DNA of 64,000 nucleotides from Candidatus Woesearchaeota archaeon (GTDB lineage Archaea > Nanobdellota > Nanobdellia > SCGC-AAA011-G17 > PNOQ01), in the NCBI GenBank assembly GCA_964471565.1, contig CAYYFK010000002.1, positions 849 through 64,848 on the forward strand. The letters run 5' to 3'. The notes under the pieces were generated by a model. That model saw only the letters and a list, made by a program, of their open reading frames with translations, did not search any database and had not been told where the DNA came from. Made by a program: the position numbers and the translations under genes. Below, piece after piece: positions 1-64,000 of the stretch. Positions within the stretch are counted from its first letter, which is position 1; the number at the start of each line of letters is the position of its first letter.

Positions 1-268
1 GAATAAATAGTAGAGAAGGAATGCTCATCACACCAAAAGATCCGCTCAACTCGGGCTCATCTTGGGTATCAATCTTATAAATATCTATTTTCCCAGAATA
101 ATCCTTGGCCAATTCATCAATTATTGGGGAAAGCATTTTACAAGGCCCACACCAATCTGCATAAAAATCAATTATGGATGGTTTGTCTCCATTATATTTC
201 CATTCTTTATTCACAGAATAGTCAAAAATCTTTTCTCTAAATGATTCCTTTGTTAATTTTTTTACCAT
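1..268 (-). CDS. trxA: thioredoxin (partial; C-terminus lies beyond window start)
   Basis: Minus-strand translation from ATG at 268 gives MVKKLTKESF...DFYADWCGPCKML with the WCGPC active site; ends 4 nt upstream of the trxB stop. Not in ORF track because it is truncated. Confidence 0.8.
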   Translation of the reverse strand, partial: MVKKLTKESFREKIFDYSVNKEWKYNGDKPSIIDFYADWCGPCKMLSPIIDELAKDYSGKIDIYKIDTQDEPELSGSFGVMSIPSLLFI

Positions 269-272
269 TTTA

Positions 273-1208
273 TTATTTCCAATCTGTTGCGATTTCCTCC
301 CCTTTAATATATTTATATGATTCCAATCCGGCCTTTGCTCCTTCTCCAGCAGAAATAACCGTTTGCTTGTAGGGAACGGTTGAAACATCTCCTGCTGCAA
401 AAAAGCCAGGTTGAGATGTTCTACATCTATCATCAATTATTATTTCGTTCAATTTATTTCTTTTAACAAGATGTTTAATCCAATCTGTATCCAACTCATA
501 GCCAATTTCTACGAAAACACCATCAACTGCGAGTTCTTTTTTTTCTTTTGTTTTATTCTCTTCAATAGTAAGAGATTTAACAAATTTGTCTCCTTTAATC
601 TCTAGAGGGATATTGTTAGTTAGGATTTCAACATTTTTTAATTTTTTAACTTTTTCAACTGTGATTTCATCGGCCCTAAAATCTTCTCTCCGGTGAGTTA
701 AGTAAACCTTTTTGGCTATTTTACCCAATAATTCGGCGGCCTCAAGAGCAGAATTTCCTCCTCCAACAACAGAAACATTCTTATCGTGAAAAAATGGAGC
801 ATCACATGTAGCACAAGTACTAACTCCCTTGCCAAAAAATTTATCTTCTCCTGGGATGTCAAGTCTTCTGGCTGTTTTTCCAGAACCAAGTATAACCGCC
901 TTACTAGAATATATTTCTTTATCACTGGTTTCAATTTGGAATAAGTCTTTCTTTTTTTCTATCTTAGTAACTTTTTTTGTTATTAACTCTGCTCCAAATT
1001 TCTCTGCTTGAGATCTAAATTTGCTCATTAATTCTGGTCCAGGAATAAGTTCAAAACCAGGATAATTCTCAATATGGTCAGTCAATAAAGTTTGGCCTCC
1101 CCAATCTGGAGATAATATGGCTGTCTTTAATTTTTTTCTGCAAGTATATATCGCTGCCGTTAAACCAGCTGCTCCGCCACCAACTATTAAAACATCATAT
1201 GATTTCAT
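273..1208 (-). CDS. trxB: thioredoxin-disulfide reductase
   Basis: N-terminal FAD motif VLIVGGGAAGLTAAIY, redox-active CATCD, second GGGNSA NAD(P) motif; 311 aa is typical low-Mr TrxR. Confidence 0.85.
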   Translation of the reverse strand: MKSYDVLIVGGGAAGLTAAIYTCRKKLKTAILSPDWGGQTLLTDHIENYPGFELIPGPELMSKFRSQAEKFGAELITKKVTKIEKKKDLFQIETSDKEIYSSKAVILGSGKTARRLDIPGEDKFFGKGVSTCATCDAPFFHDKNVSVVGGGNSALEAAELLGKIAKKVYLTHRREDFRADEITVEKVKKLKNVEILTNNIPLEIKGDKFVKSLTIEENKTKEKKELAVDGVFVEIGYELDTDWIKHLVKRNKLNEIIIDDRCRTSQPGFFAAGDVSTVPYKQTVISAGEGAKAGLESYKYIKGEEIATDWK

Positions 1209-2290
1209 TTTTTTCTTTCCTCCACTCTTTTTACAGCAATTTCCATCGCTGCCTTTCTTGGTGAAATATTTTTTTTCTTTGATTTATCTAACATCTCTTT
1301 TGTATTTTCAGTTATATTCTTTTCCACTAACTTGAACATTTCTTCAGCAGTTCCATTTATAGTTTCAACATAAGAACTGATTACTCCTCCAGCATTAGCT
1401 ACAAAGTCTGGAATAACTAAAATTCCTTTTCCATGGAACCCCTCTTCAATCTCTTCAGACATTGCTATATTGCTCCCACAAACAACTAATTTAGCTTTTA
1501 CAGAATCTTTGTTATTTTCATTAATTAAATCTGGGATTGCTGCAGGAACTAAGATATCTACATCTAATGAAACAATCTCTTCAGATTTCAATTTTTTTCC
1601 ACCAGTGTAGTTTACTACGGAACCAGTTTCTCCCTTAATTCGCATTAATTCTTTATAATTTAATCCTTCTTCACTAAAGATGGTTCCTTTTGAATCTGAA
1701 ACAGCAACAACGCTTATTCCTTTTTCTTCCAAAAATTTCATAACAAAAGTTCCAACATTTCCAAAACCCTCTATTGCAACTTTAGGATTTTTTAGATCAA
1801 TATAATTAAAAGCAGTCAATAGGGCCTGATAGGTTCCAAAACCAGTACTTCCTAATTCATGAGGCAATCCTCCAAGCTCCTTAGGTTTTCCAGTAGCCGA
1901 ATTTTTATTACCATTTGCCTCAACTAAAACTTGCATTTCATGTTCTGCCATATTCATATCTGGTCCAGCGATATATTCAGAAGGTGCTAAATTTTTTAGA
2001 GATTTTCCAAATGAAGCAACAATACTATCTTTTTGTTCTTGAGTTAATTCCTTATCATTTGCAATTATGCCAGACTTTGCACCACCAAATGGAATTCCAG
2101 CCAGAGCATTTTTCCAAGTCATGGTCTCTGCCAATTTATAAACTTCTTCAACATCTACAGAGGAAGTCATTCTTATTCCTCCTTTACCAGGGCCCAAATT
2201 AGTATTATGGATTACAGTAATCCCTTTCATTCCAGTCTCAGGATCATAAACCTGAATAATTTTCTCAGGCCCAAATTTATCATATTTCAT
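1205..2290 (-). CDS. Glu/Leu/Phe/Val dehydrogenase family protein (short GDH-like)
   Basis: GGAKSGI catalytic-lysine motif and a GFGNVG Rossmann motif; 361 aa is shorter than canonical GDH; ATGA overlap with trxB. Confidence 0.7.
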   Translation of the reverse strand: MKYDKFGPEKIIQVYDPETGMKGITVIHNTNLGPGKGGIRMTSSVDVEEVYKLAETMTWKNALAGIPFGGAKSGIIANDKELTQEQKDSIVASFGKSLKNLAPSEYIAGPDMNMAEHEMQVLVEANGNKNSATGKPKELGGLPHELGSTGFGTYQALLTAFNYIDLKNPKVAIEGFGNVGTFVMKFLEEKGISVVAVSDSKGTIFSEEGLNYKELMRIKGETGSVVNYTGGKKLKSEEIVSLDVDILVPAAIPDLINENNKDSVKAKLVVCGSNIAMSEEIEEGFHGKGILVIPDFVANAGGVISSYVETINGTAEEMFKLVEKNITENTKEMLDKSKKKNISPRKAAMEIAVKRVEERKK

Positions 2291-2292
2291 TT

Positions 2293-2544
2293 TTACTCCT
2301 TTACAATTTCCTTTTCTTTTAAAAGGGCATCAATTTTCTCCTTGTTGAAACCAATTACAATTTTTTCACCTATTTCTAAAACAGGTACTCCCATTTGTCC
2401 AGATTTTTCAACCATCTCTTGAGCCTTCTCCTTATTGCTTCCAACATCTATCTCTTCAAATTCTATTCCTTTCTCTTTCAAGTATTCTTTGACCATAACA
2501 CAATATGGGCATGTTTCTGTTGAATATACTATTACTTTTTCCAT
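2293..2544 (-). CDS. glutaredoxin-like protein
   Basis: 83 aa with CPYC active site and GVP..V...I glutaredoxin fold signature. Confidence 0.75.
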   Translation of the reverse strand: MEKVIVYSTETCPYCVMVKEYLKEKGIEFEEIDVGSNKEKAQEMVEKSGQMGVPVLEIGEKIVIGFNKEKIDALLKEKEIVKE

Positions 2545-2553
2545 TTTTCCCTC

Positions 2554-2844
2554 CTAGCAAGTACATGTTTTATACTTTCTTAAATGTTTTTTCACATCAT
2601 TAAGAATGGGATCAATTGTATCTTTGTTTAATGAATATATCCTCTGTTTTCCTTCTTTTTCCATTGTAACAAAACCATTTCTCTCTAAACATTGAAGATT
2701 ATGACTAACCCTGCTTTGTTCCATTCTTAATTCTTTTGTGATTTGACTAACATTTTTAGAGTTTTCCTTTAAACATAATACAATACTCATTCTTGTTTCA
2801 TTGCATAATGTTTTAAAAAAACCAATATATGTTAAATCAATCAT
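2554..2844 (-). CDS. ArsR/SmtB-family HTH transcriptional regulator
   Basis: 96 aa with winged-HTH pattern (CNETRMSIVLCL...SQITKELRMEQSRVSHNLQCLERNGFV). Confidence 0.6.
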   Translation of the reverse strand: MIDLTYIGFFKTLCNETRMSIVLCLKENSKNVSQITKELRMEQSRVSHNLQCLERNGFVTMEKEGKQRIYSLNKDTIDPILNDVKKHLRKYKTCTC

Positions 2845-2885
2845 ATGATAAGAACATCATATGTTATATATAAAGCTTTCTAAAA

Positions 2886-4340
2886 TTATTTAATTTTTCC
2901 AAAAGCCAAATCCCCAGACAGTAAGTCTCTCATGATATTTTTTAACTCAGAAATTTTAACTCTGACTTGGCTCATTGTAGAAATTTCTCTTATTGTAACA
3001 TCTTTATTTTTCAGAGAATCATGATCAACAGTAATACAAAAACTAGTTCCAACCTCATCCATTCGCCTATATCTCCTACCAATGCTACCAGAACTATCAT
3101 AAACACAAACAAATTCTTTATCTAACTCATCAAAAACATCCTTTGCTAAACCATCTATATTATCTTTTTTCATTAAAGGAAATACTGCCACATCAATTGG
3201 GGCCATTCCCTTTTCAAAACCCAGCCAATCTCTTTTTTTATCATCAATCAGGGAATTTTCTAATAAAGCATATGTGGTTCTTTCTAAACCAAATGCAATT
3301 TCTAAAATTGTAGGATATTCTCCAGATACATTCATCTTTGTTTTAGAAAATTCAGAATGTCTTTTTAAATCATAATCGGTTCTATCATGAACTCCACACA
3401 ATTCAAACCAACCATATCTATCAGTATTAACCTCAATATCCCATGCATCATTTGCATAATGTACTAATTCGTGGGGATTGTGCTGTCTTATTCTAATTTT
3501 TTTCTCATCAAAGCCCATCCCCCTTACTAAATCATAAGCAACGTGAATCATAAATGCATAAGCTTCCTTCTTTAGATATTTTTTCTTTACAGTATCCCCA
3601 AGTTTAACTTTTTGTATCCTTTTAGAACCATATTTCATCAAAGGAAGACTATTTTTTCCAAACTCTTTAAATTTTTCATAATTTTTTATTTGTTCCTTTA
3701 GAATAAATAATTGAGATTCCGCTTGAGTAAATTCTCTAGTTCTAAAAACTCCCTGTCTGGGACTAATTTCATTTCTATACGCCTTTCCAATTTGAAAAAC
3801 TCCAAAGGGCAATTTCGTTCTAAAGAACCGATAGAATTCTGGAAAAAGTAGGTATGTTGTTGTAGCAGTTTCTGGTCTTAAAAATACCTCTTGATTTAAA
3901 CCAACATTAGTTTTCATCATTAAATTACGTTTTTCAACATTATCAAAACTTCCCTTGCCACAAGCTGGACATTTTATTTTTCTCTTTTTTAGAAGTGCTT
4001 TTAATTTTTTAGGATCAAGATCTTCAACATCTTCCATTAAGTGATCTACTCTATAAGCCGCTTCACATTTAGTGCAATAAGTAACATAATCAACTAACCC
4101 ATCCATATGCCCAGAAGCTTCCCAGACTGCTCTTGGCATTACGCTAGGACATTCAACTTCCCAGAAGCCAAAGCCCATAAATCCTTTCCTTAAAACATTC
4201 TCAACTTTATTTTTTAATAATTTTCCAAGAGGTCCCCAATCATAAAAACCAGCTAAGCCTCCGTTATATATATTTGGACTAGGTCCCCAAACGAAACCCC
4301 TTCTTTTTGCCAAATCTAAAACTTTATCATCAACTTTCAT
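2886..4340 (-). CDS. glyS: glycyl-tRNA synthetase (archaeal/eukaryal alpha2 type)
   Basis: N-terminal RRGFVWGPSPNIYNGGLAGFYDWGPLG motif typical of alpha2 GlyRS; class II core motifs. Confidence 0.8.
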   Translation of the reverse strand: MKVDDKVLDLAKRRGFVWGPSPNIYNGGLAGFYDWGPLGKLLKNKVENVLRKGFMGFGFWEVECPSVMPRAVWEASGHMDGLVDYVTYCTKCEAAYRVDHLMEDVEDLDPKKLKALLKKRKIKCPACGKGSFDNVEKRNLMMKTNVGLNQEVFLRPETATTTYLLFPEFYRFFRTKLPFGVFQIGKAYRNEISPRQGVFRTREFTQAESQLFILKEQIKNYEKFKEFGKNSLPLMKYGSKRIQKVKLGDTVKKKYLKKEAYAFMIHVAYDLVRGMGFDEKKIRIRQHNPHELVHYANDAWDIEVNTDRYGWFELCGVHDRTDYDLKRHSEFSKTKMNVSGEYPTILEIAFGLERTTYALLENSLIDDKKRDWLGFEKGMAPIDVAVFPLMKKDNIDGLAKDVFDELDKEFVCVYDSSGSIGRRYRRMDEVGTSFCITVDHDSLKNKDVTIREISTMSQVRVKISELKNIMRDLLSGDLAFGKIK

Positions 4341-4377
4341 ATTTCTTTAGAATTAGTATCATTTTTATAACTTTTGC

Positions 4378-4752
4378 TTAGAGTTCACTATCAATAATAT
4401 TAGAAAGAGAAGATATTACTTTTTTTAGCAATAATTTGTTTTCAATAGAATCTCTTAAGATTTTTAAATTCTCTATAGATTCATCCAAACTTTTCCAAAT
4501 TCTCTCTTGCCTTAAATCTCTTTTTTCAGCCCATTCTACATAGTCTCCATCAGCTTTAAAATCAAGGCAGGCCTTATCTTCAAATCCCTCTGGAACAGAG
4601 AAAACATAGACAGATTCATCAAATTCCCACCTTTCCTTTAATTTATAGCCAGTACGTATGCTTAGTAATTCAGAGATACCAGCCACACTAGAATATTTAT
4701 CACTCGGACTAACTATAATCTCTCCAGCAGAGTATTCTGGAATATGGGCCAT
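4378..4752 (-). CDS. hypothetical protein
   Basis: 124-aa ORF in operon orientation with flanking genes; no recognisable motif. Confidence 0.4.
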   Translation of the reverse strand: MAHIPEYSAGEIIVSPSDKYSSVAGISELLSIRTGYKLKERWEFDESVYVFSVPEGFEDKACLDFKADGDYVEWAEKRDLRQERIWKSLDESIENLKILRDSIENKLLLKKVISSLSNIIDSEL

Positions 4753-4776
4753 AAAAAAGAGAGTGCAAAATTTCTT

Positions 4777-5433
4777 TTAAATCTTACTAATATCTCTTAA
4801 AGAAACAATACCTTTTCCTTCCAGTCTTGGGCAACAAGTATTAACCCATACTTCAATATCATTAAAATCTTCCAATCTATTTACATCTATTTCATTTGCA
4901 ATAAAAACATAAGATTCTTTTCCACAAGTTTCTTTGAATTTTAGGGCAGCCTTTAATGAATTTTGTCCAGGCTTTGTAGAAACAATTATCCCAATCTTAT
5001 CTGCCATTAAATATTTGGAAATTTTAGCTTTACGTCTTTTTTCCAATAATTCTAATTCTGATTCAGCAAATTTTGAAAATTTTTCAGTCACAGGATTCAA
5101 AAAATATAATTTCTTAATTTTAGTTGAATCTATTAATTCTAATGGATGAAACTCTCCACTCCCGATAAATAAAAAAGCACCTACTTTGTCCTTTAATTGA
5201 ATTGCTTTCCCAGCATTGCAACCAACCATTTGTCCAGCAATAAAAACCTTCTTTCCTTCCTTTTCTAAATATTTTTTAACATCATCTAAATATTTCACAA
5301 ACTGAATAGAGGAAACCAGGCCAATACTTTTTTCTTTAATTTTTATTTTTTTTAAGGATTTATCTATATTAATCTCATCAACTTCGGCTGGTACAAAAAC
5401 AGTCTTAATTCCTTGAATATTTCTTTCTTCCAT
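4777..5433 (-). CDS. dph2: Dph2-like diphthamide biosynthesis radical-SAM enzyme, N-terminally truncated two-domain form
   Basis: Recalled similarity to Pyrococcus Dph2 from about residue 100 onward: VGCNAGK, FIGSGEFHPLEL, GIIVSTKPGQ, CCPR; first Cys-bearing domain is missing. Confidence 0.6.
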   Translation of the reverse strand: MEERNIQGIKTVFVPAEVDEINIDKSLKKIKIKEKSIGLVSSIQFVKYLDDVKKYLEKEGKKVFIAGQMVGCNAGKAIQLKDKVGAFLFIGSGEFHPLELIDSTKIKKLYFLNPVTEKFSKFAESELELLEKRRKAKISKYLMADKIGIIVSTKPGQNSLKAALKFKETCGKESYVFIANEIDVNRLEDFNDIEVWVNTCCPRLEGKGIVSLRDISKI

Positions 5434-5957
5434 TATTTTTTCTTAATCTTACTAACTTCAGCTTTATCCGAAATTATAGCAGAGTTTCCAGAGGGATCCT
5501 CTATAACTATTTTCATAGGAAGATCCCCAAACTTTATTTTTCTTATTTTCTTCAATAAATTCTTAGCAGATTTCTTAACAGAGGGATCATCAGTATTATC
5601 TCTTTGTTCCTCAATCACTTTTTCAAATTTTTCAATAACTCCTTCAACATTAGAAATAAAACCGTCTGAACCTTCACCTGGCTCCATACTCATCCTCAAG
5701 GTAGGAACCTTAACCAAAGCATTGGATGATTTCACAACTCTAACTTTCATATCTTCTTCAGAAGTTGTTTCAAATGTGACCTTTACAGGATCTTTCTCCT
5801 CAACAGCTTCAATATCTGCCTTAGAAAATCCACAATCTTCACAACAGATACTAAAAACAAAAGTTTTCCCAAAATAAGGAACATCTATTTCTTTTTCCAT
5901 TAATGTTGCCTTTTTCTTCCCACAAACTGGGCAAGGCTGATTTTTTAATTCATCCAT
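5433..5957 (-). CDS. ZPR1-type zinc-finger protein
   Basis: CPVCG...PYFG...ICCEDCGF pattern of the ZPR1 zinc ribbon plus jelly-roll; stop overlaps the Dph2-like start. Confidence 0.65.
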   Translation of the reverse strand: MDELKNQPCPVCGKKKATLMEKEIDVPYFGKTFVFSICCEDCGFSKADIEAVEEKDPVKVTFETTSEEDMKVRVVKSSNALVKVPTLRMSMEPGEGSDGFISNVEGVIEKFEKVIEEQRDNTDDPSVKKSAKNLLKKIRKIKFGDLPMKIVIEDPSGNSAIISDKAEVSKIKKK

Positions 5958-5991
5958 AAAAAGAAAGAATAGAAAATGTTTATAAAATTAT

Positions 5992-6405
5992 TTATTCTTC
6001 ACTTATCATATCTTCAGGAGTACTTTCTACATGGCTACCTGTTCTGTAAACTCCTGCGAAACCAGGTGTAACAACAATCCAGTCTTCTCCGAAGCCAGCA
6101 ATATCTCCTTCAATTGCATCACAAGTCTTTTTTAGCTTGTTTATAGCTCTTTTTAGTTCTACAGGGTCTCTTTCACGCAAAGGTTTTATATTAACTAAAC
6201 TGATAGTATACCCCTCTCTCAAAGAATCTAAAACTGGTTTTATATCAGTAAAATCATCAAGCGTAAAAGGCCTAACAACAATCTTTGCCTTAGGATCTTT
6301 TGAAGCGGCAGTCTCTAACTGAACATAATCCTCATTGAATTCATCAGGAAACTCCTCCTCATATCCTCCTCCCGTTGTCTTAAATTTTGAAAAAAATTCC
6401 TTCAT
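5992..6405 (-). CDS. sepF: cell division protein SepF (FtsZ anchor)
   Basis: 137 aa; VVRPFTLDDFTDIKPVLDSLREGYTISLVNIKPL...DAIEGDIAGFGEDWIVVTPGF matches the SepF/DUF552 core pattern. Confidence 0.7.
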   Translation of the reverse strand: MKEFFSKFKTTGGGYEEEFPDEFNEDYVQLETAASKDPKAKIVVRPFTLDDFTDIKPVLDSLREGYTISLVNIKPLRERDPVELKRAINKLKKTCDAIEGDIAGFGEDWIVVTPGFAGVYRTGSHVESTPEDMISEE

Positions 6406-6450
6406 TTTTACCTCTTTTGATGGGTAGCTAATTAAAATTTATAAAGATTT

Positions 6451-6705
6451 CTATTGTGGAATGCTCTCTAATTTACTCACTATATCCCAAATCTGTGTTT
6501 TTATATGGATTGGGATATTGGCATCCTCACTTAACTCATCAAGATCCTGCAATGATCTATCAACCCTTAGAGAGACAGCACCCTCATTATTAACTAAATT
6601 ATCATAAACTTCTCTTAATTTACACTTAACAACCTTTGGAGAATTCTCATCACTATTCAACTCATCTAACAATTCAATAATCTCACTAAATAATTCATTT
6701 GTCAT
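6451..6705 (-). CDS. hypothetical small acidic protein (occupies the Pcc1/UPF0147 position downstream of prefoldin beta)
   Basis: 84-aa helical acidic protein; assignment by gene context only. Confidence 0.35.
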   Translation of the reverse strand: MTNELFSEIIELLDELNSDENSPKVVKCKLREVYDNLVNNEGAVSLRVDRSLQDLDELSEDANIPIHIKTQIWDIVSKLESIPQ

Positions 6706-7027
6706 TTTTTAAGGATTTCATAACCTCTTCTTGCAATGGCATAATCTCCTCCCTAAGTTTTTCCTCTTGCTTTTCAATTTCTTTCATTTTTTTATCAATA
6801 AGTTCTTTCTTATCTTCAAGTTCTTTAACCAACTTATCCTTTTCAGATTTAACAACAATCTGTCCAACGATTTTATAAACTTCTTCAGAACTCTTAGACT
6901 CATGTAGGGCATTATCTAATTCTAAAACTTGCCCCTGAAAGCTTTGTTTTTGCATAAGAAAATTTTGTAACTTTTGCTCCATCATTTGCAAATTAGCCAC
7001 TTTTTGTTGAGCATCATTTCCTTCCAT
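6695..7027 (-). CDS. pfdB: prefoldin beta subunit
   Basis: 110 aa coiled-coil with QQKVANLQMMEQKLQNF...QGQ pattern typical of prefoldin beta. Confidence 0.7.
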   Translation of the reverse strand: MEGNDAQQKVANLQMMEQKLQNFLMQKQSFQGQVLELDNALHESKSSEEVYKIVGQIVVKSEKDKLVKELEDKKELIDKKMKEIEKQEEKLREEIMPLQEEVMKSLKNDK

Positions 7028-7029
7028 TT

Positions 7030-7167
7030 TTATTCCGCCTTAACCTTGACACTAAATGTTCGAGGTTTAAATAATATTTTTGAACCACAATATAGGCATC
7101 TAACCCGCTTTTTAACTATATCGCTTTTAACAATTTTTCCACAATTAAAACATTTATATTCTGCCAT
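7030..7167 (-). CDS. rpoP: DNA-directed RNA polymerase subunit P (Rpo12)
   Basis: 45-aa ORF MAEYKCFNCGKIVKSDIVKKRVRCLYCGSKILFKPR with the RpoP zinc ribbon; below ORF-track threshold; lies between L37ae and pfdB as in the archaeal exosome superoperon. Confidence 0.7.
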   Translation of the reverse strand: MAEYKCFNCGKIVKSDIVKKRVRCLYCGSKILFKPRTFSVKVKAE

Positions 7168-7168
7168 T

Positions 7169-7384
7169 TTATTCATCAAACGCGTAGGCCTTTCCAGCAA
7201 ATTTTACATTACAACTTTTACATTGCCAGATTCCAGCACTAACTCTCCTAACCTTATCTTTTAAACATTTTGGACAAGTATACTTCTTCTTTTGTTTAGC
7301 TTCTATCTTAGATAACTTCTGCTTAATTGGGCCACCATATCTGGCACCAAATCTTCCCGCACTTCCAACTTTTTTCTTTGCCAT
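7169..7384 (-). CDS. rpl37ae: ribosomal protein L37ae (eL43)
   Basis: MAKKKVGSAGRFGARYG...YTCPKC...WQCKSC zinc-ribbon pattern. Confidence 0.85.
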   Translation of the reverse strand: MAKKKVGSAGRFGARYGGPIKQKLSKIEAKQKKKYTCPKCLKDKVRRVSAGIWQCKSCNVKFAGKAYAFDE

Positions 7385-7446
7385 CGTTCTATTTAACTAG
7401 TAATTCTGTGTTAAATTTCCTTTTTTAAATGTTTCTATTAAAAAAA

Positions 7447-7519
7447 TGGGACTGCGAGGATTTGAACCCCGGTCTAGTGGCCCCAAACCACCAATGCTAC
7501 CAAACTACACCACAATCCC
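7447..7519 (-). tRNA. tRNA-Pro (anticodon TGG)
   Basis: Minus-strand GGGATTG acceptor pairs with CAGTCCC; anticodon stem GGTGG/CCACT, loop TTTGGGG (UGG, G37); T-arm CGGGG-TTCAAAT-CCTCG; discriminator A; no encoded CCA; TATA-like aaatttataat about 20 nt upstream. Confidence 0.8.
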
Positions 7520-7595
7520 AATTATAAATTTAGTGGAAATGTAACATTAATAAAGTTTACTAAAATTTTATAAGCTAAGATATAATGATAAAATT

Positions 7596-8219
7596 ATGGA
7601 TGAGAATACAACTCTTACAATAAAAGCTTACAATCAAACAGTTCCGGAGTATCATGAAAAAACAATTAGCTTATTGTCCAAAGAAGAAGCAAAAATTTTT
7701 AGAGAATATTTAGGAGACAATGCCTTAATTTTAGATCATGGTTCAGGTACGGGAAGAGATGCCAGGTTTTTTTCGGAAGCAGGATATAAAGTAACTGGTA
7801 TTGATTTATCACAAAAGATGGTTGATTTTGCTTCTACATTTGCACCAATGGTAGAGTTTAGAGTAATGGACATTAGAGATTTGGATTTTCCTGACGAAAG
7901 TTTTGATGGGGTATGGTCTGTTGCTTCATTATTACACCTGCCCAAATCAAATATACAAAAAGCATTAAAAGAAGCGTATAGAGTTTTGAAAAAAGGAGGA
8001 ATATTCTATTGTTCAGTTAAACAGGGAGAGGGAGAAGAGCTTATATCGGATAAAAGATATGGGGGAGAGATAAGAAAGTTTTATTCATACTTCCAACCAA
8101 ATGAACTAGAAAAACAGTTGCGTAAGGAAAATTTTGAAGTAATAAATATAGATATAGATGACTCCACCGGAGAGTATGCACAACATCCCTGGATTAATAT
8201 ATTCTCAAGAAAAAATTAA
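7596..8219 (+). CDS. class I SAM-dependent methyltransferase
   Basis: LDHGSGTGRD motif I, acidic motif II, 207 aa. Confidence 0.7.
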   Translation: MDENTTLTIKAYNQTVPEYHEKTISLLSKEEAKIFREYLGDNALILDHGSGTGRDARFFSEAGYKVTGIDLSQKMVDFASTFAPMVEFRVMDIRDLDFPDESFDGVWSVASLLHLPKSNIQKALKEAYRVLKKGGIFYCSVKQGEGEELISDKRYGGEIRKFYSYFQPNELEKQLRKENFEVINIDIDDSTGEYAQHPWINIFSRKN

Positions 8220-8226
8220 AAAAGAA

Positions 8227-8931
8227 TTATTTCTTTTCTTCCTCTTTAGGTTCTTCAGGCTTAACTTCTTCAGTTCCTTCAGCAGCAGGTTCTGTCCCTT
8301 CAGCAGGCTCTTCAGCCTTAGCTTCTTCCTCTTCTTTAGCTTTAGCTTCTTCCTCTTCCTTAGCCTTAGCTACCTCTGCCTGTTTCTTCTCCAAATCCCT
8401 AAACTCAGAATTTAATCTTTCTAATTTCTCAGAAGAAACCTCTGTAATCTCTTCGTTAATCTCTTTATCATATTTGCCTTCAGAAACTTCTTGAGAGGTT
8501 AATTTAGCTTCATTGCTTTCAACTAATAACCCCAAGCTTTGGCAACTACCTATAACCATTTTAACTGCAGATTTTAAATCATTAGCCAACATAGAATCTT
8601 TTTTCATTCTAGCAATTTTAACAATTTGTTCAATGGCTAGATTGCCAACTTTAGCATTGGCTTGATCTCCAGATCCTTTTTTAAGATTGATTTCAGTTTT
8701 AATTAACTCAGAAACAGAAGGACTTCCGACTTCAATTTCAAAACTTTTATCATCAGTTTCAACAATAACTTTAACTGGGACTTTCATTCCCTTGAAATCT
8801 TTAGTTTTTTCATTAATCTCTTCCAGAATAGCTTGAAGATTTACTCCAAGTGGTCCGAATGCCTTTCCCATTGCGGCACCAGCCGAAGCTTTTCCACCTT
8901 CAACAATAACATCAACAGTTTCTTTACTCAT
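8227..8931 (-). CDS. rpl11: ribosomal protein L11 (uL11) with about 90-aa acidic repetitive C-terminal extension
   Basis: Core GKASAGAAMGKAFGPLGVNLQ...IVKIARMK; C-terminal tail contains AKAKEEEE direct repeats; 234 aa versus about 160 aa typical. Confidence 0.8.
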   Translation of the reverse strand: MSKETVDVIVEGGKASAGAAMGKAFGPLGVNLQAILEEINEKTKDFKGMKVPVKVIVETDDKSFEIEVGSPSVSELIKTEINLKKGSGDQANAKVGNLAIEQIVKIARMKKDSMLANDLKSAVKMVIGSCQSLGLLVESNEAKLTSQEVSEGKYDKEINEEITEVSSEKLERLNSEFRDLEKKQAEVAKAKEEEEAKAKEEEEAKAEEPAEGTEPAAEGTEEVKPEEPKEEEKK

Positions 8932-9403
8932 TTTCTCCTTCTCCTTCCTCTCTCCTTATAACTTTAACGGAATCTAACTTAACAGTTATTGGAATGGGAA
9001 CTGCGGCCTCTAATAATTCAACAATAACATCTTCTTTTATCGAATCAATTCTAACTACTTTGGCTTGCTCTCTTTTGAAAGGGCCAGTGATAATTTCAAC
9101 GATATCATTCTTCTTAATATTAACTTCTGTTTTAGACTGTTCTAACATAGATTCTACTTCTGAATATTCTAATGGTTTATCTAATAATCCTCTTGCATAA
9201 GGGACTCTAGCAATCCCTTCTTCTGCGTCTGTTCTTGAAGCGGCTTCAACAAAAATATAACCTCTTAAGCCATGTGGTCTAAAAGCACTATAAATTTTAA
9301 TTCCCTTTCTTTCAGCATTTGCAGCTACAAAATCTAAAACCTGGTCCTCTCTATTTGCAGTAGTTCTTAAGGCAAATATATATGTTTTTTCTTCTTCGCT
9401 CAT
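8924..9403 (-). CDS. spt5: transcription elongation factor Spt5 (NusG homolog)
   Basis: NGN domain (YIFALRTTANREDQV) plus KOW (VEIITGPFKREQAKVVRID); classical secE-spt5-L11 order. Confidence 0.8.
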   Translation of the reverse strand: MSEEEKTYIFALRTTANREDQVLDFVAANAERKGIKIYSAFRPHGLRGYIFVEAASRTDAEEGIARVPYARGLLDKPLEYSEVESMLEQSKTEVNIKKNDIVEIITGPFKREQAKVVRIDSIKEDVIVELLEAAVPIPITVKLDSVKVIRREEGEGENE

Positions 9404-9594
9404 TTTGTCAATAATGCTCCTGCTAAATAAATTAAAAAGCCAACAAAACCAATCAATAAAGTACCTAAACCTGCCACTTTAAGAGTTATTTTATACTCTT
9501 CTTTATTTGGTTTTCTTGTAACCTTCAATACCCTTTTGTTTTGTAAAAGAAAGCTCTTAAGCTTCGATCCAAAACTTTGTTTCTCTTGCTCCAT
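9400..9594 (-). CDS. secE: preprotein translocase subunit SecE (Sec61 gamma)
   Basis: 64 aa, single C-terminal TM (GTLLIGFVGFLIYLAGALL); position upstream of spt5. Confidence 0.7.
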   Translation of the reverse strand: MEQEKQSFGSKLKSFLLQNKRVLKVTRKPNKEEYKITLKVAGLGTLLIGFVGFLIYLAGALLTK

Positions 9595-9692
9595 TCTCTA
9601 GTGCCTTTAACAATCAAGAATTTAAAAATGTTGCTTTTAATAGATTTATAAATGTTTCTACTCCCTATAAAAAGAACAATAAAAAAATAAAA

Positions 9693-10805
9693 TTAATCTA
9701 CGAACTCAATACCCAATTCCTGCTCAATATCTTTTCTTTTCTTATCTGCAGGAACATTCTTATGTCCGAATATTTGGGGGCTTTGAACTCCTGTAACGAT
9801 TAACATAACCCTTAAAGTTTTGTCCATGTCCTCAGAAACTTGCGCTCCCCAGATGATTTTTGCATCTTCATCTAGTCTTTGAGAAACACTTTCAACAACA
9901 CCCTTGGCTTCTGCTAATGACATATCGGATCCACCAACAATGTTAATCAGTGCGCCATCTGCTCCGGTTATATCAACATCAAGCAATGGATTGTTGATTG
10001 CGTGTTCAACAGCTTCCATTGCTCTATTTTCACTATCAGATTCGCCAACACCAATAGAAGCAGCACCTCCTTTTCCCATAACAGTCTTAATATCAGCAAA
10101 GTCTAGATTAACCAATCCTGCTTTTGTAACTAACTCTGCAATTCCTTTAACTGCATTAGTCAAGATTTCATCAGCTACCTTAAAAGAAGTGTGCAAAGGT
10201 AAGTCTGGAGCTAAATCTAGTAATTTATCATTCGGAATAACTATTAATGTATCTACAATATTCTCTAATTTTTCTAATCCAATAAGTGCATTCTCATATC
10301 TTCTTTGACCTTCCATTTCAAAAGGAATAGTAACTATGCCGACAGTGAGAATTCCCAATTTCTTAGCAATATCTGCAATAACAGGGCCACTTCCAGTTCC
10401 AGTTCCTCCACCAAGACCACAAGTAACAAAGACCATATCTGCACCTTTCAAAGAATCTCTTATCTCATGTTCGCTTTCTCTTGCAGCTTCCTCACCAACT
10501 TGAGGAACACTACCGGCTCCAAGTCCTTGAGTAAGTTCTCTTCCAATTAAAATTTTAGTATTAGCATTATTATATAATAAATCTTGAGCATCTGTATTAA
10601 TAGCAATTGTTTGTGCACCCGCAATTCCAACTTCAGAAATTCTATTAATAGTATTGTTTCCAGCACCACCAGCACCGACAACTTTTATTTTTGCCTTCTG
10701 TGCAGAAATTAATGATTCTAATTCTTCATCAATATTACTCAATTTTTCGGGCAACGCCCTAGAAATCGAATCAACAGATTTTGCATCTTCAATAAAGCTT
10801 TCCAT
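9693..10805 (-). CDS. ftsZ: cell division GTPase FtsZ
   Basis: GAGGAGNN nucleotide loop, GGGTGTG tubulin signature, T7 loop region; 370 aa. Confidence 0.9.
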
Positions 10806-10861
10806 CTTTAACCCCTTTAATAGTGTTATTTGGGGGAAATAATCTCAATATATAAAGTTAA

Positions 10862-11536
10862 TTATTCTTGAGTGGTTGCTTTGCTTTTTACCTCGGAAAA
10901 CTCAATAGAATTGATTTCTGGAACTAATTTAGATATTTTTTCCTTAACAGCATTCAACATAACGTCAGGAAGTTTTAGTTCACTCTTTATTATCATTTTA
11001 TCTGCGTTAACTTCAAGTTCATATTTGCTTGGATCCAATCTAAGGAACATTTTTAGCAAACTTTGAACCTTTTCTTTAGGATCATCCAAAATCTTTTTAA
11101 TTTTTACATCAAAAATCAAATCTTTACCTGCAAAGGGGTGATTAAAATCAACAGAAACCCTTCCACCAGACACGCTTCTAACAATCCCCATCATATTTTC
11201 TGCATTTATCTGCATCCCGGGATAAGGATTCATTTTTTGTTTTGTAAATAATGATTTAGAAACAACTCTAACTAATTTAGGATCTTTTGTCCCATATGCC
11301 TCTTCAGTCTCAATTTCAAAAGTATAATTTTTTTCTGTTTCAGATCCTTCTAAATTTTTATCTAGACCCTTTATTACCTGTCCCTCACCAACACAAACAA
11401 TTAAAGGTTCATAAGAGGGTTTTTGCAACTTATTTTGTTCTCCAATTTCTTTTACAGAAGTATCGAAAACTTGATCATTAGTGAACTTTCCAGTGTAGTC
11501 CAATTCAATAAAATCTCCTTTCTTAATCTTTGCCAT
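10862..11536 (-). CDS. FKBP-type peptidyl-prolyl cis-trans isomerase (long archaeal SlyD-like)
   Basis: GDFIELDYTGKF...VFDTS and CVGEGQVIKGLD FKBP core plus insert-in-flap domain. Confidence 0.75.
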   Translation of the reverse strand: MAKIKKGDFIELDYTGKFTNDQVFDTSVKEIGEQNKLQKPSYEPLIVCVGEGQVIKGLDKNLEGSETEKNYTFEIETEEAYGTKDPKLVRVVSKSLFTKQKMNPYPGMQINAENMMGIVRSVSGGRVSVDFNHPFAGKDLIFDVKIKKILDDPKEKVQSLLKMFLRLDPSKYELEVNADKMIIKSELKLPDVMLNAVKEKISKLVPEINSIEFSEVKSKATTQE

Positions 11537-11615
11537 AGGAAATTGAGAAAGACCACTCTATTTAAAGTTTACTCTCAATCAAAAACCTTATTAATCAAAC
11601 TAAATATTCATAAAT

Positions 11616-12377
11616 ATGTTTTTTGGACTTAGTGGAGGATGGGACATAGCACTTATTATTCTTTTATATATTCTCTCTGGCCTAAAAGTAGTTACTGAAT
11701 ATCAAAGAGGAGTTAGATTTACTCTTGGAAAGTTTACTAGTGTAATGAAACCCGGATTGAGAATAGTTTTTCCAATAATTCAAAAATGGAAAAGAGTAGA
11801 CATGAGAATCAAAGCAATAGATGTTCCCAATCAAGATTGTATGACAAAAGACAATGTTAGTTTAAATGTAAATGCAGTATTATATTACAAAGTAGATACT
11901 GCCCAAAGTGCAATATTAAAAGTTGAAAATTATAACTATGCAGTTTCACAATTAGCTCAAACAACAATGAGAGATGTTGTAGGGGAAGTTTCTTTGGACA
12001 AAGTACTTAGTGAAAGAGAGGCATTAAGTAAAAGAATACAACAAATTGTTGACAAAGCAACCGACCCATGGGGAATAAAAGTGGAATCTGTAGAACTAAA
12101 ACACATAGAATTAGCAGAGAATCTAAAAAGAACCATGGCAAAAGAAGCCGAGGCAGAAAGAGAGAAAAGAGCAGTAATTATCAAAGCACAAGGAGAGGTT
12201 GTAGCTGCAAAAGATATGGCAAAAGCAGCCACAATATTATCTGGCTCATCGGGCGCATTACATCTAAGAACACTTCAAACTCTAAATGATCTTAGTTCTG
12301 ACCAGAGCAATACAATAGTTTTTGCTACACCAATTGAAGTTCTTGAAGCATTTAAGGGATTAGCAAAGAAAAAATAA
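11616..12377 (+). CDS. SPFH/band-7 (stomatin/prohibitin-like) membrane protein
   Basis: N-terminal TM, then VVTEYQRGVRFTLGKF...IKAIDVPNQDCMTKDNV SPFH pattern, AEAEREK coiled-coil tail. Confidence 0.8.
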   Translation: MFFGLSGGWDIALIILLYILSGLKVVTEYQRGVRFTLGKFTSVMKPGLRIVFPIIQKWKRVDMRIKAIDVPNQDCMTKDNVSLNVNAVLYYKVDTAQSAILKVENYNYAVSQLAQTTMRDVVGEVSLDKVLSEREALSKRIQQIVDKATDPWGIKVESVELKHIELAENLKRTMAKEAEAEREKRAVIIKAQGEVVAAKDMAKAATILSGSSGALHLRTLQTLNDLSSDQSNTIVFATPIEVLEAFKGLAKKK

Positions 12378-12415
12378 TTAAAAACTATTATAAATTTCTT
12401 ACAACTCCTTATTTT

Positions 12416-12706
12416 ATGGTGAACTGGAGAGAAAATATAAAACAACCATTAAAATTATATCTAGACAAAGTAATAAAGAATTCTGCAGAACACAAAGACA
12501 CAATTGCTCAAGCTGAAGACAAAAAAACGGCACAACTTTGGATATCTCTAGCACAACTCTCAAAGGAGTTAAGAGAGTCAAAAATAAGAGTAAAATATTT
12601 AGAAACAATAGTGACAGAGTTGTTAGAAGAGAAGAAAAAAGGACTAAGATCTAAAAAAAAGAAGGAAGAAGTGGACAAATTAATAAAAACACTAAAGAAG
12701 TTTTAA
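12416..12706 (+). CDS. hypothetical coiled-coil protein
   Basis: 96-aa K/E-rich ORF downstream of SPFH gene; no motif. Confidence 0.3.
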   Translation: MVNWRENIKQPLKLYLDKVIKNSAEHKDTIAQAEDKKTAQLWISLAQLSKELRESKIRVKYLETIVTELLEEKKKGLRSKKKKEEVDKLIKTLKKF

Positions 12707-12747
12707 AACAATAATTTTATAAATATCTTTTTTTCTCAATTTAATGT

Positions 12748-13134
12748 ATGGATAAAAAAGTAGTGCACGCTTCTAGCCTAAAAGTTGGGGGATATGTCAT
12801 TTTTGATAACGTAGCCTGCAAGGTATCTTCAATAGATATCTCAAGAACAGGAAAGCATGGGCATGCAAAGGCAAGAATATCTGCAATCTCATTAACAGAC
12901 GGCACAAAGAAAGTAAAGTTATACCCTGGGCATGATAAAGTCGAGGTCCCGATAATTGAGAAGGAGGCGGCTCAAGTTCTTTCGGTATCTGGCGAAAAAG
13001 CAAACGTGATGGATATGAAAACATATGAAACATTTGATTTAGATATTCCTAATGATTTACAAGGAAAAGTAAAAGAAGGAGACCAAGTAACATATTGGAC
13101 AATATTGGGAGAAAAAGTATTAAAACAAAAATAA
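12748..13134 (+). CDS. eif5a: translation initiation factor 5A (aIF5A)
   Basis: Hypusination loop STGKHGHAK; SH3-like plus OB fold length, 128 aa. Confidence 0.85.
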   Translation: MDKKVVHASSLKVGGYVIFDNVACKVSSIDISRTGKHGHAKARISAISLTDGTKKVKLYPGHDKVEVPIIEKEAAQVLSVSGEKANVMDMKTYETFDLDIPNDLQGKVKEGDQVTYWTILGEKVLKQK

Positions 13135-13135
13135 G

Positions 13136-13303
13136 ATGGCAACTAAATTTCCAGAAGCACAAAGAAGACTTTTTATGAATGTTTTTGTGTGTAAAAAATG
13201 TAAGTCAAAGCGAAGATCAACAATGCAAAAGGTACTAGAAGGAAAAATAATTTGTAAGAAGTGTGGTTGCAAAGCATTTAGACCATTAAGAAAAGCAAAA
13301 TAA
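13136..13303 (+). CDS. rpl40e: ribosomal protein L40e (eL40)
   Basis: 55-aa ORF MATKFPEAQRRLFMNVFVCKKCKSKRRS...ICKKCGCKAFRPLRKAK with C4 zinc ribbon; 1 nt after the aIF5A stop; below ORF-track threshold. Confidence 0.65.
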   Translation: MATKFPEAQRRLFMNVFVCKKCKSKRRSTMQKVLEGKIICKKCGCKAFRPLRKAK

Positions 13304-13304
13304 A

Positions 13305-14522
13305 ATGATAGATGTAGATATCTTATTATTTGGATTATTGGTTTTATTCTTAGCAATATTTATTTTTAGAACAAGAAAGAAAATAGAATTACAAAAGATA
13401 GCTTATCCTTTCCTATATATGATAATTTATCGGACAAAGTTAGGGTTAGGAAAAATGGATTCCCTAGCAAATAGATTTCCAAAAACACTAAAGGTTTTGA
13501 GTTACATTTCTATTACAATTGGATATCTGGGAATGTTAGCCATACTAGTTTTATTAGTTAAGGGAGCGTACGAGTTTCTCTTTCTAAATATGCCCTCTCC
13601 TGTAGGATTAGTTTTACCAAAAGTTAAAATTGCGGCAGGGCTTCCAACGTTATCTTTTATGCATTGGGTAATTGCAATAATAATTCTAGCATCAGTACAC
13701 GAGTTTTCACACGGAGTATTTGCTAGATTAAACAAAATAAAAATTAAATCGTCTGGTTTTGCATTCTTGGGAATTTTACTTCCAATTTTGCCTGCAGCAT
13801 TTGTAGAGCCAGATGAGAAACAAATGAAAAAAGCACCAAAGAAAGCACAAATCTCAGTTTTATCTGCAGGGTCATTTGCTAATTTTATTACTGCTTTTGT
13901 AGTTTTTCTAATTATGATATTGGTTGCTGTCCCAATAGACTCATATTTTGCTGACCAACCTTCTGAATTGGTAATTAAAGATTTGGATGAAGGTGGACCT
14001 CTAAAAATTGCAGGAATTGAAAATGGAGATAAATTAGTAATGATTAATAGCCATGAGATATCAAAGGCAGAAGACATTTTTTTGGCCTTAGATGGAACAA
14101 TTCCTCACCAGACAATAGAGGTTGTAACAGATAAAGGAAGTTATCCAGTTACCCTTAAAGAGCATCCAGAAAACAATGCGATTGGATATATGGGCCTAAG
14201 AGAGATAGAGCTTTCTTGTAGTCCCCAAAGTTATGAAGGCTGTTCAAACATTAAATCAAAATCCCTTGGTTGGGTTTTTATGTTATTATATTGGTTATTT
14301 ATAATTAATCTTGGAGTTGGTTTATTTAATCTTCTACCATTAGGAATACTTGATGGGGGAAAGATGTTTTATTTGGCAGCATTACATTTTACAAAGAGTG
14401 AAACAATTTCAAAAAGAATTTACAAGTACATGAACATATTTTTAATAATGCTTCTGTTAACTTTGATATTACCTCAATTGTATGATGCTTTAATTGCTCC
14501 GTTAATTTCTCTTATAATTTAA
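13305..14522 (+). CDS. site-2 protease (M50 intramembrane metalloprotease) with PDZ domain
   Basis: HEFSHGVFAR HExxH in a TM helix, central PDZ-like segment, NLLPLGILDGG motif. Confidence 0.75.
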   Translation: MIDVDILLFGLLVLFLAIFIFRTRKKIELQKIAYPFLYMIIYRTKLGLGKMDSLANRFPKTLKVLSYISITIGYLGMLAILVLLVKGAYEFLFLNMPSPVGLVLPKVKIAAGLPTLSFMHWVIAIIILASVHEFSHGVFARLNKIKIKSSGFAFLGILLPILPAAFVEPDEKQMKKAPKKAQISVLSAGSFANFITAFVVFLIMILVAVPIDSYFADQPSELVIKDLDEGGPLKIAGIENGDKLVMINSHEISKAEDIFLALDGTIPHQTIEVVTDKGSYPVTLKEHPENNAIGYMGLREIELSCSPQSYEGCSNIKSKSLGWVFMLLYWLFIINLGVGLFNLLPLGILDGGKMFYLAALHFTKSETISKRIYKYMNIFLIMLLLTLILPQLYDALIAPLISLII

Positions 14523-16465
14523 AGAAAGATAGGATCATTGGTACATCCATTTCCTTGATCCCAATCAACTACACACTCCCAATTGACACAATTACAATGA
14601 CTGCCTGAGTCACAATATGCCCCTCCAGAATATGTAATATCTGGATAAATCCCTTCAGCAAGTGGGTATTGTAGATAGGATCCGCATATTTCCCAGCACT
14701 CTATTTGACCAGTAGATAAATTTGCGAGATTGGGGTTAAGATAAGTATTTTCACAACAAGCGTCGCTTGGATCGGAAGGATCTCCTCCAGTATCACAACA
14801 TATTGTATCTTGGAAAGTTTGACTCAACGGATTGCTCTGATAATCTAGGAATTCAGAGTAATCATTACAACCCAAAGGTATTTGGCAATCTTGATTATAC
14901 TCACATATTTCCTTCCAACCCCCTAGATTTGGTTGCGGATCACATGAAGCGCAACAACCAGGTCCAGATTCTTCTAAGTTATATCCTGCAACATCTTTTA
15001 AGATTTCGAAATAAATTGGTCTTGAGGTAATAGATAAATTTATCCAAGCCCTCACAAGATAATCTTCTCCAAACCCCTCATTTTCTATTAAAATATATTC
15101 GGTGGGGGAACCTAAGCTAGAAACATAGTTCACCGGCGTAGATTCAGTAACAACATCATCAGCAATGATACTTTCAGCATTGTTGTTGGTGAATGCAAAA
15201 TAGTATTTCCCCTCATAATTAAATAGGAATGGGCTCTCGGCACTAAATTGTCCATATCCTCTAGTTGCCTGTATTGGCTCTTGTAAAACCCACCCCCTAT
15301 CCAAATTATTTGAAGTTGCATATGCTACTACATTTTTATCAGAAGAATCATCAACTAGGGTACTCAAATACATTATCCAATTTCCATCTTCTTTTTTATA
15401 AACCATTGGATCTCTGCAGGCCCTCTTGCCTTGAGAGGTTTCAGCATCATCCCCCCAAAGGTTCCAAGATACATCACAATCTAAAATAAATCCTTGTTTT
15501 TCCCAATTATATGCATCAGTAGAGGTAGCTAACATTATTCTTTGAGCATAACATTGTCCGGCTCCAGGACAATCTTCCATTTTGACGCCAGTATAAAACA
15601 TATAATAAGTCCCTCCCTCATAGACAACATGCGGGGCCCAGACAGATAAAGAATCAAAATCCTCGGGATTGCTACTTACTTGAATAATCTCTGGATTGAG
15701 GTTCCAATTTACAAGATCTGTTGAAGTATAATGCAAAAACTCATTTTCAGCAAGAGGATCATAAGGTTTACAATAACTAGTTACACATTCACACCCCGGT
15801 TCAGCAGCACATTTAATTGACTTGATAGAGATAATATGGAAGTAACCATATTGGTCTTTAAAAAATGTAAAATCCTTCAATCCATATTCCGTAGATTGAT
15901 CAGAATACAAAATACTATCCGAGTAATCAGAGTACTCACAATTAAACTCACAACTTGGCCTTCCTTCTTCCCACACAAATTCACCAGGATCCGCCATTTC
16001 TTCACCACACTCCCTAACTGAAGAAGTAATAGCAGAAGCATATTCTACTGGAGTAACTTCCCCATCTAAATTTATACTCGGTATAATTTTAACAGAAGTA
16101 ATATCTCCATTGGCACAATTCAATCCATCTAAATGAACCCAGCCTTGTTGATAGGGGAGAATTACTTTATCTTTTGATAATATCTGTTGTCCACCCGTAA
16201 AATCAACAAGAATATCAATTTTCTCTATTATAACATTCCCATCATTTGCCACAAATACACATAAATTACTGTTATCACAATCAAAACCATAACCATAACT
16301 ATCCAACCCAACGACAGTATTAGCTACTTCAGTTTTTTGGCTCTCTTTATCTATTTCTCCTTTAAGAAAATCAAAACCCCAATTATAAACAAGTATAGAT
16401 GCAATTATAACAAACCCAACTATAAGGACAGTAGCAATTAAAGGACTAATACCTCTCTTTTTCAT
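14519..16465 (-). CDS. large secreted Cys-rich protein with class III (pilin-like) signal peptide and beta-propeller glycosidase-like core
   Basis: N-terminus MKKRGISPLIATVLIVGFVIIA resembles a prepilin-peptidase (KRG/IS) site; WAPHVVYEGGTYYMFYTG and RDPMVY motifs recall GH43/GH32 propellers; more than 40 Cys. Confidence 0.45.
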   Translation of the reverse strand: MKKRGISPLIATVLIVGFVIIASILVYNWGFDFLKGEIDKESQKTEVANTVVGLDSYGYGFDCDNSNLCVFVANDGNVIIEKIDILVDFTGGQQILSKDKVILPYQQGWVHLDGLNCANGDITSVKIIPSINLDGEVTPVEYASAITSSVRECGEEMADPGEFVWEEGRPSCEFNCEYSDYSDSILYSDQSTEYGLKDFTFFKDQYGYFHIISIKSIKCAAEPGCECVTSYCKPYDPLAENEFLHYTSTDLVNWNLNPEIIQVSSNPEDFDSLSVWAPHVVYEGGTYYMFYTGVKMEDCPGAGQCYAQRIMLATSTDAYNWEKQGFILDCDVSWNLWGDDAETSQGKRACRDPMVYKKEDGNWIMYLSTLVDDSSDKNVVAYATSNNLDRGWVLQEPIQATRGYGQFSAESPFLFNYEGKYYFAFTNNNAESIIADDVVTESTPVNYVSSLGSPTEYILIENEGFGEDYLVRAWINLSITSRPIYFEILKDVAGYNLEESGPGCCASCDPQPNLGGWKEICEYNQDCQIPLGCNDYSEFLDYQSNPLSQTFQDTICCDTGGDPSDPSDACCENTYLNPNLANLSTGQIECWEICGSYLQYPLAEGIYPDITYSGGAYCDSGSHCNCVNWECVVDWDQGNGCTNDPIFL

Positions 16466-16539
16466 GCCTTAAAAATGAAATTTTAGGTTTATATAAATTT
16501 CTATAACCTTTATAAATATATTTTATTCACTAAATTAAA

Positions 16540-17283
16540 ATGTTAATAGATGTACACTGTCATTTGGATTACAAAGATTTTGATAAAGATAGAGAAGAAG
16601 TAATTGAGAGAGCCAAAAATAATAATGTAAAAGTTATAATTTCTAATGGAACAGACTTAGAAAGCAACAAAAAAGTTCTAGAATTATCAAAAAAATATGA
16701 AATAATTAAACCAGCTTTTGGACTATATCCAGTAGAAGCAGAATCTATGTCAGAAAAAGAAATAGATAAATCTTTAGATTTCATTAAAAATAATAATCCT
16801 GTAGCCATCGGAGAAGTTGGTTTAGATTTACACAACGGAAAAGATATAGAAAAACAAAAACAGGTCCTAAGAAGATTAATAGAATTATCAAGAGAATTAG
16901 ACATACCAATAATAATTCATTCAAGGAAAGCAGAAGAAGAAGTAATAGAACTTCTAAAAGAAACTAAACCAAATAAAGTAATTTTACACTGTTTTTGCGG
17001 AAATAAAGAATTAACAGAAGAAGCAGAGAAACTAGGATATTTGTTTTCAATCCCCACATCAATAACCAGAACTAAGACATTCAAGAAATTAGCAAAGAGA
17101 ATACAGCTAAAATCCATATTAACAGAAACAGATGCACCATTTCTAAGTCCATACGAAGGAAAAAGAAACGAACCTTCTTTCATAAAGGAAACGATAAAGA
17201 AAATATCTGAAATAAAAGGAATAACAGAAGAAGAATTAGAAAAAATAATTTTCATGAATTATCAAAATTTATTCAAAAAATGA
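16540..17283 (+). CDS. tatD: TatD-family metal-dependent DNase/hydrolase
   Basis: MLIDVHCHLD start and conserved His/Glu/Asp positions (IIHSR, ILHCF, TETDAPF). Confidence 0.8.
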   Translation: MLIDVHCHLDYKDFDKDREEVIERAKNNNVKVIISNGTDLESNKKVLELSKKYEIIKPAFGLYPVEAESMSEKEIDKSLDFIKNNNPVAIGEVGLDLHNGKDIEKQKQVLRRLIELSRELDIPIIIHSRKAEEEVIELLKETKPNKVILHCFCGNKELTEEAEKLGYLFSIPTSITRTKTFKKLAKRIQLKSILTETDAPFLSPYEGKRNEPSFIKETIKKISEIKGITEEELEKIIFMNYQNLFKK

Positions 17284-18212
17284 ATGCAGGAAAAAAACAA
17301 CTAATAAAACAAGGATATAGATTTACGGGAGAGCATAGTTCTGTAAAAATATGTGAATGGACAAAAAGAGCTCTAAAAAAAGAAGGAGTTTGCTATAAAC
17401 AAAAATTCTATGGAATCAACACAAGTCAATGTGTACAAATGACTCCAACAATGGTTTGTCCAAATAGATGTCAATTTTGTTGGCGTTCTTTAGATTTATA
17501 CACTGCAGAAGAAATGAAAGAGATTGACAACCCAAAAGAAATAATAAAAAAATCAGTAGAGCAACAAAAATTATTATTGGAGGGATTTGGAGGAAATAAA
17601 AATATCGATAAAGAATTATTAAACAAAGCATTAGATCCAAAACACTTCGCAATTTCTTTAACAGGAGAACCTACAATATACCCAAAACTAAATGAATTAA
17701 TAGCAGAATTACACAAACAAAAATTCACCTCTTTCCTAGTAACAAATGGAATGTTTCCAGAGGCCTTAGAAAAGCTAGAAGAATTACCAACCCAACTATA
17801 CTTATCTTTAGACGCACCAACAAAAGAACTATATAAAAAAATAGATAATCCAATGTTGAAAGATTACTGGGAAAGATTCAATAGATCTCTAGAGTTTTTA
17901 TCAAAAGCAAAAACAAGAACAGTGATTAGGATAACAGCAGTAAAAGAATTAAATATGCTCAATGAAGAAGATTATGCTAAACTAATAAATAAATCAAATC
18001 CAATGTTTGTAGAAATTAAATCGTATTCTTGGGTAGGGGAATCAAGAGAAAGATTAACAGAGGAGAACGTTCCTTCTTATGAAGATTGTTTAAGCTTTGC
18101 AAAAAAAATAGCAAAACAAATAAATTATAAAATAATAGATGAACATAGAGAATCAAAAGCAATTTTATTAGCAAAAGAAGATTTTCCAGAAAGGATTTTA
18201 AATTTTAATTAA
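17280..18212 (+). CDS. taw1: tRNA 4-demethylwyosine synthase Taw1 (TYW1, radical SAM)
   Basis: KICEWTKRALKKEGVCYK N-terminal Cys cluster plus CPNRCQFCWR radical-SAM motif; about 310 aa as in archaeal Taw1. Confidence 0.7.
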   Translation: MNAGKKQLIKQGYRFTGEHSSVKICEWTKRALKKEGVCYKQKFYGINTSQCVQMTPTMVCPNRCQFCWRSLDLYTAEEMKEIDNPKEIIKKSVEQQKLLLEGFGGNKNIDKELLNKALDPKHFAISLTGEPTIYPKLNELIAELHKQKFTSFLVTNGMFPEALEKLEELPTQLYLSLDAPTKELYKKIDNPMLKDYWERFNRSLEFLSKAKTRTVIRITAVKELNMLNEEDYAKLINKSNPMFVEIKSYSWVGESRERLTEENVPSYEDCLSFAKKIAKQINYKIIDEHRESKAILLAKEDFPERILNFN

Positions 18213-18794
18213 TTTTCCTAGTGGTCCAGGATTAATCAAAATAGTTTTTCCAATTTTATCCATCTCTCCAAAGTTTTCATGTAGATGTCCAGATAAAGCC
18301 AACATTGGTTTATTTTTTTCAATAAATTTTCTGTAAGACTTATTACCAACATGATCAAAATATTCTAGATTATCTAGTTTATTTCCATATGGGGGCTGAT
18401 GTGTAATCAAAACAACTTTTTTACCTTTTATTCTTTTTTCAACCGATTTAGAAACTTTTTCAAATTCTTTATTTTCACTACTGAATCCATCTCCACCATA
18501 ACCAAAGAAAACATAATCATTAATTTCAAAAATACCTCTATGTAAATAAATAATATTCTCAAATTTATCACATATCTTTTTCATATCTCCTGCTTCTTCA
18601 TGGTTTCCAGGTATAACTAAGAAGGGAATTTTGATTTTATTCAATTTTTCTAAGATTTCCCGCAGATTCTTTTCAAAAATAGTTAAATCTCCAGGACAAA
18701 TTATTAAATCTGGTTTTTTTGATCTAGCCAGTTTAGTGACCTCTCTGATGATTTGTTCATTTCCATGTGGATCTGTAAAAGCTAAAAGTTTCAT
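18198..18794 (-). CDS. calcineurin-like metallophosphoesterase
   Basis: MKLLAFTDPHG, ICPGDLT, VIPGNHE and GHLH motifs. Track start at 18890 is over-extended; ATG at 18794 gives the canonical N-terminus. Confidence 0.7.
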   Translation of the reverse strand: MKLLAFTDPHGNEQIIREVTKLARSKKPDLIICPGDLTIFEKNLREILEKLNKIKIPFLVIPGNHEEAGDMKKICDKFENIIYLHRGIFEINDYVFFGYGGDGFSSENKEFEKVSKSVEKRIKGKKVVLITHQPPYGNKLDNLEYFDHVGNKSYRKFIEKNKPMLALSGHLHENFGEMDKIGKTILINPGPLGKLIKI

Positions 18795-18825
18795 AAAAAA
18801 ACAAAGAAAGAAATGGTTTAAAAAG

Positions 18826-18927
18826 TTATGTTTCGGCAAGATATCCTTGAAAATAGGCACTATCGTACTCATCCATAGCACCAATCTCAATAAGCTCTTC
18901 TTGGTCCTCTAAAACGTAAGGATTCAT
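18826..18927 (-). CDS. small acidic ORF (33 aa), translationally coupled
   Basis: ATG overlaps upstream TGA (ATGA); preceded by GGGGGTGAT Shine-Dalgarno-like sequence; MNPYVLEDQEELIEIGAMDEYDSAYFQGYLAET. Confidence 0.3.
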   Translation of the reverse strand: MNPYVLEDQEELIEIGAMDEYDSAYFQGYLAET

Positions 18928-19052
18928 ACTATCACCCCCTCTTGTTTAAAAAATCGTATAAAGTCATCATTAACAGAAGTCCAGAATTGTGCCTCGGAAT
19001 CTATTTTTTTAAATTCCTCCCAATTTACATATTTTGTTGGTCTTATAAGCAT
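18924..19052 (-). CDS. small ORF (42 aa) downstream of conserved promoter element
   Basis: MLIRPTKYVNWEEFKKIDSEAQFWTSVNDDFIRFFKQEGVIV; the track ORF (to 19115) reads through the promoter element, so the start at 19052 is preferred. Confidence 0.35.
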   Translation of the reverse strand: MLIRPTKYVNWEEFKKIDSEAQFWTSVNDDFIRFFKQEGVIV

Positions 19053-19083
19053 TTTATCACCTCTAACCAACTTATGGAACAAT

Positions 19084-19125
19084 CTATTTATATATCCTAT
19101 CCGCGTGCGTGGCAAGCTGGCAAGG
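19084..19125 (-). promoter_or_regulatory. TATA box plus upstream GC-rich direct-repeat box (copy A of a duplicated motif)
   Basis: Minus-strand CTTGCCAGCTTGCCACGCACGCGGATAGGATATATAAATAG, 37 nt upstream of the ATG at 19052; near-identical copy at 38084-38122. Confidence 0.45.
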
Positions 19126-19152
19126 AGAATTGTTACTTTAGAATTAAAACCA

Positions 19153-20559
19153 CTATTCTTTCAATTTCCATTTACCCTGGATTATAGGAATCATTTGAAC
19201 AAGTCCACCTTTGTACAAGACAGCATTTGCAGCCATCCATGAAGAAACATCGCCTTTATTATAGTCTAAAACTAATTCAGTACTTGTTCCAACAATAAAA
19301 GTATTTCTCTGTATTTCCGGGGTATGGCTATGCCCAGTAATACTTTTACCATGGGCATTTTCTCTACTTCTAATACTTCCTCTAGATCCAGAAATTCCTT
19401 TGTGTCCATGACTACCCAACTGCCAACCCCACCTTTTATAATCTGTATCTATTTTCAAAAAATTAACATTGGAAGGAATATCTCCCATCATTCTCAAGCC
19501 AACCTCAACCGGATCTTCTCCATCAATCATAGCTAGACCCAAATTCATTGCTATTTTCGTGTTCCAAGGCTCCTTAGTAAAATCTCCACTCTCTAGATAT
19601 CTATCCAAAAAGAAATGGTGGTTACAAGCAACAAGATTTACCTCCCTCTTCCCCATAAGTCTAGAAATCGTGCAAAGTTCATCATAAGCATTTGATAATT
19701 CCTCTTCAAGACTTAGTCTCCCCTTTTCCCAATTTTGGGCCCTACTCATTAAATTTTCTCTTTCATGGGGATTTACACTGTGTCCATTCAAAAAATCGTG
19801 CAAAAATAATCTATCTGGTTTGAAGAAATCTATCATTTCATAGTTGGCTTTCATAGTTTCTGGATCATCATCTCCAACATGTATGTCTCCTAAAACAAGG
19901 GCCTCAACTCCTGCCCATGCAGGTTTTCTTCCCTTATCATATTTGAGACCCATATCTATGAATTTTCCATTCTGCTGAGCCCTTATATGTCTAGCATTAT
20001 AAAAAGTATAATCAATAATCTCTACGACAACTGCCCCATACATATGGTCTCTTCTTGCAGCATCCCCCCTATGGTTACTAGGGTGGTAATTTGGATGTGT
20101 AATTACTCCGGTTGTCATCAAGAGTTTTGGTAAGTTAGCATTGCTAGCAGGAACCGCCTTCAATCTTTGTTTAGTATGTGGAAAAACTTTAGTACAATCT
20201 GTTTGAACAAACCTTTGCCTTCCTGAAGCAGGATCAACATTTTGAGGAGGAACCATCATATCGGACAACTCAATCCCCTCATTTAGTTTTTTAGTAAATC
20301 TATCATAAACATCGCTTCTTCCTCCAAAAAAAGGATGCATTGTTTCTTCGCTATTATCCATTCCAGGCATTCTTAGAATTATCATTTCCGCGCCTCTATC
20401 AGAACAGTATCTCTCTAAACCCCTTATTAATTCTTTATTCGGTGCCCCTCTAGAACTATCTCCTCTATATCTTTTAGCATGCTTTTCTGATTGAATGGCT
20501 TGAGCGGAAGTAATAACATAAATTCCCGATTTTGTTTCAGAAGAATTATTTTCGGCCAT
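19153..20559 (-). CDS. two-domain protein: unknown N-terminal domain plus C-terminal metallophosphatase-like domain
   Basis: LGDIHVGDDDPE, ACNHHFF, GSHGHKG and GHSHT motifs fit the calcineurin-like fold; Arg/His-rich and GC-richer than neighbours. Confidence 0.5.
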   Translation of the reverse strand: MAENNSSETKSGIYVITSAQAIQSEKHAKRYRGDSSRGAPNKELIRGLERYCSDRGAEMIILRMPGMDNSEETMHPFFGGRSDVYDRFTKKLNEGIELSDMMVPPQNVDPASGRQRFVQTDCTKVFPHTKQRLKAVPASNANLPKLLMTTGVITHPNYHPSNHRGDAARRDHMYGAVVVEIIDYTFYNARHIRAQQNGKFIDMGLKYDKGRKPAWAGVEALVLGDIHVGDDDPETMKANYEMIDFFKPDRLFLHDFLNGHSVNPHERENLMSRAQNWEKGRLSLEEELSNAYDELCTISRLMGKREVNLVACNHHFFLDRYLESGDFTKEPWNTKIAMNLGLAMIDGEDPVEVGLRMMGDIPSNVNFLKIDTDYKRWGWQLGSHGHKGISGSRGSIRSRENAHGKSITGHSHTPEIQRNTFIVGTSTELVLDYNKGDVSSWMAANAVLYKGGLVQMIPIIQGKWKLKE

Positions 20560-20612
20560 AAAAAAGATAGTTGTTTTTATTTTTTAAATAAATATGTAGT
20601 TCAAAATATATT

Positions 20613-21221
20613 TTAACTATACTTTTCTTTCAAACCAGAAAACCAATTCTCCAAAGTATTTGCTTTATCTTTCTCTATTCTCTCGCCAATAACCAAGCTT
20701 AAGGAATAAGGTTCTTTATTTTCAAGACTAGGAAAATCAAGATAAGTATCTTTTTGCCATCTTTTAAATATTTTATGTTTTAGAAAGTGAATTTCACCAC
20801 GAACAATAGTATTATTGGATAATAATTTCTCCAAAAGTCCGATTTCCTTAGCATATAAAAATCCTCCCTTAAATAAATTTAAATCAATCATATGGGGCCT
20901 GCCTCCTTCCACAGCTAGATTAGCAATTTCATTGCCAACATTCTCTCTTAAGTTATAATGAGTATTCATGCATTTATTGAAAGAACTATAATTGAGACTA
21001 ACTTCCAGAAAAGGAGTAATTTCCCTTTCAACAAAACTATTTATGTAATCGGGATCTCTAGATTTTTCTCTATCTGGAAAATCAACACCATTGGCTTTAA
21101 ATATAATCTCTCCACCAAAAACACTTAGTGGTAAAGTCCTTATCATCTCTTGGTATAATTTCTGAACTTCTTCCTCAGCAGTAATTATTAAATTATCCAT
21201 AAAAACAAGTAAGGGGGTCAA
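20613..21221 (-). CDS. hypothetical protein
   Basis: 202-aa ORF with no recognisable motif, directly downstream of orc1/cdc6. Confidence 0.4.
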   Translation of the reverse strand: MTPLLVFMDNLIITAEEEVQKLYQEMIRTLPLSVFGGEIIFKANGVDFPDREKSRDPDYINSFVEREITPFLEVSLNYSSFNKCMNTHYNLRENVGNEIANLAVEGGRPHMIDLNLFKGGFLYAKEIGLLEKLLSNNTIVRGEIHFLKHKIFKRWQKDTYLDFPSLENKEPYSLSLVIGERIEKDKANTLENWFSGLKEKYS

Positions 21222-21235
21222 ATATTTAAATCTTA

Positions 21236-22279
21236 TTAAAACTCACTCAACTTCTTATTATAATTAACAACTTTAGATTTTTCTCTCATTTCACCCAAAG
21301 AAATCATTTTATTTTTATCTAACTCTTCTAATTTCCTATGAAATGTCCTATATGAAACTTCTCCAGAATACAAGTCAAATAATTCCTTAACAGTCATTCC
21401 AGAATTTTCCTTAATTAAATCTAAAATTTTCCTTTCTTCATCTCCAAAATCTTCAACTTTTTTTATTTTGAAGTTATCCATCTTTTCAATTGCTTTTTCA
21501 CAATGCTCGATCAAAATTTTTCTAGAGGCTTTCATCTCAGCAATATTTCCACTTTCCCTCAACAAGAAAATCCCAGTACGAACATCCCCATTATCAAATG
21601 CTTTACTAGAAACTAACTCCAAAACCTCTTTTTCAACAGAATCAGGAACAAAAGCATAACTTGCCCTATTTTTCAAAATATCCAAGGTTTCTTCATAATT
21701 ATAAGGTTTAAACTCTAAAACATCAGAATTTAACCTAGATTTTATTCTGCTATCCAGATTAACTATCCAATCATGATCATTAGCAATCATCAAAATACAC
21801 TTTTTATAAAAATCTTCAGAAAAGTTATACAAAATATCTAAATCTTTTACTCTATCTACTTCATCTAAAACTACAACAACAGATTTTTTGTTAATAATCT
21901 CAGAAACAACTTTCATTAGCTCATCTGTTCTTTTATTATGTACCCATTTGTAATTTAGCTGTTCACAGATATCTATTAAGATTTTATAGCTAGTATCTTT
22001 TTTCCAGCAATTTACATAAACAGTAAGAATATCTTCAGTTTTTTCTTCTAATTCTCTTAAAACATGTTTTATCGCTACAGTTTTACCAATTCCAGGAGCT
22101 CCAAAAATAAATAAATTCCTTCCAGACTTTTTTTGGAATAATGGTTTTATTACATCTGCAATATAATGCTGCTGATTTTCTCTGTGAGGTATCTCTTTAG
22201 GCACATAATCGTAATCTAGAGCTTGCTCATTAATAAAAAGCGATTCATCATTATGTAGAATATCATCAAATAATCCCAT
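21236..22279 (-). CDS. cdc6: Orc1/Cdc6 replication initiator
   Basis: AAA+ Walker A FIFGAPGIGKT, Walker B VVVLDEVD, C-terminal winged helix; 347 aa. Confidence 0.85.
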   Translation of the reverse strand: MGLFDDILHNDESLFINEQALDYDYVPKEIPHRENQQHYIADVIKPLFQKKSGRNLFIFGAPGIGKTVAIKHVLRELEEKTEDILTVYVNCWKKDTSYKILIDICEQLNYKWVHNKRTDELMKVVSEIINKKSVVVVLDEVDRVKDLDILYNFSEDFYKKCILMIANDHDWIVNLDSRIKSRLNSDVLEFKPYNYEETLDILKNRASYAFVPDSVEKEVLELVSSKAFDNGDVRTGIFLLRESGNIAEMKASRKILIEHCEKAIEKMDNFKIKKVEDFGDEERKILDLIKENSGMTVKELFDLYSGEVSYRTFHRKLEELDKNKMISLGEMREKSKVVNYNKKLSEF

Positions 22280-22314
22280 AGAAAAAAGAAGAAGTAAAGA
22301 AGATATAAAGCTTA

Positions 22315-22668
22315 CTAAATTTCCTTCACACCATCCATGGTTGAAACCATCAACCTAAAACCTACACCAAGTTTCATCAAAGCAGAAACCAAAGCCATAT
22401 GTTCCTTGCCAGCTCCAGAAATAAAATTCACCCCAACTTCTCCAGAGACCATATCTTTTAGTTTTTCTTCCATTTCTTTGGCCAATTCTTCAACTTTGGA
22501 ATTAAAATTCAGAACAACTAACTCAGTTTTATCATTTACCTTGAAAGTATCTTTTCCAAAATCATTAGTTAATAAATAAATTTTATCCCACTCTTCACCA
22601 TTAATCAAACCATTAACATGCCCCCAAGTTCCCTTTCCAGTTGATAATACTGCTATTAAATCTGCCAT
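22315..22668 (-). CDS. hypothetical protein
   Basis: 117-aa ORF with Gly-rich STGKGTWGH segment; no confident family. Confidence 0.35.
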   Translation of the reverse strand: MADLIAVLSTGKGTWGHVNGLINGEEWDKIYLLTNDFGKDTFKVNDKTELVVLNFNSKVEELAKEMEEKLKDMVSGEVGVNFISGAGKEHMALVSALMKLGVGFRLMVSTMDGVKEI

Positions 22669-22704
22669 TTTAACTAAACAAATAATTAAACAATATATAA
22701 AGAT

Positions 22705-23034
22705 TTAGCTTTTCTTTGGTATAAGAATTTCTACTAATCCATCCAAGTGGGAAATTACAATTTTTTTTCGGTCTATTCCAGGTGGGAGCTCATAAGTAAA
22801 AAAACTTTTCTTCCCTTCCCCATTTTTAGCAACTACTTCAATATATCCCTTTCTAACTTTGCTAAACATTTCCTCATTAGAAAACTCGGGAAAATAAACC
22901 CCCAAACTAATAACGCCACTATTTTCAAATCCATCATGATTGGCAAGCTCATAACCTCTCATTTCTCGCATAAAACTATCATAAACTCTACGTTCGGTTC
23001 CAGCCATATCCAATTCTTTCTTACTATGTGCCAT
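22705..23034 (-). CDS. small heat shock protein (Hsp20/alpha-crystallin-like)
   Basis: C-terminal ELPPGIDRKKIVISHLDGLVEILIPKK resembles the sHSP beta-strand and IxI region; short at 109 aa. Confidence 0.45.
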   Translation of the reverse strand: MAHSKKELDMAGTERRVYDSFMREMRGYELANHDGFENSGVISLGVYFPEFSNEEMFSKVRKGYIEVVAKNGEGKKSFFTYELPPGIDRKKIVISHLDGLVEILIPKKS

Positions 23035-23113
23035 AAAAGAAGATAAGCAATTTTAATTTATAAACCTTTCACAAATCCAAAACTATTTAAATAATTATCA
23101 ATATTTCTTAGAT

Positions 23114-23569
23114 ATGCCAAAAACAATATCAAAAGATATTCCATTATCTGAAATTACCTTAAGGAGGTATGAAAAGCCTTACACAGCTTCTAAAAGAGAT
23201 TTAACAAGAAAATTGTGTTTATCTGTTGGTCTATTACAACCAGGAGATTCAAGGGACGTAATGGTGGATATACTTCAAGTATTAATGAAGAATAAAAAAG
23301 ACAAATTAGTGATGAACTCTGAAGAAATAAGAGATAAAGTGATTCAAAACAGGAAAAAATACAAACTTCCACTAAAGGGAGTAGCATCATCAAACGTAAG
23401 AAGACAACTAAAAAGATTAAAAGATATACATATTATAGAAAATGTAAAAACAGACTATAGAATAACTGAATTTGAAGAGTTACATTCTATCTTCGAAAAA
23501 AGAATAAAAAACTTCCACTTAAACAATATTCTAGAAAGAGTTGAAGAATATTTCAAAGCTTTAAAATGA
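23114..23569 (+). CDS. hypothetical winged-helix-like protein
   Basis: 151-aa basic protein; ATGA overlap with downstream methyltransferase. Confidence 0.3.
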   Translation: MPKTISKDIPLSEITLRRYEKPYTASKRDLTRKLCLSVGLLQPGDSRDVMVDILQVLMKNKKDKLVMNSEEIRDKVIQNRKKYKLPLKGVASSNVRRQLKRLKDIHIIENVKTDYRITEFEELHSIFEKRIKNFHLNNILERVEEYFKALK

Positions 23570-24084
23570 TTTACGAACCAGCAGAAGATTCCTTTCTTTT
23601 AAAAAAACAATTAAAGAATTTTATAAAAAAAGATATGAAAGTCTTAGACTTAGGAACCGGTTCCGGTATTCAAGCATTAGAAGCAAAAGCACTAGGGGCA
23701 GAAGTTTTGGCTTCAGATATTAATCAAGCATGTGTAAAACATACAAATAACTTAGGAATAAAAACAGTTCAATCAAATCTATTTGAAAATATAAAAGGAA
23801 CATTCGATATAATTATATTTAATCCACCTTACTTACCAGAAGAACCATTAGAACCAGAAGATTCAAAACTTTCAACAACAGGTGGAAAGAAAGGAAATGA
23901 AATTTTAATCAAATTCTTAAAACAAGCAAAAAATCATTTAGAGAAAAATGGAAAGATCCTAATTGTTTTCTCATCCTTAACTCCAGAGGTAGACAAACTT
24001 CTAAATGAAATGGACTACAAATTCAAAAAATTAGATGAAGAAAAAATAGACTTTGAAACACTATATGTATATTTAATTGAATAA
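23566..24084 (+). CDS. HemK/Mtq2-like N5-glutamine (release factor) methyltransferase
   Basis: DLGTGSGIQ SAM motif and NPPY catalytic motif; 172 aa like archaeal Mtq2. Confidence 0.65.
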   Translation: MIYEPAEDSFLLKKQLKNFIKKDMKVLDLGTGSGIQALEAKALGAEVLASDINQACVKHTNNLGIKTVQSNLFENIKGTFDIIIFNPPYLPEEPLEPEDSKLSTTGGKKGNEILIKFLKQAKNHLEKNGKILIVFSSLTPEVDKLLNEMDYKFKKLDEEKIDFETLYVYLIE

Positions 24085-24120
24085 ATACTTATAAACGAAT
24101 ATTTTTCTAAATCAAGCATT

Positions 24121-25125
24121 ATGTCAAGAGGACAAATTAAATTATATGCAAATAAATCTGGAGAACAATTTGCAAATAAAATTTCTGAAGAACTAAGCAT
24201 CATTTATAAGAAAAAAATACCTCTCTCTCAAATAGAAACTGACTACTTTGCAGATGGTGAAGCAAAAACAAAGATAGTAAAATCAAATGGAGACAACCCA
24301 GATGATACAGTAACCGGAAGAGATGTATATTTGGTTCAAAGCTGCTTTGATCCAACCAAAGAAAGAAGTGTTAATGATAATTTTTTAGAATTCTTAATCA
24401 CAGTAGATGCACTAAAAAGGAACGGAGCAAATAAGATAACTGCCGTTCTTCCATACCACCCTTTTTGTAGACAAGATAGATACAAGGAAAGAGAGCCATT
24501 AACATCAAGATTAATGATAAATTTAATGGAGGAGTCCGGAGTAAACAATGTAATCACTTGCGATATGCATTCAGATCAGCTTGGAGGATTTTATGAAGAG
24601 GCCAGAATAACAAATTTAAAAGCCAAAAGACTATTTTTTGAGTATTTAAGAGAAAACCATTCAGATTTCCTAGAAAATCTAACTGTAATTTCTCCAGACG
24701 TTGGAGCTTCTAAAAGGGGAGAGGATTATGCAAAAGAATTTCATTCAAGAATTGCTCAAGCTTTCAAGGTTCGTACAGAGGGGTCAGTAAATAAAATAGA
24801 TAAGTTAACTATAAAGGGAGATATAGAAGGAAACAATATATTAATCCCAGATGATATGGTAGATACTGCAGGAACATTAGAAAAATTATTCAGATATTTG
24901 GAGGATAAAAAAACATTAGATTCAATCGTCTGTTGCACACACGCATTATTGAATGATCCAGCAATAGAAAGAATAAGAAAAACAGGAGCAACATTGCTAA
25001 CAACAGATTCAATACCAAGAACAGAAGAATTTGAAGAGCAAAATCCATGGTATAGAAAAGTTTCTTTAGCTCCCTCCTTCGCACACATAATATATAGGCT
25101 TAATCACGACCAGTCCTTAAGTTAA
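24121..25125 (+). CDS. prs: ribose-phosphate pyrophosphokinase (PRPP synthetase)
   Basis: ITCDMHSDQLGGFY, VISPDVGASKR and ILIPDDMVDTAGT PRPP-binding loop. Confidence 0.8.
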   Translation: MSRGQIKLYANKSGEQFANKISEELSIIYKKKIPLSQIETDYFADGEAKTKIVKSNGDNPDDTVTGRDVYLVQSCFDPTKERSVNDNFLEFLITVDALKRNGANKITAVLPYHPFCRQDRYKEREPLTSRLMINLMEESGVNNVITCDMHSDQLGGFYEEARITNLKAKRLFFEYLRENHSDFLENLTVISPDVGASKRGEDYAKEFHSRIAQAFKVRTEGSVNKIDKLTIKGDIEGNNILIPDDMVDTAGTLEKLFRYLEDKKTLDSIVCCTHALLNDPAIERIRKTGATLLTTDSIPRTEEFEEQNPWYRKVSLAPSFAHIIYRLNHDQSLS

Positions 25126-25195
25126 TCAAAACATTTATAAATACACTAAATTCACAAGATTTAACCCATTATTACTACGTTAGTAGGAGGGAAAC

Positions 25196-25957
25196 ATGAA
25201 TAAAAAAGCAATATTAGAATCAATAAAGAAAATAAAGGAACTTTCTAAAAAGAGAAATTTTAATCAATCAATTGACTTAATTGTAAATCTTAAACAATTA
25301 GATCCAAAAAACTCAGAACAAAAAGTAGATTTATTCTTTCAATTGCCTAAAGATAAACAAAAGAAACCAAAGATTTGCGCACTTGTAGATAAAGAATTAG
25401 AAACAAAGGCCAAAATTTTTGATAAAGTTATTCTAAAAGACGATTTTCAAAAATATGCAAAAGATAAAAAATTAACAAAAAAATTAGCAGTAGAATACGA
25501 TTATTTCTTAGCTCAAGCAAATTTAATGGGAGAAATAGCTACATCTTTTGGTAAGGTTCTTGGACCAAAAGGAAAAATGCCAAATCCAAAGGCAGGATGT
25601 ATTGTTCCTCCAGTTATTCCAGCATTAGAACCAATAAAAAAGAAAATTGAATCAACAGTCAGATTTGTAATGAAAGATCAATTAGTTATGAAAGCTTCAG
25701 TAGGTTCAGAAGATATGAGCGAAGAAGACATAGTAGAAAATATTGATTTTGCATATAATACTATTTTGCATGCATTACCAAAAGAAAAGGATAATATGAA
25801 ATCTATATTCATAAAGCTTACAATGTCTCCAAGTGTCGAAGTAACTGACAAAGGACCAATATTACATTCAAAAGTTAAAGAAGTTGAAACACCTAAGGAA
25901 GAAGTAAAAGAGGTTAAGAAAGAGAAACCTAAGGAAGAAGTAGAGGACAAAAAATAA
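25196..25957 (+). CDS. rpl1: ribosomal protein L1 (uL1)
   Basis: FNQSIDLIVNLK, GKVLGPKGKMPNPK motifs; K/E-rich tail. Confidence 0.85.
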   Translation: MNKKAILESIKKIKELSKKRNFNQSIDLIVNLKQLDPKNSEQKVDLFFQLPKDKQKKPKICALVDKELETKAKIFDKVILKDDFQKYAKDKKLTKKLAVEYDYFLAQANLMGEIATSFGKVLGPKGKMPNPKAGCIVPPVIPALEPIKKKIESTVRFVMKDQLVMKASVGSEDMSEEDIVENIDFAYNTILHALPKEKDNMKSIFIKLTMSPSVEVTDKGPILHSKVKEVETPKEEVKEVKKEKPKEEVEDKK

Positions 25958-26862
25958 TGGCACATGTATCAGAAGCAAAGAAAAAAGAACTTGAACGAAT
26001 AGTTAATCTAATTAAAAAGTCCAAGAATATCGGAATAGTAGATTTGACTAATTTGCCTTCTGCACAATTTCAAAAAATAAAATCAAAATTAAAAGCAAAG
26101 ATGCAAGTTACAGTAACTAAAAAATCATTAATCAAATTAGCTTTAGAAAAAACAAAAGAAGAAAAGAAGGGAATAGAAGAACTAGAAAAAGATTTAGAAA
26201 AATGTATCCCTGCCTTACTTTTAACAGAAGAGGATGCTTTCAAATTAGCAAAGAGTTTAGATAAGAATAAAACAAATATGGCGGCAAAACCTGGACAAAT
26301 TGCTCCAAAGGACTTAATAATTCCACCAGGACCAACAAGTTTCACTCCAGGACCAATTATAGGAGAATTAGCACAAGCAGGAATTATAGCTGCAGTGGAA
26401 GATGGAAAGATAGTTGTACAACAAGAATCTACCGTTGCTAAAGAAGGAGACATATTGACAGATAAACAAACTTCTGTTTTAGATAAATTTGGAATAGAAC
26501 CAATACAAATTGGATTAAATTTGAAATCAATTTATCAAGATGGAGACATATTTAGATCAGATGTATTATCAATTAGAGAAGAAGAGTATATAGAAAATTT
26601 ACAAAACTCTGTAAGAGAAGCATTGAACCTTGCAGTTTTTGTATCATATCCTACTCAGGAAACTACTGAAATATTAATTCAGAAGGCAGAGCGAGAAGCT
26701 ATTGCCTTATCAACTAAAGTACCTGAATCTACTGAAGAAAAGGTAGAACCAGAAAAAGAGGAAACGAAGGAAGAGATAACAGAAGAGAAAAAAGAAGAAG
26801 CAACAGAAGAAACAAAGACAGATGAGAATAAAGAAAATAACAATCAGGAGGAAAGTGAATAA
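25957..26862 (+). CDS. rplP0: ribosomal protein L10 / P0 (uL10)
   Basis: N-terminal [30 protein letters not shown] and acidic stalk tail; overlaps L1 stop. Confidence 0.85.
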
Positions 26863-26882
26863 TAATTCACGGAGGTATCAAA

Positions 26883-27182
26883 ATGGAACTCATATATGCA
26901 GCATTACTCCTTCACAAATCAAGTAGTGAAATTAATGAAGAGAATCTAAAAAAAGTCATGGAATCAGCAGGAGCAAAAGCAGATGATGCTAAAGTTAAAG
27001 CATTAGTAGCAGCTCTTGATGGAGTAGATATAGAAAAAGCCATCAAGGAAGCCGCAGTTGTAAGTGCAGCTCCATCTTCAGAAAGTGGAGAAACAAAAGC
27101 TGAGGAAAAGAAGGAAGAAAAAGAAGAAGAAAAGAAAGATGAAGGTCAGGCAGCAGCAGGACTTGGAGCACTTTTCGGTTAA
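26883..27182 (+). CDS. rpl12: ribosomal stalk protein P1 (L12)
   Basis: [11 protein letters not shown] start, hinge, [10 protein letters not shown] tail ending GLGALFG. Confidence 0.85.
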
Positions 27183-27225
27183 ACTTTTTTCCCTTTTTTT
27201 ATATTTTCATAATAAGTGATGCGTA

Positions 27226-28071
27226 ATGGATAAAAACCAGTCGAGAAAACTAAAAGAAGAAATTATTCAACTAAAGAGAAGTTTAAATGAATTAAATGTC
27301 CAAAAAGAGAATTGGTTTTCTAAGAAAGAGAATTTAAAAAAAGATATTTCTGGGTTGATTGGAAAGATTAAATCTCTTAAATTAAAAAAAGATCAATCTA
27401 ATGAGAATATTCAAAAATTGAAATCAGAGAGAGATAAATACAACAAAGAAGTACAAGAATTAATAAAAAAATTCCAAGAGATGGACAAACAAAAACAAAA
27501 AGTTCTCAAAGAAAAGAAGATTAATTTTAATCCATCAAATTTAATAAAAAAAATTGAAGAATTAGAATTCATGGTAGAGACAGAAGGAGTTTCTTTTGAA
27601 AAAGAAAAAGCTATTATGAAACAAATAAATCAATTCAAAAAACAGCTCAAGGATGCAGGAGATGTTCAAGCATTATTTAAAGAATTAAAAGATTTTTCTG
27701 ATAAAATAACAGAAACTAAGAAAAAAGCAGAAGAAGCACACAAAAAAGTACAAAACGAATCAAAAAAAGCAAAAAGTTATTCTGAGTTTTTTGAATTAAC
27801 AAAAAAAATTAATGACATTAGAAAAGAACAAGAACAGGCATTCAAGAAGTTTATAGAATCAAAAGAAAAATTCTCTAAAGTAAATGAACAATTAAAAGAA
27901 AAATTAAAATCGGCAAAAGAAATGGGAGAACAGATTCTTTCAAAAAATACTAAAGATACAGAAAAATTCTTACAAGAAAAAGTTAGAGAAGTTGAAGAAA
28001 AACTAAAAACAAAGAAAAAACTTACAACCGATGATCTAATGGTTTTTCAAGGTTCTCAAGATAATAAATAA
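27226..28071 (+). CDS. hypothetical K/E-rich coiled-coil protein
   Basis: 281 aa of heptad-like K/E/Q repeats; no enzymatic motif. Confidence 0.35.
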   Translation: MDKNQSRKLKEEIIQLKRSLNELNVQKENWFSKKENLKKDISGLIGKIKSLKLKKDQSNENIQKLKSERDKYNKEVQELIKKFQEMDKQKQKVLKEKKINFNPSNLIKKIEELEFMVETEGVSFEKEKAIMKQINQFKKQLKDAGDVQALFKELKDFSDKITETKKKAEEAHKKVQNESKKAKSYSEFFELTKKINDIRKEQEQAFKKFIESKEKFSKVNEQLKEKLKSAKEMGEQILSKNTKDTEKFLQEKVREVEEKLKTKKKLTTDDLMVFQGSQDNK

Positions 28072-28457
28072 GACTTCTCCACACTATGTATGCCCCATTG
28101 CTCTCCACTTCTTTCCTTTCGAAGATCCAACAGTTTTCTTATTGCTATGTCATTCCCAGTTTTTGCCTTTTCATATAATCTACTACCAGAAGGAATCAAT
28201 CTCTCAAATTCTACTAATCTTTTCTCATGAGCCACCAATTCTTCCAGTGCCTTATCTTTTATAGATCCATCTGGTAGTGATCCAACCTCTTCCTCAGACA
28301 TACCAGGGTGTTCTGGTTTTGCTAAGTATGAGTAAACTCCCTGTGAATCCAAAAGTCTAAAAAGATTTGAAAAAGCTTCTTTTTCTTGTTCAGGTGTAGA
28401 AACATCCCATACGCAAGGTTCTTCCACCCTTTTCCCATAGATTAATATTTTTTTCAT
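28056..28457 (-). CDS. hypothetical protein
   Basis: 133-aa ORF convergent with and overlapping 16 nt of the coiled-coil gene; slightly GC-richer. Confidence 0.3.
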   Translation of the reverse strand: MKKILIYGKRVEEPCVWDVSTPEQEKEAFSNLFRLLDSQGVYSYLAKPEHPGMSEEEVGSLPDGSIKDKALEELVAHEKRLVEFERLIPSGSRLYEKAKTGNDIAIRKLLDLRKERSGEQWGIHSVEKSYLLS

Positions 28458-28571
28458 CTTACCTTTGGGAATATCTAATAAAATATAAAACTTTGTATTA
28501 GTTGGGGAAATCCGCTAAAAAATAATCCAAAAACCATAAATTAAATAAACCCCTACAAAAAGGGTAGAAAG

Positions 28572-29033
28572 ATGTTATACTTCGAACAAATCCTAACAAT
28601 TGCGCTTTTTACTCTGATACCCTTGCTAGAGCTTAGAGCAAGCATACCGATAGGAATTGGCATGGGTGTACCTTGGCCAATTGTTTTTATTACCGCAGTT
28701 GTAGCTAATATTCTACTGGGTCCACTAATTTATATTTTTCTAGATAAATTTATTCATTTACTAATAAGATATAAATTATTTAGAGTTCCTTATAATAAGT
28801 TAGTAAGAAGAACACAAAGAAGAATTCATAAAAAAGTAGAGAAATACGGAGAATGGGCGGTAGCGCTTTTTATAGCAGTTCCATTACCGGGAAGCGGAAG
28901 CTATTCTGGAGCGTTAGCAGCATATCTAATAGGACTAGGATATAAAAAATTCATAATTGCAAATATTATTGGAGTATTAATAGCTGGGATTATAATAACA
29001 TTAGCATCTTTAGGGCTTTTTTCTCTTCTTTAA
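28572..29033 (+). CDS. small multidrug-export-like membrane protein (COG2426-like)
   Basis: Four TM helices with LELRASIPIGIGMG and LPGSGSYSGALAAYLIG motifs. Confidence 0.45.
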   Translation: MLYFEQILTIALFTLIPLLELRASIPIGIGMGVPWPIVFITAVVANILLGPLIYIFLDKFIHLLIRYKLFRVPYNKLVRRTQRRIHKKVEKYGEWAVALFIAVPLPGSGSYSGALAAYLIGLGYKKFIIANIIGVLIAGIIITLASLGLFSLL

Positions 29034-29546
29034 AAAACTCTTTTCATAAAAATATTTCAAATCAGAATAATAAGGTATTTTATCTACTTTGAACTTCTTA
29101 ACCAAAAATATCCAAACCAAAGCAATATACACTCCAGAAACAAAGTTCCAGAACAAAAGATGAACTGCATCAAAATAACTAGCCCCGAATTCAACGTTTA
29201 AAACAACTAATATTACAATTCTTAGGAGATTCATGCCCAAAATTAGCAAACTTCCTAAGAGAAACATTTTCAAACCTTTTTTCCAATTTAAATTCTTTAA
29301 ACCAATAATAAGAATAAATAATAAATAATATGCTGCAGGGGCAACACAAGCCTCAATAAATTTAAATCCTGTATCCCCTATACCTATACTATCTCTAATT
29401 AGCAAAACATCATAAAACAAATTTAATAAAAAATAGCTCAAATTAACAGTAATTGGTGCCAAAATAACATAAAATATAGGATAACCAAGGGTAACACCCA
29501 AAATAATAAGAAATCTTACAATTAATTGATAATAATACTTAATCAT
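29010..29546 (-). CDS. archaeosortase/exosortase-like mini membrane protein (pacearchaeosortase-like)
   Basis: 178 aa, 5-6 TM; candidate active-site Cys (IEACVAPAAYY) and Arg (NLLRIVIL) in exosortase-like positions; divergent from a C-terminally anchored surface protein. Confidence 0.45.
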   Translation of the reverse strand: MIKYYYQLIVRFLIILGVTLGYPIFYVILAPITVNLSYFLLNLFYDVLLIRDSIGIGDTGFKFIEACVAPAAYYLLFILIIGLKNLNWKKGLKMFLLGSLLILGMNLLRIVILVVLNVEFGASYFDAVHLLFWNFVSGVYIALVWIFLVKKFKVDKIPYYSDLKYFYEKSFLKKRKKP

Positions 29547-29664
29547 AGCAATATCTTTAAGAAATAAACTTATAAAATTAACTCTTAGAAACCTATAGAA
29601 ACCTTTATAAGCGATTCACAACTCCACAAGTGTAACAAAATATCGATATTATGGGGGTTTCAGA

Positions 29665-31308
29665 ATGAACAAAAAAATATCATTTTTAGGAGTATTTTTG
29701 CTTTTAATAGCTGTTTTTGCTAATGCATCTGTAACTTCTGAAAATGTCACAGACTCAGTAAATCCGGGAGAAATAGTATCCGGAGAGTTCACGTTACTTA
29801 ATGATTATGGTACAAATTATTCAAATGTGACCTTTGAGTTGGGGATTTTAGGGTTAATTGAAGAAGATGTAACATTTAATCCAGAGATTATAACCCAATT
29901 TGACATTGATCAGGAAGAAACAGTTGAATTCAGTTTTAAAGTGCCAGAGCACCAAGAGACTGGAACATATACAGGAAAAATAACTGTAAAAGCAGATGAT
30001 GGAGCAACAGTTGTAGAAACTGATGCACTTGTATTTGATTTTGATGTTAATGAACAAAGAGCATTTAGTATAAGTCCAACTGAAGACACAATTTCTGTTG
30101 ATCAAGGAGAATCAGAAGATTTATTTCTTGATATCACAAACGATGGTAACGTTATTTATGACTTAGTAACACTTACTTTTGATTTAGATGAACCATTTGA
30201 AGATGATGGTGGAAATCAAATTGAAGTAACATTTGATCAAAACGATTTTACATTAAATCCAGGTCAAACAAAACAAGTTACTATAACAGTTACACCAGAA
30301 GAAGATCAATACTTGGGTTACTTAACTGAAAATATTCAGGTTATAGCTAAAGCTGGAGACATAGAAGATCTAAAAGAATTTGAACTAACTGTTGATACAA
30401 CATCAGATATCGTTGAAGTTGAATTAGACGACGACGATTTAGATGATGAATTAGAACCGGGCGATACATTCCATTTCGAAATAGATGTAGAAAACATAGC
30501 AGACTATGATTTGGAAGACATCGAAGTTAAGGTGTGGGTTATAGACATTGACAGTGGAAGCGACCTTTCTGAGAAAGCATCAAAATTTGACTTAGATCAT
30601 GGAGATGTTGATGATGTTAGATTTGATTTCGAAGTTCCGTTAAGTGTTGATGAAGAAGAATTTGATATCAAAGTAAGAGTGGAAGGAGAAGATAAAGACG
30701 ATTCAAGTAACAAATTTGAAGTTACAAAAATCTTCAGAAATCAAGTAGATGTAGTTAAAGATAATAGCTATGAAGTCTATTTCGATGATATCAGTTTGTC
30801 TTCAACTGACTTAAGATGTGATTCCGAATTTAGAGTCTCTTTTGACTTGATTAATGTCGGAGATAACAATCTAGATGATATGTATATTAAATTATTTATT
30901 AATGAACTTGATCTAGAATACACATCAGAGACATTCAACCTAGATGCTGATGACGAAGACGATAGAGATAAATCACTTCAATTTAATGTAAGGCTTCCTT
31001 CAAATCTTGAAAAGAATAGTTACGAGATGAAATTTTATGCATATGATGAAGACGATGATCAATTTGATGTTGAATCATATGTAATTAGCGTAACACCATG
31101 TCAAGGTATAGAAGATGCTGATGACGAAGAGATTGTAGTAACATCTAACCAAGATGATAATCAAAATGTTGTATTCCTACCTACAGGATGGGCAGGTCTT
31201 GGATTAAACCAAGATACATGGACAACAATATTTTGGATTTTGGGAGATATTGTCTTAGTGATTGTAGCATTATACTTCTTAGTCTTGTTATTCAAGAAAA
31301 GAAGATAA
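29665..31308 (+). CDS. hyper-acidic repeat surface protein with signal peptide and C-terminal TM plus basic tail (S-layer/sortase-substrate candidate)
   Basis: Signal peptide MNKKISFLGVFLLLIAVFANA; four repeats of about 110 aa; D/E runs (DDDDLDDE, DADDEDDRD); C-terminus LPTGWAGLG...IVLVIVALYFLVLLFKKRR. Confidence 0.55.
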   Translation: MNKKISFLGVFLLLIAVFANASVTSENVTDSVNPGEIVSGEFTLLNDYGTNYSNVTFELGILGLIEEDVTFNPEIITQFDIDQEETVEFSFKVPEHQETGTYTGKITVKADDGATVVETDALVFDFDVNEQRAFSISPTEDTISVDQGESEDLFLDITNDGNVIYDLVTLTFDLDEPFEDDGGNQIEVTFDQNDFTLNPGQTKQVTITVTPEEDQYLGYLTENIQVIAKAGDIEDLKEFELTVDTTSDIVEVELDDDDLDDELEPGDTFHFEIDVENIADYDLEDIEVKVWVIDIDSGSDLSEKASKFDLDHGDVDDVRFDFEVPLSVDEEEFDIKVRVEGEDKDDSSNKFEVTKIFRNQVDVVKDNSYEVYFDDISLSSTDLRCDSEFRVSFDLINVGDNNLDDMYIKLFINELDLEYTSETFNLDADDEDDRDKSLQFNVRLPSNLEKNSYEMKFYAYDEDDDQFDVESYVISVTPCQGIEDADDEEIVVTSNQDDNQNVVFLPTGWAGLGLNQDTWTTIFWILGDIVLVIVALYFLVLLFKKRR

Positions 31309-31371
31309 TTTTTCTTTTTTCTTTTTTAATTTTTGGTTAATTTTATATAATACCTTTCTAAATAATCCAAT

Positions 31372-32133
31372 ATGAGAAAAGAGGATGAAAAAAAAGTAGT
31401 TATAGAACTCAAGGGAGTTTGCAAATACTATCGTATGGGGGAGAACATTGTTAGGGCAGTAGACGGGGCCTCTCTAAAAATTAAGGAAGGAGATTTTGTT
31501 GCAATCATGGGGCCATCTGGTTCTGGAAAATCCACAATGATGAACCTAATAGGAAGTTTAGATGTTCCAACAAAGGGAAAGATATTTTTAGATAGAGAAG
31601 ATATTTCAACATTCAGCGAATCAGATTTAGCTCAATTACGTGGGAAAAAAATAGGATTTATTTTTCAATCATTTAATTTAATTAATAACCTTACTGCAAA
31701 AGAGAATGTTATGATTCCAATGATATTTCAAGACCATGATTTAGATGATAGGAATTTTAGAGCAAATAAATTAATGCAATTAGTTCAACTTACAGATAGA
31801 ATGCATCACTCTCCTGGAGAACTTTCCGGAGGACAGCAACAAAGAGTTGCAATTGCAAGATCATTAGCAAACTCTCCAGAAGTTATTCTTGCAGATGAAC
31901 CAACAGGGAACTTAGATACAAAAACTGGAGCAACAGTTATGGACTTCTTAGAAGATTTAAATAAAAAAGGCAAAACAATAATTATGGTTACCCACGATCC
32001 GGATTTGGCAAAAGACCATGCTGATGTAGTATATTGGCTAAAAGATGGAAAGATTGAAAAAGTAACAAAGAAAAAAAATGGGTGGAGCAAGGAACAAAAT
32101 AAAAAACTAAGCAATCCTAAGGAGAATAAGTAG
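31372..32133 (+). CDS. ABC transporter ATP-binding protein (MacB/LolD/FtsE type)
   Basis: Walker A GPSGSGKST, signature LSGGQQQRVAIARSL, Walker B ILADEPTGNLD, H-loop. Confidence 0.9.
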   Translation: MRKEDEKKVVIELKGVCKYYRMGENIVRAVDGASLKIKEGDFVAIMGPSGSGKSTMMNLIGSLDVPTKGKIFLDREDISTFSESDLAQLRGKKIGFIFQSFNLINNLTAKENVMIPMIFQDHDLDDRNFRANKLMQLVQLTDRMHHSPGELSGGQQQRVAIARSLANSPEVILADEPTGNLDTKTGATVMDFLEDLNKKGKTIIMVTHDPDLAKDHADVVYWLKDGKIEKVTKKKNGWSKEQNKKLSNPKENK

Positions 32134-32134
32134 G

Positions 32135-33358
32135 ATGATAAGTGATTTCTTCTCTCTTGCAATAAAAAACCTTAAACACAGAGGAATTAGGTCATGGCTA
32201 ACATTATTAGGAATATTTATTGGAGTAACAGCAGTAGTTTCTTTAATCTCGCTAGGAAACGGTCTTCAATTAGCTGTTGCAAGCCAGTTAGGAATTAGTG
32301 CAAATGAATTGGTCACCGTCCAAGCTGGAGGTTTAAGTGGTTTTGGTCCACCAGGAAGTAATGTAGTTGACCCACTTACTCAAGATGATGCAGATGCTAT
32401 AGAAAGGCTAAGTAGTGTTGAAAATGCTGTAAGAAGAAATATTAATTCTGGCAAGATAGAATTCAATGATGTTATTCAATTTAGGTATGTAGGGAGTTTA
32501 CCTGAAAACAAAGCAGATAGAGATTTGATATACACACAATTAGACACAGAAATACTTTCTGGGAGACTAATAAAAGGAGGAGATTCAGGAAAGGTATTAC
32601 TAGGTTATAATTTTTATAATAAACCAGAGGAATGGGATGGAAAATCTGCATCTATCGGAAAAAGCATATCTGTAAATGATAAAAACTTCGAAATAATTGG
32701 AATTCTTGATAAACAAGGAAGCATTATTATGGATAATGTTGTCGTTATGAATGAAGGGGATATGAAAGATCTCTTTGGATTTGGTGACGAAGCAGGAATA
32801 ATAGTTGTAGAGCCAAAAGATAAAGAAAAAATACACAAAACAAAACAAGATATTGAAAAATTAATGAGACAAAGAAGGGGAGTTGATGAGGGAGAAGAAG
32901 ACTTTGAGGTAAGTACCCCGGAAGCAACACTATCTACAGTAAATGACATACTTACAGGTGTTCAGATCTTTATAGCAATAGTAGCACTTATCTCTGTCTT
33001 TATTGGGGCAATAGGAATAGTAAATACTATGACAACCTCCGTTCTAGAAAGAAGAAAAGAAATTGGGATTATGAAATCAGTTGGAGCTAAAAATGGCCAT
33101 ATATTTTTACAATTTTTTATAGAATCTAGCTTACTAGGTTTAATAGGAGGAATAATTGGGGCAATATTTGGTACGATTATTGGACTTTCTGGAACAATTG
33201 CGCTAAATAATTTTATGGGGACAGAATTACCATTAAATGTGGATTTTGTATTAATATTTTTCTCTTTATTGGGCAGCTTTCTAATTGGGGGAATTGCAGG
33301 AATAGTTCCAGCAATGAAAGCAGCCAAACAAAATCCAGTGGAGGCACTTAAAGGATGA
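32135..33358 (+). CDS. FtsX/MacB-family ABC permease with large extracytoplasmic domain
   Basis: N-terminal TM, 230-aa external domain, C-terminal 3-TM FtsX module (SVLERRKEIGIMKSVGA); AAGGAG Shine-Dalgarno upstream. Confidence 0.8.
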   Translation: MISDFFSLAIKNLKHRGIRSWLTLLGIFIGVTAVVSLISLGNGLQLAVASQLGISANELVTVQAGGLSGFGPPGSNVVDPLTQDDADAIERLSSVENAVRRNINSGKIEFNDVIQFRYVGSLPENKADRDLIYTQLDTEILSGRLIKGGDSGKVLLGYNFYNKPEEWDGKSASIGKSISVNDKNFEIIGILDKQGSIIMDNVVVMNEGDMKDLFGFGDEAGIIVVEPKDKEKIHKTKQDIEKLMRQRRGVDEGEEDFEVSTPEATLSTVNDILTGVQIFIAIVALISVFIGAIGIVNTMTTSVLERRKEIGIMKSVGAKNGHIFLQFFIESSLLGLIGGIIGAIFGTIIGLSGTIALNNFMGTELPLNVDFVLIFFSLLGSFLIGGIAGIVPAMKAAKQNPVEALKG

Positions 33359-34560
33359 TAAGTTTAGAAAGTATAAGATACTCCCTGAGGAATCTAAAAC
33401 AAAATAAAGGTAGAAGCCTACTAACAATCTTCTCAATATTGGTTGGGATATCAACAATTTTCATTTTCATTAGCTTTGGTTATGGATTATATAATTACAC
33501 AAATGAACTAACCTCTAGCTCGTCAGCAGATAAGGTTCTTATAATGCCAAGAACAGCAGGAGGATTTGGAGCAGTAGAAGGAGTGGTACTAAACGATACT
33601 GACGTAGATGAGATAGAAAAAGCAGCAGGAGTGTATGATGCTACAGGGCTATATTATGATGCAGTATTAGTAAAACAAAATAGTGATCAAAGATATACCT
33701 TCATCATAGGCTATGATCCAAAAAAAGATTTTGTAATGGAGTCTTTCAATATAGATGTAGAAAAGGGGAGGCTACTAAGATCTGGAGATATGAGAAAAGC
33801 AGTCTTGGGATACAATTATTTAATTTCAGATAAAATATTCTCAAAAACATATGATGTAAATGACAATATAGAAGTAAATGGGATCAATCTAAAAGTTGTA
33901 GGTATTATGGAAGAAATTGGAAATCCACAAGATGATTCACAAGTATACATAAGCAACGATCAGTTTGAAGAGATGTTTCCAGACCAAGAATCATACGGAC
34001 AAATAATTGCCAAAGTAGATATAAAAGAGATAGAAAAAGTAAATGAAAATATAGAAAGAAACCTAAGGAAATCTAGAGATGTTGAAGAAGGAAAAGAGGA
34101 TTATTATGTCCAATCATTTGATGAATTAATTGAACAATTTGCCAGCGCTCTAAATATAATAATTGGTTTTGTTATATTAATAGCATTAATTTCTGTTCTA
34201 GTATCAACCATAAATACTGCGAATACAATGATAACCTCTGTGCTTGAAAGATATAAAGAAATAGGAGTATTAAAAGCAATGGGGGCAAAGAACTCAAGTA
34301 TATTTGAAATATTTTTATTCGAAAGTGCATTCCTCGGAATAGTTGCAGGAATAATTGGAGTAGCATTTGGATGGGGAATATCTTATTTGGCAGGAGTAAT
34401 ATTAAAGAGCATGGGCTGGGGATTCTTACAACCATATTTCTCTATATATTTATTTGTGGGGTTGATTTTATTTGCTGGAATAACTGGAGCAATCTCGGGA
34501 GTTTTTCCTGCAGTTAGAGCTTCAAAAACTAATCCAGTAGATGCATTAAGAAATGAATAA
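33355..34560 (+). CDS. FtsX/MacB-family ABC permease (second copy)
   Basis: Same architecture (SVLERYKEIGVLKAMGA); ATGA overlap with upstream permease. Confidence 0.8.
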   Translation: MISLESIRYSLRNLKQNKGRSLLTIFSILVGISTIFIFISFGYGLYNYTNELTSSSSADKVLIMPRTAGGFGAVEGVVLNDTDVDEIEKAAGVYDATGLYYDAVLVKQNSDQRYTFIIGYDPKKDFVMESFNIDVEKGRLLRSGDMRKAVLGYNYLISDKIFSKTYDVNDNIEVNGINLKVVGIMEEIGNPQDDSQVYISNDQFEEMFPDQESYGQIIAKVDIKEIEKVNENIERNLRKSRDVEEGKEDYYVQSFDELIEQFASALNIIIGFVILIALISVLVSTINTANTMITSVLERYKEIGVLKAMGAKNSSIFEIFLFESAFLGIVAGIIGVAFGWGISYLAGVILKSMGWGFLQPYFSIYLFVGLILFAGITGAISGVFPAVRASKTNPVDALRNE

Positions 34561-34579
34561 CAAAAAGTTTATATAGGAA

Positions 34580-35491
34580 ATGTACAAAATGATAAATATG
34601 AAAAAAGAGAGTTTTATTGGGAAAACAATATTAAGTTTAGTATTACTTTTAATTTTTGCAAGTCCGGCCATAGGGGCAACAGGTTCAGGGTGTGACTTGG
34701 GATCATCATTGATAAATCAAGATCCTTATCCAGCATTACCAGGGGAATATGTTGAGATATTATTCCAAATAGATGGGGTAGGAGATTGTGAAGAGGGCGC
34801 TGTAGCAGATTTGTTTTTAGAGTACCCATTTTCTTTAGATGGGGGAGACACAACACGGAGAATAGAATCCCCAACTTATATAGGTGGAGACCACAATTAT
34901 AATTGGAACATTTTATACAAAGTTCGAATAGATAGGGATGCACTGGAGGGAGATTATGATTTGGAGCTTAGATACACAGATGGAAGAGTATTGCCTTCAG
35001 ATGAGTATACTTTTGATAGATTTCCAATAACAATTGAAGATGGAAGAACAGATTTTGAAGTTCATGTAGAAAGCTATAATTTTGAAACTAGAAATTTAGT
35101 TTTAGAAATACTTAACATTGGGAACCAAGATATAGAGGCATTAACTATAGAAATACCAAAACAAGAGAATGTAATTATAAAAAGTTCAAACAGAAATATT
35201 GTTGGAGATTTAGACTCGAATGAATATACAACTGCAGATTTCGAGGCAATTCCTTCAGAAGGAGAAATAGTTATTAGATTACATTATACAGATTCAACTA
35301 ACGAGAGAAGGATGTTAGGAAAAACAGTTTACTATGACCCTGTATATTTTGTAGATTCTTTAGAGAATGTAAAACCAGACAAGACAACTACATATATAGT
35401 TGTAGGGATTATTGTTATTCTAGGAGTTTTCTTATTTTTAAGAAGGCGTAAAAAAAATAAGTCAAAAAAGAAAAACAAATTCGATATTTAA
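34580..35491 (+). CDS. secreted protein with C-terminal TM anchor and poly-Lys tail
   Basis: Signal peptide, 250-aa beta-rich ectodomain, C-terminus YIVVGIIVILGVFLFLRRRKKNKSKKKNKFDI; last gene of the ABC/FtsX operon. Confidence 0.5.
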   Translation: MYKMINMKKESFIGKTILSLVLLLIFASPAIGATGSGCDLGSSLINQDPYPALPGEYVEILFQIDGVGDCEEGAVADLFLEYPFSLDGGDTTRRIESPTYIGGDHNYNWNILYKVRIDRDALEGDYDLELRYTDGRVLPSDEYTFDRFPITIEDGRTDFEVHVESYNFETRNLVLEILNIGNQDIEALTIEIPKQENVIIKSSNRNIVGDLDSNEYTTADFEAIPSEGEIVIRLHYTDSTNERRMLGKTVYYDPVYFVDSLENVKPDKTTTYIVVGIIVILGVFLFLRRRKKNKSKKKNKFDI

Positions 35492-35566
35492 TTCTTTATT
35501 ATCATATTTTTAATATATGGCAAGCGCACTCCCCACCATTATACCAGAAGTTCTAAATAATAATAG

Positions 35567-36316
35567 TTAATATAACCTAAATTGGAAATTATTTCTACTC
35601 CAAAACCACAGGGGAGGATGCATATCTATCGGATTGATTTCAGTTCCATGAAGAATTTCACGCCATCTTTCAGAGATTTTTTCTTTAGTTAGAGACTCAG
35701 ACTCTTCTTTTGTGATTACTTCTAAAATTACGGAGCATTTTGTGATATGTGTATCAGGAGCAATTTCAATGAATTCAGAATTCTTCAATTTTATTTTACC
35801 ATACTCTTGGATAATAAAGCTCCAGTAATTGAAAATCTTTGGGCCAGAGAGATAAGGGAATCCTTTTTTGAATTGTTTTTGAACAATTTCTTTCAACTTT
35901 AGAAAATCATAATCCGCAGATTTCAATAAATTACTAATACTCCCCCAATTTTCTGAGATAGTTTTAGAGATTTTCTGCCATGTAGCAATATGTTTATTGG
36001 GTTGAAGTGCGATTTTATATTTCATCAAGTTCTCTCTTAATTTATCTTCACTAAGATTTGCAGAAGATTTAATATCGAAGACAATTTTTGTTTTAGAATC
36101 ATTAAAGGTTTTCAAAACAGATTCCCAAAGTTTGTAACTATCTCTCTGGTAATTCAAACTCATTGGTAAAGTGAAATAAACTAAACGAGCCTCTTCACCA
36201 TCTTCAGAAAAATCGGGATTTGAATCCTCTGGCATTTTCATATAGCCTAATTTGCCTAATCTATACGCATCTAATAAAATCCTACATTTAGAAATAATTT
36301 CTTCTTTAGAATCCAT
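35567..36316 (-). CDS. hypothetical protein (weak resemblance to HhH-type N-glycosylase/DNA lyase)
   Basis: 249-aa soluble ORF; no firm motif. Confidence 0.3.
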   Translation of the reverse strand: MDSKEEIISKCRILLDAYRLGKLGYMKMPEDSNPDFSEDGEEARLVYFTLPMSLNYQRDSYKLWESVLKTFNDSKTKIVFDIKSSANLSEDKLRENLMKYKIALQPNKHIATWQKISKTISENWGSISNLLKSADYDFLKLKEIVQKQFKKGFPYLSGPKIFNYWSFIIQEYGKIKLKNSEFIEIAPDTHITKCSVILEVITKEESESLTKEKISERWREILHGTEINPIDMHPPLWFWSRNNFQFRLY

Positions 36317-36443
36317 ATGATATCACTTCCTAAGATAAAGAGATTTCCTTTAAATCTTTATCGATTACGAATAAAATTAATAAGATGCTACGTAGGAATT
36401 TATTTAAATAATTTAGTGCACTGCTTCAGGATTAAGGTACTTA

Positions 36444-36514
36444 AGCGCACGCCCGGAATCGAACCGGGGATCAGAGGGTTGCAGCCTCTTGCCTTACCGC
36501 TTGGCCACGTGCGC
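36444..36514 (-). tRNA. tRNA-Cys (anticodon GCA)
   Basis: Minus-strand GCGCACG/CGTGCGC acceptor, anticodon arm AGAGG-CTGCAAC-CCTCT, T-arm CCCGG-TTCGATT-CCGGG, discriminator U; TATA ttttataaata about 25 nt upstream; overlapping track ORF 36317..36544 is spurious. Confidence 0.8.
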
Positions 36515-36533
36515 ACAATGGAAGTACATTCAA

Positions 36534-36547
36534 TATATTTATAAAAG
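36534..36547 (-). promoter_or_regulatory. TATA box for tRNA-Cys
   Basis: Minus-strand cttttataaatata centred about 27 nt upstream of the tRNA 5' end. Confidence 0.4.
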
Positions 36548-36575
36548 TTTTCTCCACCCAGATTTAACTAAAAAA

Positions 36576-37088
36576 ATGAAAATTTCAAGAAAAGTAAGAA
36601 ATGGAGTAACAATAGCAATACTATCTTTAATGCCATTCATAGCTAGCGATACAAGTAAAAAACAAACCGAACAAGTACTAAAAAAGGCTGAAAATATGAG
36701 ATTAATCAATGAATATGATATTTCTCAATTAAATCTTTCAACAAAAGAAGAAAAAGAGTTACAAGCAAGAGTAGAAGAAAAACTAGAAGCTTACACACCA
36801 AAAACAAAATTTGCTCTACCATACATTGGATCAGATGTAAAAACAGAATTACAAGGTATAGACAGAGAAGGGTTCACACTAAAATACAGATTAAATTCAG
36901 ATTTGCCAATCCAATTCAGATTGGGAATGGGGACAAAAACTAAAACAAAATTCAATGGAAATTCAAGTATAGAGGAAATAAACTTTGATCTGTCTAGAAA
37001 GATATTTGGAGCAAACACATTATACCAAGTCAATATATCCCAAGACAATCAACCAGAATATAGGTTCTCATTAAATTTTAATTTTTAA
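36576..37088 (+). CDS. hypothetical secreted/membrane-anchored protein
   Basis: Start moved to the internal Met (MKISRKV...) because the track ORF overlaps tRNA-Cys; N-terminal hydrophobic segment. Confidence 0.4.
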   Translation: MKISRKVRNGVTIAILSLMPFIASDTSKKQTEQVLKKAENMRLINEYDISQLNLSTKEEKELQARVEEKLEAYTPKTKFALPYIGSDVKTELQGIDREGFTLKYRLNSDLPIQFRLGMGTKTKTKFNGNSSIEEINFDLSRKIFGANTLYQVNISQDNQPEYRFSLNFNF

Positions 37089-37094
37089 AAAGAG

Positions 37095-37216
37095 CGGACC
37101 GGAAGGGATTTGAACCCTCGACCCCTAGCTTTCTTCAACTCAGTTTAGAAGGCCTACACAGAAGCATACTAACGCAAAACTTCTTTAGTGCTCTATCCAA
37201 GCTGAGCTACCGATCC
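37095..37216 (-). tRNA. tRNA-like gene with about 50 nt of intervening sequence (intron or introns; anticodon unresolved)
   Basis: Minus strand: acceptor GGATCGG pairs with CCGGTCC (U4-G69); canonical D-arm GTAGCTCAGCTTGGATAGAGC; T-arm GAGGG-TTCAAAT-CCCTT; discriminator G; about 70 nt between D-arm and variable region where only 17-23 nt are expected. Confidence 0.5.
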
Positions 37217-37217
37217 A

Positions 37218-38063
37218 CTAAAGTTTAAGAGCTCCAATATCATTTATAAATTTATCTACAACACTCTTTTTACTACACCAAATCACCCAAGAATTGTTCG
37301 CTTTATCAAAATAAGGGGGTCTTACAGAAAGTCCAACAAATCGAAATAATAAATAAACCTGATTTAAAAATTTCTTTGATTTTTGCCTTAATTGAAAACA
37401 TAATTTTCCTCTATGAAAATATTTATTCCCATCGCTATCCATCAATCCCCTTAGAAAATACTTTATATAAACAGAATCATTTTTTATTTTAGCTGGAACT
37501 CTAATGGAATCATATTTCTCACCAATAGGAATTTCATAATAAGTGTTCAAGAAAAATAATAAAGCCTTAGAATAGATACAAACATCATAACAGCCCTTGC
37601 CCTTATGACAACTTGGCCTAATTCCAAAAAGATGCTCCATTAATTCAGAAACGTGATTTATTCTCTCTTTCCCTTTAACAGCAATCCTAACAGAATAACT
37701 TTGCCTCTTTAATTCCCTTTCTTTACTTATACAAAGACATCCATCTCCTAACAACAAACCCAAAAAGTAATACAAACGAAAATCCACATTTTCTGGAAGA
37801 TTAATTGTATTCCCACTATTAATAGACAAAGAACTAACATTTACTCTTTCAATATTATTTTTTTCACAAATATCAATTAAACAAGAAACCGGAATAGGTC
37901 TTTCTTTTCGTTTCCAATAATAAATAGATCTTTCAGAAACCCCTTCAACCTCTTTAGGATTTAAATTTGAAATAGTTTCTTCAAGGGCAAGATCATTAAA
38001 AAGGATGCAAATATTCTTTTTATTCGATATCAATCTTTTTAAATCTTTAACACCCAATTCCAT
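37218..38063 (-). CDS. LAGLIDADG-family homing-endonuclease-like protein (two motifs)
   Basis: YYFLGLLLGDGCL and KYFLRGLMDSDGNKYF dodecapeptide motifs; start moved to MELGVKDL (ATG 38063) because the upstream 42 codons read through the promoter element. Confidence 0.65.
   Translation of the reverse strand: MELGVKDLKRLISNKKNICILFNDLALEETISNLNPKEVEGVSERSIYYWKRKERPIPVSCLIDICEKNNIERVNVSSLSINSGNTINLPENVDFRLYYFLGLLLGDGCLCISKERELKRQSYSVRIAVKGKERINHVSELMEHLFGIRPSCHKGKGCYDVCIYSKALLFFLNTYYEIPIGEKYDSIRVPAKIKNDSVYIKYFLRGLMDSDGNKYFHRGKLCFQLRQKSKKFLNQVYLLFRFVGLSVRPPYFDKANNSWVIWCSKKSVVDKFINDIGALKL
37243..37256 (-). promoter_or_regulatory. candidate TATA box for the tRNA-like gene, inside the 3' end of the LAGLIDADG ORF
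   Basis: Minus-strand taaatttataaa about 30 nt upstream of the tRNA-like 5' end. Confidence 0.3.
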
Positions 38064-38083
38064 GGTCTTCAATAGTGAAATCC

Positions 38084-38123
38084 ATTTATAAATTATTTCC
38101 GCGTGCGTGACAAGCTGACAAGA
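38084..38123 (-). promoter_or_regulatory. TATA box plus upstream GC-rich direct-repeat box (copy B)
   Basis: Minus-strand CTTGTCAGCTTGTCACGCACGCGGAAATAATTTATAAAT, about 21 nt upstream of the LAGLIDADG ATG; matches copy A at 33 of 35 upstream positions. Confidence 0.45.
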
Positions 38124-38172
38124 AAACCTTACTACAGCAAAGATTATAAAGATAAATAACTCCTCAAAATCA

Positions 38173-38550
38173 ATGGTAATGAAATACACGGCAAATCATA
38201 AGTACAGGCCAAATCTACAAGATGGAGATGTAGAATGTCCAATTAAATTAGAACAAGGCATCTTAGAATTATATGGAAAATATAAAACAGGATCTATTCA
38301 CAAGGGTCCAATGAAGAGAGTATTTGGAAGCAACTATGAAATTTTTAGTAGAAAAGTTAATAGATTAATAAGAGGATCAAGTGTTTCATTGGAAGACAGA
38401 GATAAATTAAAACTCAGCGATGGAAGAAGAATCAAAAGTTTATCCCTAGAAATATGTTTAGAAGAGGGGATAGAAAGAGCTAAGAAACAAAGAAAAGAAT
38501 ACGAAAAACTCTACAGAATCAGACCCGAAGTGGAGAGAATGCGATTCTAA
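38173..38550 (+). CDS. hypothetical basic protein
   Basis: 125-aa ORF divergent from the LAGLIDADG gene and upstream of leuS. Confidence 0.35.
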   Translation: MVMKYTANHKYRPNLQDGDVECPIKLEQGILELYGKYKTGSIHKGPMKRVFGSNYEIFSRKVNRLIRGSSVSLEDRDKLKLSDGRRIKSLSLEICLEEGIERAKKQRKEYEKLYRIRPEVERMRF

Positions 38551-38591
38551 CAATCCAAAAATATTTAAATATCTCAAATCAACAAATTCTT

Positions 38592-41195
38592 ATGAATTAC
38601 AATGAAATAGAGAAAAAGTGGCAAGAAGATTGGGAAAAAGCTCAAATCTATCAAGTAGATGAAGATTCAAAAAAACAAAAGTTCTACTGCCTAAGCATGT
38701 ACCCATATCCATCGGGTTCAGGATTACATATAGGTCACGCCTCAAACTTCTCAATAACTGATGTTTTTTCTAGATTCAAAAGGATGCAAGGTTTTAACGT
38801 TCTACATCCCATGGGATTTGACTCATTTGGATTGCCTGCAGAAAACGCCGCAATAAAAAACAACTCTCATCCAAAATTATTTACTGAAAAAGCGATAAAG
38901 AATTTCATAAAACAAATGAAAGAGCTAGGTCTTAGTTATGATTGGTCTAGAGTTATTTATTCTCACGATCCCGACTATTACAAATGGAATCAATGGTTAT
39001 TTCTACAAATGTATAAAAAAGGATTAGCATACAAAAAAACTGCTCCAGTTAATTGGTGTACAAAATGTAATACTGTTCTTGCAAATGAACAAGTTGTAAA
39101 TGGTTGCTGTTGGAGACATGAAGATACCGAGGTAGAAATCAAAGAATTAAATCAATGGTTTTACAAAACAACAGATTATTCCAAGGAGCTAGTTAAGGAT
39201 TTAGAAAAACTAGATTGGCCAGAAGAAATAAAACAAATGCAAAGAAATTGGATTGGAGAATCTGAAGGAACAATAGTAAATTTCAAATTAAAAGATACAA
39301 AAGAAGACATTCCAATTTTTACAACAAGAGTAGATACAATCTATGGAGTTACTTTTATGGTTTTTGCTCCAGAACATCCAAAAGTTCAAGAGCTAGTAAA
39401 AGGAACAAAGCATGAAAAAGACGTAAAAGAATTTACAAAAAAAGTAATGCTTCAAGATAAATTCGAAAGAACCGCAGAAGATACAGAGAAAGAAGGTCTA
39501 TTCACTGGAAAATATGCAATAAACCCCTTAACAAATGAGGAGATTCCAATTTACATAGGAAACTTCGTAATCCCCGATTATGGTGGTGGCGCAGTTATGG
39601 CAGTACCAGCCCACGATCAAAGAGATTTTGAGTTTGCAAAGAAATATGACATTCCAATAAAGGAAGTTATAATTCCTAAAGACAAAGTAATAGATAAATT
39701 AGAGAATGCTTATGTCGAAGATGGAATTCTAATTAATTCAGATAAATTCAATGATTTAAATAATAGAAAAGCAATCGAAGAAATAACAAAACACTTAGAG
39801 AAAAAGAGATTAGGAAACAAAACAACAAATTACAGATTAAGAGATTGGTTACTATCAAGACAAAGATATTGGGGAACTCCAATTCCAATTTTGTATTGTG
39901 ATAAATGTGGATTAGTTCCAGAAAAAGAAAAAAATCTTCCAGTAAAATTACCAGAAGATGTCAATTTCAAATCTGGGGGGAACCCGTTAGAAACTTCAAA
40001 AGAATACCAAAACGCAGTATGTCCAAAATGTAAGGGAAAAGCAAAAAGAGAAACAGACACAATGGACACATTTATTGATTCTTCATGGTATTTCTTAAGA
40101 TACTTAGATCCCAATAATGACAAGAAAATATTTTCTAAGAAAAAAGCAGATTATTGGATGCCAATAGACCTTTACATAGGTGGAAAAGAACACGCAACTG
40201 GCCACCTAATTTATTGTAGATTCATAACTAAAGTCTTGAAAGATCTAAAATTAATAAAAACAAAAGAACCAATTCAAAAACTTTTCAACCAAGGAATGCT
40301 ACATAAAAATGGAGTAGTAATGTCTAAGTCAAAAGGAAATGTAGTTACGCAAGAAGATATATCAGAAAAATATGGGATAGATACAGCAAGATTTTTCCTA
40401 TTTTCAATTTCTTCTCCAGAAAAAGACAAAGAATGGTCAGATAAAGGAATAGAAGGATCATTCAGAGTTATAAACAAAATTCTACCATTAGCAGAAAAAA
40501 AATTCTCAAAAGATAAAACTCCAGAGCTAGATAATATACTAAACAAAACAATAAAAAATATAACAGAAACGATTGAAAACTTACAATATAATTTATCAAC
40601 AATTTATTTAACGGAATTAATTAACTTCCTATCTAGAAATGAAATAACAAAGGAGTCCGTAGAAACATTAGCTAAGTTACTTTCTCCATTTACACCACAT
40701 ATAGCAGAGGAACTATGGAATAAATTAGGAAATAAAGAGTTTGCCTTAGAACAAAAATGGCCAAAATATTCAGAAGAAAAAATAAATCCGGAGATTGATG
40801 CTCAAGAAGAACTAGTAAAAAACACGATAAACGATGTTAAAGCAATTATGGATTTAGTCAAAATAGAACCAAAAAAAGCAACTATCTCAGTAGCAGAAGG
40901 ATGGAAATACGAATTAATTAAAAATTTTAAAGAAGAATTGAAAAAAACAAGAGAACTTTCAAAATTAATAAAAAAAGTAATGGTTCAAGAGCATGCAAAA
41001 GAGATTTCAAAAATAATTCCTTCATTATTAAGAAACGAATCTAAAATTCCAAAAGTAGTTTTAACACAACAAAAAGAGTTTAGAGTTTTAGAGAAAAACA
41101 GAGAATTATTAGAAAAAGAATTAAACATAGAAATAGAAATAAGAAGAAACAACGAAAAAGCAATGCCCTCTAAACCATCAATAAAAATTGAATAA
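38592..41195 (+). CDS. leuS: leucyl-tRNA synthetase
   Basis: HIGH variant (GLHIGHASNF), KMSKS variant (VMSKSKGN), CP1 editing insertion, Zn knuckles (CTKCNT, CPKCKGK). Confidence 0.9.
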   Translation: MNYNEIEKKWQEDWEKAQIYQVDEDSKKQKFYCLSMYPYPSGSGLHIGHASNFSITDVFSRFKRMQGFNVLHPMGFDSFGLPAENAAIKNNSHPKLFTEKAIKNFIKQMKELGLSYDWSRVIYSHDPDYYKWNQWLFLQMYKKGLAYKKTAPVNWCTKCNTVLANEQVVNGCCWRHEDTEVEIKELNQWFYKTTDYSKELVKDLEKLDWPEEIKQMQRNWIGESEGTIVNFKLKDTKEDIPIFTTRVDTIYGVTFMVFAPEHPKVQELVKGTKHEKDVKEFTKKVMLQDKFERTAEDTEKEGLFTGKYAINPLTNEEIPIYIGNFVIPDYGGGAVMAVPAHDQRDFEFAKKYDIPIKEVIIPKDKVIDKLENAYVEDGILINSDKFNDLNNRKAIEEITKHLEKKRLGNKTTNYRLRDWLLSRQRYWGTPIPILYCDKCGLVPEKEKNLPVKLPEDVNFKSGGNPLETSKEYQNAVCPKCKGKAKRETDTMDTFIDSSWYFLRYLDPNNDKKIFSKKKADYWMPIDLYIGGKEHATGHLIYCRFITKVLKDLKLIKTKEPIQKLFNQGMLHKNGVVMSKSKGNVVTQEDISEKYGIDTARFFLFSISSPEKDKEWSDKGIEGSFRVINKILPLAEKKFSKDKTPELDNILNKTIKNITETIENLQYNLSTIYLTELINFLSRNEITKESVETLAKLLSPFTPHIAEELWNKLGNKEFALEQKWPKYSEEKINPEIDAQEELVKNTINDVKAIMDLVKIEPKKATISVAEGWKYELIKNFKEELKKTRELSKLIKKVMVQEHAKEISKIIPSLLRNESKIPKVVLTQQKEFRVLEKNRELLEKELNIEIEIRRNNEKAMPSKPSIKIE

Positions 41196-41255
41196 CTTCA
41201 AACTAAATTGAACATAAAATAACCTTTATAAATCGAATTCTACCATTAAAATAAA

Positions 41256-41897
41256 ATGAAAGATGAGACATTTATGCTGTTATCAATGAAAGATTCAAAA
41301 AATGTAGCTAATGCTATGTCGAATGAAACAGCACAAAAAATAATTTCTTATTTAGCAGAACACAAAGAATCAACAGAATCAGATATTGCAAAAAATCTAA
41401 AGGTTCCGCTACCAACGGTACATTATAATATTCAACAATTAAAAAAAGCTAAACTAATTGATGCAAAAGAATTTTTTTGGAGTAAAAAAGGAAAAGAAAT
41501 GTTAGTTTACAAATTAGCAAAGAAGTATATTATAATCTCTCCTGACAATTCAGAGAATTCCTTATCAAAATTAAAAACCCTTCTTCCAGTTACCTTGTTA
41601 AGCCTAGTGGGCTCTGGAGCAATTTATTTTTGGCAGAAAGCAAAATTAACATCAACAAAACTAATTGGAACAGCCTCAGATGCATTTGCCAATGGCGGAG
41701 CGATGGAAAAAGCAGCATTGGACGCCAGTAAGGAAGAAATTGCTGGAAAAATGATGGCTGGTGGGGATCAAGTTGCAGATCTAACACAGGAGGTAGTAAC
41801 CAAAGTGATACCTCCAAACTACGCATTATTTTTCTTAATGGGATCATTATCAGTAATTCTATTAATTTTACTGCTCTCACTACTAAGAAGAAAATAA
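41256..41897 (+). CDS. membrane-anchored winged-helix (ArsR-like) regulator
   Basis: N-terminal HTH (TAQKIISYLAEHKESTESDIAKNLKVPLPTVHYNIQQLKKAKLI), central and C-terminal TM segments. Confidence 0.4.
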   Translation: MKDETFMLLSMKDSKNVANAMSNETAQKIISYLAEHKESTESDIAKNLKVPLPTVHYNIQQLKKAKLIDAKEFFWSKKGKEMLVYKLAKKYIIISPDNSENSLSKLKTLLPVTLLSLVGSGAIYFWQKAKLTSTKLIGTASDAFANGGAMEKAALDASKEEIAGKMMAGGDQVADLTQEVVTKVIPPNYALFFLMGSLSVILLILLLSLLRRK

Positions 41898-41988
41898 TTT
41901 TCACATAACTTTAATTCAGCTTAAAGCCTAAAAGACGTTTATATACAATCTCAATCTACTAATTTTATGAACTTTAAGGAGGTTCAAA

Positions 41989-43080
41989 ATGAAAAAATTA
42001 CTAAGCATGATGTTCATAGGACTCATAGTATTTTCAACATTGGCATTAGCCGTTGATGTAGATACTAGTGAAACACAAATGAAAGAGAATTGCTGGTACT
42101 TACCATCTCTAACTCCGCAGAAATGTGTAGATGAGTACGGACCAAACTACGTTCCGCATGAAAACGATGAAGTACAACTAGATATAGTTTTTGTTGTTGA
42201 TTCAACAGGATCTATGCATGATGAACTCAGAACAATAAAAGAAGAGTTAATCAATATAATGGATAAAATTAATTCAGGACAACCCAGACCAGACGTAAGA
42301 GTTGGAGTTGTAACCTACAGAGATTTTCCAGAAAATAGAAATGAATACTTAACCAAAAGCCACGAACTAACATATGATTTAGAAGAAATAGAAGATTTCA
42401 TAGGAAAGATTGAAGCTCGTGCTGGTGGAGATTATGAAGAAGCAGTTGAAATGGGATTACATAAAGCAATACATGATATGAAGTGGAGAACATCCTCACA
42501 TAAAGCAATATTGTTAATTGGAGATGCTCCTGCTAGGGACCACCATTATCAAGACCAACCAAATTATGGAAACTATCCAGAAGTAGAAGCACATGTAGCA
42601 ACAACAAGATTTGCTCCGGAGGATTGGAATCAACATAATTATGTTTCTTACAACTGGAAAGATGCAATAGAAGATGCACAAGATAGGAACATAAGAATAT
42701 ACACAGCATCCGGTTCAGGAATGAATCAAGAAGGGATAAATCAATGGAAGACAATTGCTGGGAAAACTGGAGGATCATATATTCAATTGATCTACGAAAG
42801 AAGAAATATAATTGAATATTATGAAGAAAGATCAATTCCAGTTGAATACATTCCAGAAGCAATAGAGGATCCAGATTATGAAGAATCTACAAATTCCATT
42901 ATGACTAACAATTTTGGACTCTTTGCCAGTAAATCCATGATGGGTATGGCTGAAGACGCTGGAGTAGATTATTCTGGTTCATTAGACGATATAACTGGAG
43001 AAATAGTTAAAGAACAAACCAACACACAAACAAAAAACTTTTTAGAGAAGATTATTTCCAAACTTTTGTTTTGGGAATAA
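41989..43080 (+). CDS. secreted von Willebrand factor A (vWA) domain protein
   Basis: Signal peptide; MIDAS DIVFVVDSTGSMHDEL; downstream T and D motifs (LIGDAP). Confidence 0.7.
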   Translation: MKKLLSMMFIGLIVFSTLALAVDVDTSETQMKENCWYLPSLTPQKCVDEYGPNYVPHENDEVQLDIVFVVDSTGSMHDELRTIKEELINIMDKINSGQPRPDVRVGVVTYRDFPENRNEYLTKSHELTYDLEEIEDFIGKIEARAGGDYEEAVEMGLHKAIHDMKWRTSSHKAILLIGDAPARDHHYQDQPNYGNYPEVEAHVATTRFAPEDWNQHNYVSYNWKDAIEDAQDRNIRIYTASGSGMNQEGINQWKTIAGKTGGSYIQLIYERRNIIEYYEERSIPVEYIPEAIEDPDYEESTNSIMTNNFGLFASKSMMGMAEDAGVDYSGSLDDITGEIVKEQTNTQTKNFLEKIISKLLFWE

Positions 43081-43169
43081 TTTCTCTTTCCTTTTATTTT
43101 AATCGAAAGTTATATATATTATATATATCCTTACTTCTTATAAAAATTTATTAAACGGAGGTGGACTTA

Positions 43170-43904
43170 TTGAAAAAAATAATTTTAAGTATGATATTCT
43201 TAGTATCCATGTTAGCAATTTCTAGTTGTGCAATAAACAATGAAGATGCAACAGGGAGTGTAGTAAAACCATCACTCACTACTCCTGGAGAAACTGATAC
43301 AAAAGATTCAACAATAGAGGGTACAAAAACAAATGAAAAGTCATTGGGTTTTTTAGATACAATAAAGGCCGCATTAACAAGAACTCAAGCAAAAAATACA
43401 GAACGACAAACAATTTCGAAATCAGACGTTCAAAGTACACAAAAAGATGACGGAGAATGGATATTCCTAAGGAATGGAACTAACGAAACAAACTGTCTAG
43501 ACGCAGATTACAATTATGATTTGAAAGTAACATTGCCAGATCTTGGTTTATTTGCAGGCTACTATCAAAATAAAAGTTTAGAAGCAGATTTAGATCACAA
43601 TGGAAATGTTTCTCTCTCTGACTTCGCATTATTTGGTAGTTATTACAACAATTGCGATTATTCAAATCAAACAGAAGATGTTTGGTGTGAAGACACAGAT
43701 GGAGGAATTAACTATTTTGTGAGAGGAACAGTAACAAATTACAACTATCCATGGACTAACTTTACAGATTACTGTTTAGATCACGAGGGATATTCTAATG
43801 TAATGGAATATTACTGTTTACCAAATAGTACTCTAGCAATGACAAACTATAATTGCTCTACAGGAAACAGCAGTAGTTGGTGTATGAACGGGGCATGTAT
43901 ATAA
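43170..43904 (+). CDS. lipoprotein-like secreted protein with dockerin/EF-hand-like Ca-binding repeats
   Basis: Probable TTG start 6 nt after GGAGGTG; ISSC lipobox-like site; DADYNYD and DLDHNGNVSLSDFALFG repeats; C-terminal Cys-rich module. Confidence 0.45.
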   Translation: MKKIILSMIFLVSMLAISSCAINNEDATGSVVKPSLTTPGETDTKDSTIEGTKTNEKSLGFLDTIKAALTRTQAKNTERQTISKSDVQSTQKDDGEWIFLRNGTNETNCLDADYNYDLKVTLPDLGLFAGYYQNKSLEADLDHNGNVSLSDFALFGSYYNNCDYSNQTEDVWCEDTDGGINYFVRGTVTNYNYPWTNFTDYCLDHEGYSNVMEYYCLPNSTLAMTNYNCSTGNSSSWCMNGACI

Positions 43905-43924
43905 AATAAATATTTTTTCTTTTT

Positions 43925-45664
43925 TTATTTTAAAACCGCTTTAATTCTTCTAACACCAGAACCAACAGATTTTTGCTTTACAACTTTAAACTTTCCCAAC
44001 TTTTTAGTATTAGGAACATGTGGTCCAGAACAGATTTCTTTTGAAAATTTACCGACTGAATAAACAAAAACTCTTTCGCCATATTTATGCTCAAAAACAC
44101 CTTCGGCACCAACCTCTTTTGCCTTTTTTACACTCATCTCTTCTCTAACAACTTCTAGCCCTTCTTTTATTTTTTCATTAACAAGATCCTCAATTTTTTT
44201 AACTTCATCCTTTTCCAACTTTCTATCAAAACTGAAATCAAATCGTAACCTCTCAGAATTAATATTAGATCCTCTTTGTTCAACTTTATTTCCTAAAACT
44301 TTTTGCAAGGCAGTATACAATAGGTGACAAGCAGTATGCAATTTAGTAGTTTCTTCAGAAGTATCAGCCAAACCACTCCCAAATTTTCCCTTAGTAGCAG
44401 TTCTACTCAATTTTTGATGTTTATTAAATTCTTTTTCATAGCCTTTAACATCAACTTTAATTTTCTTCTCTTTAGCCAATTCCAAGGTCATTTCCAAGGG
44501 AAAACCAAAAGATTGAAACAAAAGAAATGATTCCTTTCCAGATATTTTTTTATTTTTTGAAAACTTCTCAAATCTCCTCAATCCCTTTTCTAAAGTTTTT
44601 CCAAATTTAATTTCCTCTTTTTCAATTTCATCCAAAATAAATTTTTTCTTTTCCTTCAAATTAGAATAATCTTTCGAATTAATTTCAATAACTACCTCAG
44701 CTAATTCTTTAGTAAACTTTTTGTTAATCTTTAATAAATTCCCGTGTCTAATTGCAACTCGAATTAATCTTCTCAAAACATATCCTTGATCAACATTACT
44801 TGGAACAACTCCATCTCCAAATAGAAAAGTAGCTGATCGAATATGGTCACAAATTTTACGAATAGAAAATTCATTATCTAACTTAGCTAATCCCTTTATC
44901 TTATTTACAATGGGCAATAACAAACTGCACTCATAAAGATTTTCTTTTCCTTCTAGAATTGCATATATTCTTTCATAGCCGCCACCAAAATCAACATTTT
45001 TCTGTTCCAGTTCTTCATATTTTCCTTTAGAATCTTTATTGTATTGCATAAAAACATTATTCCCTATCTCGACCCAATTTTTATTTTTTACATCAAACTT
45101 ATTGGGCATTTCGTCATTAGATATCCAATAAAATATTTCAGTATCAGGACCACACGGACCAGTCTTACCTGCAGGACCCCAGAAATTTTCTTTCTTATCT
45201 AAATAAACGATTCTATCTTTTGGAATTCCCAAACTGCCCCAGATTTTAGCACTCTCTTTATCTTTTGGGACATTTTTATCTCCTTCAAATACAGAAATAG
45301 CAATTTTATCCTTGTCCAAGTTTAGCCAATCTTTTCCCGTCAGAAATTCAAATGTAAGCTTAATTGCCTCTTCTTTCCAATAATCTCCTAAAGACCAATT
45401 GCCAAACATTTCAAAGAAAGTTAAATGAACATCATCTCCAACTTCCTCAATATCTCCCGTTCTTAGACATCTTTGTACATTAACTAGCCTTTCTCCAGAA
45501 GGATGTTTCTCTCCAAGTAAAAATGGAACTAAAGGGTGCATTCCTGCAGTTGTAAATAAAACCGTGGGATCGTTCTCAGGAATTAAAGAGCTATTTTTTA
45601 TCTCTTTATGTTTTTTCTTTTTGAAAAATTCAATATATTTTTTCCTTAACTCTCTTGCTTCCAT
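43925..45664 (-). CDS. alaS: alanyl-tRNA synthetase, short form with bacterial-type catalytic N-terminus and editing domain, lacking C-Ala
   Basis: NDPTVLFTTAGM class II AlaRS signature; editing-site HTACH...CSGPH; 579 aa. Confidence 0.8.
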   Translation of the reverse strand: MEARELRKKYIEFFKKKKHKEIKNSSLIPENDPTVLFTTAGMHPLVPFLLGEKHPSGERLVNVQRCLRTGDIEEVGDDVHLTFFEMFGNWSLGDYWKEEAIKLTFEFLTGKDWLNLDKDKIAISVFEGDKNVPKDKESAKIWGSLGIPKDRIVYLDKKENFWGPAGKTGPCGPDTEIFYWISNDEMPNKFDVKNKNWVEIGNNVFMQYNKDSKGKYEELEQKNVDFGGGYERIYAILEGKENLYECSLLLPIVNKIKGLAKLDNEFSIRKICDHIRSATFLFGDGVVPSNVDQGYVLRRLIRVAIRHGNLLKINKKFTKELAEVVIEINSKDYSNLKEKKKFILDEIEKEEIKFGKTLEKGLRRFEKFSKNKKISGKESFLLFQSFGFPLEMTLELAKEKKIKVDVKGYEKEFNKHQKLSRTATKGKFGSGLADTSEETTKLHTACHLLYTALQKVLGNKVEQRGSNINSERLRFDFSFDRKLEKDEVKKIEDLVNEKIKEGLEVVREEMSVKKAKEVGAEGVFEHKYGERVFVYSVGKFSKEICSGPHVPNTKKLGKFKVVKQKSVGSGVRRIKAVLK

Positions 45665-45699
45665 AGAAACTAAAGACTAAACTTAATTTAAAAAACTTT

Positions 45700-47490
45700 T
45701 TAATGTCCAAAATATACAGAAAAGTTAGGTAACTTAAGTTTCTTCTCTTTATTTGTTCTAAAATTCAAAATATCAGAATCAATACAATTTTCTTCATTGT
45801 CACAAACAATGATTTGATAGTTATGCCATGTTTTTGGATGTAAGTCAGTTAAAACATAGTTATGTTCCATCTTATACTCTGTAGAAATTATCTCCATGTC
45901 TAAATCTCCTTCCCCATATCTCAAAGTAGAAGTACTGGCCTCGCTAGTATTAAATTTCACTCTAGCACTAGTAGGTTGTATTCCGTAAACTTGAATGTCC
46001 CAGATTTCAGGAATTTCATTAGAGGCAAATAAATGAGAACCCCCTCCCCATTCAAATTCATCCCTCAAATCAAAAAAAGTAAAATAACTAATGTTCTGAC
46101 TTCCAATAATCTGTTCATGCTCTCCTTGATAATAGTTATTATCAAAGAAGTTACTTCCACTTTCAATTACATCAACACTACTCCCAACGTAAATTGCAAG
46201 TTCCCCTAGATTAACAAACATAGTATTATTGTACCAACTAGAATTATACAATGGTCTTCCAGCGGATTCAGTATTATCTATCCTCATACATCTATCATAA
46301 TTGCAATTAACAACATTATCAAAAATTTTATTATTCCATCCAGCATTATCTACAATAGCAACAGTCGTAGCATTATAAACTTCATTTCCAAAAACCAAAG
46401 CATCATTATTTCCTTTCAAAGCCAGGCCATATCCACCACCATCAAGATAATTTCCACTAATTATAGAATTTTTAGTAAATCCAACAAACAAATTATGCTT
46501 ATATGTTTCCTCTGCTGGCATATACAATCTGTTTCCAGAAATATTTGCTCCAATTAAATCAAATTCCTGCTCAGACTCTGAACCAACAGCTATACCATAC
46601 CTATTCAAAGAATGGTAAATAAAAAATGAATTATTAACCATTCTTGGATTTTCAACATCTTTAATATTGGAATAAACAGTTATCCCATTACCATCTCCAA
46701 TATATAACTCATTATTCTCAATAATAAAGTTATCAGAATCTATAACTCTAATAAACGTAGCATATGTATCTAAAAAGAGAGGATTCTCTTCAGATCCAAA
46801 GATATTGTTTTTTATAGAAGAGTTGCTAGAATTAAATGCATATAGCAAACTTTCTTTTCCCGAAAAAAATTGATTATTTTCTATCCTACTATTTTTCAAA
46901 TTAGTTAATATAACTGGACTAAAATCCATATGGAGATTATCATAACCAAAAGTATTGTTCTCCATTACATTATTTTCTCCTCCTTTCAGAGAAATCCCAT
47001 AATCTAGAAAATTAATAAACTGATTATTTCTAAAAACCTTATTACCATATGAAGAATCCATCCCCAACACTGCAGAATTTTGTCCATCGAAAACAAATCC
47101 CTCAAAAATAGTCAATTCTGGACCAACAAATAAAATCATTCTATTTACATCAGGACCAACTTTCAGAACAACATTCCCCATCCCGATGAAAGTTCTATTT
47201 TCCTTTTCTTGATTAACATATAAATATCCTCCCCATTGGCTATCTTCAAGATATTCTCCTTCATAAATAAGGATTTCAGAGTTTTCGTTAGAGTTTTCTA
47301 AAGAATAAGCAATACTTTTCCAAGCAGTTTCATAACTCAATCCCTCTGAAGAGTCACTTCCATCAACCCTTACATGGTAAGTTTCTCCAAGAACAAATGG
47401 GGACACAAGAAAAAAAATGAGAAATATAACTTTTTTTGACATTGTAACCGAGGAAATGGGGCTTTTTTTATAAAAATTTATTATCTCCAT
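45700..47490 (-). CDS. secreted right-handed parallel beta-helix protein with C-terminal FN3/Ig-like domain
   Basis: Signal peptide; repeated NN.F/I..G...G.. coils (NNQF, ENNTF, IENNQFF, IENNEL); Asn-rich. Confidence 0.6.
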   Translation of the reverse strand: MEIINFYKKSPISSVTMSKKVIFLIFFLVSPFVLGETYHVRVDGSDSSEGLSYETAWKSIAYSLENSNENSEILIYEGEYLEDSQWGGYLYVNQEKENRTFIGMGNVVLKVGPDVNRMILFVGPELTIFEGFVFDGQNSAVLGMDSSYGNKVFRNNQFINFLDYGISLKGGENNVMENNTFGYDNLHMDFSPVILTNLKNSRIENNQFFSGKESLLYAFNSSNSSIKNNIFGSEENPLFLDTYATFIRVIDSDNFIIENNELYIGDGNGITVYSNIKDVENPRMVNNSFFIYHSLNRYGIAVGSESEQEFDLIGANISGNRLYMPAEETYKHNLFVGFTKNSIISGNYLDGGGYGLALKGNNDALVFGNEVYNATTVAIVDNAGWNNKIFDNVVNCNYDRCMRIDNTESAGRPLYNSSWYNNTMFVNLGELAIYVGSSVDVIESGSNFFDNNYYQGEHEQIIGSQNISYFTFFDLRDEFEWGGGSHLFASNEIPEIWDIQVYGIQPTSARVKFNTSEASTSTLRYGEGDLDMEIISTEYKMEHNYVLTDLHPKTWHNYQIIVCDNEENCIDSDILNFRTNKEKKLKLPNFSVYFGH

Positions 47491-47536
47491 AATATATTAT
47501 AGAAAATTATTTAAATGAAAAATATAAAATATAAAT

Positions 47537-50121
47537 ATGAAAAAAGGGGTTGTATTGTTATTTTTATTGCTAGTAAGTATATTCCAAGCTAGTGCTGCAA
47601 CTTACTACGTTTCTAAGCAAGGGAGTGATGCAAATGCAGGTACATCCTGGGCAGATGCATGGCTAACAATAAATAACGCAGAAAACAATGCAGGCGCACA
47701 TTCTTTAATCTATGTGGGGGATGGAACCTACAGAGAACAATCTTATGGATCAACAGATTATTTAGTCTTAGATAATGCTGTCCAGAATAGAACTTTTGTT
47801 TCTTTTAACAGATCTCAGGCAATAATCCAACCGAATAAAAGTACTGGAAGTGTAGTTGTAAGATTCATTGCTGGAGCAAACAATGTAACTTTCAAAGGCT
47901 TTGTATTAGATGGAAATAATACAGCCTCCTCAGGAATGTGGGCAGACCAAGGGACTGGGTATATCTTCCTTTACAATAATACATTTGTAAACACAACCAC
48001 CCAAGCAATCCACCTATACGATAACGGTGGTTCTTCAGGACCAAAACACAACTGGCATATAGGGGGAATGTGTTCAACAACACAAAAATAGGAATTCTTG
48101 GGTCTCACTCAGAGAATATCACAATCTTAAACAATAACTTCACATACAAACTAACAGACTCAGCAATAAAGATGTACTATGCAGGGTCTAATAACACTTT
48201 GATACAAGGAAATTTCTTCGAAAATAACTCCCAGACTAGACAGATATTAATAGATGATATAGGAACAAATTGTCAAATAAAAGACAATACATTTGGAAGT
48301 CCAAATGATTATATAACCAAATATTCAATAGAGTTAAACAGTGCACCAAATGTTTTAATAAAAAACAACACATTCTGGCAAGGTAATTTCTCTGCAGCTT
48401 GGGTTTCAATTTATGCTATTGGAAATAACAATTCTGGATTAAAGGTACAAAACAACAGATGGGGTAATGACACAGCTTTCCTAAATCTCTCAACAGGATA
48501 TGCTCTTTACGTAGTAAATGCATCTCACAGTATATATGAAAATAACTCTTTATACCTACAAGATGGAAAGGGAATTATCATAAGGGGATCAAAGAATGGA
48601 AGACACAAAAATATGACAATAAGAAATAACACTTTTGATCATGATGTAACTGCTACATCCATTCCAAACAGATTGTCTATAGCAATTGGGGGAGATAATA
48701 TTCTTAATAACGATGGAGACCTAAACGATACCATAATAGAAAACAATACAATAAGAATGGCAAGTGTACACACTAGCAAGCACCCACTATTCACAGCATC
48801 AAATTTCAACGTGACAATAAGATATAATACTGTAATTGGTGGAGGATATGGAATCTTATCCAAACATGACACGCTCTATAGAGCTTACAACAACACTATG
48901 GAGAACCAAACAAACTTTGAAGGGTTTGTAACAAGAGCGGGGCATAATATCTCTGTATACAACAATACTTTCCTTTGCCCAAACTATAACAGAACTGAAA
49001 GCCCATATGCCATAGTAGCAAAGAATGCTAATGAAGGCCCAGCAAGAAATGTAACTAACTTCCAATCATACAATAATAGATTCTACATGCACAATCAAAG
49101 TTACATATATGCCTTTTCAGAGAATGGAACAAATTTCTCAAATACTAACTTTACATCTCATGATAATATAATAATTTTAAATAATTCAAACCAGAATATG
49201 TCATGGGAAGTCAACAGTATAAATAGATATAATTTTACGGAGTTTCAAAAGAATTACACATTAGAAACAAATTCTATATTCTCGGCAACAAGAGAAGTTC
49301 CATGGGTTTTTAATAAATCAAGTAATGTATCTCATACAACTGGAACAATAAATTGGACTAGTCAAGAATCTGCAAATGCTTCTATAGATTATGGGACTTC
49401 TTTATCTTTTGGGACAACATATGGAAACACAAGTTTAGGACTATTTCATTCGATAAATATATCTGATTTAGTTAGGGGGACACAATATTATTATAACATA
49501 ACTATGTGTGATTATGAAAATAATTGTAATGAGACTGGACCATACAATTTCACCACATTAGTAGACGCTCAAGATGATTCTTCAGATGATTCTGGTGGAG
49601 ATAGCTCCCCAGATTATGTGGGAGTAGATTATTATGAACCCGATGCAGAAGAAATAGAAAATAGATTGATGTGGAGGGATGTTAAAGAAAGAGATTCAAT
49701 AAACTTCATATACAGAGATGAATCACACAGAATAGAAATAAGAAGATTTTTTTATGATAAATCCAAGATAGTAATCTTTTCTGAACCAAAAGAAGTGATA
49801 GTTTATTTTGGTAGAATAAAAAGAGTAGACCTGGACCTAGACGGAGAAGATGATATAATTGTAGAGGCAACAAAGCAAACAATATCAACTTTCAAAATAA
49901 GTATAAGAGAAATTAATATTCCAGTTTCAACAGAATATGAAGGGCCAGAAGAAGAAATTACAGGAGAATCAATCGCTCCAATCATAGAAGAAGATTACCA
50001 AGAAGAAACTTCTTACGGAAATTTAATCATTCCAATACTCTCACTATTCGCAATAATAGGAATAGCTGGAATATTATTGGTATTGGTAAGTTTAAAAAGA
50101 AAAAAGAAAAAATCAAGATAA
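47537..50121 (+). pseudogene. beta-helix surface protein paralog with C-terminal TM anchor, interrupted by a -1 frameshift at a G5 tract
   Basis: Track ORFs 47537..48091 and 48070(GTG)..50121 are colinear with the 45700..47490 paralog; a sixth G at 48062-48066 gives continuous ...HIGGNVFNNTKIG...; C-terminus IIGIAGILLVLVSLKRKKKKSR. Confidence 0.55.
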
Positions 50122-50490
50122 TTCTAATTTTTTTAATCTAGAACGAATATCATTGATCTCTTCGTCCAATTCAAATTTATGTTCTTTCTTTTCTGATATT
50201 TTTGTTGAAGTCTTTTTCTTGGTAGTTTTTTCTTTAATTTTCACATCATCAGATTTAGGAAGATGTTTCTTCAAAGAATTTGTCTCCTTTCCAATTTTTT
50301 TCATAACTACTACCAATTTTTTAAAAATTTCTGCCTTTTCTTCCTTGAATTTTTGATAACTTTCCCATTTTTTTAAAAGTTCAGCAGATTCAATGGCGGT
50401 CTCTAGAATATCTTTCCTTAAATGATCTGGTTGATCAACCTTCACATAAGTAATACTTTCTTCCTTTTTGGAAACCTTTTTTGCCGCCAT
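50113..50490 (-). CDS. hypothetical K/E-rich protein
   Basis: 125-aa ORF in tandem with 50497..50928. Confidence 0.3.
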   Translation of the reverse strand: MAAKKVSKKEESITYVKVDQPDHLRKDILETAIESAELLKKWESYQKFKEEKAEIFKKLVVVMKKIGKETNSLKKHLPKSDDVKIKEKTTKKKTSTKISEKKEHKFELDEEINDIRSRLKKLELS

Positions 50491-50496
50491 TTAATA

Positions 50497-50928
50497 TCAC
50501 ATTTCAAACAGTTTTCTATCAACATTGAGTAATTTTTCTTTTATTTTATCTAAATCAGAATTCCATTTTTCTAATTCTTTATTTTCTTCAGATCTTATTT
50601 TATGGATATCATCTAGTAAACCGTCTGCTTCACTACACAATTCTTTAATTTTGTGTATATCTTCTATTGCACCCTTATAGTTATCTATTTTAACAAAGAT
50701 TGGCTTATCTCCTGTAGGAAGAGAACTTTTTTTCCTTTCAACAATAACTGGCTTTTGTACTTTTATAGGGGCAGGTTTTCCTACTTCTCTTTTTATAGTT
50801 CCAAACTCTTGTCCATAATCAGGTAATTTTGGCATTTCAGAAGCAATTTTTGGCTTCTCTAATGGAATTGGATCAAATTCAGGAACTTTAGAATCGAGAT
50901 TCTTCTCTTTTTTCTTGAAAAAAGACAT
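50497..50928 (-). CDS. hypothetical protein
   Basis: 143-aa ORF, Pro/Lys-rich N-terminus and helical C-terminus. Confidence 0.3.
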   Translation of the reverse strand: MSFFKKKEKNLDSKVPEFDPIPLEKPKIASEMPKLPDYGQEFGTIKREVGKPAPIKVQKPVIVERKKSSLPTGDKPIFVKIDNYKGAIEDIHKIKELCSEADGLLDDIHKIRSEENKELEKWNSDLDKIKEKLLNVDRKLFEM

Positions 50929-51064
50929 TTTATTAACACCTCCAAAGATTATTAAAATTTTATTTTAGCATTATATAAACCTTCTTTACTATTTTAAAGT
51001 AGTAAACTTTATAAAGGCAAAGATTTTTAAATATCTTAGTATAGAAAACCAAGAATGGTGAAAA

Positions 51065-51604
51065 ATGGATGTTGTGATAGAAAAAGAAATAGAGAACCTT
51101 GTATCTCAATTAACTGGAGAAGAAGCCGTAAATGTAGTTAAGTATATTCTTTCCCAAGGGGAAAACGTATCCGAATTTTTAATTGCTGAAAAACTAGAAG
51201 CTCCAATAAATCATATTAGAAATGTTCTTTATAGACTTCAAGAAAACAACCTTATTACATTCACAAGAAAGAAAGATAAAAAGAAAGGCTGGTATATTTA
51301 TTACTGGACTTTTAATCACGCAGAAGCAAAAGCAACAATAAAAAGAATGAAAGACAGCCGAATAGAAAATCTTAGAAAAAGACTAGAAAGAGAAGATTCA
51401 AGTACATTTTATACGTGCTCATCTAAATGTTTGAGAATAAAATTTGATAACGCACTAGAAAATGACTTTAGATGCTCAGAGTGCAATAAAGTTTTAAAAG
51501 AAATTAGCAATACTAAAGTAATAAAAGAAATTAAAAAAGAGCTTTCAATGCTAGAAGAAACCTCTTCAGAAGAACATTCTACAATTGCAGAAGTAACTGC
51601 TTAA
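51065..51604 (+). CDS. tfe: transcription factor E (TFE, TFIIE-alpha homolog)
   Basis: N-terminal winged helix and C-terminal Zn ribbon YTCSSKC...RCSECNKVL; 179 aa. Confidence 0.7.
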   Translation: MDVVIEKEIENLVSQLTGEEAVNVVKYILSQGENVSEFLIAEKLEAPINHIRNVLYRLQENNLITFTRKKDKKKGWYIYYWTFNHAEAKATIKRMKDSRIENLRKRLEREDSSTFYTCSSKCLRIKFDNALENDFRCSECNKVLKEISNTKVIKEIKKELSMLEETSSEEHSTIAEVTA

Positions 51605-52164
51605 GGGCCAAAGAAAACTTTCGCTCCATCAAAAGGATCAAAAGGAATCATGTTGAAGATAAATAACATCAAGTTAATATTTCTAGTCATCAACCAAAAA
51701 TTTAAGGAACTATGAGACAATGTATCTTTCTTCGTTTTTATAACAATAAAAGAAACCCCCCAAAGTACTAAATTAGTTAAGGGTCCAGCAAAGGCAATTA
51801 ACCTATATACAAATGGAAGGGAATCAACCATTCCAGGGATAGTAACATACCCAGGAGCAATTATCAAGAAAGGAGAATTAATCAATCTTAAAACTAATCC
51901 CAAACCCAATCCAAAGTAGAAAATTTCAAAACTTGCACTATAACCAAAACTCATTGCAACAAATTTATGGGCTAACTCATGCAAAACAACAGCCGGTGCA
52001 GCTATTAACGTTGCAAACCACAGATCTTCCCATCTAAACCTCTTTTTATGCATCATATCATAAACAGTCTTAGGTTTTCTTGAGAATAAACCCATGAATA
52101 TAAATCCCAAAACTAGCGAAGTTGCAGCCAATTTTAAAATTTCTAAAAATGTGATTAAAACCAT
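51601..52164 (-). CDS. M50-like membrane metalloprotease (short S2P-family)
   Basis: HELAHKFVAMSFGY HExxH within TM helix; 187 aa, 4-5 TM. Confidence 0.55.
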   Translation of the reverse strand: MVLITFLEILKLAATSLVLGFIFMGLFSRKPKTVYDMMHKKRFRWEDLWFATLIAAPAVVLHELAHKFVAMSFGYSASFEIFYFGLGLGLVLRLINSPFLIIAPGYVTIPGMVDSLPFVYRLIAFAGPLTNLVLWGVSFIVIKTKKDTLSHSSLNFWLMTRNINLMLFIFNMIPFDPFDGAKVFFGP

Positions 52165-52200
52165 GATAAAATTAAACTTACTCCTTTTTTAAAAGTTTTG

Positions 52201-53397
52201 CTAAAGATAGCTGGCCAACCTTTTCTGCTTACTTTTCCTATGCATTAACTTACTAACCTTAAATAATTCATTAGCATCTACTCGGAAGTCTTTCATAATT
52301 TTGGCTCTAACATAATTCATCAAGGATTCTTTTGAGTCAAATTCTAAAGGGACTTTATTTTTCAAAGAGATTCTTGTACTCTCTCTGCAAACCCAGACAC
52401 CAAGGGGAAATTTATCTTCATTAGTAATAAACCTAAAAACTAAAACCGCTCCTTGTTTTCTTAATTCAGATAATTTCTCTAAAATTCCAATTCTGCATGC
52501 ATAATATCCTCCAGCAGTTTCTTCAACATAGCCTTTCTTCCCAAAATAATCTTCATAATCTGTTCCATAAAAATTTCCCGTTTTACTCCAGGGATTTGTA
52601 TTTAATGGAACTTCCATTTCAAACAATTCAAAACCCCATATATCTGGAAAAAACATAATCATATAATAATTTCCCAAATAACCAGAGAAATAAACCTGAT
52701 AATCTACTTCTTGGTAAAATCTAATGTCTTTTAGTAATTCTTTTCCCAGTGTGTCATCTGTTGCAGTTATACTCCATCTTGTAGGAACTAACCTTCTATT
52801 TTTTTGTTTTCCTAATAATCCAATACTTAAAATTTTACTTAAGAAATTCTCATCCATTCCTTTGTCATATAATTTATACAAACCTTCAACAGACTTCATA
52901 TCTCCATCAGAAACAGTCTTATCTACAACAGTTTTTATTTTTGGATTTTCTGTTAACTTAATATTTTTTACATTTGCATTATTACTCAATGGTTTTGCCA
53001 CATTTTCCATTTTAAGTATATTTTTTGGTTTATTTTTTAGAAAAACTTCCATATCTACAGGTTTATGTGCCATCCCAACTTCCTGACTTAGATCTAATAG
53101 TCTATTATCAAAGTTTTTTACACTGCTTTGAAACCTTGCGTTAACTAATTGTGCTCTTAATTTCAAAATATCTTGGTCTTTTAATCCTTGCTTAACCCAC
53201 TCTTTAGGATTATCCATTAGGTAAGAAGATTCTTCTTTTTGTGTAGGACTCAAAACTCCAACGTTTACTTTCGGATAACCAAATCTTCCAACAAAAACTG
53301 CTGGAGGAGAATTTCCAAAAAAGTCTAAACTATTTAGATTTAAATTAGAAAAATTGAATTTAATTACATCTCTTTGAGCATATCCACTCTTTCCCAT
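52201..53397 (-). CDS. Nre-family (DUF650/DUF651) protein, putative DNA repair
   Basis: PPAVFVGRFGYPKVNVGVLSP motif as recalled for archaeal NreA-like proteins; 398 aa. Confidence 0.4.
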   Translation of the reverse strand: MGKSGYAQRDVIKFNFSNLNLNSLDFFGNSPPAVFVGRFGYPKVNVGVLSPTQKEESSYLMDNPKEWVKQGLKDQDILKLRAQLVNARFQSSVKNFDNRLLDLSQEVGMAHKPVDMEVFLKNKPKNILKMENVAKPLSNNANVKNIKLTENPKIKTVVDKTVSDGDMKSVEGLYKLYDKGMDENFLSKILSIGLLGKQKNRRLVPTRWSITATDDTLGKELLKDIRFYQEVDYQVYFSGYLGNYYMIMFFPDIWGFELFEMEVPLNTNPWSKTGNFYGTDYEDYFGKKGYVEETAGGYYACRIGILEKLSELRKQGAVLVFRFITNEDKFPLGVWVCRESTRISLKNKVPLEFDSKESLMNYVRAKIMKDFRVDANELFKVSKLMHRKSKQKRLASYL

Positions 53398-53495
53398 AAA
53401 TTTAGTAGTTTTAACATCTTTAAATACTTAATTTGTGTACTTGACAATATATATTAGAAACCTTTATAAACAAAACTTTGCCCCAAATTCTTATC

Positions 53496-54059
53496 ATGTA
53501 TAAAAAACTAAGAAATCTTTGGAAATCTCCAGAAAAGTCTCTAATGAGAGACAGATTAATAGAGTGGAGAAGAGATCCAGCAATACTGAGGATAGATAAG
53601 CCTACTAATATTTCTTCAGCTAGGTCAATTGGATACAAAGCAAAAGAAGGTTTCATAATAGTTAGAGTGAGAGTAATCAGGGGCGGAAGAATGAGGCCCC
53701 AAATAAAGAAAGGTAGACGTTCAAAAGCAGCTAGAAGAAAAAAGATCGTTGGAATGTCATATCAATGGATAGCAGAACAAAGAGCTCAGAAATTCTATAA
53801 AAATCTAGAGGTATTAAACTCATACAAAGTAGGAAGAGATGGAAAACATTTTTGGTATGAAATAATCTTAATAGATCCACAACATCCAGTAATAAAAAAA
53901 GATAGAAAATTAAACATGCTTGGAAAAAAAGCAAACAAAAAGAGAGTAACACACGGTTTAACATCTGCAGCAAAGAAGAGTCGTGGACTAAGTAAAAAAG
54001 GAAAAGGTGCAGAAAAAATAAGACCTGGAAGAAGAGCTAACAAAGGACGTTCAAAGTAA
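53496..54059 (+). CDS. rpl15e: ribosomal protein L15e (eL15)
   Basis: MYKKLRNLWKSP...RLIEWRRDPAILRIDKPT...IIVRVRVIRGGR; start moved to Met7 of the track ORF. Confidence 0.85.
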   Translation: MYKKLRNLWKSPEKSLMRDRLIEWRRDPAILRIDKPTNISSARSIGYKAKEGFIIVRVRVIRGGRMRPQIKKGRRSKAARRKKIVGMSYQWIAEQRAQKFYKNLEVLNSYKVGRDGKHFWYEIILIDPQHPVIKKDRKLNMLGKKANKKRVTHGLTSAAKKSRGLSKKGKGAEKIRPGRRANKGRSK

Positions 54060-54090
54060 CTTTTATAAACTTATTTTATAGTTTTTATCC

Positions 54091-55122
54091 ATGCTTACGA
54101 AAACTCAAATACTAGAATTTAGAAAATATCTCAAAAAAGCAAAAAATCCACTATTTTTCTTTGATGATGACCCAGATGGATTATGTTCATATTTAATACT
54201 AAAAAAATATATTGACAAAGGAAAGGGAGCAGTACTAAAAACAACCTCAGTTTTAGATCTAAATTTATTTCACAAGGTTGAAGAATACAACCCAGACGTT
54301 ATTTTCATATTAGATATACCAATAGTGTCTCAAGATTTTATAGATAGGTGTGAAGTTCCAATTCTATGGTTAGATCATCATTCCCCAATAAAAAGAAAGG
54401 GAATAAAATACTTCAATCCTATGTTAAAATCCAAGAAAACAGTCCCCACAACACATATGGCTTATGAGATAACAGAAGAAAAAGAACTATTCCTAGCAAC
54501 CATAGGAACAATTTCAGATTGGTATTTGCCTAAATATACAAAAGAGTTTTCAAAAAAATATCCAGACATATTGTCACTAAAAACAAAAACTCCACCTGAA
54601 GCAATATTTGATTCAAAACTAGGGGAGTTAATTACTATTTTTTCCTTATCACTAAAAAAATCAACTTCAATAGTTCATAAAATATCAAATCTATTGCTAA
54701 AAATAGAAGATCCATATGAACTGTTAGAAGAAAAAACTTCTAGATCTAAATTTATTATTAGAGAAATAAAACAACTATTGGTAGATTATAAAGCAGTAAT
54801 GGACAATGTTGCAAAACAAAAACCAGGGAAAGATAAATTATACATTCTAGAGGTACCAAAAACAAAAAATTCATACATTAGTATTCTATCAAACTATGTT
54901 ATTTACAAGAATCCGAAGAAAATAGTTTTAGTAATAAGAAGAAAAGGAGATAAAATAATGATGAGTCTAAGGAGCCATAAAGTAAATATTCGCGACCCAT
55001 TAGAAAAAGCTTTAGATGGATTAGATGGGTTTGGCGGGGGGCATGAAAATGCATGCGGGGCATCAGTAAATACAGAACAATTTGAAGAATTTATTAAAAG
55101 GTTCAAGGAATATCTAAAATGA
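54091..55122 (+). CDS. DHH/DHHA1-family phosphoesterase (NrnA/RecJ-like)
   Basis: FFFDDDPDG motif I, LDHHSP motif III, C-terminal GGGHENACGAS DHHA1 motif. Confidence 0.7.
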   Translation: MLTKTQILEFRKYLKKAKNPLFFFDDDPDGLCSYLILKKYIDKGKGAVLKTTSVLDLNLFHKVEEYNPDVIFILDIPIVSQDFIDRCEVPILWLDHHSPIKRKGIKYFNPMLKSKKTVPTTHMAYEITEEKELFLATIGTISDWYLPKYTKEFSKKYPDILSLKTKTPPEAIFDSKLGELITIFSLSLKKSTSIVHKISNLLLKIEDPYELLEEKTSRSKFIIREIKQLLVDYKAVMDNVAKQKPGKDKLYILEVPKTKNSYISILSNYVIYKNPKKIVLVIRRKGDKIMMSLRSHKVNIRDPLEKALDGLDGFGGGHENACGASVNTEQFEEFIKRFKEYLK

Positions 55123-57023
55123 AAAAAATAATCTTATTACTAATAATTTTAATTTCAATAAACATAGCAACCGCCCAAGAGAATTACAATACTCATTCAT
55201 CTTTAGAGATTGATTTTTTACTAAATTCTCAAGTATCCCTAGTTGGTTCAGGAACATTAAATGAACTGACAGCCAGAGTATTCCTGGAGCCACAAAGAGA
55301 TGATCTACAAGAGATTTTATCTTCAGAAGAATCTTCAACTCCAAGTGCAGAAGTTTTCTCAAATGGTGAATTAAAATTTGTATGGGATGTTCAAACTACA
55401 GGCTATCAGTTTAGCACAAATAGAAAAATAAAAACTACTAACGTATTATTAAAAGTTCCAGATATAGAATTCCCTTACCCAGAGTTATCAACCGAATATC
55501 AAGAATACTTGCAATCCGAGGAAACAATAGACATAACCCCGGAGATTATCTCAAAAACATCTGAGATAATACAATCTGAAGATAATGCATATTTAACAGT
55601 ACACAAAATAGGAAACTGGATACACTCTAACATAGAATACGATTTAAATACATTAACTGAAAAAGCATCACAAAAGTCTTCATGGGTTCTAGAAAATGAA
55701 TACGGGGTATGTGATGAAATAACCTCTTTATTTATATCGATGGTAAGATCTGTTGGAATTCCTGCAAGATTTATTTCCGGGATGGCATATACAAATTCAA
55801 ACGATAATTTTGGAAATCACGGATGGGCAGAAGTATATTATCCAGATTATGGATGGGTACCATATGATGTTACTTATGGTCAACTTGGATGGATAGACCC
55901 GACCCATATTGCTTTACAAAAATCAAAAGATGTTGAGAGTTCAATAATTTATGAATGGCAAGCTTCGGGAGATCTAAGTTTGGACACATCTGGAGACATT
56001 TCAACAGTTTCCTCAATATCTAGCCTTGGGAGCACAATTCCCGCAGTTTTTGATACCTCTATTGTAGCATTAGCAGATAATGTTGCTCCAGGAAGCTATG
56101 TGCCAGTTCAAATAAAAGTAAAAAATCCATATAACGCATACTTATCAGACAATATAATAATAACAAAAGCACCAGGACAATTAGAAAATAATCAGAAATT
56201 AATTGCCTTAAAACCACTGGAAGAAAAAGATATATTCTGGATATTCCATCTCCCCGAAGATGTACCACCAAATTCTTTACACACTACCTCTGTGGAATTT
56301 ATGGACCTTTATGGTTCTAAAAAATCAACAACCATATCCTTTGCGGAAGGGAATGAATTAATAACTTTGGAAGATGCAGAGGAGATGGTAGCTGCCTTAT
56401 CAGTTGAGGAAGAAGAAGCATACTCGAATCAAATATTTTTAAATTGTAATCCAAAAAAATCTTATCTTTATTCATTTGAAACATTAAAAATAAATTGCTT
56501 AGTTAGAACATTCAATAATGAAATAAACGGATTAAGTTTATGTTTAGAAGAAACATGTGAACTTTTTGACATGCCACCAAATTCAGAAAAGGAATTTACA
56601 TTTGGATTTGATAGTAGTAAAAATACAATAAGAGCAATATTAAAAAATTCAGATATTGAAGTAAAAAGAAATATTATTGTTGGGATAATTGAAAAACCAA
56701 AAATAGAAATTTCAAAAATAGATATAACTGAGGTTAATTATGATGAAGAAATAGAAATACCAATAACAGTCTCAAGTCAAACTCCCTTAAAAAATATAAT
56801 ATTTAATCTAAATAGATTTAATCCGGTTAAGTTCAATGAATTAGAGGGATCAAAATCATTCACGTTCACAGTTAACTCTAAATATTTAAATTCTGAAAAA
56901 ATGGAAATTGAGTTAGAATATCAAGATGAATATGGGAATGAATATACTCAAAAACATTCTCAAAATATAAAAGTTAACAATCTACCATGGTACTGGAAAT
57001 TTATAAATTTATTCAGAAACTAA
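55119..57023 (+). CDS. secreted transglutaminase-like cysteine-protease-fold protein
   Basis: Signal peptide; catalytic core GVCDEITSLFISMVRSVGIPARFISG...HGWAEVYY...GWVPYD (Cys-His-Asp). Confidence 0.65.
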   Translation: MKKIILLLIILISINIATAQENYNTHSSLEIDFLLNSQVSLVGSGTLNELTARVFLEPQRDDLQEILSSEESSTPSAEVFSNGELKFVWDVQTTGYQFSTNRKIKTTNVLLKVPDIEFPYPELSTEYQEYLQSEETIDITPEIISKTSEIIQSEDNAYLTVHKIGNWIHSNIEYDLNTLTEKASQKSSWVLENEYGVCDEITSLFISMVRSVGIPARFISGMAYTNSNDNFGNHGWAEVYYPDYGWVPYDVTYGQLGWIDPTHIALQKSKDVESSIIYEWQASGDLSLDTSGDISTVSSISSLGSTIPAVFDTSIVALADNVAPGSYVPVQIKVKNPYNAYLSDNIIITKAPGQLENNQKLIALKPLEEKDIFWIFHLPEDVPPNSLHTTSVEFMDLYGSKKSTTISFAEGNELITLEDAEEMVAALSVEEEEAYSNQIFLNCNPKKSYLYSFETLKINCLVRTFNNEINGLSLCLEETCELFDMPPNSEKEFTFGFDSSKNTIRAILKNSDIEVKRNIIVGIIEKPKIEISKIDITEVNYDEEIEIPITVSSQTPLKNIIFNLNRFNPVKFNELEGSKSFTFTVNSKYLNSEKMEIELEYQDEYGNEYTQKHSQNIKVNNLPWYWKFINLFRN

Positions 57024-57352
57024 AACTAAGTTTCACAAAAGGATTACATAAACCTAGATTTCTATCCAATAAGGAAATAAATAGAATTAGATTACTTAAC
57101 GAAGCAAATAACCACGGAGTAGAGCAAGTTCTCAATAAAAAATACGCTATTTTGGTTTTTCATGATTCTTCATTTAGGAAACCAACTAAAAAAATAACAA
57201 AGAAAATAGGGAAAGAAACTATATTCCCGGCGATACCTTTCTCAGAAATAAAAAACTCTATTTCGGCTTCTCCTTCAAAAAAAATACATAAATATTTAAC
57301 AAAAAATATTAAAATAAAATCAGATTGGGCTTCTTTGTTAGTTGGATATTAA
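56987..57352 (+). CDS. hypothetical small basic protein (doubtful)
   Basis: 121-aa ORF overlapping the 3' end of the transglutaminase-like gene; K-rich; may be spurious. Confidence 0.2.
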   Translation: MVLEIYKFIQKLKLSFTKGLHKPRFLSNKEINRIRLLNEANNHGVEQVLNKKYAILVFHDSSFRKPTKKITKKIGKETIFPAIPFSEIKNSISASPSKKIHKYLTKNIKIKSDWASLLVGY

Positions 57353-58803
57353 TAACTCTTAGCAATATAAACAATTTCCTTTGCAGGTTTTCCACACACT
57401 ATACATTTTCCTTTAGCTTTCTCTTTTTTATTTGCTAAGGTTCCACGTACCTCTGCCAAAATATCTTTCTCAATTTTTTCAGCACATTTCAGTCCTTCTT
57501 CACTAACAGAGCACCAATCAACACGACCAATTTTCCCTTCATCCATAGCTCTCTTAAGTTCACTTTTAGTTTTACAATTAACAATCCTTCCGCGCATTAA
57601 TTTCCCAGAATTTTTTAATAGTCTATCATCAAATTCTTTTCCAAATTTATTTAGATTTTTTAATTCGGAAATAGATATATTGCTTTTCTCGCAAGTGTCT
57701 CTAACAAATAAAGTTAGTTTTTTATTTTTTACTTCTTTTTCACCAATTTCTAATCTAAACGGAACTCCCTTAAGTTCCCACTCATTAAATTTCCAACCTG
57801 GACTATAATCTTCTCTATCATCAATTTCGTAACTAATATCCATCAACTTAAGTGCTTTCTCAATTTTCTCAATATATTTTAAAACTTTATTTTTATTATT
57901 TTTCTTATATATAGGAACAACAACTAAGTTTATTGGAGAAATGCAATATGGCAAAACTAATCCTTTGTCATCTCCATGAGTTGAAATCACAGAAACTAAT
58001 ATTCTTGAAATTGCAGGACCATATGCAGTAGTATAAAGATATTCTTCTTTTTCATGTTTATCAGTAAATGTTGCTCCAAAAGCTCTGGAAAATATTTGTC
58101 CCATATAATGTGTTGAAGGTTGTTGAATTAATTTGCCATCAGGCATAATAACATCAGAACCAATTGTATACTCGGATCCAGCAAACTTATCCCACTGGGG
58201 TCGCTTCATAGCTAAAAAAGGAACACCAAACTTTCCGTGCATTATTGTTTCTGTGATTTCAATATCCTCTTGAACTTGTGCCTCGGCTTCTTCCCTAGTT
58301 GCAAAAGCGTTATGGGCCTCTATCCAGTTAAATTCTCTTCCTCTAATTAAAGGCCTAGTTGCTTTAGTATCATACCTAAAAACAGATCCCTTTTGATATA
58401 ATTTTAAAGGTAAATCTTTGTGACTTCTAACCCAGTAACCAAACATAGGTGTAAATACAGTTTCACTTGTTGGTCTTAATGCTAACTTTTCTTCATCTTT
58501 GCCTGTTTCCAACCAAAAAACTTCAGGAGTAAATCCTTTTACATGACTAGATTCTTTTTTTAAATTAGATTCTGGAATTACAGAGGGCATAATCACCGGT
58601 TTGTGTCCCTTTCTTTGTAGTTCTTTTTCATAAAGGGCATACATTTTTTCTATAGCCATAGTTCCCCAAGGTCTTATTATAATAAATCCTTTGGTTCCAA
58701 GCCTTAAATCTACTATCTCAGCTTTTTGAATAATTTGAGAATACCACTCTGAAAAGTTTTCATTCTTTTTTACAGTTAGTCCTTCCTGACTTTGTTTTTT
58801 CAT
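57349..58803 (-). CDS. proS: prolyl-tRNA synthetase (archaeal/eukaryal type)
   Basis: Class II motifs, anticodon-binding domain and C-terminal Zn-binding tail CIVCGKPAKEIVYIAKSY. Confidence 0.85.
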   Translation of the reverse strand: MKKQSQEGLTVKKNENFSEWYSQIIQKAEIVDLRLGTKGFIIIRPWGTMAIEKMYALYEKELQRKGHKPVIMPSVIPESNLKKESSHVKGFTPEVFWLETGKDEEKLALRPTSETVFTPMFGYWVRSHKDLPLKLYQKGSVFRYDTKATRPLIRGREFNWIEAHNAFATREEAEAQVQEDIEITETIMHGKFGVPFLAMKRPQWDKFAGSEYTIGSDVIMPDGKLIQQPSTHYMGQIFSRAFGATFTDKHEKEEYLYTTAYGPAISRILVSVISTHGDDKGLVLPYCISPINLVVVPIYKKNNKNKVLKYIEKIEKALKLMDISYEIDDREDYSPGWKFNEWELKGVPFRLEIGEKEVKNKKLTLFVRDTCEKSNISISELKNLNKFGKEFDDRLLKNSGKLMRGRIVNCKTKSELKRAMDEGKIGRVDWCSVSEEGLKCAEKIEKDILAEVRGTLANKKEKAKGKCIVCGKPAKEIVYIAKSY

Positions 58804-58862
58804 AGAACTCTTTGGATTAAACTAACTTTTAAAACTTTTCCTTCCTAAAAAACAAAATAAAG

Positions 58863-58936
58863 CGGGTCCGCCCGGATTTGAACCGGGATCCTTCGGGCCG
58901 AAACCGAAAATTCTATCCAGATTAAACTACGGACCC
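58863..58936 (-). tRNA. tRNA-Arg (anticodon TCG)
   Basis: Minus-strand GGGTCCG/CGGACCC acceptor, anticodon arm TTCGG-TTTCGGC-CCGAA, T-arm CCCGG-TTCAAAT-CCGGG, discriminator G; no CCA. Confidence 0.75.
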
Positions 58937-59086
58937 AATACGCTTAATGTCGAAATACGGCTTCATCGCAAGTTTACACATAAACTCCACCATTCGGCTC
59001 CACATCAAGCTGATTTTATAATCAAAATACACTTTAAATAGCTTACTACCAAAACAAATTTAAACTAAAAGCAATAAAATCTAACT

Positions 59087-61669
59087 ATGTCTCAATTCTA
59101 TAAATTAACAAAAGAGGAAACAATAAAGCAATTACAAACTAATGAAGAAATAGGACTAAAAAATTTAAAAGTAGACTTGAGAAGAAAAAAATACGGTTTA
59201 AATGAAATCACCCATGAAAAGAAGATTTCACCTTTTAAAATATTCTTTCAACAATTCATAAACCCCCTAGTATATATTTTAATAGCAGCAATAATAATAT
59301 CTTTAGCAATTCAACATTTTATAGATGCCTATGTTATTTTAGCTATTGTAATCTTGAATGCTGTTTTAGGATTTACTCAAGAGTATAAAGCAGAAAAGGC
59401 ACTAGAGATGCTAAAAAAGATGGCAGCCCAACATGCCAGGGTTTTAAGGAACGGACATACAAAAGTAATTGAAGCAACTAAATTAGTTCCAGGAGACATA
59501 TTAATTCTAGAAACTGGAGATAAAATTCCCGCAGATGCAAGAATAATAGAATCAGTTAATCTAAGAGTAAATGAAGCAGTTTTAACAGGAGAATCAATAC
59601 CAAAGGATAAAGTTACAAATCCAATAAAAGAAGATTCAGCACTAGCAGACCAACTAAATATGCTTTTTGCAGGAACAGTAGTCGCATACGGTCGAGGAAA
59701 GGCAGTAGTTACAGGAACAGGAAACAAAACAGAGTTTGGTAAGATTGCAGATTCATTACATTCAATAGAAGAACACATGACTCCCCTACAAAGAAAATTA
59801 GGGAAATTTGGAAAAAAATTAGGAATAATAACTTTGGGGATAATTACTGTTGTTTTCTTACTTGGTTTATTGAAAGGAATACCTTTCATAGATTCTTTAA
59901 TGACATCAATTAGTTTAGCTGTAGCAGCAATTCCAGAAGGACTCCCAGCCGTGGTAACTATTTCTTTAGCAATAGGTGTAAAGAGGTTAGTAAAAAATAA
60001 AGCGTTAATAAGAAAACTGGGAGCTGTAGAGACATTAGGTTCTACAACAGTTATTTGTTCAGATAAAACTGGAACAATTACCTCTGGGGAAATGACTGCA
60101 AAAGTAATATACGCTAATAACTCAATAATCAAGGTTTCAGGTTCAGGCTATTCTTTAGACGGTTCCTTTACTGAAAAAGGACAGACATTCAACCCAGAGA
60201 AAATAAATAAACTTCTAGAGGCGTCTTATTTATGCAACAATTCAAATCCACAAGAAAAACAAGGGGCCCCTACAGAATTAGCTCTAAAAATAGTATCACA
60301 AAAAGCAAAAGTAAAAACTAATTTTGAAAGAACAGATGAAATTCCGTTTGATTCTAATAAAAAATATATGGCAACAATAGATAAAAATGGAAAAACAAAG
60401 AACGCTCACGTAAAAGGAGCCCCAGAAATAATTCTAGAGATGTGTAGTCAAATTTTCACAGGAACAAGAACGAGGCCAATGACTGAAAAAGATAAAGAAA
60501 AGATAACAGAAATAAATGATAAGATGGCCAATTCTGCATTAAGAGTTCTCGCATTCGCATATTCTGAAGATGATTCAACAAAAAATCTAATATTTTTAGG
60601 ATTAATAGGGATGCTTGACCCTCCAAGAGAATCAGTTCCTGATGCAATTAAAATTGCTAAAAAAGCAGGAATAAGAGTAGTAATGATAACTGGAGACAAT
60701 GCACTAACCGCAAAAGCAATTTCTTCACAAATAGGAATAAAATCAGAGGTAGTAACTGGAGTTCAATTAGATAGGATGTCGGACGAAGCATTACTAAACA
60801 CAGTAAAACAAGTTTCTATTTTTGCTAGAGTTAATCCGGAGCATAAAGTAAAAATTCTAGAGGCATTTCAAAAAGATAATCAGATTGTAGCAATGACTGG
60901 GGACGGAATTAATGATGCTCCTGCTCTAAAAAAGGCAAATGTGGGTGTAGCAATGGGTATATCTGGAACTGATGTTTCAAAGGAAGCTTCAGATATGATT
61001 ATAATGGATGACCACTTTTCTACAATTGTAGGTGCAATAAAATATGGTAGGTCCATTTATGATAATATAAAGAAATTTGTAAAATTCTTGCTTTCTGCGA
61101 ACCTTGGGGAGATATCTGTAATCTTCTTTTCCTTGCTCTTTTCATTTCCACTTCCATTATTACCCTTACAGATATTATGGGTTAATATAGTAACAGATGG
61201 GCTTCCAGCCTTAGCTTTAGGAAGTGATCCAGCCGAGAAAGATATAATGAAGAGAAAACCACGTTCATCAAAAGAAACAATACTATCTGGAACGAAAGGA
61301 TTCATAATAACCACCACAATAGTAGCAACAATAATTGTTTTAGGTTTATTCTCACTAGAGTATTTTGTAACAGAGAACTTAGAGCGAGCTAGAACGATAG
61401 CGCTTACAACTCTCATATTTTTTGAATTATTCTTGTCATTTTCATGTAGGTCAAAAACAAAGAATATTTTCAAGTTAGGGTTTTTAACAAATAAATATTT
61501 AATCGGAGCAGTTTTATTATCTATAATATTGCATCTGTTCCTACTCTATACTCCACTAGCAGGAATATTTAGTTTAGTAGGATTATATTGGATGGATTGG
61601 GTAAGGATATTGAGTGCATCAATAATTGGAGTTGCAGTATTGGAAGTTAGGAAATTTTTCTTAAAATAA
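59087..61669 (+). CDS. P-type cation-transporting ATPase (Ca2+/type IIA-like)
   Basis: TGES, phosphorylation site CSDKTGTITSG, hinge MTGDGINDAPALKKANVGVAMG, ten predicted TM. Confidence 0.9.
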   Translation: MSQFYKLTKEETIKQLQTNEEIGLKNLKVDLRRKKYGLNEITHEKKISPFKIFFQQFINPLVYILIAAIIISLAIQHFIDAYVILAIVILNAVLGFTQEYKAEKALEMLKKMAAQHARVLRNGHTKVIEATKLVPGDILILETGDKIPADARIIESVNLRVNEAVLTGESIPKDKVTNPIKEDSALADQLNMLFAGTVVAYGRGKAVVTGTGNKTEFGKIADSLHSIEEHMTPLQRKLGKFGKKLGIITLGIITVVFLLGLLKGIPFIDSLMTSISLAVAAIPEGLPAVVTISLAIGVKRLVKNKALIRKLGAVETLGSTTVICSDKTGTITSGEMTAKVIYANNSIIKVSGSGYSLDGSFTEKGQTFNPEKINKLLEASYLCNNSNPQEKQGAPTELALKIVSQKAKVKTNFERTDEIPFDSNKKYMATIDKNGKTKNAHVKGAPEIILEMCSQIFTGTRTRPMTEKDKEKITEINDKMANSALRVLAFAYSEDDSTKNLIFLGLIGMLDPPRESVPDAIKIAKKAGIRVVMITGDNALTAKAISSQIGIKSEVVTGVQLDRMSDEALLNTVKQVSIFARVNPEHKVKILEAFQKDNQIVAMTGDGINDAPALKKANVGVAMGISGTDVSKEASDMIIMDDHFSTIVGAIKYGRSIYDNIKKFVKFLLSANLGEISVIFFSLLFSFPLPLLPLQILWVNIVTDGLPALALGSDPAEKDIMKRKPRSSKETILSGTKGFIITTTIVATIIVLGLFSLEYFVTENLERARTIALTTLIFFELFLSFSCRSKTKNIFKLGFLTNKYLIGAVLLSIILHLFLLYTPLAGIFSLVGLYWMDWVRILSASIIGVAVLEVRKFFLK

Positions 61670-61705
61670 AAAACTATATAAATAAAATTTCTAAAAATTA
61701 ACTTA

Positions 61706-62833
61706 ATGGACAGAAATCTATTTAGAGCATCTGCACTTTTATGTGGAACTGTAATCGGAGCAGGAGTTTTAGGAATTCCTTATGTGATAGCACAAGCAGG
61801 GTTTCTAACTGGACTTTTAACAATACTAATCTTAGGAACAGCCATATTATTCTTGAATTTATTCCTTGGTGAAATAGTACTAAGAACCCCGGGCAATCAC
61901 CAACTTCCCGGATATGCAGAGAAATATCTTGGAAAATGGGGAAAGAGAATTATGTTATTATCTATGTTTGCTGGAATATACGGGGCACTAATTGCATATT
62001 TAATTGGTGAAGGTACAACTCTTTCAGCAATCTTCGGATTTACTCCAATGGTTTTCTCACTAATATTTTTCGTGATAGCATCAATAATAGTCTTCATAGG
62101 TCTAAAAGCAATAACAAAATCAGAATTAATTTTTTCTACAATAGTTTTACTTTTAGTTCTAATAATATCGGCATTTGCAATTTTTTCAGGAAATTTTAAT
62201 TTAGAGAATCTATCTACTTTTAGTCTATCAAATTTGCTAATTCCTTACGGAGTAATTCTTTTTGCATTTGTGGGGGCTGCAGCAATTCCCGAAATGAAGC
62301 AATGTTTAATTAGAGACAGAACCAAATTAAAAAAAGCAATTATAGTTGGTTCAGGGATTCCAATAATATTCTATCTTATATTTGCCTTAGCAACCGTTGG
62401 AGTAACCGGAATAAATACAACAGAAGTGGCCACAATTGGCCTTGGAGAGACACTGGGTAATTCAGTAGTAATCTTCGGAAATCTATTTGCAGTATTTGCA
62501 ATGTTTACATCATTCTTAACATTAGCATTAGCAATGAAACAAATCTATATGTATGATTATAAAATAAAACACCTTTTGGCATGGGCATTAACAGTATTTG
62601 TTCCACTATTAGTTTTTTTGATTGGAGCTAAAAGTTTTATAAAGGTTATAGGAATAACTGGAGCATTTGCTGGAGGAATAGATGGAGTGCTACTAGTTCT
62701 AATGTTCTGGCAAGCTAGAAAAAGAGGAGAGAGGCAACCAGAATATAAACTTGGAAAAAAACATTTAATAGGATTATTACTAGTTTTAATTTTTATAATA
62801 GGAATAATAAATCAGATTTTTGAATTAATTTGA
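61706..62833 (+). CDS. aromatic/hydroxy amino acid permease (HAAAP/TnaB-Mtr-TyrP family)
   Basis: N-terminal SALLCGTVIGAGVLGIPYVIAQAGF signature, 11 TM. Confidence 0.6.
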   Translation: MDRNLFRASALLCGTVIGAGVLGIPYVIAQAGFLTGLLTILILGTAILFLNLFLGEIVLRTPGNHQLPGYAEKYLGKWGKRIMLLSMFAGIYGALIAYLIGEGTTLSAIFGFTPMVFSLIFFVIASIIVFIGLKAITKSELIFSTIVLLLVLIISAFAIFSGNFNLENLSTFSLSNLLIPYGVILFAFVGAAAIPEMKQCLIRDRTKLKKAIIVGSGIPIIFYLIFALATVGVTGINTTEVATIGLGETLGNSVVIFGNLFAVFAMFTSFLTLALAMKQIYMYDYKIKHLLAWALTVFVPLLVFLIGAKSFIKVIGITGAFAGGIDGVLLVLMFWQARKRGERQPEYKLGKKHLIGLLLVLIFIIGIINQIFELI

Positions 62834-62836
62834 CTT

Positions 62837-63262
62837 TTATTCAATTATTATTTCTGCAGGATCACTCCAATAACTTTCAATAACCGGACTATCGATGGCA
62901 GATACTCTATACACATAACGCTCTCCAGGAACTTGAGATCCTAAATTATCAATGTATTTAGTTTCCGAGTCTCCAGTGTAGATTATTGTAACACTTTCTA
63001 CCGTTTCGTTAAATCTGTAAATCTTAAACTCAAGATCTCTGTCATTAAATTGATTGGGCAAAGAATGATAATCCCAGTCCAAAGAAACACTGTAACAATC
63101 CTGACACAAGTTATTATCCTCTAATATTGCAGTCAGATTTGTCGGAGGAGCCAAAACAGATCGCGAATCCGGCCCAAATAAACTTTCAAGTCTACATCCC
63201 TCCAAAGCAACAAAACTAGACAATACGGTAACTCCAATTCCTAACTTTTTTGCAAGATTCAT
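62837..63262 (-). CDS. hypothetical lipoprotein with FN3-like fold
   Basis: Signal peptide with LEGC lipobox-like site; beta-rich 140 aa. Confidence 0.35.
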   Translation of the reverse strand: MNLAKKLGIGVTVLSSFVALEGCRLESLFGPDSRSVLAPPTNLTAILEDNNLCQDCYSVSLDWDYHSLPNQFNDRDLEFKIYRFNETVESVTIIYTGDSETKYIDNLGSQVPGERYVYRVSAIDSPVIESYWSDPAEIIIE

Positions 63263-63287
63263 TAATAATATATAGAACTAATAATAT

Positions 63288-64000
63288 TTAAGGATTTGTT
63301 CTTTGAATTGTTCTTGGAAATGCTATTGCATCTTTTATAGAATCTAATCCACAAATCCACCTAACCAATCTTTCAGTTCCCAAACCAAAACCAGAGTGGG
63401 GAACACTGCCATACTTTCTTGTATCTAAATAATATTTATAATCTTCAACTTTTTCACCAATCTTTTTCAATGAAGAAACTAATTCTTTAATGTCAGTATC
63501 TCTTTCACTCCCACCAATTAACTCTCCGACTCCTTCTGGGCCCAAAGCATCAAAACACAAAGCAACTTTTGAATTCTTTGGATCTTTAGGCTTGTAAAAA
63601 GCCATAGCTTCCTTGGGATAATGAGTAACAAAAACAACGGTATCATAAGCTTCCATTATCTTTTCTTCTTCAGTAGTTCTCAAATCTTTTCCCCATTTGA
63701 CTTTCATGCCTTTTTTATCTAATTTTTTCAGTGCTTCATCGTAGGTTATTCTTGGAAATTTTTTCTTTACAGAAGGTTCCAATTTCTTAATATCTCTCCC
63801 TATGATTTCCAGTTCTTTTTTATTTTCTTTTATAACTTTTTTCAAAACAAATTTAATCATTTCTTCAGCATAATTCATTAGTTGATTCAAATCACACCAA
63901 GCAACTTCCATTTCAGTATGCCAATATTCGGTTAAGTGCCTAGAAGTTTTTGATTTCTCTGCTCTAAACGAAGGAGCAATACAATAAATTTTCTCTAATC
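63288..64000 (-). CDS. asnS: asparaginyl/aspartyl-tRNA synthetase (class IIb; AsnRS-like), partial; N-terminus beyond window end
   Basis: Motif 2 region [23 protein letters not shown] continues upstream of the track start; motif 3 [15 protein letters not shown]...FPR; GGSER resembles AsnRS. Confidence 0.75.

What the first reader, a model, noticed from the sequence alone, without database searches (positions are those of the whole stretch)
37095..37216. tRNA-like gene with canonical acceptor/D/T arms but about 50 nt of unresolved intervening sequence
On the minus strand, GGATCGGTAGCTCAGCTTGGATAGAGCAC and GAGGGTTCAAATCCCTTCCGGTCCG form a textbook acceptor stem (U4-G69), D-arm and T-arm, with discriminator G. 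About 70 nt separate the D-arm from the variable region, and I could not fold a standard 5-7-5 anticodon arm or a canonical 37/38 bulge-helix-bulge from them. The 5' leader ACTTTAGTG is perfectly complementary to CACTAAAG at the D/anticodon junction. This points to one or more non-canonical introns (common in DPANN and Thermoproteales), a permuted or split arrangement, or a decayed tRNA used as an integration target.
Basis: seen in the sequence. Interest (0 to 1): 0.7.

Follow-up and report, generated by a model that had tools for sequence, protein, structure and literature searches.

The report
Two-intron arginine tRNA gene
This is a real arginine tRNA gene of a small DPANN (Woesearchaeota-like) archaeon that gene finders miss because two short protein-spliced introns interrupt it; the kind is known, but it always sits directly behind a conserved homing-endonuclease-like gene, which may bear on how such introns spread.

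Summary
Window 37216..37095 (minus strand, 122 nt) is a tRNA gene with intact acceptor, D and T arms and 47 nt of extra sequence.

The extra sequence is two introns:
- 32 nt between tRNA positions 29/30 (37185..37154)
- 15 nt at the canonical 37/38 site (37145..37131)

Removing them gives a perfect 75-nt tRNA-Arg(UCU). Its D-arm, anticodon arm, variable loop and T stem-loop are letter-for-letter those of intronless genes in related Woesearchaeota MAGs. Both introns sit in bulge-helix-bulge (BHB) motifs. Of 52 two-deletion solutions that restore a cloverleaf, only this one has a 4/4 central helix at both cuts. The 29/30 motif is backed by strong covariation across 21 distinct orthologues. A fixed-distance TATA box and a T-run terminator flank the gene.

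The split, permuted and decayed readings are rejected. The leader complementarity is real but not conserved.

This is a new member of a known kind: archaeal multi-intron tRNAs.

Unexpected extra: the ORF ending 1 nt upstream is an intact double-motif LAGLIDADG protein. In 13 of 13 contexts examined, its family lies directly upstream of tRNA-Arg(UCU), and 12 of those genes carry the 37/38 intron. The closest sampled relative lacks both the ORF and the introns.

The parts
37243..37250 (-). Archaeal TATA box TTTATAAA. It lies 26 nt upstream of tRNA position 1, inside the 3' end of the upstream ORF.
   Evidence: Sequence. A TATA-like 7-mer ends 24-28 nt before +1 in 32 of the 43 orthologous loci in which one was found; the smaller values are later AT-rich matches.
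37186..37216 (-). Exon 1: tRNA positions 1-29 (acceptor 5' strand, D-arm, A26, C27 U28 A29).
   Evidence: Nucleotide homology with the intronless relative L016 covers exactly 37216..37186.
37154..37185 (-). Intron 1: 32 nt at the non-canonical position 29/30 (AAGAAG...GTGTAG).
   Evidence: It is absent from intronless orthologues. Homologous introns of 17-32 nt occupy the same site in 26 loci.
37188..37191 (-). BHB-1 central helix, exon strand (G24 C25 A26 C27). It pairs with 37156..37159.
   Evidence: 4/4 pairs in all 26 loci. A26:U changes to G26:C by compensatory change. The local MFE fold reproduces it.
37156..37159 (-). BHB-1 central helix, intron strand (GUGU). It is followed by the 3' bulge A G | G30 (37155..37153).
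37180..37184 (-). BHB-1 outer helix h', 5' strand (AGAAG). It pairs with CUUCU at 37160..37164 and is preceded by the 5' bulge U28 A29 | A (37187..37185).
   Evidence: All five pairs show changes on both sides across the orthologues.
37160..37164 (-). BHB-1 outer helix h', 3' strand (CUUCU).
37146..37153 (-). Exon 2: 8 nt, GCCUUCUA, tRNA positions 30-37. The anticodon UCU is at 37149..37147.
37131..37145 (-). Intron 2: 15 nt at the canonical position 37/38 (AACTGAGTTGAAGAA). GAAG at 37136..37133 pairs with C32-C35 (37151..37148). The bulges are U36 A37 | A and A A | A38.
   Evidence: All 19 distinct complete 37/38 introns of this gene family keep a 4-nt complement to CUUC at intron positions -6..-3; the truncated L065 copy does too.
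37095..37130 (-). Exon 3: tRNA positions 38-73 (anticodon stem 3' strand, variable loop GGGUC, T-arm, acceptor 3' strand, discriminator G73).
   Evidence: Homology with L016 resumes at 37131.
37087..37091 (-). T5 run 3 nt after G73: a likely archaeal transcription terminator.
   Evidence: Sequence. The same CTCTTTTT trailer is present in L016.
37218..38063 (-). Associated gene: a 281-aa double-motif LAGLIDADG protein. Its stop codon is 1 nt from the tRNA. It is linked to the tRNA rather than part of it.
   Evidence: Pfam LAGLIDADG_3, 35.8 bits against a cutoff of 22.5. Weak PDB matches to I-DmoI and to a putative homing endonuclease, 2dch. It belongs to a family of about 60 proteins with both motifs conserved. 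Always followed by tRNA-Arg(UCU).

Best explanation
A functional tRNA-Arg(UCU) gene of a DPANN (Woesearchaeota-like) archaeon, interrupted by two bulge-helix-bulge introns.

Shown here:
- The gene structure and the exact splice junctions.
- The BHB geometry at both junctions.
- Conservation of the structure, with covariation for the 29/30 motif.
- The promoter and terminator signals.

Inferred from established archaeal tRNA biology:
- The gene is transcribed from its own TATA box with a very short leader or none.
- The splicing endonuclease EndA cuts after the second nucleotide of each 3-nt bulge.
- The RtcB-type ligase joins the three exons (31 + 8 + 36 nt) into a 75-nt tRNA.
- CCA is added after transcription, because it is not encoded.
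- The 29/30 motif is of the relaxed HBh' type. Its central helix borrows G24-C25 from the D-stem and C27 from the anticodon stem, and it has no closing helix h. It should therefore need a broad-specificity EndA, of the kind reported for DPANN lineages.
For: 1. Removing 37185..37154 and 37145..37131 gives a 75-nt sequence that ARAGORN calls tRNA-Arg(tct), with a 5-bp all-Watson-Crick anticodon stem and the loop CUUCUAA.
2. Intronless tRNA-Arg(TCT) genes in related Woesearchaeota and Nanoarchaeota MAGs (L014, L016, L024, L033 and others) read ...GGATAGAGCACTA|GCCTTCTAAGCTAGGGGTCGAGGGTTCAAATCCC. That is exactly the predicted spliced product across both junctions. They score 67 bits with Rfam tRNA.
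3. No single deletion restores a cloverleaf. Of 52 two-deletion ways, only this one has 4/4 BHB central-helix pairs at both cuts.
4. For the 29/30 BHB, 21 distinct orthologues with introns of 17-32 nt give 94% of cells paired and 45 cells changed on both sides, against 14.4 in shuffles (0 of 500 shuffles reach it). Slid controls give 18-60% paired. The local MFE fold of G22..C32 is exactly the HBh' structure.
5. For the 37/38 BHB, GAAG, GAGG or GGAG sits at intron positions -6..-3 in all 19 distinct complete introns.
6. The TATA box lies at a fixed distance and a T-run terminator follows the gene.
7. The window is archaeal: L15e, L10P, Spt5, TFE, Cdc6, Nre, diphthamide synthesis and wyosine formation genes.
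8. Rfam places a full-length tRNA match on exactly these coordinates and pairs C27-U28-A29 with U41-A42-G43.
9. The literature says such genes are expected in DPANN and are missed by predictors (PMC5829648). The BHB definition is in PMC4090602.
Against: - There are no expression or splicing data.
- EndA was not found in the 64-kb window, so its type is unknown.
- The conformer carrying both BHB motifs is 10.6 kcal/mol above the unconstrained MFE of the whole precursor (-32.2 against -42.8). MFE predictions for tRNA precursors are notoriously poor.
- The 29/30 motif has no h helix.
- For the 15-nt intron, h' is only 3 bp, and the MFE prefers a register shifted by one nucleotide.
- The genomic sequence scores 28.1 bits with Rfam, against a gathering score of 29.
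- Whether the genome holds a second, intronless tRNA-Arg(UCU) cannot be seen from one window.
Confidence: 0.93

Rival explanations
1. Decayed tRNA pseudogene or attachment-site remnant left by an integrating element. The adjacent LAGLIDADG gene would be the element's cargo.
For: A mobile-element-type gene abuts the 5' end. The segment between the tRNA and LeuRS is replaced relative to the close relative L016, and homology breaks exactly at tRNA position 1.
Against: - The spliced sequence is a flawless cloverleaf, identical to intronless orthologues across both junctions.
- Both insertions have BHB geometry, with covariation for the 29/30 motif.
- The promoter and terminator are intact.
- No second partial tRNA copy (direct-repeat att site) was seen in a T-loop motif scan of the window.
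- The same architecture persists across deeply diverged lineages.
Confidence: 0.03
2. A single-intron tRNA with a long variable arm, as ARAGORN -i proposes: tRNA-Pro(AGG) with a 25-nt intron at 35/36.
For: This is the only model that an off-the-shelf tool returns.
Against: - The proposed anticodon stem has an A-C mismatch and a G-U pair.
- The 26-nt 'variable arm' has no stem.
- The intron position (within the anticodon) is not a BHB site.
- A tRNA-Pro(UGG) already lies in the window.
- No orthologue supports the model, whereas 29/30 + 37/38 reproduces known intronless genes.
Confidence: 0.01
3. Part of a split or permuted tRNA that is joined in trans or through a circular intermediate.
For: The leader is complementary over 8 nt to the D/anticodon junction. 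Such leader-trailer helices are typical of split and permuted tRNAs.
Against: - All three exons are colinear and in order on one strand, between one promoter and one terminator.
- The complementarity is not conserved in 40 orthologues.
- With the TATA box 26 nt upstream, most of that 'leader' is probably not transcribed (inference).
Confidence: 0.01
4. The leader/body helix (CTTTAGTG with CACTAAAG) is a regulatory alternative structure that competes with BHB-1 and controls splicing.
For: It overlaps the exon strand of the BHB-1 central helix. Its chance frequency is 1.4%. It is kept at 7 of 8 nt in the nearest relative L035.
Against: - It is absent from L017, L048, L025, L007, L043 and all other 29/30-intron loci.
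- The sequence is the stop codon and last codons of the upstream ORF.
- It was noticed post hoc.
Confidence: 0.02

Closest known systems
Archaeal multi-intron tRNA genes with non-canonical BHB introns (Thermoproteales, ARMAN-2, Methanopyrus kandleri tRNA-Glu; PMC4090602, PMC3239211, PMC5829648)
   Same: One canonical and one non-canonical intron in a single gene. The non-canonical site has a relaxed HBh' motif. The introns are short and carry no ORF. Standard gene finders miss such genes.
   Different: The lineage is Woesearchaeota-like DPANN. The position is 29/30 in tRNA-Arg(UCU). Here the intron is shown to be widespread and length-variable (17-32 nt) across many uncultured relatives. I could not confirm from the papers read whether 29/30 in this isoacceptor has been catalogued.
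Canonical archaeal and eukaryotic 37/38 tRNA intron
   Same: Intron 2 obeys the textbook rule. [quoted passage not shown] Each splice site lies in a 3-nt bulge (PMC4090602).
   Different: The intron is only 15 nt, with a 3-bp h'. Its closing helix h is the anticodon stem, and that stem is itself split by intron 1.
Collaborative or intronless homing by free-standing homing endonucleases (F-CphI next to the cyanophage psbA intron, PMC6083498; T4 mobE, PMC2790892)
   Same: A free-standing endonuclease gene lies directly beside a conserved gene whose intron could mask the target site. Presence and absence are patchy between close relatives.
   Different: The known cases are phage genes with self-splicing group I introns and non-LAGLIDADG enzymes. 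Here the setting is cellular archaea, with protein-spliced BHB introns in a tRNA and a LAGLIDADG protein. No cleavage activity or target is known, so this is an analogy, not a membership claim.
I-DmoI-type LAGLIDADG endonucleases encoded in archaeal rRNA BHB introns
   Same: A monomeric two-motif LAGLIDADG architecture. There are weak sequence matches to I-DmoI and to a putative homing endonuclease, PDB 2dch. Both are associated with BHB-spliced introns.
   Different: The gene lies outside the intron, upstream of the tRNA. It carries an extra conserved N-terminal region of about 120 aa. Similarity to solved structures is only E about 1e-2 to 1e-3.

Membership tests
tRNA (cloverleaf; Rfam RF00005), isoacceptor Arg(UCU) | Seven-bp acceptor stem, D-arm, 5-bp anticodon stem with a 7-nt loop (U33, purine 37), variable loop and T-arm after intron removal | tested here: met
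   ARAGORN on the spliced 75-mer returns tRNA-Arg(tct) with all stems intact.
tRNA (cloverleaf; Rfam RF00005), isoacceptor Arg(UCU) | Score at or above the Rfam gathering score (29 bits) on the genomic sequence | tested here: not met
   28.1 bits at 37095..37216; nothing in whole-window scans. This is expected with 47 nt of insertions. The intronless orthologues L016 and L024 score 67 bits, and the two-intron orthologues L035 and L017 score 42-45 bits. The spliced sequence itself cannot be submitted to this tool.
tRNA (cloverleaf; Rfam RF00005), isoacceptor Arg(UCU) | Arginine identity elements known from model systems (A20, C35, purine 73) | tested here: met
   Read directly from the sequence: D-loop ...UGGA(20)UA, anticodon U-C35-U, G73. 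Their role in this lineage is inferred from general knowledge and was not tested.
Archaeal bulge-helix-bulge (BHB) intron | Four-bp central helix flanked on opposite strands by two 3-nt bulges that carry the splice sites | tested here: met
   Intron 1: GCAC/GUGU with bulges UA|A and AG|G. Intron 2: CUUC/GAAG with bulges UA|A and AA|A. This is the only one of 52 cloverleaf-restoring solutions with 4/4 pairs at both cuts. Definition from PMC4090602.
Archaeal bulge-helix-bulge (BHB) intron | Both flanking helices h and h' present (strict hBHBh') | tested here: not met
   Intron 1 has a 5-6 bp h' but no h (A23 opposite C31), which is the relaxed HBh' type. Intron 2 has h (the anticodon stem) and only a 3-bp h'. 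Relaxed forms are an accepted subclass (PMC5829648).
Archaeal bulge-helix-bulge (BHB) intron | Structure conserved with compensatory changes across homologues | tested here: met
   Intron 1: 94% of cells paired, 6 of 9 pairs with changes on both sides, covariation score 0.588 against 0.157 in shuffles (0 of 500), and all slid controls lower. Intron 2: the complement to the invariant CUUC is kept in 19 of 19 distinct complete introns. No covariation is possible there because the exon strand is the anticodon loop.
Archaeal bulge-helix-bulge (BHB) intron | Cleavage by the splicing endonuclease EndA and ligation by RtcB; the genome encodes a broad-specificity EndA | not testable with these tools
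   No EndA domain was found among the 50 window ORFs scanned. The rest of the genome is not available. There are no RNA data.
Split or permuted tRNA | Exons encoded at separate loci, or the 3' half upstream of the 5' half | tested here: not met
   The exons are colinear and contiguous within 122 nt, between one promoter and one terminator.
LAGLIDADG homing endonuclease (upstream ORF 37218..38063) | Two LAGLIDADG motifs, each ending in a catalytic acidic residue; Pfam match above the cutoff | tested here: met
   GLLLGDG and GLMDSDG. Both are at least 95% conserved in 60 homologues. PF14528 scores 35.8 bits against a cutoff of 22.5.
LAGLIDADG homing endonuclease (upstream ORF 37218..38063) | Site-specific DNA cleavage of an allele that lacks the gene, and gene conversion (homing) | not testable with these tools
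   Only indirect evidence. The distribution is patchy: the ORF is absent from the closest relatives L016, L033 and L024 but present in the more distant L035.

The most novel reading that the evidence does not exclude
The tRNA introns and the abutting LAGLIDADG gene form one mobile unit, an archaeal counterpart of 'collaborative homing'. A free-standing LAGLIDADG endonuclease, parked 1 nt upstream of tRNA-Arg(UCU), would cut intronless, endonuclease-less alleles in or near the anticodon arm. The 37/38 intron, and here also the 29/30 intron, would protect the carrier allele and be co-converted during repair. That would give protein-spliced BHB tRNA introns a DNA-level route of spread.

Support:
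- 13 of 13 contexts of this roughly 280-aa family are immediately followed by tRNA-Arg(UCU), and 12 of those 13 genes carry a 37/38 intron.
- A second, unrelated-looking LAGLIDADG family of about 230 aa flanks the same intron-bearing tRNA in two other arrangements (L048/L017 and L019).
- Among unbiased scan-1 archaeal loci, an adjacent LAGLIDADG gene goes with intron 2 (4 of 4 against 4 of 18; Fisher p = 0.0096, not corrected for phylogeny).
- The sister genome L016 (LeuRS 90-92% identical) has neither the ORF nor either intron, whereas the more distant L035 has all three.

Against:
- The endonuclease diverges about as much as host genes (70% against 74% identity between the window and L035). 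The family is full-length and conserved over deep divergence, so vertical inheritance plus loss, or a domesticated host function, fits equally well.
- One member (L060) sits beside an intronless gene.
- Many intron-bearing loci have no endonuclease nearby.
Probability: 0.25. Interest if true: 0.8.

Novelty: new member of a known kind. Interest (0 to 1): 0.42.

Why it matters
For annotation: AGA/AGG decoding in this low-GC archaeon depends on a gene that ARAGORN and Rfam do not report at their default thresholds. The same holds for dozens of related DPANN genomes. Published work already suspected undetected disrupted tRNAs in DPANN (PMC5829648).

For biology: the locus gives a well-sampled natural series of one tRNA gene with no intron, the 29/30 intron, the 37/38 intron, both, and in some metagenomic copies further insertions. 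This series documents rapid gain or loss of BHB introns between close relatives.

If the strict linkage to LAGLIDADG genes reflects homing, the long-debated question of how archaeal tRNA introns spread becomes directly testable with one enzyme and one 75-bp target.

Tried and rejected
- ARAGORN at default settings and the Rfam gathering scan of the whole window gave no call at the locus.
- Rfam in E-value mode on a 501-nt slice also returned no tRNA hit. Only a 156-nt slice gave the 28.1-bit match.
- ARAGORN -i returned tRNA-Pro(AGG), which I rejected.
- Cloverleaf rules alone are not decisive. 31 different 17-mers (52 ways) satisfy the stem, U33 and R37 rules, so I did not rely on them. BHB geometry and orthologues decide the answer.
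- The whole-precursor MFE fold does not show the cloverleaf or the BHBs, so I did not use it as evidence either way.
- A T-loop motif scan and ARAGORN -i over the whole window found no further hidden tRNAs.
- The search for EndA in the window was negative.
- The idea that L016 is a clean 'empty site' for the LAGLIDADG gene is only partly true. The whole tRNA-LeuRS spacer is replaced by unrelated sequence carrying a different small ORF.
- L031 (AR20) shares an identical intron-bearing tRNA with L019 but not the downstream LAGLIDADG gene.
- Literature searches found no paper linking LAGLIDADG genes to archaeal tRNA BHB introns. I could not search for '29/30' as a term.

Full report
**1. Observation.**
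A normal anticodon arm needs 17 nt, so 47 nt are extra.

Off-the-shelf tools fail on this locus:
- ARAGORN finds only tRNA-Pro(UGG), tRNA-Cys(GCA) and tRNA-Arg(UCG) in the window.
- Rfam at gathering thresholds finds the same three.
- ARAGORN with introns allowed forces a tRNA-Pro(AGG) with a mismatched anticodon stem and an unpaired 26-nt 'variable arm'.
- On a 156-nt slice, the Rfam tRNA model gives a full-length match at exactly 37095..37216. It scores 28.1 bits, just under the 29-bit gathering score. It pairs C27-U28-A29 with U41-A42-G43 across a 58-nt insertion.

The locus is 100% identical in contigs from four independent metagenome samples.

**2. Resolution.**
Deleting 37185..37154 (32 nt, AAGAAG...GTGTAG) and 37145..37131 (15 nt, AACTGAGTTGAAGAA) yields this 75-nt sequence:

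GGATCGGTAGCTCAGCTTGGATAGAGCACTAGCCTTCTAAGCTAGGGGTCGAGGGTTCAAATCCCTTCCGGTCCG

ARAGORN folds it as a flawless tRNA-Arg(UCU) with anticodon stem CUAGC/GCUAG and loop CUUCUAA. The introns lie between positions 29/30 and 37/38.

Cloverleaf rules alone do not prove this. No single deletion works, but 52 two-deletion combinations (31 different anticodon arms) satisfy the stem, U33 and R37 rules. Requiring a 4-bp BHB central helix at both cuts, with each splice site after the second nucleotide of a 3-nt bulge, leaves exactly one solution, the one above.

**3. Orthologues.**
A scan of one genome per species for the anticodon loop and 3' half, allowing 0-30 nt at 37/38, returned 29 loci. 25 of them are from DPANN-type archaeal MAGs, most of them titled Woesearchaeota or Nanoarchaeota.
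- Many are intronless and read ...GGATAGAGCACTA|GCCTTCTAAGCTAGGGGTCGAGGGTTCAAATCCC. This matches my predicted product letter for letter across both junctions. Rfam scores them at 67 bits.
- Others carry only the 37/38 intron (L011, L012, L019, L027, L031, L034).
- L007 carries only the 29/30 intron.
- L017, L025 and L035 carry both.

A metagenome scan anchored on the D-arm and the 29/30 site added 21 loci. Altogether, 26 loci (21 distinct sequences) carry an intron of 17-32 nt at this site.

**4. BHB motifs.**
Intron 1:
- Exon G24-C25-A26-C27 pairs with intron GUGU.
- The bulges are U28-A29|A and A-G|G30.
- AGAAG/CUUCU forms the outer helix h'.
- There is no closing helix h, so this is the relaxed HBh' type.
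- The local MFE fold of G22..C32 is exactly this structure, at -10.8 kcal/mol.

On a splice-site-anchored alignment of the 21 distinct sequences:
- 94% of cells pair.
- All five h' pairs change on both sides.
- The central helix shows A26:U changing to G26:C.
- 45 cells are changed on both sides, against 14.4 in shuffles (0 of 500 shuffles reach it).
- Every slid control is far lower.

One subgroup (L040, L043, L046) uses a register one nucleotide to the left. This gives the same mature sequence because the junction base is ambiguous.

Intron 2:
- C32-C35, which include the first two anticodon bases as in the textbook definition (PMC4090602), pair with GAAG at intron positions -6..-3.
- The bulges are U36-A37|A and A-A|A38.
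- All 19 distinct complete 37/38 introns in the collected loci (11-46 nt) keep GAAG, GAGG or GGAG there, while the rest of each intron cannot be aligned; the truncated L065 copy does too.

**5. Expression signals and host.**
- TTTATAAA lies at 37250..37243. A TATA-like 7-mer ends 24-28 nt before position 1 in 32 of the 43 orthologous loci in which one was found.
- A T5 run follows G73.
- CCA is not encoded.
- The window is unambiguously archaeal: L15e, L10P with its insertion domain, L1, L11, Spt5-NGN, TFE, Cdc6, Nre, diphthamide synthesis, ZPR1 and wyosine formation genes.
- No EndA gene lies in the window.
- Published work reports that DPANN lineages carry EndA variants associated with disrupted tRNA genes, and that their tRNA sets are incompletely predicted (PMC5829648).

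**6. Mechanism (inferred).**
- The gene is transcribed with little or no leader.
- EndA cuts at the four bulge sites.
- RtcB-type ligation joins the exons of 31, 8 and 36 nt.
- CCA is added.

BHB-1 borrows two D-stem pairs and one anticodon-stem pair. The precursor must therefore adopt a non-cloverleaf conformer for that cut. The double-BHB conformer is 10.6 kcal/mol above the unconstrained MFE, a caveat of limited weight.

**7. Leader complementarity.**
CTTTAGTG (leader plus G1) is complementary to CACTAAAG over 8 bp. This occurs in 1.4% of shuffled or random leaders. It is kept at 7 nt only in L035, and is absent from 40 other orthologues, including all other carriers of the 29/30 intron. 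The sequence is the stop codon and last codons of the upstream ORF. Given the TATA position, it is probably mostly untranscribed. I treat it as incidental.

**8. The neighbour.**
The ORF ending at 37218, with an ATG at 38063 (281 aa), is a two-motif LAGLIDADG protein with the motifs GLLLGDG and GLMDSDG.
- Pfam PF14528 scores above its cutoff.
- There are weak matches to I-DmoI and to a putative homing endonuclease, PDB 2dch.
- It belongs to a family of about 60 full-length DPANN proteins (37-76% identity) with both motifs at least 95% conserved.
- In 13 of 13 genomic contexts examined, the ORF is immediately followed, on the same strand, by tRNA-Arg(UCU). These are the window, L035, L043, L011 and nine contexts fetched through diverse homologues.
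- The tRNA's TATA box is encoded inside the ORF's last codons.
- 12 of the 13 tRNAs carry a 37/38 intron.
- A second LAGLIDADG family of about 230 aa flanks intron-bearing tRNA-Arg(UCU) in two other arrangements (L048/L017 and L019). The L017 copy looks degraded.

The closest sampled relative, L016, has the following features:
- Its LeuRS is 90-92% identical in amino-acid sequence.
- Its flanks are 84% identical in nucleotide sequence.
- Its tRNA-Arg is intronless.
- It has no LAGLIDADG gene.
- Homology resumes exactly at the exon boundaries.

On a LeuRS fragment tree, the window groups with the intronless, endonuclease-less L016, L033 and L024. L035, which has the endonuclease and both introns, lies outside that group.

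This pattern fits a homing-endonuclease life cycle and the 'collaborative homing' precedent (PMC6083498). It fits vertical inheritance with repeated loss equally well: the endonuclease diverges about as much as LeuRS. I therefore report it as the most novel reading that the evidence does not exclude, not as the conclusion.

**9. Verdict.**
The finding is real and is resolved: a two-intron (29/30 and 37/38) tRNA-Arg(UCU) gene. It is a new member of the known class of archaeal multi-intron tRNAs. The split, permuted and decayed readings are rejected. Interest is moderate. It is raised by the strict and unreported linkage to LAGLIDADG genes, and by the natural series of intron presence and absence between close relatives.

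Noticed in passing
window 37218..38063 (-); also L035, L043, L011, L057-L065: An intact double-motif LAGLIDADG gene ends 1 nt before the tRNA. Its family (about 60 DPANN proteins) is followed by tRNA-Arg(UCU) in 13 of 13 contexts, and 12 of those tRNAs carry a 37/38 intron. The closest relative, L016, lacks both the gene and the introns.
   Followed up: yes
window 37243..37250 within the ORF 3' end; same in L058, L059, L060, L063, L064: The tRNA's TATA box (AATTTATAAA) is encoded by the conserved C-terminal codons (D/N-K/N-F-I-N/K) of the LAGLIDADG ORF. The same bases therefore serve as both coding sequence and promoter.
   Followed up: partly
L048 1492..2271 (-), L017 436..786 (-), L019 2983..3684 (+): A second LAGLIDADG family of about 230 aa lies next to intron-bearing tRNA-Arg(UCU) in different orientations. 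The L017 copy is only a 116-aa fragment (decaying?). L031 has the same tRNA as L019 but no such gene downstream.
   Followed up: partly
L041 and L047 (Hainich groundwater contigs), L055: These tRNA-Arg(UCU) copies carry a further insertion after the anticodon arm. In L041 and L047 it is about 20 nt between GCTAG/GCTAA and GGGTC. In L055 it lies inside the 3' strand of the anticodon stem. They may be third introns at other non-canonical positions.
   Followed up: no
window 36444..36514 (-): tRNA-Cys(GCA) lies about 580 nt downstream of tRNA-Arg(UCU). The Arg-Cys pairing recurs in L058, L059, L060, L063, L064, L016 and L024.
   Followed up: partly
window 38592..41195 (+): The LeuRS is 867 aa and has a strong match to the bacterial-type editing domain PF13603 (E 4e-72), in an otherwise archaeal window. 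It may have been acquired horizontally. It is adjacent to tRNA-Arg(UCU) in many relatives.
   Followed up: no
window 43925..45664 (-): The AlaRS ORF is only 579 aa (catalytic core plus SAD domain), much shorter than typical archaeal AlaRS. It may be truncated or split.
   Followed up: no
L057, L059, L060, L062, L064 and the place: A metallo-beta-lactamase gene of about 300 aa (Lactamase_B/Lactamase_B_4, RNase Z-like), an LSm gene and a class II aaRS gene recur beside the LAGLIDADG-tRNA-Arg unit. This is a neighbourhood rich in RNA-processing genes.
   Followed up: no
window 37217..38591 against L016 1925..2387: The spacer between tRNA-Arg and LeuRS is a replaced segment. The window holds the LAGLIDADG gene plus an unannotated 125-aa ORF (38173..38550). 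L016 holds an unrelated 117-aa ORF. Homology breaks exactly at tRNA position 1.
   Followed up: partly
window 41256..41897 (+) and 51065..51604 (+): The window holds two TFIIE-alpha/TFE-like genes: a weak winged-helix match and a strong one.
   Followed up: no

What the first reader, a model, noticed from the sequence alone, without database searches (positions are those of the whole stretch)
37095..38063. LAGLIDADG endonuclease gene stops 2 nt before the aberrant tRNA-like gene
The double-motif LAGLIDADG ORF (LGLLLGDGCL and LRGLMDSDGN) ends with TAG at 37218-37220, and the tRNA-like acceptor begins at 37216, same strand; a TATA-like box for the tRNA lies inside the ORF 3' end. LAGLIDADG enzymes are normally intron- or intein-borne. 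Direct juxtaposition with an intron-bearing tRNA-like gene suggests a degenerate or unusual mobile intron/homing arrangement, or co-transcription with RNase P processing.
Basis: partly seen in the sequence, partly recalled or inferred. Interest (0 to 1): 0.6.

Follow-up and report, generated by a model that had tools for sequence, protein, structure and literature searches.

The report
Homing endonuclease gene fused to tRNA-Arg
A free-standing LAGLIDADG endonuclease gene sits exactly at the 5' edge of a genuine two-intron tRNA-Arg(UCU) gene and carries that tRNA's promoter in its last codons; the same arrangement recurs across a group of tiny (DPANN) archaea, comes and goes together with the tRNA intron, and may show how such introns spread.

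Summary
The minus-strand ORF 38063-37218 (281 aa, two LAGLIDADG motifs) stops 1 nt before a tRNA that starts at 37216. The tRNA is not aberrant. Removing a 32-nt intron at 29/30 and a 15-nt intron at 37/38 gives a perfect tRNA-Arg(UCU).

The protein core matches I-DmoI and archaeal intein endonucleases, and both catalytic Asp residues are invariant in the family alignment. In every homologous locus I could read, the ORF abuts or overlaps tRNA-Arg(UCU). The tRNA's TATA box lies inside the conserved C-terminal codons.

Syntenic relatives lack both the ORF and the intron. The ORF/intron association is 16/18 against 23/72 (not phylogeny-corrected). One copy is a pseudogene. However, ORF divergence tracks the neighbouring housekeeping genes, so inheritance looks mainly vertical.

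Other LAGLIDADG ORFs abut tRNA-Cys and tRNA-Leu genes in the same way.

Best reading: a free-standing homing endonuclease gene that homes to the tRNA locus, with the introns as linked passengers or as protection of the target site. Cleavage activity and the target site are untested.

The parts
38099..38122 (-). GC-rich box CTTGTCAGCTTGTCACGCACGCGG just upstream of the ORF's TATA box; possible operator, function unknown
   Evidence: Conserved in the 70%-identical ortholog locus L001 (CTTGTCAGCTTGCCACGCACGCAG). L005 has a comparable GC-rich stretch at the same place. Function not tested.
38085..38092 (-). TATA box (TTTATAAA) of the endonuclease gene, 29 nt upstream of the ATG; implies a leaderless or near-leaderless mRNA
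   Evidence: Read from the sequence. The TATA-to-ATG distance is 29-32 nt in the ORF+ loci where a box was scored.
37218..38063 (-). Free-standing double-motif LAGLIDADG endonuclease gene, 281 aa plus stop
   Evidence: ORF list. Pfam LAGLIDADG_3 at 5.7e-9. AF2 model pLDDT 90.9. Foldseek finds I-DmoI at target-normalised TM 0.83 and rmsd 2.2-2.9 A, plus archaeal intein endonucleases. About 62 full-length homolog clusters.
37788..38063 (-). N-terminal accessory domain (aa 1-92), conserved FSxRSYYFW..RPIP; possibly an XRE-like helix-turn-helix DNA-binding module
   Evidence: Conserved in alignment A1. Separate AF2 model pLDDT 88. Foldseek finds only non-significant hits (E > 1), most of them XRE-type HTH proteins, so the assignment is inconclusive.
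37734..37763 (-). LAGLIDADG motif 1 (LGLLLGDGCL) with invariant catalytic Asp107
   Evidence: D107 is invariant in 20 family members. It aligns with the ADG of the TliVMA intein endonuclease.
37425..37454 (-). LAGLIDADG motif 2 (LRGLMDSDGN) with invariant catalytic Asp211
   Evidence: D211, G212 and N213 are invariant. Aligns with the second motif of the intein endonuclease.
37243..37250 (-). TATA box of tRNA-Arg(UCU), embedded in the codons of the conserved C-terminal peptide (V)DKFIND, 34 nt upstream of tRNA +1
   Evidence: Read from the sequence. TTTATAAA sits 32-34 nt upstream of tRNA +1 in most ORF+ loci; the script gave 39 nt for L002 and no reliable value for L008 and L012. The window's tRNA-Cys has a TATA at about -31.
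37095..37216 (-). tRNA-Arg(UCU) gene with two introns; exons at 37216-37186, 37153-37146 and 37130-37095
   Evidence: The in-silico spliced sequence is a perfect cloverleaf that ARAGORN calls tRNA-Arg(tct). Orthologous tRNAs follow the ORF in all related loci.
37154..37185 (-). Intron 1, 32 nt, non-canonical position 29/30 in the anticodon stem, with a bulge-helix-bulge (BHB) motif: H2 GCAC/GUGU, bulges UAA and AGG, H3 AGAAG/CUUCU
   Evidence: The BHB helices are the RNAfold minimum-energy structure in the window. In L005 the same shape forms from different sequences (AGCG/CGCU and AAUGG/CCAUU), which is compensatory support.
37131..37145 (-). Intron 2, 15 nt, canonical position 37/38; central helix CUUC/GAAG flanked by 3-nt bulges UAA and AAA
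   Evidence: A 37/38 intron of 12-46 nt is present in 16 of 18 ORF+ loci.
37080..37094 (-). T-rich tract (CTCTTTTTAAAAATT) after the tRNA 3' end; likely archaeal terminator
   Evidence: Read from the sequence. The terminator role is inferred from established knowledge of archaeal oligo-T terminators.

Best explanation
The ORF is a free-standing, monomeric, I-DmoI-like LAGLIDADG homing endonuclease gene. Its fixed genomic home is the -1/+1 boundary of the tRNA-Arg(UCU) gene in a clade of AT-rich DPANN archaea (MAGs labelled Pacearchaeota, Woesearchaeota or Nanoarchaeota).

Shown:
- The element brings its own TATA box, from which a leaderless mRNA would start.
- Its last about 12 codons contain the TATA box that drives the downstream tRNA, so the insertion does not silence the tRNA.
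- In many relatives the reading frame runs 10, 24 or 39 nt into the tRNA before it meets a stop.
- The adjacent tRNA is a functional-looking gene with two BHB introns.

Inferred mechanism:
- The enzyme makes a double-strand break in alleles of the tRNA-Arg(UCU) locus that lack the ORF.
- Repair from an ORF-bearing copy then copies in the ORF.
- Because the introns lie only 30-40 bp from the ORF, repair would usually copy them as well. This is trans or 'collaborative' homing.
- The introns would then be either hitch-hikers or interruptions of the target site that protect the carrier genome.

Today the element looks like an old, mostly vertically inherited resident that is occasionally lost.
For: Endonuclease identity:
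- Pfam match, two motifs and invariant D107/D211.
- PDB profile hits to archaeal intein endonucleases (2.5e-10) and I-DmoI (about 1e-7).
- AF2 pLDDT 90.9, and Foldseek target-normalised TM 0.83 to I-DmoI.

Strict linkage:
- In all readable homologous loci (L001-L015, L066, L161-L163, L166-L171) the ORF ends between -6 and +39 relative to tRNA-Arg(UCU) +1.
- The TATA box sits 32-34 nt upstream of +1 in most of them.

Presence/absence at the same locus:
- L011 and L009 (ORF+) against L137 (ORF-): same upstream gene, and mature tRNA 100% and 97% identical.
- L002 against L160 and L150.
- L015 against L099 and L144.

Insertion point:
- L163 keeps an orphaned ancestral tRNA promoter and leader, ending where tRNA +1 would be, immediately upstream of the element.

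Dispensability and sporadic distribution:
- The L015 copy has lost its N-terminal domain and carries an in-frame stop.
- Only 1 of 145 tRNA-Arg(UCU) loci found by a DNA pattern carries the ORF.

Intron association:
- ORF+ loci are 16 intron+ and 2 intron-. ORF- loci are 23 intron+ and 49 intron-. Odds ratio 17, Fisher p = 2e-5, not corrected for phylogeny.
- The nearest ORF- relatives of ORF+ tRNAs are mostly intronless.

Generality:
- Other, distant LAGLIDADG ORFs abut tRNA-Cys(GCA), tRNA-Leu(GAG) and tRNA-Leu(UAG) in the same way.

Precedent:
- Free-standing endonucleases mobilising an adjacent intron are documented in phages (PMC2790892, PMC6083498).
- A free-standing endonuclease is documented in a tRNA gene cluster (PMC2330249).
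Against: - No cleavage activity or target site is known.
- ORF identity between genomes equals that of the flanking housekeeping genes: window-L001 70% against LeuRS 72%; L006-L007 79% against 75-84%; L002/L161/L162/L163 48-57% against 45-55% for the RNase Z-like gene.
- ORF composition equals the host's (GC 29% against 30%, GC3 20% against 21%). There is therefore no sign of recent horizontal transfer.
- Selection on the ORF is as strong as on host genes, which a purely selfish, fixed endonuclease gene should not show.
- Of the 18 contigs with an identical LeuRS, every displayed place that extends far enough carries the ORF, so no polymorphism is visible in that population.
- Two intact copies (L008 and L162, 56% identical to each other) sit next to intronless tRNAs, so the intron is not obligatory for tolerance.
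- No ORF relics were found upstream of ORF- tRNAs.
- The family is absent from viral contigs.
Confidence: 0.55

Rival explanations
1. Domesticated LAGLIDADG protein. An old endonuclease gene is retained by the host for a cellular role, for example site-specific DNA binding or regulation at the tRNA-Arg(UCU)/own promoter, or a nuclease role analogous to yeast HO. It stays in place because the tRNA's promoter is embedded in it.
For: - The ORF co-diverges with neighbouring housekeeping genes, and its composition is identical to the host's.
- Purifying selection is strong over the whole length, including the N-terminal domain.
- It is fixed in the sampled population.
- A conserved CC(C/T)TCTTATA motif lies between the TATA box and the ATG in most members. 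A GC-rich box sits upstream of the TATA in the window's subclade. Either would suit autoregulation.
- Two intact copies sit beside intronless tRNAs.
Against: - Both catalytic Asp residues are invariant, whereas domesticated regulators such as WhiA have lost them. The WhiA match is only E = 0.16.
- Syntenic relatives live without the gene.
- One copy is a pseudogene.
- Distribution is sporadic: 1 of 145 pattern-selected loci, and 12 hits among 185,579 species genomes with fairly strict search patterns.
- Several unrelated LAGLIDADG families sit next to different tRNA genes, which looks like site-specific invasion rather than one host function.
Confidence: 0.25
2. tRNA-specific RNA factor (maturase-like). 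The protein binds pre-tRNA-Arg(UCU) and assists removal of its BHB intron(s), as some LAGLIDADG proteins assist group I intron splicing. The ORF would then be kept only where the intron exists.
For: - ORF and intron co-occur in 16 of 18 loci, and ORF-less relatives are mostly intronless.
- Bifunctional LAGLIDADG endonuclease/maturases exist; I-AniI (1p8k) is among the fold matches.
Against: - BHB introns are cut by the archaeal splicing endonuclease and are not known to need a maturase (established knowledge).
- 23 ORF-less loci carry introns without the ORF.
- The L015 pseudogene coexists with a retained intron.
- L008 and L162 keep intact ORFs beside intronless tRNAs.
- Intron sequences and lengths vary from 12 to 46 nt, with only the structurally required GAAG conserved.
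- Analogous ORFs abut intronless tRNA-Cys and tRNA-Leu genes.
Confidence: 0.07
3. Incidental neighbour or decayed mobile-intron remnant. The ORF is a leftover of an intron or intein element that merely happens to lie next to a tRNA.
For: LAGLIDADG genes are normally intron- or intein-borne. Default tRNA finders do not call this tRNA.
Against: - The same zero-spacing arrangement occurs in all readable homologous loci at 35-70% protein identity and in different gene neighbourhoods.
- The ORF is intact and conserved.
- The tRNA is complete and needs no upstream exon.
Confidence: 0.03

Closest known systems
I-DmoI and related archaeal intron- or intein-encoded LAGLIDADG endonucleases (I-Tsp061I, PI-PfuI, TliVMA intein endonuclease)
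   Same: Monomeric double-motif fold (Foldseek target-normalised TM 0.83, rmsd 2.2-2.9 A to I-DmoI), catalytic acidic residue at the end of each motif, archaeal origin.
   Different: It is not inside an rRNA intron or an intein. It is free-standing, carries an extra 92-aa N-terminal domain, and is always fused to the 5' edge of a tRNA gene.
Collaborative or trans homing in phages: F-CphI with the psbA group I intron (PMC6083498); T4 MobE with the I-TevIII-defective nrdB intron (PMC2790892)
   Same: A free-standing endonuclease gene lies next to an intron-containing gene, and ORF and intron are inherited as a linked pair. The ORF/intron co-occurrence seen here is what that model predicts.
   Different: Those cases involve self-splicing group I introns in protein genes of phages, with HNH or Endo VII-type enzymes. 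Here the introns are protein-spliced BHB introns in a cellular archaeal tRNA gene and the enzyme is LAGLIDADG. Cleavage at the intron insertion site is not shown, and two ORF+ loci lack the intron.
Phage T4 SegB, a free-standing GIY-YIG endonuclease in the tRNA gene cluster (PMC2330249)
   Same: A free-standing homing endonuclease gene embedded among tRNA genes that promotes inheritance of the tRNA region.
   Different: Different nuclease family, a phage rather than a cell, no overlap with the tRNA gene, and no promoter sharing.
Yeast HO (F-SceII) and bacterial WhiA, both domesticated LAGLIDADG proteins
   Same: Free-standing LAGLIDADG scaffold joined to an extra DNA-binding module and inherited vertically. 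This resembles the co-divergence seen here.
   Different: WhiA has lost its catalytic residues and carries a C-terminal HTH; here the Asp residues are invariant and the extra domain is N-terminal. HO has zinc fingers and a defined host role, and no host role is evident here.

Membership tests
LAGLIDADG homing endonuclease, monomeric double-motif (I-DmoI type) | Two LAGLIDADG motifs in one chain | tested here: met
   LGLLLGDGCL and LRGLMDSDGN are present. Pfam LAGLIDADG_3 matches in two stretches.
LAGLIDADG homing endonuclease, monomeric double-motif (I-DmoI type) | Pseudo-dimeric alpha-beta-beta-alpha-beta-beta-alpha fold | tested here: met
   AF2 pLDDT 90.9. Foldseek to I-DmoI gives target-normalised TM 0.80-0.84 and rmsd 2.2-3.0 A.
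LAGLIDADG homing endonuclease, monomeric double-motif (I-DmoI type) | Metal-binding Asp or Glu at the C-terminal end of each motif | tested here: met
   D107 and D211 are invariant in 20 members.
LAGLIDADG homing endonuclease, monomeric double-motif (I-DmoI type) | Site-specific double-strand cleavage of a long target | not testable with these tools
   Requires biochemistry.
LAGLIDADG homing endonuclease, monomeric double-motif (I-DmoI type) | Encoded within a self-splicing intron, BHB intron or intein | tested here: not met
   The ORF has its own TATA box and ATG and lies outside the tRNA. There are no Hint/intein domains and no flanking exon.
Mobile (homing) genetic element | Presence/absence polymorphism at one precise site in otherwise syntenic genomes | tested here: met
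   L011 and L009 against L137; L002 against L160 and L150; L015 against L099 and L144. L163 keeps an orphaned promoter at the junction.
Mobile (homing) genetic element | Phylogeny discordant with the host, or polymorphism within populations | tested here: not met
   ORF identity tracks the flanking genes. Every displayed place among the 18 contigs with identical LeuRS that extends far enough carries the ORF.
Collaborative/trans homing pair (free-standing endonuclease plus neighbouring intron) | Free-standing endonuclease gene immediately beside an intron-containing gene | tested here: met
Collaborative/trans homing pair (free-standing endonuclease plus neighbouring intron) | Endonuclease gene and intron co-inherited | tested here: inconclusive
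   16/18 against 23/72, Fisher p = 2e-5 uncorrected for phylogeny. About six sister contrasts agree, but L008 and L162 are exceptions.
Collaborative/trans homing pair (free-standing endonuclease plus neighbouring intron) | Enzyme cleaves the intronless allele at or near the intron insertion site, and the intron confers immunity | not testable with these tools
   The target is unknown. An alternative target at the tRNA -1/+1 junction fits equally well.
WhiA-like domesticated LAGLIDADG regulator | Degenerate motifs lacking catalytic acids, plus a C-terminal HTH | tested here: not met
   Catalytic Asp residues are retained and the accessory domain is N-terminal. The PDB profile match to WhiA is E = 0.16.
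Archaeal BHB-intron tRNA gene (the neighbouring tRNA) | Intron removal restores a canonical cloverleaf | tested here: met
   ARAGORN calls the spliced sequence tRNA-Arg(tct), with all four arms paired.
Archaeal BHB-intron tRNA gene (the neighbouring tRNA) | Bulge-helix-bulge motif at both splice sites (4-bp helix between 3-nt bulges) | tested here: met
   Intron 1: GCAC/GUGU with bulges UAA and AGG. This is the minimum-energy fold and is supported by compensatory changes in L005. Its outer helix is weak, so it is a relaxed form. Intron 2: CUUC/GAAG with bulges UAA and AAA.

The most novel reading that the evidence does not exclude
Free-standing LAGLIDADG endonuclease genes parked at the edges of tRNA genes are the missing mobility engine for archaeal BHB tRNA introns. 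By breaking intronless or ORF-less alleles and forcing repair from an ORF+/intron+ copy, they would spread and then lock in short introns that are too small to encode their own endonuclease. This would apply to several tRNA genes (Arg-UCU, Cys-GCA, Leu-GAG, Leu-UAG) across DPANN archaea.
Probability: 0.3. Interest if true: 0.85.

Novelty: new variant of a known kind. Interest (0 to 1): 0.7.

Why it matters
How archaeal tRNA introns are gained, moved and kept is a long-standing open question. They are protein-spliced, tiny, and carry no mobility genes.

This locus offers a concrete, testable candidate mechanism: an endonuclease gene physically fused to the tRNA gene, sharing its promoter, and present or absent together with the intron in syntenic genomes.

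It also shows a previously undescribed architecture. The TATA box of an essential tRNA is encoded inside the conserved C-terminal codons of a selfish-looking gene, and the reading frame often terminates inside the tRNA.

I found no paper describing this in the library searched. The family could also supply new compact, I-DmoI-like, long-target nucleases from mesophilic archaea.

Tried and rejected
tRNA detection:
- Rfam at gathering and E-value thresholds, and default ARAGORN, do not call the tRNA.
- ARAGORN -i forces a poor tRNA-Pro(agg) model with an unpaired long arm, which I rejected.
- The bacterial promoter/terminator scan is irrelevant for an archaeon.

ORF relics and other copies:
- I looked for ORF relics upstream of 113 ORF-less tRNA-Arg(UCU) genes with relaxed tblastn. 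Nothing convincing turned up.
- I looked for the ORF inside long tRNA introns (L116, L139, L122). None was found.
- I looked for the family in viral contigs. Only unrelated LAGLIDADG hits at 25-32% identity appeared.
- I looked for ORF-less variants among contigs with an identical LeuRS. None was found.

N-terminal domain:
- The fold search gave only non-significant XRE-HTH-like hits.

Ideas considered and dropped:
- The CCCTCTTATA motif upstream of the ATG might mimic the anticodon-arm DNA. The similarity is suggestive in L009 but not general, so I did not pursue it.
- A split or permuted tRNA, or a missing 5' exon. The tRNA is complete, so this was rejected.
- An integrated virus or plasmid. 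The neighbours are housekeeping genes and composition is uniform, so this was rejected.
Full report
**Observation**

On the minus strand an ORF runs from the ATG at 38063 to the TAG at 37220-37218 (281 aa). It carries two LAGLIDADG motifs, LGLLLGDGCL at 37763-37734 and LRGLMDSDGN at 37454-37425, and matches Pfam LAGLIDADG_3 at 5.7e-9. One nucleotite later, at 37216, a tRNA acceptor stem begins (GGATCGG), and the gene ends at 37095. A TTTATAAA box at 37250-37243 lies inside the last codons of the ORF, 34 nt upstream of tRNA +1.

**The tRNA is real, not aberrant**

Rfam and default ARAGORN miss the gene, and ARAGORN's intron mode forces an implausible tRNA-Pro model. Reading it by hand resolves it. 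Removing 32 nt at position 29/30 (37185-37154) and 15 nt at the canonical position 37/38 (37145-37131) leaves a 75-nt sequence with all four arms paired and the anticodon loop CUUCUAA. ARAGORN then calls it tRNA-Arg(tct).

Intron 1 forms a bulge-helix-bulge (BHB) motif. The 4-bp helix is GCAC/GUGU, the 3-nt bulges are UAA and AGG, and the inner helix is AGAAG/CUUCU. This is the RNAfold minimum-energy structure. In the homologous locus L005 the same shape is built from different sequences (AGCG/CGCU and AAUGG/CCAUU), which is compensatory support. Intron 2 pairs the anticodon-loop CUUC with an intronic GAAG between bulges UAA and AAA. No upstream 5' exon is needed.

**The protein**

The family has about 62 clusters of full-length homologs of roughly 280 aa at 35-70% identity. 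All come from DPANN-type metagenome assemblies labelled Pacearchaeota, Woesearchaeota or Nanoarchaeota.

An alignment of 20 members shows both catalytic Asp residues invariant (D107, D211). It also shows strong conservation along the whole chain, including a 92-aa N-terminal domain. A profile search of solved structures gives archaeal V-ATPase intein endonucleases (2.5e-10), I-DmoI (about 1e-7) and I-Tsp061I. WhiA scores only 0.16.

The AF2 model (pLDDT 90.9) superposes on I-DmoI with target-normalised TM 0.83 and rmsd 2.2-2.9 A. The N-terminal domain modelled alone (pLDDT 88) has no significant structural match. Its weak top hits are mostly XRE-type helix-turn-helix proteins, so a DNA-binding role is plausible but unproven.

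**The juxtaposition defines the family**

In every homologous locus whose DNA I could read, the ORF is followed at once by tRNA-Arg(UCU). These loci are L001/L004, L002/L003, L005-L015, L066, L161-L163 and the window's near-identical contigs L166-L171.

- The end of the stop codon lies between -6 and +39 relative to tRNA +1.
- In many members the frame reads into the tRNA. It stops at the TAG formed by U8-A9-G10, at the TAG in the D-loop (GGATAG), or in L008 at the TAA in the anticodon loop. This explains the variable C-terminal tails (LP, APVAQPG, ...ASVTQLDRVRPF).
- The conserved C-terminal peptide DNFI(N/K)KI is encoded by GATAATTTTATAAA, which is the tRNA's TATA box. It sits 32-34 nt before +1 in most loci.
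- The window's tRNA-Cys has its TATA at a similar distance.
- The ORF's own TATA lies 29-32 nt before the ATG, implying a leaderless mRNA.

**Evidence that it is an insertion that comes and goes**

I scanned metagenomes and viral contigs with a DNA pattern for the 5' half of this type of tRNA-Arg(UCU). This returned 145 loci, of which only one (L066) has the ORF.

Three syntenic comparisons show a clean difference of about 850 nt between the upstream gene and tRNA +1:
- L011 and L009 (ORF+) against L137 (ORF-), with mature tRNAs 100% and 97% identical.
- L002 against L160 and L150.
- L015 against L099 and L144.

L163 retains, just upstream of the element, an orphaned tRNA promoter and leader typical of ORF-less alleles. 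It ends where tRNA +1 would have been. The copy in L015 is a pseudogene: the N-terminal domain is lost and there is an in-frame stop. The host can therefore dispense with the gene.

**Association with the intron**

Of 18 distinct ORF+ loci, 16 have the 37/38 intron. Three of these, including the window, also have the 29/30 intron. Of 72 unique AT-rich ORF- loci with enough upstream sequence, 23 have an intron. The odds ratio is 17 and Fisher p = 2e-5, without phylogenetic correction.

For most ORF+ tRNAs the closest ORF- relative is intronless. The exceptions are L008 and L162. Their ORFs are intact and 56% identical to each other, and their tRNAs are intronless.

**Evidence against a freely moving element**

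- ORF identity between genomes equals that of neighbouring housekeeping genes: 70% against 72% for LeuRS; 79% against 75-84%; 48-57% against 45-55%.
- Composition matches the host.
- Among 18 contigs with an identical LeuRS, every displayed place that extends far enough carries the ORF.
- No ORF relics lie upstream of ORF-less tRNAs.
- The family is not on viral contigs.

The element therefore looks old, mostly vertically inherited, and under purifying selection.

**A wider pattern**

Among the loci collected, other distantly related double-motif LAGLIDADG ORFs also abut tRNA genes:
- L144 reads through tRNA-Cys(GCA).
- P0134 (L175/L178) lies 23 nt upstream of a multi-intron tRNA-Cys.
- L101 and P0095 (L172) sit at tRNA-Leu(GAG).
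- L138 sits at tRNA-Leu(UAG).
- L006 and L111 abut tRNA 3' ends in convergent orientation.

A profile of three of these ORFs finds at least 336 clusters in DPANN lineages. I read the genomic context of only two of those clusters, so tRNA linkage across that larger family is not established. A separate group of about 320 aa sits between the RFC small and large subunit genes.

**Interpretation**

The best-supported reading is a free-standing homing endonuclease gene whose home is the 5' boundary of tRNA-Arg(UCU). It supplies the tRNA's promoter, so the insertion is harmless.

By inference, it breaks ORF-less alleles and is copied in by repair. The introns, only 30-40 bp away, are then co-converted. 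They are either hitch-hikers, or interruptions of a target that lies in the anticodon arm. The precedents are phage trans and collaborative homing (PMC2790892, PMC6083498) and T4 SegB in a tRNA cluster (PMC2330249).

Three observations keep a domesticated role as the main rival: the vertical inheritance pattern, the strong selection, and the two intronless ORF+ loci. A maturase role is unlikely. Introns persist without the ORF, and the ORF persists without introns.

I found no paper describing free-standing LAGLIDADG genes fused to archaeal tRNA genes in the library searched.

**Verdict**

This is a new variant of a known kind: a free-standing homing endonuclease with trans-homing logic, here applied to archaeal BHB-intron tRNA genes and with promoter sharing. 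Interest 0.7.

Noticed in passing
L144 (ORF 837->28, tRNA-Cys c38-112); L175/L178 1501-2190; L101 4531-5379 and tRNA-Leu 5386-5470; L172 1501-2253 and tRNA-Leu 2238-2356; L138 4798->4085 and tRNA-Leu c4036-4122; L006 7105-7878 and tRNA-Met c7879-7952; L111 645-1406: Other, distantly related free-standing LAGLIDADG ORFs also abut or overlap tRNA genes (Cys-GCA, Leu-GAG, Leu-UAG; convergent with Met and Arg-UCU). A profile of three of them finds at least 336 clusters in DPANN archaea. tRNA-edge residence therefore seems to be a general habit of these genes.
   Followed up: partly
L164 2501-3466; L165 2501-3469: A group of LAGLIDADG proteins of about 320 aa, 28-32% identical to the family studied here (P0063-P0071), sits free-standing between the RFC small-subunit and RFC large-subunit genes in Nanoarchaeota-labelled MAGs.
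   Followed up: partly
window 38099-38122 (minus strand); L001 upstream of 5001: The GC-rich box CTTGTCAGCTTG(T/C)CACGCACGC(G/A)G lies directly upstream of the ORF's TATA box. It is conserved between the window and its 70%-identical ortholog in otherwise AT-rich intergenic DNA. It may be an operator.
   Followed up: no
L006, L008, L009-L012, L162, L163, L066: 8-18 nt upstream of the ORF ATG: A conserved CC(C/T)TCTTATA motif lies between the TATA box and the ATG in most family members. It is absent from the window's subclade. Its position suits an autorepressor site. It loosely resembles the anticodon-arm DNA in L009.
   Followed up: partly
L009 4082-4300; L010 2802-3000; L002 5970-6150; L147: Partial copies of the tRNA-Arg(UCU) 3' end (for example GAATCCTGTCGGGAGCG) are repeated downstream of the gene. 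They look like att-type scars of elements that integrated into this tRNA.
   Followed up: no
L047/L175/L178 (tRNA-Arg(UCU) upstream of the ORF, tRNA-Cys downstream); L014 and L163 tRNA-Cys: Unusual intron positions occur in neighbouring tRNAs: an 11-nt insertion in the T-loop of tRNA-Arg(UCU), and a tRNA-Cys(GCA) with apparent introns in the D-loop, the anticodon region and the T-loop. ARAGORN does not call either gene.
   Followed up: no
window 36515-36550, 37217-37250, 7521-7560: tRNA genes have a TATA box starting 31-35 nt upstream of the mature 5' end. Transcription would therefore begin at or within a few nt of +1, giving near-leaderless pre-tRNAs. This recalls Nanoarchaeum equitans, which lacks RNase P.
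   Followed up: no
L015 3944-4660: The family copy in this Woesearchaeota-labelled MAG is degenerate. The first 50 or so residues are missing and there is an in-frame stop after ...FKFLIGL, while the adjacent tRNA keeps its 23-nt intron.
   Followed up: yes
L002, L161, L162, L163, and the P0014/P0020 contigs: The recurrent host synteny is ribosomal protein S8e, LSM, an RNase Z-like metallo-beta-lactamase, then [ORF] and tRNA-Arg(UCU), often followed by tRNA-Cys(GCA). The window and L001 instead have LeuRS upstream.
   Followed up: partly

What the first reader, a model, noticed from the sequence alone, without database searches (positions are those of the whole stretch)
48040..48075. Beta-helix surface protein split by a -1 frameshift in a G5 homopolymer: phase variation or assembly error
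ORFs 47537..48091 and 48070..50121 together reproduce the architecture of the intact paralog 45700..47490 (signal peptide, beta-helix coils, C-terminal domain, here plus a TM/basic anchor). One additional G in the run ggggg at 48062-48066 gives a continuous reading ...KHNWHIGGNVFNNTKIGILG..., which mirrors ...GNKVFRNNQFINF... in the paralog. Homopolymer slippage in a surface antigen is a classic phase-variation switch, though it is equally compatible with a homopolymer sequencing error.
Basis: seen in the sequence. Interest (0 to 1): 0.6.

Follow-up and report, generated by a model that had tools for sequence, protein, structure and literature searches.

The report
Frameshift-broken archaeal surface protein gene
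A gene for a sugar-coated surface protein of a tiny marine archaeon (Woesearchaeota) is genuinely broken by the loss of one DNA base; this is an ordinary recent gene inactivation, not an assembly error, and nothing supports an on/off switch.

Summary
There is a G5 run at 48062-48066. ORFs 47537..48091 (184 aa, signal peptide) and 48070..50121 (683 aa, −1 frame) fuse into one 861-aa ORF if one base is added.

It is not an assembly error. The identical 184-aa truncated product is on at least 23 contigs from JGI, ENA and Logan assemblies of several samples. All nine loci I fetched have G5. No other homopolymer in the window breaks a gene.

Phase variation is unsupported:
- The tract is only 5 bases long.
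- The tract is absent from the orthologs (GAAGGA and GAGGGG). Loss of the A of an ancestral Glu codon would by itself create the G5.
- No in-frame variant exists among about 15 billion catalogued proteins.

Programmed frameshifting is unsupported too. There is no slippery heptamer, no downstream RNA structure, and the break is not conserved.

An intact syntenic ortholog (862 aa, 67% identity) lies in a Woesearchaeota MAG. Three other lineages carry different lesions in the same gene: a G-tract deletion, a second split, and a 772-nt deletion. The neighbouring paralog stays intact in the five lineages where it was seen.

Best reading: a young, population-fixed loss-of-function lesion in a fast-evolving surface glycoprotein gene that is lost repeatedly. 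Interest is low to moderate.

The parts
47537..48091 (+). N-terminal fragment ORF (184 aa plus stop). Residues 1-177 are homologous to the family. The last 7 codons (MCSTTQK, 48068-48088) are out-of-frame read-through to a TAG.
   Evidence: The exact product is on at least 23 contigs.
47537..47596 (+). Predicted signal peptide (MKKGVVLLFLLLVSIFQASA, A-x-A before the cleavage site).
   Evidence: Read from the sequence. The N-terminus is conserved in all full-length homologs. No signal-peptide predictor was run.
48062..48066 (+). G5 run, the site of the 1-nt deletion. The orthologs read GAAGGA and GAGGGG here (Glu-Gly).
48067..50121 (+). C-terminal remainder of the gene in the -1 frame. Homologous reading resumes at Asn AAT 48067. 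ORF finders call a GTG at 48070 (683 aa) or an ATG at 48172 (649 aa, P0001). It contains the rest of the beta-helix, an FN3-like domain, an acidic linker, a beta-sandwich and a TM anchor.
49330..49557 (+). FN3-like domain, a sub-threshold match to Pfam Pur_ac_phosph_N.
   Evidence: residues 421-496 of the 683-aa ORF; 22.4 bits, below the cut-off of 30. An all-strand domain is modelled here in the AF2 model of the ortholog.
50023..50118 (+). C-terminal transmembrane helix (LIIPILSLFAIIGIAGILLVLVSL) plus basic tail KRKKKKSR.
   Evidence: Read from the sequence. A helix at 833-861 appears in the AF2 model of ortholog P0002. The feature is conserved in all full-length homologs.
45700..47490 (-). 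Intact, divergently transcribed paralog: beta-helix plus FN3-like domain, no TM anchor. The likely true start is Met17 at about 47442.
   Evidence: It is intact (582-600 aa) in all five lineages where it was seen.
47491..47536 (.). Short AT-rich divergent intergenic region, the presumed promoter region for both genes.
   Evidence: Read from the sequence. Function is inferred and was not tested.

Best explanation
The locus is a single gene for a secreted surface protein of a marine Woesearchaeota (DPANN) archaeon. The protein has a signal peptide, a long right-handed beta-helix, an FN3-like domain, a beta-sandwich and a C-terminal TM anchor, and it is probably heavily N-glycosylated.

The gene has suffered a real one-base deletion at codon 177. 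The deletion is fixed in the sampled population. Translation from the normal start ends 7 codons after the lesion and yields a 184-aa stub that stops in the middle of the beta-helix. The 683-codon remainder has no signal peptide of its own. The gene is therefore most likely inactive, a young pseudogene.

The lesion arose in one of two ways. Either the A of an ancestral Glu codon (GAG GGG to G GGGG) was lost, which would have created the G5, or a derived G6 slipped to G5.

It is one of several independent inactivations of this fast-evolving gene in related lineages. The adjacent paralog is retained in the lineages where it could be seen.

Shown: the lesion, its reproducibility across assemblies, the intact ortholog, the different lesions elsewhere, and the absence of recoding signals. 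Inferred: loss of function, recency, and the mutational path.
For: 1. The lesion is real and fixed.
- The exact 184-aa product is on at least 23 contigs (28 index blocks) from JGI, ENA and Logan.
- All nine fetched loci carry G5. Six are 100% identical to the window over the gene, one (L006) has one extra 1-nt deletion, one (L002) is broken only by a scaffold gap, and one (L009) is cut short by its contig end.
- L002, L004 and L006 differ slightly from the window elsewhere, so they are independent assemblies.
- The other 32 G/C runs of 5 or more, and 14 A/T runs of 8, do not disrupt ORFs.

2. It was one gene.
- An intact syntenic ortholog, P0002 (862 aa, 67% identity, 100% coverage), is on 24 contigs and in the Woesearchaeota MAG SI048_bin33.
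- Pfam NosD and Beta_helix matches span the junction in the fused protein.
- The family alignment is colinear across the junction.
- In the AF2 model of the ortholog, the beta-helix runs from about residue 68 to 560, so residue 177 is mid-fold.

3. The tract is not a conserved switch. The window reads ATAG-GGGGAAT, L010 reads ATAGAAGGAAAT and L012 reads ATAGAGGGGAAT.

4. No ON allele was found. The G6-fused 861-aa protein is absent from the ~15-billion-protein collection, and the 184-aa cluster has a single sequence.

5. The same ortholog is hit repeatedly by different lesions.
- L012/L013: a 1-nt deletion in a G tract near codon 712. Adding one G restores an 855-aa ORF with the TM anchor.
- P0008 locus: a 169-aa and a 698-aa ORF overlapping by 35 nt.
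- L015-L019: the residues corresponding to 136-392 are deleted out of frame, on 14 contigs.
- Six lineages are intact.

6. The window branch carries more unique amino-acid changes than its intact sister (89 vs 60, binomial p = 0.02). The neighbouring genes give 133 vs 129.
Against: - The downstream frame is still open for 683 codons, while the other two frames have 64-71 stops. So either the lesion is very recent or the frame is still maintained by selection, for example through some expression of the full-length product.
- Two lesions (the window and L012) sit in G runs, and the P0008 split lies within roughly 20 codons of the window's site. Both facts fit a mutational hot spot, but they would also fit a switch.
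- No read-level or expression data could be examined.
- The rate excess on the window branch is weak (Fisher p = 0.08 against the neighbours). The gene tree also disagrees with the neighbouring genes, so recombination may confound it.
Confidence: 0.7

Rival explanations
1. Phase variation (contingency locus). Slipped-strand mispairing in the G tract reversibly toggles the surface protein between ON (G6) and OFF (G5), and OFF happens to dominate the sampled populations.
For: - The lesion lies in a poly-G run of a surface-protein gene, and one added G restores the frame.
- A sister lineage (L012) has its own 1-nt deletion in a G6/G7 run of the same gene.
- G/C runs of 5 or more are mildly enriched in this gene (4 observed vs 1.3 expected, Poisson p = 0.046).
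- Homopolymer-mediated silencing of surface proteins is well documented in bacteria, for example the inlA poly(A) tract (PMC2831843).
Against: - The tract is only 5 long. From my own knowledge, characterised poly-G/C switches are usually at least 7-8 bases.
- The tract is absent at this site in the orthologs.
- All nine fetched loci, from several samples, carry G5.
- No in-frame product exists among ~15 billion proteins.
- The G5 and G6 runs of the intact ortholog do not vary across 24 contigs.
- Other lineages inactivate the gene by irreversible or non-tract lesions.
Confidence: 0.1
2. Programmed -1 ribosomal frameshifting, or transcriptional slippage, at G_GGA produces the full-length protein from the split gene. 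The archaeal precedent is fucA1 of Saccharolobus solfataricus.
For: - The two ORFs lie in the 0 and -1 frames with a short overlap (22 nt), as in fucA1 (40 nt; PMC1616953).
- A tRNA-Gly slipping from GGA (48065-67) back to GGG (48064-66) would yield exactly the homologous reading ...IGGNVF....
- The long downstream ORF is still open.
Against: - There is no X-XXY-YYZ heptamer. A-GGG-GGA does not allow the P-site tRNA to re-pair.
- The 106 nt around and downstream of the site fold no better than shuffled sequence (z = -0.74).
- No Rfam match in 47300-48500.
- The frameshift is not conserved. The closest ortholog is in frame, and the other lineages have different lesions.
- From my own knowledge, a G5 run is too short for efficient transcriptional slippage.
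Confidence: 0.05
3. Sequencing or assembly artefact: the true sequence is G6 and the gene is intact.
For: Homopolymers are classic sites of indel errors, and the window comes from a metagenome assembly.
Against: - The same G5 is found by three pipelines (JGI, ENA, Logan) in several samples.
- Five G6/C6 runs, 27 other G5/C5 runs and 14 A8/T8 runs in the window are all assembled in frame or lie between genes.
- The exact G6 product is not seen anywhere.
Confidence: 0.03
4. A functional split. The 184-aa secreted stub, or an internally initiated C-terminal protein (GTG 48070 or ATG 48172), has acquired a use of its own.
For: Both ORFs are intact and are called as genes in public annotations. The downstream ORF has no further stops.
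Against: - The stub ends in the middle of a continuous beta-helix.
- The C fragment lacks a signal peptide, so its ectodomain could not be exported.
- No other lineage conserves this split point. P0008's split is nearby, but no DNA was available to compare it.
Confidence: 0.07

Closest known systems
Frameshift pseudogenes of surface proteins, e.g. Listeria monocytogenes inlA truncated by a 1-nt deletion in a 5' poly(A) tract (PMC2831843)
   Same: A single-base deletion at a homopolymer truncates a secreted, anchored surface protein. The truncated allele is carried stably by natural populations, and reversion is possible in principle.
   Different: This case is in an archaeon (Woesearchaeota). 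The tract is G5, and it may have been created by the deletion itself. No revertant or alternative allele was seen.
Bacterial contingency loci with poly-G/C tracts (Neisseria, Campylobacter, Haemophilus; M. tuberculosis glpK 7C)
   Same: A frame-determining poly-G run sits inside a surface-exposed protein gene.
   Different: The tract is short (5), is not conserved in the orthologs, and shows no length polymorphism in the nine fetched loci. ON and OFF states were not both observed.
Programmed -1 frameshifting in Archaea: fucA1 alpha-L-fucosidase of Saccharolobus solfataricus (PMC1616953, PMC8211752)
   Same: An archaeal gene is split into 0 and -1 frame ORFs with a short overlap. Adding one base restores a full-length protein.
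   Different: fucA1 has the slippery heptamer A-AAA-AAT, flanking rare codons and a putative stem-loop. Here there is no heptamer, no structure and no conservation.
Right-handed parallel beta-helix proteins (Pfam PF13229 Beta_helix, PF05048 NosD; structural neighbours are phage depolymerases and tailspikes, AlgE4 epimerase, NosD)
   Same: The fold and repeat signature match. Pfam scores are above the cut-offs for the fused protein and the paralog. Foldseek top hits are 9k4a, 6g0x, 2pyg and 7osf.
   Different: Sequence identity to solved structures is only 10-14%. No catalytic residues were assessed. The archaeal architecture adds a signal peptide, an FN3-like domain, a beta-sandwich and a TM anchor, and carries 47 N-glycosylation sequons. 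A structural or adhesive role is as likely as an enzymatic one.

Membership tests
Right-handed parallel beta-helix repeat proteins (PF13229 / PF05048) | Profile match above Pfam's gathering score | tested here: met
   Fused protein: Beta_helix 29.8 bits (cut-off 25.9) and NosD 25.3 bits (cut-off 23.6). Paralog: 54.5 and 38.2 bits.
Right-handed parallel beta-helix repeat proteins (PF13229 / PF05048) | Predicted beta-helix fold | tested here: met
   The AF2 model of ortholog P0002 has a continuous run of strands from about 68 to 560, with pLDDT mostly 70-90. Foldseek PDB hits are tailspikes/depolymerases, AlgE4 and NosD, with probabilities of 0.95-1.0 for the best of them.
Homopolymer (SSR) phase-variable contingency locus | A hypermutable tract, typically at least 7-8 nt for G/C (threshold from my own knowledge) | tested here: not met
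   The tract is G5. The window holds 33 G/C runs of 5 or more.
Homopolymer (SSR) phase-variable contingency locus | Tract-length polymorphism, with both ON and OFF alleles observed | tested here: not met
   All nine fetched loci carry G5, and the truncated product is on at least 23 contigs. The G6 product is absent from ~15 billion proteins. Minority variants at read level could not be tested with these tools.
Homopolymer (SSR) phase-variable contingency locus | The tract is maintained at the same site in orthologs | tested here: not met
   L010 reads GAAGGA and L012 reads GAGGGG at the site.
Programmed -1 ribosomal frameshift | Slippery heptamer X-XXY-YYZ at the shift site | tested here: not met
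   The zero-frame context is A-GGG-GGA. Only single-tRNA slippage from GGA to GGG is possible.
Programmed -1 ribosomal frameshift | A downstream stimulatory RNA structure | tested here: not met
   MFE -11.6 kcal/mol against a shuffle mean of -9.8, z = -0.74. No Rfam match.
Programmed -1 ribosomal frameshift | The frameshift is conserved among orthologs | tested here: not met
   The closest ortholog is in frame, and the other lineages carry different lesions.
Programmed -1 ribosomal frameshift | A full-length trans-frame protein is detected | not testable with these tools
   Needs proteomics or a reporter assay.
Pseudogene (inactivated gene) | A disrupting lesion relative to intact orthologs in conserved synteny | tested here: met
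   An intact 862-aa ortholog sits in the same slot in L010, L011, L014 and L021. The window carries the 1-nt deletion.
Pseudogene (inactivated gene) | Secondary decay: further stops or indels, and relaxed constraint | tested here: inconclusive
   The main population has no further stops. One assembly (L006) has an extra 1-nt deletion at 48945. The window branch has 89 unique changes against 60 (p = 0.02), but against the neighbours Fisher p = 0.08.
Pseudogene (inactivated gene) | Absence of a functional product | not testable with these tools
   Needs transcriptomics or proteomics of the source community.
Sequencing/assembly homopolymer artefact | Not reproducible across independent data sets, and accompanied by other homopolymer frame breaks | tested here: not met
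   The lesion is reproduced in JGI, ENA and Logan assemblies of several samples. No other homopolymer-associated ORF break occurs in the 64 kb.

The most novel reading that the evidence does not exclude
The orthologous surface-glycoprotein gene of these marine Woesearchaeota is a genuine contingency gene. Short G tracts in it would be used for, or tolerated because of, stochastic ON/OFF switching, or the gene would be rescued by low-level -1 slippage at G_GGA. The recurrent OFF states in the window, L012 and perhaps the P0008 lineage would then reflect selection, for example escape from viruses or changes in host attachment. That would be the first homopolymer-based phase variation described in DPANN archaea.
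Probability: 0.07. Interest if true: 0.6.

Novelty: new member of a known kind. Interest (0 to 1): 0.25.

Why it matters
For annotation, the two ORFs should be merged and flagged as one frameshifted gene or pseudogene, not called as two hypothetical proteins. The lesion should not be 'polished' away as an error.

Biologically, the modest point of interest is that the same surface-glycoprotein ortholog is inactivated independently, by different lesions, in about 4 of 10 related Woesearchaeota lineages. The adjacent paralog is retained in the five lineages where it was seen.

This suggests the protein is dispensable, or at times a liability such as a virus receptor or attachment factor, in these ultra-small and probably host-dependent archaea. 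It is a hypothesis for population genomics, not a new mechanism.

Tried and rejected
- **Variant scan of JGI metagenome contigs.** I scanned for any tract variant with the pattern CACAACTGGCATATAG-N{2,7}-AATGTGTTCAACAACAC. It returned nothing, not even the known G5, although the pattern does match the window. That collection evidently lacks these contigs, so the scan is uninformative.
- **Homolog search with the 184-aa fragment.** It returned only itself. A profile of N-terminal regions returned only short proteins. It did not give a full census, but it did reveal the P0027 lineage with the deletion.
- **HMMER search of 1.84 billion representatives with the family profile.** FN3-like repeat proteins swamped the results. 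It showed only that the true family is small, and that the module also occurs inside giant proteins.
- **DNA for the P0008 locus.** It was unavailable, so I could not determine that split's exact site or sequence context.
- **Apparent extra disruptions.** The one in L002 is a run of Ns, a scaffold gap. P0026 (156 aa) diverges at a contig end in L020 and was disregarded.
- **dN/dS.** I did not attempt it. The three orthologs are about 70% identical at the DNA level, so synonymous sites are probably saturated.
I rejected it as positional homology.
Full report
**1. The observation**

The window is AT-rich (31.8% G+C). At 48062-48066 there is a G5 run flanked by A on both sides. ORF 47537..48091 (+, 184 aa) begins with a signal-peptide-like MKKGVVLLFLLLVSIFQASA|A. 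ORF 48070..50121 (+, 683 aa from a GTG) is in the -1 frame and overlaps it by 22 nt.

Inserting one G into the run gives an uninterrupted 861-aa ORF that reads ...GGSSGPKHNWHIGGNVFNNTKIGILG.... The interval in which both frames are open is 48025-48088. Homology narrows the break. The upstream frame matches the orthologs up to ...HNWHI, and the downstream frame matches from GN[VI]FNNT. The lesion is therefore inside 48062-48066.

**2. What the gene is**

- Pfam gives Beta_helix (PF13229) and NosD (PF05048) above their cut-offs for the fused protein. The NosD match (residues 60-234) and the Beta_helix match (175-307) run across the junction at residue 177. There is also a sub-threshold FN3-like Pur_ac_phosph_N match.
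- An AlphaFold2 model of the intact ortholog P0002 (mean pLDDT 67, beta-helix core mostly 70-90) shows a continuous beta-helix from about 68 to 560. After it come a small all-strand domain (about 590-677), a low-confidence linker, a second beta-sandwich (about 710-797) and a C-terminal helix at 833-861.
- Foldseek against the PDB finds phage depolymerases and tailspikes, the AlgE4/AlgE6 epimerases and NosD. This is the generic right-handed beta-helix fold, at 10-14% identity.
- The fused protein carries 47 N-X-S/T sequons, the highest density of any long ORF in the window.
- It ends in a 24-residue hydrophobic segment plus KRKKKKSR.

Taken together, this is a secreted, C-terminally anchored and probably heavily N-glycosylated archaeal surface protein.

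The divergently transcribed neighbour 45700..47490 (-) is a paralog without the anchor. BLASTP aligns it to both pieces (E = 5e-17 and 1e-24). It skips about 80 residues (161-242) around the junction.

**3. The organism**

The neighbours include TFE-alpha, Nre and an archaeal L15e. The syntenic ortholog lies in 'MAG: Candidatus Woesearchaeota archaeon isolate SI048_bin33'. Its flanking DNA is 79-90% identical to the window. The window therefore comes from a related marine DPANN (Woesearchaeota) archaeon.

**4. Not an assembly error**

- The exact 184-aa truncated product is indexed in 28 blocks and was read on 23 contigs, from JGI (4 samples among the loci shown), ENA and Logan assemblies.
- All nine fetched loci have G5.
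  - Six are 100% identical to the window over the whole gene.
  - L006 carries one extra 1-nt deletion.
  - L002 is interrupted only by a scaffold gap.
  - L009 is cut short by its contig end.
- Some loci differ from the window at a few other positions: L004 has 3 mismatches, L002 has 1, and L006 has 1 mismatch plus 1 deletion. They are therefore not copies of one assembly.
- Within the window, the 32 other G/C runs of 5 or more (five of them 6 long) and the 14 A/T runs of 8 lie inside intact long ORFs or between genes.

**5. Phase variation is not supported**

- The tract is short, and G5 runs are common here (33 G/C runs of 5 or more in 64 kb).
- At the DNA level the site reads ATAG-GGGGAAT in the window, ATAGAAGGAAAT in L010 and ATAGAGGGGAAT in L012. 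The orthologs encode Glu-Gly and have no long G run.
  - Deleting the A of GAG GGG would create the G5 in one step.
  - The alternative is A to G followed by G6 to G5 slippage, which needs two steps but uses a more mutable intermediate.
  - I cannot decide between the two. Either way the tract is not a conserved device.
- The G6-fused 861-aa protein is not in the ~15-billion-protein collection, and the 184-aa cluster holds one sequence.
- The intact ortholog has its own G5 and G6 runs, yet the identical 862-aa product is found on 24 contigs.
- Minority variants at read level could not be examined.

**6. Recoding is not supported**

- A tRNA-Gly slipping from GGA (48065-67) to GGG (48064-66) would give the homologous reading. 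But the context A-GGG-GGA is not an X-XXY-YYZ heptamer.
- The region around and downstream of the site folds no better than shuffled sequence (z = -0.74).
- Rfam finds nothing in 47300-48500.
- The frameshift is not conserved.

This contrasts with the one established archaeal -1 programmed frameshift, fucA1. That gene has A-AAA-AAT, rare codons and a putative stem-loop (PMC1616953).

**7. The wider pattern**

Going through the syntenic orthologs gives ten lineages.

| Lineage | State of the gene |
|---|---|
| Window | 1-nt deletion at codon 177 |
| P0002 (862 aa), P0004, P0005, P0006, P0007, P0009 | intact, 842-873 aa |
| L012/L013 (P0003) | independent 1-nt deletion in a G run (now G6) near codon 712; adding one G restores an 855-aa ORF with the C-terminal domain and anchor |
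| P0008 locus | 169-aa plus 698-aa ORFs overlapping by 35 nt, a split within roughly 20 codons of the window's site; no DNA available |
| L015-L019 (P0027 + P0039; 14 contigs, including GCA_964587005.1) | residues corresponding to 136-392 of P0009 deleted out of frame |

The adjacent paralog is intact (582-600 aa) in all five lineages where it was seen.

So about 4 of 10 lineages carry a disrupted copy, each with a different lesion. This fits repeated loss of a dispensable or counter-selected surface protein better than a designed switch.

The gene also evolves quickly and has an odd history:
- For the neighbouring genes, the window and L010 are clear sisters. The paralog is 82% identical between them, against 62% to L012.
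- For this gene, the three pairwise identities are 67-71%.
- The window branch carries the most unique changes. It has 89 against 60 for L010 (binomial p = 0.02), whereas the neighbours give 133 against 129 (Fisher p = 0.08).

This is weakly consistent with relaxed constraint after the lesion. Recombination could confound it. A module 83% identical to P0002 residues 24-684 sits inside a different, apparently giant protein (L022-L024, P0030).

**8. Age of the lesion**

The downstream frame is still open for 683 codons, whereas the other two frames hold 64-71 stops. Either the lesion is young or the frame is still under selection. One assembly (L006) has an additional 1-nt deletion at 48945. It could be the start of further decay or an error in that assembly.

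**9. Verdict**

This is a real, population-fixed single-base deletion that splits a Woesearchaeota surface-glycoprotein gene. It is most likely a young pseudogene (confidence about 0.7). The rivals are phase variation (0.1), a functional split (0.07), recoding (0.05) and artefact (0.03).

The kind of event is well known. The only point of moderate interest is the recurrent, independent inactivation of this ortholog across lineages. Read pile-ups at 48062-48066 and junction-spanning peptides would settle the remaining alternatives.

Noticed in passing
L012:9871-9876 (also L013:2448 region): The ortholog in a third lineage (ERR2281799) has its own 1-nt deletion in a G run (TGGGGGGCG, against TGGAGGGATG and TGGAGTAATG in the window and L010). 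This splits it into 716-aa and 101-aa ORFs. Adding one G restores an 855-aa ORF with the TM anchor.
   Followed up: yes
L015:5001-6826 (same in L016-L019): In a P0009-like lineage the gene is reduced to 135-aa and 465-aa ORFs. The residues corresponding to 136-392 (~772 nt of beta-helix coils) are deleted out of frame. The deletion is seen on 14 contigs, including NCBI MAG GCA_964587005.1.
   Followed up: yes
P0008 locus, JGI 3300072015 (no DNA held): In the same syntenic slot, a 169-aa gene and the 698-aa P0008 overlap by 35 nt on one strand. This is a split within roughly 20 codons of the window's site. The exact lesion and sequence context are unknown.
   Followed up: partly
L022-L024 (4001-5983) and L027-L028; proteins P0030 (3515 aa) and P0035 (2591 aa): The beta-helix plus FN3 module (residues ~24-684) also occurs without a signal peptide or anchor, apparently embedded in giant proteins. 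One copy is 83% identical to P0002, which is closer than the window's ortholog (67%). This suggests module exchange or gene conversion.
   Followed up: partly
window 41989-52164 compared with L010 and L012: The gene tree disagrees with its neighbours. For the paralog, hyp247, hyp143 and TFE, the window and L010 are sisters with L012 distant. For the frameshifted gene the three are about equidistant (67-71% identity).
   Followed up: partly
window 48945 (L006:~3736): One ENA assembly (SAMN10231894) has an additional single-T deletion (GGGGCATAAT to GGGGCAAAT) in the downstream ORF, seen only once. It is either a real second lesion or an error in that assembly.
   Followed up: partly
window 47537-50121: The fused protein has 47 N-X-S/T sequons in 861 aa, by far the highest density among long ORFs of the window. 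The paralog has only 12 in 596 aa.
   Followed up: partly
window 55119-57352: A transglutaminase-like gene (634 aa, PF01841) is followed on the same strand by a 121-aa ORF that overlaps it by 37 nt and has no Pfam match. I did not check whether this is another split gene.
   Followed up: no
window 45700-47490 (-): The paralog's mechanically called start (MEIINFYKK...) probably over-extends. Met17 (MSKKVIFLIFFLVSPFVLG...) matches the signal peptide of the family, which would widen the divergent intergenic region to about 94 nt.
   Followed up: no
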